DNA of 29,739 nucleotides from Fonticula alba ATCC 38817 (lineage: Eukaryota > Protista > Nucleariida), in NCBI GenBank assembly GCA_000388065.2, contig KB932219.1; one strand, 5' to 3'. Below the pieces are notes generated by a model, which was not told the DNA's origin, searched no databases, and saw nothing but the letters and a program-made list of their open reading frames with translations. Both the position numbers and the translations under genes were made by a program. This document shows positions 1 to 29,739 of the stretch, piece after piece (position 1 is the first letter of the stretch; every line of letters begins with the position of its first letter).

Positions 1-77
1 CATCGGCATCGGCATCGGCATCGGCATCGGCATCGGCATCGACATCAGCATCGGCATCGACATCAGCATCGGCATCA
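1..77. repeat. Degenerate hexamer microsatellite (CATCGG)n with CATCGA/CATCAG variants
   Basis: Directly visible: six perfect CATCGG units from base 1, followed by variant units. Confidence 0.95.
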
Positions 78-117
78 ACAGCAATATCAGCACCACCACC
101 GCCACCACCCACATAAA

Positions 118-155
118 CATCAACAACAAAAAACATCAACAACAACAGCAACAAT

Positions 156-186
<31 letters not shown>

Positions 187-190
187 GCAA
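118..190. repeat. (AAC)n trinucleotide microsatellite
   Basis: Directly visible run of AAC/CAA units with occasional AGC/AAT interruptions. Confidence 0.95.
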
Positions 191-979
191 GAATGGCACA
201 ACATCGGGCGCCCATCATCAGCCAGGGAAGGAAGGCCCCCCGTCGGTGGCCACCGCCTCGGGCCGGGGCCAAAGGGCGTCCCTTCGGGGCAGAAAGGAGA
301 GGCCCCCCGGCCGCCGGCCAAGAGAACCTTCACATGTGTGCCGGCGGCCGGGAAGCCGGCCCGCACATCGTCCCGGGAGCCGGGCAAAAGGGGAGCGTGT
401 CTTTCCCGATGAAGACTACGGGATTCCTGGCGTGTTTCACGCATGCATGCCGCACGGGGGCTCTCGCCGGGGGCAGCGGCGCCGCGATGTTCGCCGGTTG
501 CGTCGGCGGCCGCCACCGACGCCGGCGCCGGCACGGGCGCATCTGCCCCCGGCCAGGAGGCAGGGTTCAGCCCTGTGCCAACGTACACCACGACCCTGGC
601 AGGGCACCGCAAGAATCCCGCGCCAGCACGCAATTCCCAGCATCGGGCAGCAAGGGCCCCCCGGCGCGCGCCGCACGTCTGGTCTGCATTTTCAGATGCG
701 CAACTTCGCCCGCGTGGGAAGCCCTCCCCAGCCGGCCCGGGGGGGGGGACAGACATTCCTGTCGGGCGCATTCCGGCTGCCCATCCCCCGAGGGCTCAGG
801 CGGGGCCGGGCGGCACGGTATCCCCAGCGGGATCTGCTGACCCCCGGGCTTCCGGCGGCATGTGACCCTCGGAGGCTCCGCCCCCAGCCCTGCCGAGCAG
901 GGGGGGGGGACGCGGCGGCCGAGCGGCTTGCGCCCGCCGGGCGGCGGACCATCCGGCCGCAGGGGTGCCCCCCCCCCCC

Positions 980-989
980 NNNNNNNNNN
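980..989. other. Assembly gap (10 N, probably a placeholder of unknown size)
   Basis: N run flanked by a poly-C tract on the left and by sequence near-identical to 7609 onward on the right. Confidence 0.95.
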
Positions 990-3710
990 CTCCGGCACCA
1001 GCAGGAACCCCGGCCGCTGGCCAGCCGGCGCCAGAACCGGCACCAGCTGCCCGCACGGCAGGTCCGCCAGGAGGACCTCCCCCGGCAGGGCCGGCAGGCT
1101 GGCCACGTCGAAAGCCTGGAAAGGGTACCAGAGCAGCTGGCACCGGCGGTCGGTGGTCGCCGCCCGGGCGAACTCCACCGGCTGCGGCAGGGCGCTCAGC
1201 ACCACCATGGTCTCGATGCCGAAGTCGTTGTCCATGGCCGCCCACTGCACGGACACCAGCGTGTCATTGGTGCGCCGCCGTCCGCCCAGGTGGGCCGGGT
1301 GGAGGGACGGCCTGTCGGCCCCCGGCCGGGACGCCTGGCCGGCCACCCGTCCCAGGGTCAGGTGATGGGGCTCCTGGTCGAAGTTTTTCCACACCGTCTG
1401 GCACTGGCCGGCCGCATTGTCCCGGCCGCAGAGGCTCACCTCGCTGCTGTCCAGGCTGATGGGGATCTTTTGGTCATACTTGGCCACAGGGTGGCGAGTG
1501 GGCACGGCGAAGGGCTCCTCCACGACATGGTACCCACCGCGCAGGCGGTCCTCGCGAAAGGTCACCGAACCCCTGTGCCAGTTGGATTCGAAGAAGGACA
1601 CCCCCTCGAGCGTGGGGACAGCGCTGAATTCCATCACCGTGCGCAACACGCCCTCGGCCATGCTTTCTCTTATTTCCCCCTCGCTGGGCAGCCAGAAGGG
1701 CAGGGCCGCGGTCAGCATATGGCTCGGAGTGGCGAAGGCCCCCCCCCGAAGGGCCTCGTAGAAGACCCCGCCCGAAGGGGGCACCAGCGTGGCCTGGACC
1801 TCGGCGCCGGGTGACTGGACACAGGCCCCCTGCTGAAGGGTGTGTCTTGTGGGGCAGGAGGTGCACCCGCCGGGCCCGGGGCCGGCGCACGTCTGGCAGG
1901 ATGCATCGCACTCCTGGCAGGCGCCTGTGTATGCGCGTGGCAGGGGAGACCGGAGAAGAAAGCCGGGGGCGGGGCAGGCGGCGTGTGCGCGTGAGTGTGT
2001 GCGTGAGAGAAAGAGAGATAGAGAGAGAGAGAGAGAGAGACAGAGAGGGAGCACGCATGTGGCGGGCCAAATAGCCCATGGGCCCGGCATCGTTGGTCGG
2101 GGCGCCGTGCCAGCATGCATGTCCACATTTGCACGGCCCCGGAGGGGGGGGGGGGGGGTTGCATGAGTAAGTGGGCCAGGTGCGGGCGCCCGCATGGTTG
2201 GCCACATGCAGGGGACATGGCCACCCGCCGGAGGGAGAAGGGAAAGGGACGGTCAGCAAACGGTCAAGAGTGCGTGGCACCAGTGACGGCAGCAGCGCCC
2301 CAAACCGGAGCCGCCGCCGCCGCCGCCGCCGCCCGGTCGCAGATCCGCACGCACCACCATCAGGGCGGAAGTATCCCTCGCGGCAGAACTCGCACGGGGC
2401 GAAGTCCGTGCCCGGGTCCACATTCGGGTCCAGACACTGGCAGGTGGGCGGCTCGAAGAAGCCCCCATGGAGGCAGCGGGCGCCCGGGCCGCACAGGCAG
2501 TTCGGCGAGGCGGCCACCTGCGACAGGAGCAGCACCTGGCCGCCCATGGACCCGTGGGCCAGGGCCACGTCCAGATGGCCATCCCCGTCGAAGTCCCCGG
2601 TGGCCACCGACCACCAGACGTCCGAGTGGGTGGGGAAGTCCGGCAACAGGCCGGCCCCGTGGGCCTCCAGCAGGCCGAGGTCCGATGGCCGGCCGCCGGC
2701 CGGCCGCACCGGCCCCGGCACCAGCCACACCCGGCTGCCGTGGGCCACCAGCAGGCTGTCATGGCCCGGGGCCGCGAGCCCGGGCGCGCGGGCGATCTTC
2801 GGCTGCCGCTGGTCCACGGCCACCGAGGCCAAAGCCAAATCATCAACGACCATGTCGGCCAGCAGCAGGTGCACCGGGGCCGCCAGGTCCGACGTCAGCA
2901 GGAGGATCACCTGCTCCGGGGCGGTGGACCCGGCGCCGGACACCACGGCCACGTCCGAGGCACGGCCGTCGCCGTCGAAGTCCCCGACGACCATTTGCCC
3001 GGCGCGGAAGCCGGCCGGCAGCTGGTACAGCAGCGACGTGTCGGCCAGCTGGCCGAAGCCGCTCTGCGGCCGGCCGACATTGCTCAGCCAGAAGAGGGAC
3101 TGCGCGCTGGACGTCTGGACGAAGGACATGCTGGCCACCAGCACGGCGTCCACCTGGCCGTCGGCGTCCAGGTCGGTGGCCGTCAGCAGACGATGATCCA
3201 TCAGGCCGAAGGTGTCCGACAGGATGGCGTTGGAGAAGGGCGTGACCGGCCGGAGGTGCACCTTCCCGGAGTCCAGGTACATGAGCATCGGGTCGACGCG
3301 CGGCGGGGAGGCCTGATCGAAGACCAACACCTGGCTATGCCCACTGAGGACCATGCGCAGCATGAGATCGTCATTGAGCATGATGCCCAAACCGTCGCTG
3401 ACCACCAGCGACGAGAAGGTGGTCGAAAAGGCGCCCACTTGTCCCTTGAAGAGGGGCGCCCCGCGGTAGCCGTCAGGCGCGAAGGGGTACCCATGGAAGC
3501 AGCTGAGGTCTCGCACGCCGCCGGACATGAAGCGTACCGGGCGCGTGCCGGAGAAGTCCCCCCGGCGCTTGCCCTCGGGCGCGGTGCGCACCGTGAAGTG
3601 CGTCTGCAGATAGGCGATGTCGTCGAAGCCATCCGGCCCGCCGACTGTCAGCCGCCTCTGGTTGAAGAAGTCGCAGAGGGCAATGTTCTCCGTCTGCAGG
3701 GGGGACTGCG
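990..3710 (-). CDS. Copy 2 of FG-GAP/EGF/furin-repeat surface-protein module, partial at both ends (exons 2355-3710 and 990-1924)
   Basis: Translation is paralogous to 7609-10300. It has DLDADGQVDAVLV, GDFDGDGRASDVAVV and GDFDGDGHLDVALA motifs, an EGF/laminin-like CLCGPGARC...CQC...CEFC segment and a furin-like CQECDASCQTCAGPGPGGCTSC repeat. A phase-1 intron joins the two ORF-track frames (1474..8853 and 567..2207). Both ends run into N-gaps, so no start, TM or stop is seen. Confidence 0.85.
1925..2354 (-). other. Spliceosomal intron (430 nt, phase 1) in module copy 2
   Basis: Donor G|GTGCGT at 2354 and acceptor CACAG|GC at 1925. Splicing gives ...YFRPDG-G-ACQEC in frame. Same position and phase as intron 8559-8954. 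Confidence 0.85.
2005..2050. repeat. (GA)n microsatellite inside intron
   Basis: Directly visible GA dinucleotide run. Confidence 0.95.
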
Positions 3711-4590
3711 NNNNNNNNNNNNNNNNNNNNNNNNNNNNNNNNNNNNNNNNNNNNNNNNNNNNNNNNNNNNNNNNNNNNNNNNNNNNNNNNNNNNNNNNNN
3801 NNNNNNNNNNNNNNNNNNNNNNNNNNNNNNNNNNNNNNNNNNNNNNNNNNNNNNNNNNNNNNNNNNNNNNNNNNNNNNNNNNNNNNNNNNNNNNNNNNNN
3901 NNNNNNNNNNNNNNNNNNNNNNNNNNNNNNNNNNNNNNNNNNNNNNNNNNNNNNNNNNNNNNNNNNNNNNNNNNNNNNNNNNNNNNNNNNNNNNNNNNNN
4001 NNNNNNNNNNNNNNNNNNNNNNNNNNNNNNNNNNNNNNNNNNNNNNNNNNNNNNNNNNNNNNNNNNNNNNNNNNNNNNNNNNNNNNNNNNNNNNNNNNNN
4101 NNNNNNNNNNNNNNNNNNNNNNNNNNNNNNNNNNNNNNNNNNNNNNNNNNNNNNNNNNNNNNNNNNNNNNNNNNNNNNNNNNNNNNNNNNNNNNNNNNNN
4201 NNNNNNNNNNNNNNNNNNNNNNNNNNNNNNNNNNNNNNNNNNNNNNNNNNNNNNNNNNNNNNNNNNNNNNNNNNNNNNNNNNNNNNNNNNNNNNNNNNNN
4301 NNNNNNNNNNNNNNNNNNNNNNNNNNNNNNNNNNNNNNNNNNNNNNNNNNNNNNNNNNNNNNNNNNNNNNNNNNNNNNNNNNNNNNNNNNNNNNNNNNNN
4401 NNNNNNNNNNNNNNNNNNNNNNNNNNNNNNNNNNNNNNNNNNNNNNNNNNNNNNNNNNNNNNNNNNNNNNNNNNNNNNNNNNNNNNNNNNNNNNNNNNNN
4501 NNNNNNNNNNNNNNNNNNNNNNNNNNNNNNNNNNNNNNNNNNNNNNNNNNNNNNNNNNNNNNNNNNNNNNNNNNNNNNNNNNNNNNNNNN
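3711..4590. other. Assembly gap (880 N) between the two module copies
   Basis: N run. Confidence 0.99.
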
Positions 4591-7500
4591 GCCGGCCTGG
4601 AGCAGGCGCCCGGCCGGGCAGCCGGCGCACAGCCCCGGCCGGGTGGCCGAGCAGGCCGCACAGCTGCCATGGCAGGCCTCGCACCGGGGCGGCGAGATGG
4701 CCCGGCCGGTGGCCTCGTCCGCCACCGGGAGCAGCCCCGGCTGGCAGACGCACGCCGACAGGGCGGCCTGCATGCCGACCGGGCAAATGCAGTCCACGGC
4801 GCCCGGCCCGGCCGGCACCGCGTGCTCAACGCACTGGCACTCGTCGGTCGCCGGGTTGATGAAGCGCCCAGCCCCGGGGCAGGCGCACCGGCCGGCCACC
4901 GGGTCGAACTCGGCCCTGGGCGGGCACCAGGCCTCGGTCTGGTCGGCCCGGCCGTACACCGTGAGGCTGGCCTCGCGGCCGTCGGCCGACCGGTCCACCA
5001 CCACCACGTCCATGTGGCCGTCCTGGTCGACGTCGGCCACCAGGATGTCCGGCGGCGGGGGGAGGCTGCCGCCGGTGGCGGCCGCCACCCGGCCCGGAAG
5101 GATGACCACCCGGCGGAAGGACTCCCGGGTGTTGTCCTGCGCCATGTAGGCCACCACCCGGCCGGAGGCCCGGTAATGCAGCACATAGTCCATCAGCAGG
5201 TCGCCATCCAGGTCGTGCGCCTGCAGGAAGGCGTCCTCCTCGATGGGGTCACGCTCGAGGACGACCATGGGGCAGCCATAGCCATTGCGGGTGCCACTGC
5301 CGGCGGCGGTGCCCCGGCCGAGGGCCGGCTCCGCGCCAGCCGCCTGGAACATCGTCGAGCAGACACGCTGCAAGAGACACTCAAAGCCCATGAGCACGAC
5401 ACTGTCCGGTTGGCCGTCATTACGCAGGAGGCCCAGCTCGATGGTCTCATCGTCAGGCATATAGGTGACGCTGGTGCTGGTGATGTGCCGGTCGTCCGGG
5501 TCCAGCAGCCACATGCAGGAGCCGCCATTCAGGGCCAGAAGAATGCCCGGCCTGTCGGCCGGCAGCCCGGGAGCCAGGTCGCTGGCGGCCTCCAAATGCA
5601 GGGCCTCAAAGGTGATACTGATGACCATGCTGGGAGCGATGTACAGGCGCCGTGGCAGGGCTTCCTGCCCGGAGAAGGGCAAATGCGCCGAGACCCATGT
5701 GCATTTGCCGAAACTCACCGGCAGCGCGCCCAACAGCAAGGGGATGGTCAGGATGACGCGCTGCCACTCTTCCGGCGGTGCCCCGGCCGGCACGCGCACC
5801 AGCCGAATGGAATTGTTGAAGATCCCGCTGGACATGGTGGCAGGCTCGAAGAAGAGCTCCTCCGCCGGGTACCCCAAGGGCAGGGCATTCACGGCACACA
5901 GGCTCATGAGGTCGACAATCGTCTCGGCGGACAGGACATTGATGAAACCGACCATGCGGATGTGCGAGAGAATGGCCATCGGCTGGCCACCGATGTCGCA
6001 GAGGAAACTCGGCGGCGGCGAGCCTACCCCCAAGTCGGGGAGCGGCCCAGCCTCAATGGTCAGGAGCATCGGCGTGAGCCCGTCCACGTGGCTGAGAACT
6101 TGCTTGGTCAGCCCGGGCGGGTAGGGGCCCGGGGTGGGCGCCCAGTCCGGGCCCCACGCCCCGGAGGGGGGCGCCTGCTTCAGGTCCTCGAACCAGGGCA
6201 GCGGCAGGGCCCGCGGCAGGGCCGGCAACAGAACCGTCGGCACCAGGTCCCAGGTGAGCCCCGGCGTCGAGGCCGAGTGGCTGGCCGAGTGGCTGGCCGA
6301 CGGCCCGGCCCGGAGGGCCGCCCCCGGGGCCGAGCCACCCATGCCCAGAGCCAGCCCCAGCGGCCCGGGGGTCTGGTGGCCGGAGACGCCGACACCGGCG
6401 GCGGCGGAGGCGGAGGCGGAGGCAGTGCACAGGCCCCACATGGTGGCCATGGCGTCGGCCAGCCGAAGGGCCCGGGTCTCGGACGGCCGGGCATCCGGCA
6501 GCAGTTGCGCCGCCGACACCAGCCACTCCTCGGACTGGCCATCCTCCGGCCGGGTGCGCGACAGGTGCAGGAACTGCCCGGCGGCCAGCATCGGCGCCGC
6601 GTGGCCCTCGGACGAGTGCATCACCCGCAGCGGGGCCACCTGCCGGGCTTCCATGCTGGCCCAGGCCGGGTGCAGGGGGATGTGCAGGGCCGGGACCCAG
6701 CCGTCGGCCAGGTCGGGCGTCTGGCACTGGCGCCCGGCCAGCACCGGCGCATCCGGCGCGTCGCACCAGGCCGCGCACCGGCCGGACTCGGTCAGCACCA
6801 GCCCCGGCTGGCACTCGTCGCACCGGAGCTCCAGACACACCAGGCACCCGGCAAAGGGGCAGGCCATGCAGGTGGAGGCGCCGGACGAGCTGCCGGCCGG
6901 CCCGGGCCCGGACCCGGACTCCGGCTCGCATGCCACGCACAGCCCATGGCGCGGATCGGCCGCCGGCATGCCCCGGCCTTCGGTGCACTGGCACAGGTCG
7001 GCCGTGCGCAGGTTGGTCGGCCGGAAGGTGCCCTCGTTGCTGGCCGTGGAGGGGGCCCCCGGCTCCGGCGGCAGGGACTGCGAGGAGACGAGCTCCCCGC
7101 CCCAGGCGCCGGGCGGGGTGCAGTGCCCGACCATGCCGCAGCCGCAGCCATTGGTCGGGCTGCCCTGCTGGAAGAGGGTCCCAGCCATGCTGGCCGGGTT
7201 GATCAGGACCACGGCCGAGTGCTGGTCCTCGGGATTGACACTCAGCGCCAGCATGATGATCGGCCCGCCGTGGAAGAAGGAGAGGGAATCCCACGGGACG
7301 GCCGGCTGGTGGTCCACGCGGACCGTGTGGCTGCGCCGGCCGGGCTCCCCGCCGGCGGCCCCGTCAAAGTGCACATCCACCACGTGCAGCCAGCTGCCGG
7401 TCCAGAGGAAGACCCGCGCCCGGCCCGGGGCCATGAGCAGCGGGTCGGAGGCGGCCACCAGCGGCCCGGGGACCGGGGCCCCCGGCGCGTGGCCCAGATC

Positions 7501-10431
7501 CCCCATGGTCAGCACCGGCACCGGGGGCAGGAGGTCCGGCCGGTGCCGGGCCCCGGTGGCCACATTCCGCAGGAGCAGCATCACGGCCCCGGTGCCGGGG
7601 TCGGGCCGCTCCGGCACCAGCAGGAACCCCGGCCGCTGGCCGGCCGGCGCCAGAACCGGCACCAGCTGCCCGCACGGCAGGTCCGCCAGGAGGACCTCCC
7701 CCGGCAGGGCCGACAGGTGGAACGAGTCAATCGGCTGGAAGGGGTACCAGAGCAGCTGGCACCGGCGGCCGGTGGCCGCCGCCCGGGCGAACTCCACCGG
7801 CTGCGACAGGGTGCTCAGCACCACCATGGTCTCGATGCCGAAGTCGTTGTCCATGGCCGCCCAGTGCACGGACACCAGCGTGCTGTTGGTGATCAGCCGA
7901 GCGCCAAAGTAGGTCCCGCGGACGACCCGCACCACGGCATCCGGGCTGGACGCCTCGCCGACCACCCGGCCCAGGCTCATGAAATCCAAGCCCATGCCGA
8001 AATGCTGCTGCAGCCTGGAGCACCGGCCGGCGGAGTTGGCCTCGGCGCAGGTCATCAAATCCCCGCCGCCATAGATCGTGGCGATCTTTTCGTTGTACTT
8101 GACCAGCGTCTGGCAGGAGATGTTGCCGAAGGGCTGCCCCTTGGCCAGGTACCACCCCCGGAGGGGGTCCTCCTGGAAGGACACCCGCCCGACCAGCGAG
8201 TGCCCGGAGAACAGATGCACCTCCTCCGGCGCGGGGGAGGTATCGAAATGGATGTTGGAACGCAGGTTGCCCTCGGCCATGGTAGTGTGGATCCCATCCG
8301 GCACATGCTCCCACGCGGGCCAGGCCAGGGTGACGCTCAGGTCGAAAAGCGGGAACGGCTCCACGGGGATGGCCTCATACAGCACCCCATCCGAGGGGGG
8401 CACCAGCCTGGCGATGACCTCCGGCCCGGCCGACCCGGCGCATGTGCCGCCCTGCAGGAGGGCCCCGCCGGGGCAGGAGGTGCAGTCCCCGGGCCCGGCG
8501 CCCGTGCAGGAGGCACACGACGCGTGGCAAGCCCGGCAGCTTGGGGCGGCATTTTCCCCTGCACGTGTCCCATGGACGAGGCGTGGCAGGGGCATCGGGC
8601 GTGGCCGCGTGGGCATATGTGGGGGAGGCGCGCGCGCGCGCGCGGCCGTGGGGCGCATGTCCACCGGCGTGGGGGCAGGGGCGAGCGCCGGGCCGATGTG
8701 CGTTCGCACATGCGCACGCAGCCGGGGGACACGGGGAGAGGATGCACGCATGCCGGCGAGGCGCACCCCGGCGTCGAGGGCAGATGCCCACAGGCGGGCG
8801 CGCATCATAACCAACGTCACAGGAAACCCGGGGGCAGGGGGGGGGGGGAGCATATTCCGGTGTCAGGAGCCGATTCCCGGCCGGGAGCACGGGCAGCCCC
8901 GGCCCCGGGAAGAAGGGCAAGCCCCGCACGTGTGGGCCGGGCACTTGTACGCACCATTGTCATTGAAGAAGCCCGGCCGGCAGAACTCGCACGGGGCGAA
9001 GTCCGTGCCCGGGTCCACATTCGGGTCCAGACACTGGCAGGTGGGCTGCTCGAAGAAGCCCCCATGGAGGCAGCGGGCGCCCGGGCCGCACAGGCAGTTC
9101 GGCGAGGCGGCCACCTGCGACAGGAGCAGCACCTGCCCGCCCATGGACCCGTGGGCCAGGGCCACGTCCAGATGGCCATCCCCGTCGAAGTCCCCGGTGG
9201 CCACCGACCACCAGACGTCCGAGTGGGTGGGGAAGTCCGGCAGCAGGCCGGCCCCGTGGGCCTCCAGCAGGCCGAGGTCCGATGGCCGGCCGCCGGCCGG
9301 CCGCACCGGCCCCGGCACCAGCCACACCCGGCTGCCGTGGGCCACCAGCAGGCTGTCACGGCCCGGGGCCGCGAGCCCGGGCGCGCGGGCGATCTTCGGC
9401 TGCCGCTGGTCCACGGCCACCGAGGCCAGGGCCAAATCACCAACGACCATGTCGGCCAGCAGCAGGTGCACCGGGGCCGCCAGGTCCGACGTCAGCAGGA
9501 AGATCACCTGCTCCGGGGCGGTGGACCCGGCGCCGGACACCACGGCCAGGTCCGAGGCGCGGCCGTCGCCGTCGAAGTCGCCGACGACAATTTTCCCGGC
9601 GCGGAAGCCGGCCGGCAGCCGGTACAGCAGCGACAGGTCCGGCAGGCCGCCGGCGCTGGTAAAGGACCGGCCGATGTTGGACAGCCAGTAGACCGACTGC
9701 GGGCCGGTCGGGTGGAGGGCATCCGAGGCGGCCACCAGCACCGCGTCCACCAGGCCGTCGGCGTCCAGGTCGGTGGCCGTCAGCAACTTCTGGCCCACCA
9801 AGCCGATGTTCACAAAATGCTTGTCCGGCAAGTCGACCACCGGCAGCATCAGTCCCAGCTCATCGTGGTGGATGCTGGCCACGAACGGCTGGATGCGCGG
9901 GGGGGACGCCTGGTCGAAGACCAAGATGGGGCTCTGCCCTTGCATGTTGATGCTGAACAAAATGTCCCGATTGAGCAGGAAGATCTCGGAGCTCGTGGCC
10001 ACGGCCGACGCGAAGACCATCGGGATGTTGGACACAAGTCCCGCATAGAGGGGCCAGGCCCCGGGCCCGGCCGACACGAAGGGGTACCCATACAGGCAGG
10101 TGGGCTGGCGCAAATCGCCGGCGATGAAGCGCACCGGGCGCGCGCCGGAGAAGTCCCCCCGGCGCTTGCCCCCGGGCGCCGTCTTGACCGAGTAGTGGGA
10201 CCACGAGTAAAAGAGGTCGTCAAAGCCATCCGCCATGCCAGTCATCTGGTACCGCTGGGTGAAGAAGTCGCAAAAGACAATGTCCGCCTGCCGGGTCGGG
10301 GACAGCTCGCTGCCAAGCAGCCAGACCGTGTGGAAGCTCGGCGCGGCGCCGGCCACGGGCCGCAAGGCCGACAGCAGGACCAGCACCAGGAGGGCCAATG
10401 GCCAGCACCGACCGCCGGGGTGCCCCGACAT
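4591..10431 (-). CDS. Large secreted or cell-surface protein with FG-GAP/VCBS-like repeats, EGF/laminin-like and furin-like Cys-rich repeats (module copy 1; exons 8955-10431 and 4591-8558; 3' end lost in gap)
   Basis: ATG at 10431 gives signal peptide MSGHPGGRCWPLALLVLVLLSALRPVAGA. At least five DxDxDG-type motifs (DLDADGLVD, GDFDGDGRASD, GDFDGDGHLD, DLDGDLLMD, DVDQDGHMD), furin-like CHASCASCTGAGPGDCTSC and CHGSCAACSATRPGLCAGC, and EGF-like C-x-C chains near 4700-4930. No frameshift over about 5.4 kb of exon. The ectodomain type matches the receptor TKL kinases elsewhere in the window, but no TM or kinase is visible. Confidence 0.88.
8559..8954 (-). other. Spliceosomal intron (396 nt, phase 1) in module copy 1
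   Basis: Donor G|GTGCGT at 8954 and acceptor GTGCAG|GG at 8559. Splicing gives FFNDN-G-ENAAPSCRAC in frame. Confidence 0.88.
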
Positions 10432-13149
10432 CCTGGTCGAGGCTGAGGGGGGCGGGGGGAGAGAGAGAGAGGGGGGGGAGAGGGGGAGAGGGGGGAGGGG
10501 AAAGGGTGGGGCGGGGAGGGACGCGAGGCTGAGGGCGGAGGGGAGAGGGCGGTGTTGCCGCTGCCCATGCCCAGCGCGCATCGACCGCCGTGGCACTTGG
10601 GCGGCGGGCCCGGTCAAGTGCCAGGGGGGGGGGGGGGGCCGCGGGGCTGGCACCAAAAACAACAACAATAATGGCAGCAACAAGCACGGCAGCCGGGAGA
10701 ATAGCAACACCGGCGTCGGGGCTGGTGCCGACGCCGAACCCGTGCCCTGAGGCCGGCCCGGGGCCTCGGAACTTGTGGCCACCATTGGACCGCGCGCCCT
10801 GGCAGCATGTGCGCGCACATGCCGGCCGGCCCGGGGCCGGGCCCGGGGGGCCGAGGGGGGGCTCCGGACGCGCCCGGAAATAGGCCCCCCCTTGGCGCGG
10901 GGCCGCGACCGGGCCATAACCATAGCCGGCCGGGTTGTAGCCCCCGGAAGAAAAGGGCCCCTGGCCCTGGGCCGCACGTGCGGCGCATGCTCTCGCCGCG
11001 CTCCCCCGGCGGCCTGGTCCCGGGCCGCCCTGTTGCACCAGCCGGCCGACACCGGCAACCCCCCCCCCCCGGAGCGCCCGGCGCCCGCTCTTGGCAGCCG
11101 CCGGAGTTGGGTGGACGACCTGCCTTCGTGCGGAGTGCCAACGATCGCGCACGGGCGCCTGCCGGCAGCACGAGAATCCCGCGTGCCGCGAGGCGCGGAC
11201 GATCGGGCGGGGGACGTGTGGCGCCCGGGCGCCTTCTCGGGCCGTGTGCCGGGCGCGATGGGACCGGCCCCGGTGGCCTGCGGGGTGTCCTTGGCGACCG
11301 GCGGCGTGTCTGTGTTTTCGGGCATTATTATGTGCCCCTTTTTTGCGGGAACATGGCCCCGGGCATGGGGTCCCCCTTGGCGCGCACCGCGCGGGGTCCT
11401 CGGCGATCCGCCAGCCGGGGCCACCACCGCGGGCCCCCGGCCCCGGCAGGGGTGGTCCCCTCCGTCCCTCCTCCCTGGCTCCTCGCTGCGCCCTTTCGCC
11501 CCTCGTTGCCCGGCCGCCCTGCGGGCCGAGTCGCTTGCACGCCCCCCCCCCCTGCTCCCGGTCTCGGCGCGCGGCCCCGCAACGAGGCGAGGCGCGGTGG
11601 GCGGGGCTCGTGCGGCCGGGTCCGGTGCGCCCCCATGCCCGGGGGACCAGCAGCCGGGCGACCTCTTCCCGGCCCCCGGGGCTCCTCGCTGGACCGCTCG
11701 CTGCCAGGGGACGCCGACGGGGGCCCCGATGCCTGCGAGGGCTCCTCCGCCGGTGGTCCCCCCCGGACCGGAGGTCGATCGGGCGCGTGCTGCGCGCCGG
11801 CCGCCACGCAGCGGTGCTCAGCGCGCGCCCGAGGCCCGAGACGTGGCGGCCCACCCGCCGCAGGGCCGCACCCCATCGCCACGCCCCCGGCCCACCGCCT
11901 CATCAGGATGGCGGCGCCGGGCAGCTCCGCGATGGAGGCCCGACGCCGGATGCGGGACCCCTGCCTCCTGGCCGGCTGGCGGGCCCTCGGCCCGGGGGGC
12001 GCCGGTCTCCGGGCCAGCTGGCCACAGGCCCCGAGCACGCGGCACCCGGCCCGCGGGCCCTTCCGCCCGGCCCTCCGCGCGCCTGGCACCCGGCGCCACA
12101 CGGCCGGCGCGGTGTGCTTGCCCGCGGGCGGCCGCCCGGCGGACGTGGCGAACGGCCGATGCGCGTCGCCTCGCAGCACGGGCCTGCCGGTGGCCCCGGC
12201 CGCGGTCGCGTGGACACGGGCTCCTCGCGCGGGCCCCCGTAGCCGAGGGGCGTCGAGGCGAGCATGCCTCGAGCATGCGACCGGACCTCCGCGGCCGCGC
12301 CCCGGGGGCTCTCAGCCTCTGGCCCGGGGGGATGCCCCCCGCCAGCAGGGCGCCTTCCCCGCACGCCGGCCGCCCCTGTCCGGGCCGGGCTCGCCAGGGC
12401 AGGAAATCCAGGCATGCCGGGCCGCGCTGCCGGCGCCCTCGGAGATGGCGCACATATCTCCGCCAGCGGCGCCGCATCATTGCCACTCGTTTTTTTTTTG
12501 CCGGTGTCCCGGCTCGGCGCCAGGGCACATGAAGTTGCACGCCGGTGCGCGCACATCGGCCGAGGCGCATCGGCGAGTGCCCTGGCCAGGCCCCGAAACG
12601 CGACCCGGGCACGGAGGTGGGCCGGCTGCCGCCCGGCCGGATCCCGGCGGAGAGGGCCGGCTTGGGCGGGCTCCCGCCTCATGTCCTCCCCGGCCCCCAT
12701 GCCGCCCGGAGGACAGCCTCCCGGGGCATGGGCCGACTCGCGCCGCGACCCGGGCACGCACGCGGTCGCCCCACACACCGAAGGGCACACCTCCCGGCCG
12801 GAGGTGCCGTGCACGCACCCGGCAGGGCCCCAGCCGGGCGCCGTCTGTGCTTCGAGTTCGCCGCATGGCCGCGATCCTGCCCCCCCCGAACCCTGAGCTC
12901 CGGCGCCTGGCCCGCGCCCCGGGCACGCGCGCCGCCCGTTGGCCGGTCGCGTGTGCCCCGCACGCCATCGCGGCCGGGCCACCCTCTCCGAGCCGGTCCC
13001 GGCCGCTGCCCTGCCTCGCGAGCAGGTGTGCCCACACTCGGCGACAGCCTCGGCTGGGGCACCTCCGCCGGGCGGGCGCCCAGGGCCGCCCGGTGGCGTG
13101 CCACCGAGCGCCGGGCAGACGCCCATTCCGCAATACCAGCACGACTATT

Positions 13150-13220
13150 TTGCGACCAATCCATCGGCATGTGACCCGTAGCACTTTGGCCAACAGCCGC
13201 CCCCGGCGCCGGCCAATCGC
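13150..13220 (+). promoter_or_regulatory. Candidate promoter of the gene at 13640 with two CCAAT boxes
   Basis: GACCAATCC (CCAAT 13156-13160) and GGCCAATCG (CCAAT 13213-13217) resemble the extended NF-Y/HAP site. They lie in a locally AT-richer patch about 430-480 nt upstream of the ATG. Function is inferred. Confidence 0.4.
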
Positions 13221-13639
13221 ACGGCGGCAGGGGGCCACATCGGAAGATGGCATCCCCCGCTGGGCGTCTGGCTCCCCCGGCCCGGCCGGGCCGCCGGGAG
13301 ATCTGGCCCCCAAACAGGCCAAAGGGAGCGCCCGGCCAGGTCGGATCCCTACCCCCCCCCCGCGCGCCGCGCCGTCTGGCCCCTGCGCGGCGTCCCGCCG
13401 CTTCGCCCGGCACGGCCGCGCGCCCGGCGTGCGCACCCCGCAAGCCGGGCGGACGGCCTTTCAGCCAGGACCCCGGGCCGCGCGGCACGTCCCGGCACAT
13501 GACCCCCCCCCCCTCCCCCTCCCTTGCCTGCCATCTTCTCTCCCCCCCCCCCGCTCTCTCTCCCTCGCTCATCCGCGTTCCCTCGGTGGTTCGCACTCTG
13601 ATCGCCGGGCCGGCCTTTTTTCCCATCCCCGACTTGGCA

Positions 13640-16600
13640 ATGTCCGCATGCAGTGGAGACGCAGAGGCGGCCGGGCCACGGCCGTGCGTGCCGGCCACCG
13701 GCGAGGCGCCAGCGCCGGCGGCGCAAAAGCCCCCGGCCGTGGCCCTGACGACGGCCTGCTTCGCGGTGTCGCTGGCCCGGCCGGCCGGCAGCCCGCGGGT
13801 GGTCCCCTACGCCGCGGTGGCGAATGCCGCCCTGGGGGCGTGCTCCGGCGGCGAGTCCCTGCTGCAGGTGTCCCAGGTGTGTCTGTGTGTCCGCGCGCCA
13901 TGCCCCCGCCTCCCCTGCTTCTAACACTCCCCCGACGGGGCAGACCCTCCACCTGGCCATCGGGAGTGTGGAGCTGGCTCTGCTCGTGACCGACCTCCGG
14001 GTCGACGGGGCCAGCCTGCCCGACGGGGCCATCGACAAGTCGACGCAGGTCATCCTGGCCGCCGGGCCGGAGGTGCAGCTCCTCGACGCGCCGGTGGTGG
14101 TGTCCCTGTCCGGGCTGCTGGGGCATGCCCCGGAGCAGCATGTCATCCTGAATGCCATGCACCTGTCCCTCGGCAGCCTGGATGTGCTCTTCGCGCCGGC
14201 CGGTGGCCAGGTGGCCCGGGCGCTGGCCGCCCACCGGCCCGACGCCCCGGAGGGCCCCTTCTACGCCAGGCACCAGGAGCGGGTGTTCCACATCCGGTAC
14301 GCCCGACGCCGGCCCTGCGCCTGGGTCCCCCCCTCCCCCGGCCGCCGACTGACGCCTCGCCTGCTTCTCGCTCGGCCCTTCCCCCGGCCGCCCGGCCCCC
14401 CCTGGCCCGGTGTCCCAGGATCTGCCACCGGCCGACGGTCCCCGGGCTGGCGCTGCGGGCCAGTCCGCGGCTCTTCTCCTCGCTGGGGCTTCGGCAGCAC
14501 GGGCGCCCGATGCCGCTGGTCGTGTGCGACCCGCCCCCGGTGCTGGGGGTCGTTTGGCTGGAGACCGATGAGCCCTTCGAGCAGCACGACCAGGCGCGCG
14601 TGCAGCGCGAGCTGGCCGGCGCCCCGCTCCATGCCGGGCACGTGCGTTCCCCCGCCCCGCGGGCATCCCCCCTCTGGCCGGTGTGTGTCGCCCGCTCACG
14701 CGTCCTGCCCCCCNNNNNNNNNNNNNNNNNNNNNNNNNNNNNNNNNNNNNNNNNNNNNNNNNNNNNNNNNNNNNNNNNNNNNNNNNNNNNNNNNNNNNNN
14801 NNNNNNNNNNNNNNNNNNNNNNNNNNNNNNNNNNNNNNNNNNNNNNNNNNNNNNNNNNNNNNNNNNNNNNNNNNNNNNNNNNNNNNNNNNNNNNNNNNNN
14901 NNNNNNNNNNNNNNNNNNNNNNNNNNNNNNNNNNNNNNNNNNNNNNNNNNNNNNNNNNNNNNNNNNNNNNNNNNNNNNNNNNNNNNNNNNNNNNNNNNNN
15001 NNNNNNNNNNNNNNNNNNNNNNNNNNNNNNNNNNNNNNNNNNNNNNNNNNNNNNNNNNNNNNNNNNNNNNNNNNNNNNNNNNNNNNNNNNNNNNNNNNNN
15101 NNNNNNNNNNNNNNNNNNNNNNNNNNNNNNNNNNNNNNNNNNNNNNNNNNNNNNNNNNNNNNNNNNNNNNNNNNNNNNNNNNNNNNNNNNNNNNNNNNNN
15201 NNNNNNNNNNNNNNNNNNNNNNNNNNNNNNNNNNNNNNNNNNNNNNNNNNNNNNNNNNNNNNNNNNNNNNNNNNNNNNNNNNNNNNNNNNNNNNNNNNNN
15301 NNNNNNNNNNNNNNNNNNNNNNNNNNNNNNNNNNNNNNNNNNNNNNNNNNNNNNNNNNNNNNNNNNNNNNNNNNNNNNNNNNNNNNNNNNNNNNNNNNNN
15401 NNNNNNNNNNNNNNNNNNNNNNNNNNNNNNNNNNNNNNNNNNNNNNNNNNNNNNNNNNNNNNNNNNNNNNNNNNNNNNNNNNNNNNNNNNNNNNNNNNNN
15501 NNNNNNNNNNNNNNNNNNTCCGGCGGGTGGCCTGGGACGCGGCGGATACGGGCCCCTCGCCGGCGGGCGTGCTGACCGGCGACACGGCGCTCGAGGTGTC
15601 CTGCCTGGCGGGCACTGCGCGGACCGGTGCCCGGCCGGCGGACGGCCCGGGCGACACGCGCCGGTGGCTGCTGCTCGAGTCTCCCCCCGCCGGGGAGGCC
15701 GGTCGGCCGCTGTGTCTGGAGGCCGAAGCCAGCCCCCTGAGGGCCTTCCCGGCCGGGCGCGCGGCCATCAGCCCGGCGCTTCACCAGAAGCTGCGCCGCG
15801 AGCTTTCCCACAGCTCGGACCTTTTCCTCCGGTGGGGGGATCACCTCCTGCTGCTCTGGTGCGCCTGCTGTCGCGAGCCGGTGCACGTTCGCATCCACGC
15901 GCACATGTGCACATATACACACACATGCATGCACGCACGCACGCGCGCATACACGCACGCACACATATACACATATACACACACACACACACATACACAC
16001 ATACACGCACGCACACATAAACACGCGCACACATAAACACGCGCACACATGAACACGCGCCCTGGCTGCAGCCGCAGCAGCTCACACCCACGCGCCGCAG
16101 CCCCGACCCGAATCCGCGCACCGCCCTGACCGAAGGCCAGGTGACCCTCGGCCAAGGGGACTTCAATCGGATTTTTGCCCACCACACCATCCTGCAGGCC
16201 GGCGTGCTGACATCGCCCCCGCGCGTCTTCCAGGTGGAGCTGCATCTCCTGGCGGCCGGCCTGCGGGCGGAGCGCGTGGCCCACCGGCCGGCCGAGGAGG
16301 CCTTCCTCCGGCAGTTTGACCGCTCGGTGCTCTCCCAAGGACAGGTATGTGGGCCCGTCGTCGCCGGGGCCCGGGCCACATGCCCCCCTCTGCTGGCCCG
16401 CCCTCTTTTGGACACACGCTGACACGGTCCCCCTGCGTGCGTGTGCAGGTGTGCCAGCTGCAGGCCGAGGGCATGGCCCTGCGCGTGCAGGTGGCCCAGC
16501 TGCTGGGGGCCGACCTGCAGCCGCTGCATGCCGGCTACCTGGACATGGCCACCGTGGTGGCCTTCCTGCACATCAGCGATCCCAAGCAGAAGATCCACGT

Positions 16601-18238
16601 GGCGGACCGGCCGGCCTCGGCCCTGGTGCAAGTTGCCCGGCTGGAGGAGCCCCTCCGCCTGCCGCTGGTGGCGCAGGATGGCTTCGAGCACCCGGACCAG
16701 CATGTCATCCATGTGACTGGCGGGACCTTCGAAGCGCTGCAGCGGCACTTCCTCCACCCGGGGCGGACCCTCTTCGTGGGCCCGAACTATCGGCTAGAGT
16801 ACGTATCCGGGGGCGGGAGGGGGGGGGGGCCTTCGTGCGGGGCTCTTGCTTGCGTCCATTCGGTTCACTCCGCGCACGGGCAGTGCCCCTGACCCGGGGG
16901 ACGGGGGGCGAGCAGGGAAGGGAGCTGACCTCGAGACGTCCGGCCCCCGGCACAGGACGCAGCCGACGGACTACCCGAAGCTCAAGCTGCACCAGGTGCT
17001 GGTCGATGAGTCCCTCTACCGGATGAGGGGCGACGGGCTGTTCTTGCGGTATGTCCGGCCGCCGGCGCTGCTGGTCATCAAGTGCATCGTCGAGCCGAGC
17101 GGCGAGGACTCGCCGCCGGTCATCGGCCCGCGGGTGCTGGAGCGCCTGTTCCTCCGGTCCATCCCGCCATCGGGCGTGGTTTGGGCCAAACAGGTGCGCC
17201 TTCGTCAGGAGGGTGGGCCCGTGGCAGGGGCTGGGGGGGGCGGGGACAGGAGCGGGAGCGGCGGGGGGCGAGGCGCCTGATGGCGTGCGGGCGCGCGGGC
17301 CATTGACCGATGGCGTCCTTCCCCCTCGTCGGGTGGCCTGCCGGCGGCAGCAATGCGCCATGCCGCCGGACCTGCCGGGGCTCAGCATGTCGCTGACCTG
17401 GATGCGGGACCTGGCCGACCGGCCGGCCATGGTCGGGACATATGTTCCCGGGGTGACGCGGCTGTCCTTCGGAGCGCACGGCGTCCAGCTGGACCCCAAG
17501 CCGGCGCACCTCCTGGCGCTGGGCTGCGGCCGGCAGCTGGTGGCGCTGGATGCGCTGTTCACGCGGACCCCGTCGGCCCTGTATCCGGGGCTGCTGCTGC
17601 CGCGGGAGGTGTTCCAGTCGGCGGCCGAGGCGCGCAATGAGGCCCGCCCGCCGGAGTGCCTGTTTTTCCAGTGCCGCGGCCGGGTGTTCATGGCCCGGCT
17701 GGCGGACACGCACCATGTGTCGGGCGTGGTGCGCGTGTGTGAGGACCTGCGCGAGAGCATGTACCCCGGGCTGGCGCCGATGTCCTATCTGCAGCCGGCC
17801 CCGGGGGCGAGCTACCTGGGCACGGTGCACCTGCGCGTGACGCCGGCCGACGCGGCGTCCGCCCGGCCGGTGGCCGCCGACATGACCGAGGAGGACCTCC
17901 GCCGGGCCCTGGGCCTTGTCTTCTCGGATGGCAGCATGGCCACCATGGAGCGGCGCGTGCTCCGGGGGCTGGCCCTCAAGCCGGAGCTGCTGCTGGACCC
18001 CCTCGAGCAGACGGTCGCCTGCGGGCTCTTCCACCCGGGCCGGACGCAAGTCCATCTGCACCTCCGAGATGTGGTGCTGCTGCTGCCGCCGCCGCGGCCC
18101 GGGGCGCCGGAGGGGGGTGGCCCGGCGGACGCGCAGCCCGATGGCGGCCCGGCCCGGAGCCCGCCGGCCCCGAGGCGGGGCGCGGCCCGGGCCCCGAGGC
18201 GACGCCTGCGCCTGGGCTCCAGGGCCCCGTCCGACTGA
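13640..18238 (+). CDS. Multi-exon protein (at least about 950 aa) made of about five tandem NSF/Cdc48-like N-domains, no AAA ATPase visible. Exons 13640-13876, 13944-14296, 14419-about 14641, (gap) 15519-15858, 16101-16344, 16449-16798, 16956-17193, 17351-18238
   Basis: All visible junctions have GT..AG, a CTAAC/CTGAC/CTCAC/TTGAC branch point and matching phase (0, 2, 2, 0, 2, 0). Stop TGA at 18236-18238. The gene structure is well supported. The domain call is from recalled similarity to the NSF N-domain, e.g. [44 protein letters not shown]. Confidence 0.75.
14714..15518. other. Assembly gap (805 N) inside the plus-strand gene
   Basis: N run. Confidence 0.99.
15900..16050. repeat. Compound (CA)/(CACG)/(CATA) microsatellite within intron 15859-16100
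   Basis: Directly visible; it explains the spurious HTHT/CVCV translations in the ORF track. Confidence 0.92.
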
Positions 18239-19150
18239 GCCGCCGCCAGCATGCCGGGCCGCCAGCAGGCTTGGCATGCATGCGGCCTTCGTGGGCTCGG
18301 CCCGGCGACCGGGAAAGGGGCGGAGGGGGGCGGCACAGTGCCTCCCCCCTGCATGGGCCCAGCGCCGGCCCGGGCCTGACCCAGGGAGGGAGGCGGAATA
18401 AAAGAAAGCATCCCCAGGCCGGACTCGCGGCTGGTGTCTGGGCGGGCCGTCCCGACAGCCAGGACCGCACGGGGGCAAACGGGGGGGGGGGGGGGGCGGG
18501 TCGGAGGCCGAGGTGTCTGTCGATGAGCGGCCGGCCCGCGCGGGCCACCTGGCGTGGGGGCTGTTCGGCGCGTCACGTCGGGTGCCAGGACAAGGCGGTC
18601 GTCGACCAGGGCGACATGCTCCCGCGAGGGAGGGGGGGGGCGGTGCCCGCGCTGCTGGCACTCCCGCCGATGGGGCCTCGCCGCTTCGGCTGCCTCTTGG
18701 CCGGGCCCGGTGCCGGCGCCGGGCCTGCGCAACTTAACAGCCGGCCCCAAGGCGCTAGGCGTATGCGCCTGACGACGCGCCGGCACCCTCGCCCGTGCCT
18801 CCCAATCGGCTGGCCACGGTCGAGTCCAGCCCGCGCCGGGGATCGAGGGCGCTGTCCTGGCCCCAGCGCCCGGGGCATCAGCGCGCCCTGGCGCGGAAAC
18901 CGGGCGGTGCGGCATCTGGCCGGGCCCCGGTGTGGTCACGACACGGCTGGATGTCGCCCGCCTGGCGGCTGTGCGTGGGGGGGGGGGGGGCCTCAAGCGA
19001 GCGCGGAAGGCGCGGGCCGGGGACGCTGCGACCACCGGGAGTCCGGGGCATATTGGCTGAACACCAGCACCCTCAAACATGGGCCGCAGGGGGCTGCGCT
19101 GCGCGTGCTCCGGCGCGTCCCCCGCCACGGACGACCAGCCTGAGTCCACT

Positions 19151-19164
19151 TGTAACATGTTACA
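19151..19164. promoter_or_regulatory. Perfect 14-bp AT-rich palindrome TGTAACATGTTACA, possible dimeric protein binding site
   Basis: Palindromy checked base by base. It lies in an AT-enriched island (about 19140-19305). Function is unknown. Confidence 0.3.
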
Positions 19165-19572
19165 CCTATGGGCGCGGAAAAAAAAGACCCACCTCGCGCT
19201 TGCCAAAACCGAGGGTATTGGAGAGCATTTTAAATGCCCAATTTGGTGCGACTTACGCGCAGCACCGGGGGGGAGGCCGAACTTTATTTTGGCGAAAATT
19301 TGACTTCGGTCCCACGTGCTCCGGCACCAGCACACGGGCGTGTGCCGGTCATGCACCCTGGCCGCCGTTGTTGGCGGTGCTGTTGGCGGGTCATTTCAGG
19401 GCGGGCCCCCCTCCCGGTCCCCAGCTCGCGCTCATCATCTTTCTCCCCCCCCCCCCTCCCGCCCCGTTGTCCTCACACCCCACTCCCTCCTACTCTCCGG
19501 CTTCCTTCGCCCTTTCGCGCTCTTTGCCATTTCCCCCCTCGCGTTCGCCCTTGGTCCCGCGCGCCCGCTGCC

Positions 19573-21066
19573 CTAGTGCCCCTTTCCGCCGGCTCCGCGG
19601 CGGGCCCGCTCCCCGGGGTCCGGCATTGGCGACGGCGCATGCATGAACAATGGGCGCCAGCCCCCGGCTGGCAGCATGGCAGCCAGGGTGGCCACCTGCT
19701 GGCGGAGGCTGGCGGCCGGAGGCCGGCCGCGCGGCTCCGGGCACCACAGGCGAGGCAGCACGTCGAGCAGGGTCTGCGCAAGGGGGGCACTGGCCTGGGC
19801 AATGGGCGCGGCGGCCGCCTGGACGTCTGGCCGGTCGCCGCGCACCACGCTCTCGGTGATCTGCTCGAAGGAGCAGCCCTGCCAGGGGGCGGTGCGGGAA
19901 AGGCACTCCCACAGCAGGAGCGCCGCGCTGTAGACACCCGCCGGGAGCAGGGCCCCGGTGTCCAGGGGGCGCTTGCGGCGGAAGGCGGCGATCACCTCCG
20001 GCGCGGCATACCGGGCGGTCATGGCGTTGAGCTCCGGCGCCCCGGCCACCAGGGCCGAGGCCCGGTCGGGGTTGAGATTGCGCGAGGTCCCCAAGTCGCC
20101 GAGGGCCACGCGCCAGGACGCCCCGTCGGGGCTCTGGCTGACGAGCACATTGGCCGGCTTCAGGTCGCAATGGGCCACGCCATTGGCGTGCATGGCCTCC
20201 AGCCCGGAGGCCCACTGCTGGCACACGTCCAGGCGGGTGTGCAGCGAAAGGGCGATGTCCGACTGGAGCAGGGTCCCCAGGTCGGCCTGGGGGCGTTCCA
20301 TCACCATGGCCGGCGGCTGGTCGCCGTACCCGTAGATGCGCACGATGTGCGCATGGTCGCGGAGGAGCCTGGCGACCGGGCGAAAGTCAGTGGCCATCGG
20401 CGTCGTGCCAGGGGGCATCAGGGGGGGGGGGGGGGGGGGGGGGGGGCCGCCGAGGATGGTCCGCCAAGCGATCTAGCGCCNNNNNNNNNNNNNNNNNNNN
20501 NNNNNNNNNNNNNNNNNNNNNNNNNNNNNNNNNNNNNNNNNNNNNNNNNNNNNNNNNNNNNNNNNNNNNNNNNNNNNNNNNNNNNNNNNNNNNNNNNNNN
20601 NNNNNNNNNNNNNNNNNNNNNNNNNNNNNNNNNNNNNNNNNNNNNNNNNNNNNNNNNNNNNNNNNNNNNNNNNNNNNNNNNNNNNNNNNNNNNNNNNGTG
20701 TCACGGCCGGCGGGCCACCCGGCGGGCAGGGGGGGGGGGGCGTACCACATGAGTGCAATTTCATTTTGGAAGAGGGCCACCTGGCGCGGAGTCATCTTGG
20801 TGGCTGGGGTGATTGCGATTGCAAATGCATGGGGTTGGGTGAGTCTGGCGGACGCGCGGAGCAGGGGCAGGGGAGGGGGCCGCGCGCTGGCGCACCTTTC
20901 AGCTGCTTGATGGCCACGGTGTCCGGGCAGCCAAGACGCGCGGAGATGCCGGCCCCGATGGCGCGCGCGGCGAACACCCGGGCCTGGGCTCCGGTCCCGA
21001 GGGCGTCATCGACCGGGGCGAAGTCCGCCATGGTGTCCACCTGCATGGCGCCCGGCAGGGCCAGCT
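19573..21066 (-). CDS. TKL-type protein kinase domain of the 19573-27790 gene (exons 20896-21066, 20746-20803, 19573-20368)
   Basis: LGTGAQARV glycine loop, VAIK, FQNEI (alphaC Glu), HCDLKPAN catalytic loop, GDLG, RYAAPE, PAGVYS, LWECL, WCPEPRGRP, and TAG stop at 19573-19575. Confidence 0.92.
20481..20697. other. Assembly gap (217 N) inside intron 20369-20745
   Basis: N run. The flanking exons splice in phase (ALM-W-LLRDH), so the gap is probably wholly intronic. Confidence 0.95.
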
Positions 21067-21403
21067 CTGCGGGGGATGGCAACTGGGCGGCGTGCCGCAA
21101 GGTCAGTGGCAAGAGGCTTGGAGGGGCGAGGCCATGGGCCGGCGGGGGCACTACTCAGGGGGGATTCTGGCCAGGGGCATGCGCACCGACAATCGTGTTG
21201 AGCACCGTCGAGTCTGCGAGGAGCGGAGGTTAGTTGGCGAACGCAGGACGGCAGCCGAGGGGCCGGCTCTCTTGCACGTGGGGTAGGGACGCACTCTCAT
21301 GCGGTTCCGACTGCAAGGGCCGATGTGAGAGGCCGGTTAGTGGGGCTCGGGCGGGGGCGGGGGCGGGGGCGTGGCTTGGCGGGCGGGCGGGCAGCATGCG
21401 CAC

Positions 21404-21513
21404 CAGGTCCCTCGGGCTCTTGGCCCGGCGAGAGCGCAGCAGCAGGAACAGCGCCAGGGCCAGGAGCAGCACCAGCAGCAGCAGCAGGCCCAGGCCGATG
21501 CCGAGGCCGAGGG
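21404..21513 (-). CDS. Transmembrane exon of the receptor kinase
   Basis: Translates (A)LGLGIGLGLLLLLVLLLALALFLLL followed by the basic stop-transfer RSRRAK. Acceptor CCAG at 21514, donor GTGCGC at 21403. Confidence 0.88.
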
Positions 21514-21647
21514 CTGGCGCCGCCGCCACAAAAAAAAGAGCACAGCGGGGGAAGGGGGACAAGCGAGGGGGAGAAAAAAAAAGACGATCAGTATCTGGCC
21601 GGGGCGGGCACAAGGAGAGGCGCCGGGATGAGGGGGCGGACACCTAC

Positions 21648-24500
21648 CGAGACGCCGGTCGCGTGCCAGGCCATCGCCCGGCGTGAGGCAGTCCTCGCGC
21701 GCCGGGCCGACGCAGGCCGAGCACTCGGGGTGGCAGGCGACACAGGCCGGCACCGGGGCATCCCACTGGGGGAAGAAGCCGTCCGGGCACACTTCCACGC
21801 ACGACGCCCGGGCCAGCAGCAGGAAGCCCGAGGCACAGCCGTGGCAGGAGTCGGCCTCCGGGCAGACACGCGGCCCGGAGGGGCCGGGCGCCGCGCAGGC
21901 CGGGGTGCCGGGCCCGGCGGAGCAGCGCTCGCAGTGCGCCGGGCAGGCGGCCAGGCAGGCCCCGGCCGCGTGGTCCAGCCAGTGGGTGGCATCGGCGCAG
22001 GCGGTGCACCGGGCCTCGGCCGGCTCGGTGGCCACCGAGCCGGCCGGAGGAACTCCCCGATCGAGCAGGCCCCGGCACAGCGCCCGGTCCGGGGCGAGAG
22101 CAGGAGCCCGGGCTCGCAGTCGGTGCAGCGCGATGCGCACGCGGCGGCGTCCGGGTCGAAGGCCGACAGGTAGCCGGTGCAGCCGGCCGGGCAAGCGGCC
22201 GCCAGGGCACCGGCAAAGTGCCCGGCCGAGCGGGAGGTCACGCAGTGGCCCTCCTGCGGGAGGTGCCCCTCCGGGCAGGCGATGCAATCGCCCGGGTCCG
22301 GGCCCTGGCACAGCCGGCAGGCCGGCGAGCAGGCGCGGCACGCACGCCCGCCCGGGGCCGGGCGCTGTCCGGCAAATTGCCCGGCCGGACAGGCGCCAAT
22401 GCACGATCCATCCAGGGCCAGGACCCGGGAGTCGGGACAGGCGGTGCAGTCCGAGGCCCCGGGCCCGGAGCAGGCCGCGCACGAGGGCCTACATGGCTGG
22501 CAGGTGGCCCCGGCGGGGAAGGTCCCGGCCGGGCAGTCGGCCAGGCAGACCCCGGCCGGGAGGAATGGCCGGGCCGGGCTGCAAGCGAGACAGTGCTCGG
22601 GCCCCGGGCCGTGGCAGGTGGCGCATGTGTCATGGCAGGTGGCACACACCCCGCCCAGGGCCGAGGACCCGGGGGCGCAGGTCAGCACACAGGCCGACGC
22701 CTCCAGGAGCCAGCCCCGGTCGCAGAGGGCACAGGCCGACGCGTCGGCCGGGCAGCTGGCGCACTTGGCCGGGCATGCGGCGCACCCGGCGGCCGAAGTG
22801 CTGTACCCGACCGGGCGGCCGGGCACACAGCGCATGGGGGTGGCCCCGGCCGGCAGGGCCAGCAGCCCGGCCGGGCAGCCGGCCGTGCACTCGGTGGACT
22901 TGGTGCCGGAGCACGCCTCGCAGGAGGCATGGCAGGGGAGGCACCGCTGGCCGATGGCCACATGCCGGGCAGCGCACTCCTGCACGCACCGGCCCGCCTG
23001 GAGCACGGACCCGGTGCACCGCCAGCGGTGCCCATCGGTGGGGCCATTGCACTCGGCGCAGGCCGGGTCGCAGGGCTGGCAGGCGACCTCGCCCGGGGGG
23101 CGGAAGGCCCCGGCCGGGCAGGCCGACACGCCGGTGACCAGCCCCTCCGCCGGGCCGGCGAGGGCATCCAGCCCGGCGATGCAGGCCGTGCATTCGGCGC
23201 CGGTGGGCCCGGCGCACCCGGCACACCGCGAGTCACAGGGCTGGCATGTGGCGGACCCGCCATCGGGGTAGGTGGCGCCCGGGCAGACGGCCACACACTG
23301 GCCATCGTGCGCCAGGAGGAGGCCCCCCCCCCCCGGCAGGAGAGGCAGACGCCGGCCGGGCAGGGCACACAGGCGGCCGTCCCATGCGGCGGGGTGGCCG
23401 GGGCGGCGGCCCACCGGTGGCCCGGGCCGCAGACCGTGCACGCCTCCGGCCCGCCGGAGCACAGGGCACAGGCGTCGGCGCACGGCCGGCACCGGCCCGG
23501 CCCGGTGTACTGCCCTGGCAGGCAGGCGGCCCCGCACAGCGACCGGGCCAGCGGGTCCTCCAGCAGGAAGACCAGCCCCTGCTTGCACGCGGAGCAGGCA
23601 TCGCCGCCGGTGCATTCGGCGCAGGAGGAGTGGCACGGGGCGCAGGAGGAGTGGCACGGGGCGCAGGACCCGTCGCCGGGGTCGGAGTGCCCGGCCGGGC
23701 AGACCTCGCACACGTCGGCCCGGGAGCACTGCAGGCAGCCGGTCGGGCAGACGGTGCGGGCGGCGGGGCTGCCCGGGGCCGAGCACTCGGCCCGGGACCC
23801 GTGGCAGGGGGCGCACGCCCGGCCGGCGGCATCCGGGGCCATGCCGGCCGGGCAGCCGCTGGCACAGGTGCCGGTGTCCGGCAGCAGGAGGTAGCCCGCC
23901 TGGCAGTCCGGGCAGGCGATGCAGGCCCCGGTGGCCGGGCTGCCGACCGGCGGGGCCCCGGTGGCCCAGCGGAACCCCGGGCGGCAGGTGACACAGGCGT
24001 CCGGGGCCCCGGCGCACTGGGCGCACCCGCCATCGGTGCAGGGCTCGCACGACCGCGTGGCGGCCTGGGGCCGGGTGCCCTCCGGGCAGGTCCCGGCACA
24101 GGTCCGGCTCGGCTGGAGGAGGTCCCCGGGCAGGGCGCACCGGACACCGGCGCCCGGGTCCCCCGGCCGGGTGCACTCGGCGCACAGCCGGTCGCAGGGG
24201 TGGCAGCGCGTCGGGTCGCCCGGGCCCAGGGCATGGCCCCCGGGGCAGGCGGTGCAAATGTACCCCTCGTCGGCGGCCGGGGCGCAGGCCGCGCAGCCGG
24301 GCTGGCACCGGCAGGCGCCGCTCCCATCCGGGACCAGCCCCTCCGGGCACCGGGGCAGGCAGGCGTCCGGCGCGTGGGGCAGGAGCCGGTCGCACCGGGT
24401 GTCGGTGCACTGGTCGGGCGTGGGCCCGGTGCAGGTGCGGCAGGACCCGGCGCTGGGGGCGCACTCGGGGCCGAAGGTGCCGGCCGGGCACTCGGGCAGG
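21648..24500 (-). repeat. Array of roughly 20 furin-like cysteine-rich (growth-factor-receptor-type) protein repeats
   Basis: Recurrent CxxCHxxCxxCxGPxxxxCxxC...C...CPxG pattern over about 950 codons, across three ORF-track frames. Confidence 0.9.
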
Positions 24501-24585
24501 CTGCTCAGGGCCCGGGGGCCGTGGTCAGGATGGCATCCGGCCCGAGGTCCGGCAGGCCGGGCAGGCTGCTCAGGGCCCGGGGGCC
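24493..24585. repeat. Perfect 28-bp direct repeat pair (24493-24520 and 24558-24585) with a 37-bp spacer
   Basis: CGGGCAGGCTGCTCAGGGCCCGGGGGCC occurs twice, 65 nt apart. Confidence 0.9.
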
Positions 24586-25812
24586 CGGCTGGCAGGGCCC
24601 GGCCAGCTGGCCCGGGGGCCCGGGCACCGAAGCAGCACCACCCCCACATGCTGGCCATGCAAAACCACCAACGGCCCCGGGGTAGTGGGGCAGGTCGTGC
24701 AGCGGCAGCATGGCCGCCGCCACCGGGGCCACCCCGGCCGCCGGCCAAGCGACCGGCACCCGAGCCAGGAGGCGCCCGGCGCCGGGGATGTCCCGGGTCC
24801 GGCCCTGGGGACCCATGCCGGCCGGGTGGTGCACCACCGCCCAGTATACCTGGGAATTGAGCGACGCCAGCCCCGTGTGCAGGATGCCGGGCTGGAGGTG
24901 CTCCGGCGCCGAGCGCGACCCGTCCCCCATGCCCAGGACCTTCCACCCGTCGGCCGGGACCGGGGTGGCTGCCAGGGGCAGGCTCCGGCCTTGGGGGGAG
25001 CTGGCCGCGGCGCCGGGCACGGGCCCCCGGCCGGAGGCCAGGCGGGGCCCGGGCCGGGGGAGCCCAGTGAGCGGCCCGGCCACCGGGGCAGCCCCCGCCC
25101 CCCCCCGGCAAGGGTGCCACCCATGCCATCCGGGGGGTGGGAGGTGCCATACTGGAGCAGCGAGTCCCAGGCATGGGCCACCAGGCTGGCCCGCGAACGG
25201 TGGCACACCCATGCCCGGCGATCGTCGGTGCTCGGGTCCCAATGCGGCAGCATGGCCGCCGACTCCGGCAGCCGGACAATGGTGTGCGACCCGTCCGGGT
25301 GGAATTCCACCACCATGTCGCCGAAGCCCAGGGTCCAGGGGCCCAGCGGGTGGCCCGGCAGCGGGAAGGCAGCCGTGCCGGCCACGGACCGGGGGGCCCC
25401 CAGCTGCACGTCGCACCCCTGGTCGGGGGCGGGCCCCGGCAGGGTGCATGTGAGGGTGGCCCGGAAGAGCCCGCTCGACCGGGTGCGGATGATGAGGTCC
25501 AGCCGCACGGCGCCGGCCTGCAGGCGGGGGGCCAGCTCGAACAGCTGGGTGATGTTCTCCAAGGGGGCCAGGGTGTGGAGCTGGGTGACGGCCAGCGGCC
25601 CGGCCGGGTTCTGGCGCCGGGATCCCAAGTCCACGACGCCCAGCATATTGCCAAGGGCAATGGCCAGGAGGGAGGACGTCCTGGCCCCGGCGGCCAGGGA
25701 GGCATTGCTCACGTGGAGGCGTCGGTCTTGGAGGAACGTGCGCGAGGAGCACACCGCGGCCACGCCTCCGGGCGAGGCGTCCAGGATGCCGGCCTGGATG
25801 GCGAGGCTGGCC

Positions 25813-25839
25813 GGGGGGGGGGGGGGGGGGGGGGGGGGG
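25813..25839. repeat. G27 homopolymer inside an exon (poly-Pro on the minus strand)
   Basis: 27 consecutive G, read as GC-PPPPPPPPP-ASL in the minus coding frame. Confidence 0.9.
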
Positions 25840-26225
25840 CAGCCCGCCGCCGGGTGGGGCGACGGGCCGGGCAGGGTGCCGGCAGGGGCAGCGATCTGGC
25901 GGGGGGGCGTGATGCCGAGCGAGGCCAGGAGCGGTGAGGCACCCAGACGCGAGTAAGCCGGGAAGGGGATGCGCAAGTCGGCCAGGAGGGTGGGCGACCG
26001 CGGAGCAAAGGGGCTCACAATGCCGAGTCCCAGGCCGGAGGGGGGGCCGGGGCGCACACGCCGCCGGCGGCCTGCGTCCCGGCCGGGCAGCTGCCGGTGC
26101 AGACATCCGCCTGGCCGGGGCCTGGCCGGTGGAGGAGGAAGCCGGGTGCGCACACGAGGCAGGTGCCACTGGCGTCGGGGCATGTCCGGCAGTTGGTCAC
26201 CGCGCAGGGCAGGCAATCGACTGAG

Positions 26226-26410
26226 TGGGAGGAGGGGTGGGGAGGAGGGGGGGGGAGGGGGGGTGGGGAGGGGGAGGAGGAGGAGGAGGAGGAGACAATA
26301 AAGAAGAAGATGAGGAGGAGGAGGAGAGAATAAAGAAGAAGAGGAGGGGGAGGAGGAGAGAAAAAAGAAGAAGAGGAGGGGGAGGAGAGCAAAAGGAAGA
26401 GGAGGAGGGA
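26226..26410. repeat. (GGA)/(GAA)-rich purine tract within intron 26221-26507
   Basis: Directly visible; forms a long polypyrimidine tract on the sense (minus) strand. Confidence 0.9.
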
Positions 26411-28562
26411 AGTGGCAGCCATGGGGCCGAGAGGATACGAAAAGAGGCCAGGTTGGAGGGGACAGGGAGAACCAACAACAAAGCCCACGGCAGCCAGGGC
26501 CACGCACACTGGCCAGGGCCCAGGACCACGGAGAAGAAGCCATCCGCACAGCCGGCACACAGCTCCCGAAGGCGCTGGGGCTGCACACAATCGACCGGTC
26601 GGTGGCGCAGGCGGGGTCCCCATCCAGGAAGAAGGTCCGGTGGTGGATGACCAGGGCCAGGATCTCCGGCCGGCCGGCGCCCGGGGCCCACACCACGGGC
26701 TTGGCATTGTGCGGCTTGAGGTCCATGTTTTCGGCCCACCGGACGCGCTGCCAGGCGAAGGCCCCGCCGGCGGTCGGCTGGTGCCGCACGCGCCAGGGGG
26801 TGCGCTTGTTGTGCAGCAGCAGCAGCAGCAGCAGCAGCGCATTGCCCGGGTGGGCGGCGTCCTGCACCGGGGGGACCAGGAAGGCGGCCAGGGACTTTTG
26901 ATTGCCGGAGAGGGCGTTGCTTTGCAGCGGCCCCGGCACCGCGCCATCATCCCCGAGGCCGACATACACCAGGAGCCGGTCGCTCAGCATCACCACCAAG
27001 TCCATGTGGCCGGGGTCGGCCGAGAGGAAGCGCGTGGCCGCCAGGGCGATGGGCTTGGCCCCGAGGGAAACCGTCTGCGCCGGCTGCCCGGCCCGGACCC
27101 AGGCCCAGCCCTTTTCGAGGGCCACGAAAAGGTGCCCCGGCAGGCCGGGCACCGCCAGCTCCACCGGGTGCTTGGCATCCAGCATGGCCAGCGGGCCCCA
27201 GCCCCGGGTGGCGGCATTGTGCGTCACCGTGGCGAAGGTGGACTCGGGGCCGGTTTTGAATTGCACCAGCGCGGTGACCGTGTCCCGGCCGGATGCATGG
27301 CCGGCCAGCAGGAGGGGCCCATAACCGGGCCCAGGACAGGGGAGCTGCTGGCGGCCCCGCGCGAGACCCCCACCTGGGCGCCCTTCTGCCACAGGAAGAG
27401 CGGCTCCCGGCTGGCCGACGCCAGGGGCAGGGGCCCGACATCCGGGCTGGATGGCACCCCGGCGAGCGCCCCCTCGGAGGAGCCCCACGAGTTGAAGAGC
27501 ACCCCGGCGCGGATGTCCCCCAGATGGGCGACGTGCCGGTCGCGTGGGTCCACGCGCCACCGGCCGGGCGTGACGTCCGTGCAGGCCGGGCCCTCTCCCG
27601 GCAGGAGCCCGGTCATGAAGGGGTCCGACCGGCAGCCCGGGGCCTCGGGCGCCTCCACCAGGTAGTGGCTGTCGGCGGCCACGGCCGGCCAGCCGGCCAG
27701 GAGGAGCACGCCCAGAAGCAGGCCGAGGAGCAGTCGCGGGGGCGCCGGGCCCCCGGGGGCGAGGAGGGCCCGCCGTCCCGGCGTGCGCATGGCTGTCTGG
27801 ACAGAGGCACGCGGTGAGAGGACAGCTGAAGGGGGAGCGGGGCGCGGCCGGGTGAGGCATGGGAGAAGAGGTGCCGATCGCCGGGGGCCCCGGCCCGAGG
27901 GGGGGGCGCCATTTGAAGATCCGTCCCGAGGGCGGGGGGGGGGGGGGGGGGGGGGGGCGGGGCCCCCCAGCACCCCCCGGTCCCAGGGGGGCGGGGGGCG
28001 CCTTGGGAGAGGACGGGAGAGAGGAAGAGAGAGCAAAATTATCCCGGCGGGGGGGGGGAGCGGGGGACGGGCCCCCGGGGGTGGGGGGCCCCGGCGCCCC
28101 CCCCCCCCCCCCCCTCCCGAGACGGGGGCGGGATCTTGGGCGGCCGGCGCGTCGCCCGCCCCCAGGGACCGCCAGCATGCCTGGCGAGTCCTGTTTTCGT
28201 GCGTTTTTCGGCGGGCGGGCACTCGGCGGGGCGGAGGAATGCATGGAGCGCGTCCCGGTTCTGCCGCATCAGAATGGAATTGGGCTAAATCGCCGTTTGC
28301 CTTGGGGCACCAGGGGGGGGGGTGCAGTTCTGCCATGCCCGTCGGGGGACGCCGGCACGACAAACAATCAACCATGCCGCCGGGCCGGGGGGACCTGGGT
28401 GCCCGGAGCCGCAGCTCTAGGGCTTTTCGAGGATGGAGGCCGGGCGCGTGAGCGAGCTGGCCAGTGTGAGTTCCCCCGGGGCGGGGGGTGTGGGGTTCGG
28501 GTGACGTGTGACTTGGAACGGTTATGCTGATGCTGTCCCTGCTGGTGTTGAGGGCGTGTTCC

Positions 28563-28572
28563 AGAGCGAGAG

Positions 28573-28636
<64 letters not shown>

Positions 28637-28736
28637 CGAGAGAGACAAAGAGACAAAGAGAAAGAGTCACAGAGACAAGTACACAAAGAGACAAAGAGAA
28701 AGAGGCACAGAGAGACACAAAGAGACACAAAGAGAC
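28563..28736. repeat. (GA)n microsatellite with degenerate GACAAA/GACACA extension
   Basis: Directly visible intergenic dinucleotide run. Confidence 0.95.
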
Positions 28737-29074
28737 CGCCTTCGGGCTCGGTGCCGTGTGTTGCATGTTGTGTATTGCATGCTGCGCGTGGTGTGATGGC
28801 TGGGACATGTCCGGGGGGGCAGAGTGGCGAGGTGTCCCCGGCCAAGGGAAGGCTGCAACACCACGGACCCTGGGGGGCGGGGCCGCACAACACTCGGGGC
28901 AAAATGCCGCAGCTGCTGCCCCGCCGGACGGGGCGGCCGCCCACCTATGGGGTCCCCCTCCGTGGGGCCTTGCACGGGGCACCATCTCGCTGCCCCCGGC
29001 TGAGGCAAGGAGGGGGGGCATTCACAACGGACATGGCCGCCGGCAGGCAAGAGAGCGGCCGGCCGGCCTTGAGC

Positions 29075-29739
29075 TCAGGGAAAGGCAGCCGCCAGGCCGG
29101 CCAGCGAGGCGGCCAGGGCCGCGGCGCCCGGGCGCTCGCGCGGGTCCGCCGCCCACGCCTGCCAGTAGGCCTGCTGGAAGGCCGCCAGCCAGGGCGCGGC
29201 ACTGGCCGCATCGGCCAGCCGCACCGGGGCCCCGGTGCCCGGGGCCACATCCGGCCGCTTGCCGTCCAGCACCGCGCGCAGGATATCCGCTTGCGGGGTG
29301 CCTGCGGCGCATGGGTAGTGGGTCGGTCAGTGGTCGGGGCGAGATGAGCAGAGAGGGGGCCCACACACGGGGGACAAAGCAGAACACGCACCGGACCAGG
29401 GCCGAGCCGCGGCCACCAGGCTGAAGAGCAGTACGCCCAGCGAGTAGATGTCCACCTTCAGCAGGGACACCACGCTGCTGTCCGGCGGGGCCAGGGCGAA
29501 GGGCAGCCCGTGCAGCCGGGCCAGCGTCTCCGGCGGGGCGTACGCCAGACTGCCGGCCGCCACGTCCCCCAGCGTCGGGATCACCGAGAACCGGTTCAGC
29601 ACCAGGGCCACGCCGAAGTCCCCGATGACCGGCTGCAGGCGTGACGGGTCCGCCGGGTCCGGCCGGACAAACACATTCTCCGGCTTCAGGTCCTTGTGCA
29701 CCACGCCGTGCGCGTGGATGAAGGCCACCCCGGCGGCTA
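29075..29739 (-). CDS. C-terminal half of a second TKL-type protein kinase (5' part outside window; exons 29392-29739 and 29075-29301)
   Basis: HAHGVVHKDLKPENV, IGDFG, LAYAPPE, VDIYSLGVLLF and WAADPRERP motifs. Phase-1 intron 29302-29391 (GTGCGT..ACTGAC..GCAG). TGA stop at 29075-29077. Confidence 0.93.

What the first reader, a model, noticed from the sequence alone, without database searches (positions are those of the whole stretch)
13640..18238. Protein apparently built from about five tandem NSF/p97-type N-domains with no AAA ATPase
Seen: after manual splicing, the protein repeats a unit of about 180-200 aa. Each unit ends in a G-x-h-x2-3-T-x-h-x-h motif: [11 protein letters not shown] (14025-14057), [11 protein letters not shown] (15566-15598), [11 protein letters not shown] (16533-16565), [12 protein letters not shown] (17435-17470) and [12 protein letters not shown] (18023-18058). 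No Walker A (GxxxxGK[ST]) or Walker B is visible in the exons or in the plus-strand ORFs up to the next gene. Knowledge (sequences recalled, not searched): the units line up with the double-psi-barrel plus alpha/beta N-domain of NSF/Sec18 and Cdc48/p97. Examples are [17 protein letters not shown] vs [35 protein letters not shown] vs [27 protein letters not shown] vs GLVVGNSQVAF, and [17 protein letters not shown] vs p97 ISIQPCPDVKYGKRIHV. NSF and p97 carry one such adaptor/substrate-binding domain and PEX1/PEX6 carry two, each followed by ATPase rings. Inference: an ATPase-free N-domain concatemer could act as a multivalent scaffold or decoy for SNAP/SNARE complexes or UBX/UFD1-type cofactors, mimicking the N-domain crown of a hexamer in one chain. 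I know of no described protein like this.
Basis: partly seen in the sequence, partly recalled or inferred. Interest (0 to 1): 0.82.

Follow-up and report, generated by a model that had tools for sequence, protein, structure and literature searches.

The report
ATPase-free chain of NSF-type N-domains
This Fonticula alba gene encodes a long protein made only of repeated copies of the two-lobed "grabbing" domain that normally fronts NSF/Cdc48-type protein-remodelling motors, with no motor attached; I found no description of this layout, and its job is unknown.

Summary
The gene is Fonticula alba H696_06118 (8 or more exons, 13640-18238, + strand). It encodes an N-terminal half unit followed by five units of about 170-195 aa.

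- **Repeats are real.** Unit profiles match end to end (hhalign 71-95%). Three units share intron positions and phases.
- **No ATPase.** No Walker A occurs in any frame of the window or in any paralogue. The gap-free paralogues have no Pfam hit at all.
- **The assembly gap hides coding sequence.** It conceals about 160-210 residues: the end of unit 1 and most of unit 2. An independent DNA contig reads in frame into the gap, so the deposited 931-aa model is too short.
- **Family.** There are at least 7 paralogues, all in F. alba, and none was found elsewhere.

Function is inferred only: a non-catalytic, multivalent binding platform. No listed RNA run was shown to hold this copy. This scan had already noted four paralogues on other DNA of this genome.

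The parts
13640..13876 (+). Exon 1: start codon, low-complexity N-terminus and the beginning of the half unit Nc0
   Evidence: ATG preceded by a pyrimidine-rich leader; GT donor at 13877. Identical to P0001 residues 1-79.
13944..14296 (+). Exon 2: rest of Nc0 (motif [11 protein letters not shown] at 14025-14057) and the first third of unit N1
   Evidence: AG acceptor and GT donor; the intron is phase 2, at unit profile position about 55. Nc0 aligns in register with the C-lobe of the unit profile, but weakly (E 0.016, probability 2.8%).
14419..14641 (+). Exon 3: middle of unit N1 (unit profile positions 55-140)
   Evidence: hmmsearch with the unit profile gives domain E 1.4e-8. Donor GTGCGT at 14642, phase 0.
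14714..15518 (.). Assembly gap hiding the rest of intron 3, the end of unit N1 and most of unit N2 (about 160-210 residues)
   Evidence: Paralogues P0005, P0006 and P0002 carry 203, 211 and 162 residues between the points that flank the gap. The source contig stops at 14713 in a poly-C run. An independent contig of run X5 reads 39 nt leftwards of 15519 in the exon-4 frame.
15519..15858 (+). Exon 4 (its 5' end lies in the gap): end of unit N2 (motif [11 protein letters not shown] at 15566-15598), linker, and first third of unit N3
   Evidence: The frame is open from the first base after the gap. tblastn of P0002, P0005 and P0006 matches from 15521. The deposited model starts this exon only at 15596.
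16101..16344 (+). Exon 5: middle of unit N3 (unit profile positions 57-145)
   Evidence: Domain E 8.9e-21. Phase-2 acceptor and phase-0 donor.
16449..16798 (+). Exon 6: end of unit N3 (motif [11 protein letters not shown] at 16533-16565) and first third of unit N4
   Evidence: Domain E 5e-12 and 1.3e-11. Donor GTACGT at 16799, phase 2. The ESM Atlas model of P0001 residues 305-485 matches NSF/Sec18/Cdc48 N-domains at TM 0.60-0.69.
16956..17193 (+). Exon 7: middle of unit N4 (unit profile positions 55-147)
   Evidence: Domain E 3.1e-20. The ESM Atlas model of P0001 residues 505-679 matches NSF, IML1 and UFD1 N-domains at TM 0.54-0.67.
17351..18238 (+). Exon 8: end of unit N4 (motif [12 protein letters not shown] at 17435-17470), the whole of unit N5 (17501-18073, motif [12 protein letters not shown] at 18023-18058), a Pro/Arg-rich tail and the stop codon
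   Evidence: AlphaFold2 model of 17489-18085 has pLDDT 90.3. NSF N-domain is the best structural match. The AlphaFold DB model of paralogue A0A058Z4D3 residues 362-560 agrees at TM 0.90.

Best explanation
H696_06118 of Fonticula alba encodes a protein of roughly 1,120-1,170 residues with no signal peptide or other domain seen. It consists of an N-terminal half unit (probably a C-lobe only) followed by five complete two-lobed N-domains of the NSF/Sec18/Cdc48/PEX1 type. One of the five is hidden in the assembly gap. There is no AAA+ ATPase.

Shown:
- the repeat;
- the N-domain fold of units N3, N4 and N5, and of N2 in a paralogue;
- the lack of any P-loop;
- origin by duplication of a two-exon cassette;
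- an array older than the paralogue family.

Inferred: this fold serves as an adaptor- or substrate-binding module in every characterised protein that carries it, and nothing else is present in the chain. The protein therefore most likely acts as a non-catalytic, multivalent binding platform that holds several copies, or several kinds, of partner proteins. The best-conserved C-terminal unit N5 would be the common anchor, and the more divergent units N1-N4 would give each paralogue its own specificity.
For: Gene and exon model.
Repeat: hhalign between units 71-95%; 26-unit alignment; unit profile hits only inside 14175-18073 in the window.
Cassette origin: introns at unit position about 55 (phase 2, three times) and about 145 (phase 0, three times).
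Fold:
- N5 model pLDDT 90.3, pTM 0.82.
- Foldseek top 50 are all NSF/Sec18 N, E 2.4e-7.
- Independent AlphaFold DB paralogue model agrees at TM 0.90.
- ESM Atlas shape search agrees.
- ESM Atlas models of N3 and N4 give TM 0.6-0.69 to NSF/Cdc48/UFD1/IML1 N.
- P0005 residues 319-512 (N2) match NSF N residues 2-208 at E 6e-9, and residues 324-719 match the PEX6/PEX1 N1-N2 tandem.
No ATPase.
Family: 7 loci, all F. alba.
Unit tree: each position N1-N5 forms one group across paralogues.
N5 is 42-52% identical among paralogues (24% to the most divergent one, P0007), against 11-20% between different units.
Against: - No Pfam N-domain model matches any unit, and no PDB sequence matches the unit profile. 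Homology to NSF/Cdc48 N therefore rests on predicted structures at 10-14% identity.
- TM-scores to NSF N are only about 0.5, with rmsd 5-6 A, partly because the two lobes are set at a different angle.
- The whole-protein model of paralogue P0005 is poor (pLDDT 51.7), so nothing is known about how the units pack.
- No partner, ligand, localisation or phenotype is known.
- No listed RNA run was shown to hold this copy, so its expression is not shown here.
- SNPs in other samples are 4 synonymous to 4 non-synonymous, too few to show constraint.
Confidence: 0.55

Rival explanations
1. Single-chain mimic or decoy of the N-domain crown of an NSF or Cdc48 hexamer. The units bind alpha-SNAP/SNARE complexes or UBX/UFD1-type cofactors. 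They either sequester these from the real ATPases or pre-assemble them.
For: NSF/Sec18 N is the nearest structural neighbour of unit N5. Five and a half to six units approach the number of N-domains in a hexamer. Earlier notes of this scan raised the same idea for paralogues.
Against: Identity to NSF N is only 10-14%. Whether the basic alpha-SNAP-binding residues or the p97 cleft residues are kept could not be tested here. The units are far more diverged from each other (11-20% identity) than a mimic of six identical domains would need. The first unit is only half a domain. The arrangement of the units is unknown.
Confidence: 0.1
2. The N-domain-like units bind something other than proteins of the NSF/Cdc48 pathways, for example phosphoinositides or other membrane lipids. 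The protein would then be a membrane tether or coat-like factor.
For: The same fold occurs without an ATPase and fused to unrelated modules: cytochrome b5, CAP-Gly, DEP, VWA and cyclic-nucleotide-binding proteins, and DEPDC5/IML1. Its ligands are therefore diverse.
Against: There is no transmembrane segment, lipid-binding motif or other domain to point that way. The units are near neutral (pI 5.0-8.1).
Confidence: 0.15
3. A fast-evolving, lineage-restricted family that is decaying or has no function; or this copy is a pseudogene broken inside the gap.
For: The family was found only in F. alba. Paralogues are 24-49% identical and lie partly in a tandem cluster. No listed RNA run was shown to hold this copy. 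SNPs are 4 synonymous to 4 non-synonymous.
Against: All eight visible exons are open, with canonical GT-AG sites and preserved phases. The frame stays open where an independent contig enters the gap. Each unit position is kept across 7 paralogues. The sequence yields a confident fold. Near-identical copies occur in other DNA samples. Earlier follow-ups of this scan report transcription of paralogues; I did not check this.
Confidence: 0.1
4. The ATPase is there but unseen: it lies in the 805-letter gap or in unannotated exons, so this would be an ordinary NSF/PEX-like ATPase.
For: The gap lies inside the gene, and its content could not be read beyond 39 letters.
Against: Gap-free paralogues are collinear across this region and carry another N unit there, not an ATPase. 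The segment missing from the window's gene corresponds to P0005 residues 272-474, which is the end of N1 and most of N2. No Walker A occurs in any paralogue or in any frame of the window. The unit profile and the ORF scan find nothing coding-like for this gene upstream of 13640 or downstream of 18238. An AAA+ D1 plus D2 needs about 500 residues, more than the gap can hold.
Confidence: 0.02

Closest known systems
N-terminal domain of NSF / Sec18 (PDB 1QCS, 1QDN, 1CR5; 20S complex structures)
   Different: Identity is only 10-14% and there is no Pfam match. Here there are five and a half copies in one chain instead of one. No D1/D2 ATPase follows. Binding of alpha-SNAP is untested.
PEX1 / PEX6 tandem N1-N2 domains
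   Different: PEX1 and PEX6 have two N-domains followed by two AAA+ rings. This protein has five and a half N-domains and no ATPase. The P0005 model used for the tandem match has low confidence.
Cdc48 / p97 / VAT N-domain (Pfam CDC48_N PF02359 plus CDC48_2 PF02933)
   Different: The Pfam models do not match; the best is CDC48_2 at E 0.18 in one of 26 units. No ATPase. The match is less close than to NSF N.
ATPase-free carriers of the same fold: UFD1 (UT3 domain) and DEPDC5 / Iml1 N-terminal domain
   Different: Each has a single copy, joined to other domains or motifs. Here nothing but repeats of the fold is present.

Membership tests
NSF/Cdc48/PEX1-type N-domain (double-psi beta-barrel plus beta-clam) | Two-lobed fold: an N-lobe barrel followed by a C-lobe of one helix and a beta-clam | tested here: met
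   N5 model pLDDT 90.3 matched full length to NSF, Sec18, PEX1, Pex6 and p97 N. ESM Atlas models of N3 and N4 give TM 0.6-0.69. N2 of paralogue P0005 matches NSF N. N1 is covered only through hhalign to N3 (71%).
NSF/Cdc48/PEX1-type N-domain (double-psi beta-barrel plus beta-clam) | Sequence-profile match to Pfam CDC48_N, CDC48_2 or PEX-1N above the curated score | tested here: not met
   No family for the exons or for the whole paralogues. Among 26 units, CDC48_2 appears once at E 0.18. The unit profile finds no PDB sequence.
Type II AAA+ ATPases NSF / Cdc48 / PEX1 / PEX6 | N-domain followed by D1 and D2 AAA+ modules with Walker A and B motifs | tested here: not met
   No GxxxxGK[ST] in six frames of the window or in 8 family proteins. 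No AAA Pfam hit in the gap-free paralogues of 990-1154 aa.
Type II AAA+ ATPases NSF / Cdc48 / PEX1 / PEX6 | Binding of adaptors (alpha-SNAP, UBX/SHP/VIM proteins, PEX15/26) by the N-domain | not testable with these tools
   The tools return no residue-level structural alignment and no partner data.
UFD1 (UT3) / DEPDC5-IML1 N-terminal domain | A single N-domain-like fold joined to the family's own further parts (UFD1 SHP region; IML1/DEP/GAP parts) | tested here: not met
   The fold is shared, but no UFD1, IML1 or DEP Pfam hit occurs in any family protein. The copy number is five and a half, not one.
Fonticula alba H696_06118 paralogue family (tandem N-domain proteins) | Collinear array Nc0-N1-N2-N3-N4-N5 with a conserved C-terminal unit | tested here: met
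   Alignment A1. tblastn of the paralogues on all the window's exons. Unit tree. N2 of the window's gene is hidden in the gap, apart from its last 26 or more residues.

The most novel reading that the evidence does not exclude
The chain folds so that its N-domains form a closed or crown-like assembly. That assembly would imitate the N-tier of an NSF or Cdc48 hexamer and capture SNAP-SNARE or UBX/ubiquitin-adaptor complexes without unfolding them. This would be a motor-less regulator of membrane fusion or of Cdc48 pathways, invented in the Fonticula lineage and diversified into at least seven paralogues.
Probability: 0.1. Interest if true: 0.85.

Novelty: new variant of a known kind. Interest (0 to 1): 0.62.

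Why it matters
N-domains of NSF, Cdc48/p97 and PEX1/6 are the parts that choose what these motors work on. As far as I know they occur once or twice per chain in front of an ATPase, or once in a few cofactors such as UFD1 and DEPDC5. A protein made only of five to six such domains separates binding from remodelling. It would be a natural tool for asking what an N-domain does on its own, and it could reveal a new way of regulating fusion or segregase pathways.

The family is confined to one aggregative amoeba related to fungi and has expanded there, so it may bear on lineage-specific biology.

On the practical side, the deposited model XP_009498153.1 lacks about 185-235 residues because of the gap. 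H696_06123 and H696_06124 appear to be one split gene.

Tried and rejected
- **Pfam** on every exon, every paralogue and all 26 units: nothing usable.
- **Unit profile against PDB sequences:** no hit at E up to 10.
- **Word-indexed protein search** with P0005 and with alignment A1: returned only P0005 itself and missed even the known paralogues, probably because low-complexity words filled the candidate list. It is uninformative about range.
- **Whole-protein AlphaFold2 model of P0005** with a 7-sequence alignment: pLDDT 51.7, so it is useless for domain packing, though some units still matched.
- **RNA evidence:** the three small RNA runs of the species hold none of the sampled words, and the other listed RNA runs were only label-matched. 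No expression or splice support for this copy. Reads were laid on DNA runs to examine the gap.
- **Extra units** upstream of 13640 or downstream of 18238: none. Weak hits at 29.2-29.7 kb were not confirmed by tblastn.
- **ATPase in the gap:** rejected.
- **Transposon origin:** considered and rejected. The paralogues are 24-49% identical, carry introns and keep their unit order. The genome is reported as TE-poor, 0.36% repeats (bioRxiv 10.64898/2026.06.24.734286).
- **Giant-virus origin:** the language-model neighbours include stand-alone N-domain proteins of Nucleocytoviricota, but scores are under 0.9. This is a lead only and was not pursued.
could not be checked, because no tool gave me those sequences.
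Full report
**Where and what.** The window is very GC-rich eukaryotic DNA (about 70-79% outside the gaps). A full HMMER scan with the last exon found a 100% identical protein, P0001. P0001 is Fonticula alba H696_06118 (XP_009498153.1, UniProt A0A058YZY1, 931 aa). I built the exon model by hand from open frames and GT-AG sites:

| Exon | Coordinates |
|---|---|
| E1 | 13640-13876 |
| E2 | 13944-14296 |
| E3 | 14419-14641 |
| gap | 14714-15518 |
| E4 | 15519/15521-15858 |
| E5 | 16101-16344 |
| E6 | 16449-16798 |
| E7 | 16956-17193 |
| E8 | 17351-18238 (stop) |

The spliced product equals P0001, except that P0001 starts exon 4 only at 15596 and so lacks 25 residues.

**The gap, tested first.**
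- *Left side.* Exon 3 ends at a GTGCGT donor at 14642. The 72 letters up to the gap look like intron. The source run's contig stops at 14713 and runs on into a poly-C tract, which probably broke the assembly.
- *Right side.* The exon-4 frame is open from the first letter after the gap. Paralogues P0002, P0005 and P0006 match from 15521 by tblastn.
- *Independent contig.* A contig from another DNA run (X5, one mismatch in 161 nt) reads 39 letters further left. The 30 letters shown translate in the same frame as ..SQGPRVLCTI before RRVAW. This mirrors GDVDLLATVRRVVW of P0005.
- *Paralogue alignment.* In the alignment of paralogues the two gap edges are 203 (P0005), 211 (P0006) or 162 (P0002) residues apart.

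Coding sequence therefore continues into the gap. The gap hides the end of unit N1 and most of unit N2. The deposited model bridges this with a false intron. The true protein should have about 1,120-1,170 residues. The gap's own sequence could not be read, so continuity is inferred and not shown.

**The observation.** Plain self-BLASTP is only marginal (25% over 84 aa, E 0.11).

I cut the paralogue alignment into units, using P0005 numbering: Nc0 12-112, N1 138-306, N2 336-508, N3 545-722, N4 742-922, N5 940-1136. Profile-profile comparison of these units is nearly end to end and in register:

| Unit pair | hhalign probability |
|---|---|
| N3-N4 | 95.4% (164 columns) |
| N2-N5 | 94% |
| N4-N5 | 91.5% |
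| N2-N3 | 84% |
| N1-N3 | 71% |

Gene structure gives independent support. Introns fall at unit profile position about 55 in phase 2 (E2/E3, E4/E5, E6/E7). They also fall at about position 145 in phase 0 (after E3, E5/E6, E7/E8). The array therefore grew by duplication of a two-exon cassette. Unit N5 has since lost its introns.

In a tree of units, each position N1-N5 forms one group across paralogues (4 label changes, the minimum). The array is therefore older than the family.

The N-terminal piece Nc0 aligns in register with the C-lobe half of the unit profile, but without significance (E 0.016, probability 2.8%). I count it as a probable half unit. No further unit lies upstream or downstream in the window.

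**The fold.**
- *Sequence methods are silent.* Pfam gives nothing for the exons, the paralogues or the 26 units. PDB sequences give nothing either.
- *Model of N5.* AlphaFold2 on the window's own N5 (17489-18085) with the 26-unit alignment gave pLDDT 90.3 and pTM 0.82.
- *Foldseek against the PDB.* The first 50 matches are all the NSF or Sec18 N-domain. E-values start at 2.4e-7, and 194-199 of 199 columns align against, for example, 1QCS of 195 residues.

|---|---|
| NSF N | 11.0 |
| Sec18 N | 9.6 |
| DEPDC5 N-terminal domain | 9.3 |
| SPATA5 | 8.6 |
| PEX1 N | 8.5 |
| Pex6 N1 | 8.2 |
| p97 N | 7.9 |

- *Independent models agree.* The AlphaFold DB model of paralogue A0A058Z4D3 (residues 362-560) superposes on mine at TM 0.90.
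- *ESM Atlas model of P0001.* It is a model the Atlas holds independently of my alignment. Searched by parts, it gives TM 0.60-0.69 for N3 (305-485) and 0.54-0.67 for N4 (505-679) against NSF, Sec18, Cdc48, IML1 and UFD1 N-domains.
- *P0005 whole model.* It is poor (pLDDT 51.7). Even so, N2 (319-512) matches NSF N 2-208 at E 6e-9, and 324-719 aligns with the N1-N2 tandem of PEX6 and PEX1.
- *Caveats.* TM to NSF N is only about 0.5 with rmsd 5-6 A, and identity is 10-14%. All evidence is from predicted models.

**No motor.** No GxxxxGK[ST] occurs in any of six frames of the 29.7-kb window or in any of the eight family proteins. The gap-free paralogues of 990, 1064 and 1154 residues have no AAA hit. 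The region that corresponds to the window's gap is another N unit in those paralogues.

**Family and range.** HMMER read 1.84 billion representative proteins with exon 8 as query. It found seven proteins, all from F. alba: H696_06118, 06122, 06124, 05299, 05766, 04153 and 05952.

H696_06122 begins in the letters just past the window's end. H696_06123 plus 06124 are collinear with full-length P0005, so they are one gene split by an assembly gap. Three members thus lie within about 35 kb of each other.

Representatives are clustered at 50% identity and only one unit was used as query. More paralogues may therefore exist. This scan's earlier notes describe one about 30.8 kb beyond the window.

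Near-identical DNA occurs in runs labelled as another organism, in a sediment metagenome and, in part, in a rat gut metagenome. Eight SNPs were seen, four of them synonymous.

**How it probably works.** Every characterised carrier of this fold uses it to bind partners:
- NSF binds alpha-SNAP.
- p97 binds UBX, SHP and VIM partners.
- PEX1/6 bind their receptors.
- UFD1 binds ubiquitin.

This list is established knowledge of these families, not something tested here. The chain contains nothing else, so a non-catalytic, multivalent binding platform is the most likely role.

N5 is the most conserved unit (42-52% identity among most paralogues) and may hold a common partner. N1-N4 diverge and may give each paralogue its own specificity. 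A crown-like mimic of a hexamer's N-tier remains possible but is untested.

**Novelty.** Two full-text searches found no description of an ATPase-free concatemer of N-domains or of this F. alba family. The fold without a motor is known (UFD1, DEPDC5), and the structure searches show it fused to many other modules. This is therefore a new architecture of a known module, not a new kind of thing.

The scan had already noted four paralogues on other DNA of this genome. Three follow-ups reached the same reading and one left the fold unproven. My verdict rests on the tests above, not on those notes.

Noticed in passing
window 15519-15595 and the gap at 14714-15518: The deposited model XP_009498153.1 (931 aa) joins 14641 to 15596 and so skips 25 visible coding residues plus about 160-210 hidden ones. 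The true product is probably about 1,120-1,170 aa.
   Followed up: yes
L003 18527-23121 (KB932219.1, downstream of the window): H696_06123 (481 aa) and H696_06124 (409 aa) are collinear with residues 18-1136 of full-length paralogue P0005. They look like one family gene split by the assembly gap at L003 19981-20105. Together with H696_06122 this makes three family genes within about 35 kb.
   Followed up: partly
window 15880-16055: Intron 4 holds an imperfect CA/CACG-type microsatellite of about 170 nt.
   Followed up: no
window 14704-14713: The left edge of the gap runs into a poly-C tract: the source contig continues TCCCCCCCCC. Similar C-runs precede the start codon at 13480-13550. Homopolymers probably caused the assembly break.
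   Followed up: partly
window 19573-20418, minus strand: An ORF of 281 aa has protein-kinase catalytic motifs (HCDLKPANVL, DLGTS, APE). It is the next gene downstream, convergent with H696_06118.
   Followed up: no
window 13688-15870: DNA runs labelled as another organism, a sediment metagenome and a rat gut metagenome carry this gene at about 98-99% identity. F. alba or a close strain is therefore present in environmental or gut samples. Eight SNPs were seen, four synonymous and four not (T20A and S133A in P0001 numbering; D41E and E59G in my numbering of the post-gap piece).
   Followed up: partly
L001 and L002 (Logan contigs of SRR35359246 and SRR17204937): A 245-aa product (P0003) sits in the same 90%-identity cluster as H696_06124 (P0008) and covers the C-terminal N5 unit. 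It is encoded on short contigs of two other public runs. I did not check whether these runs are RNA or DNA.
   Followed up: no
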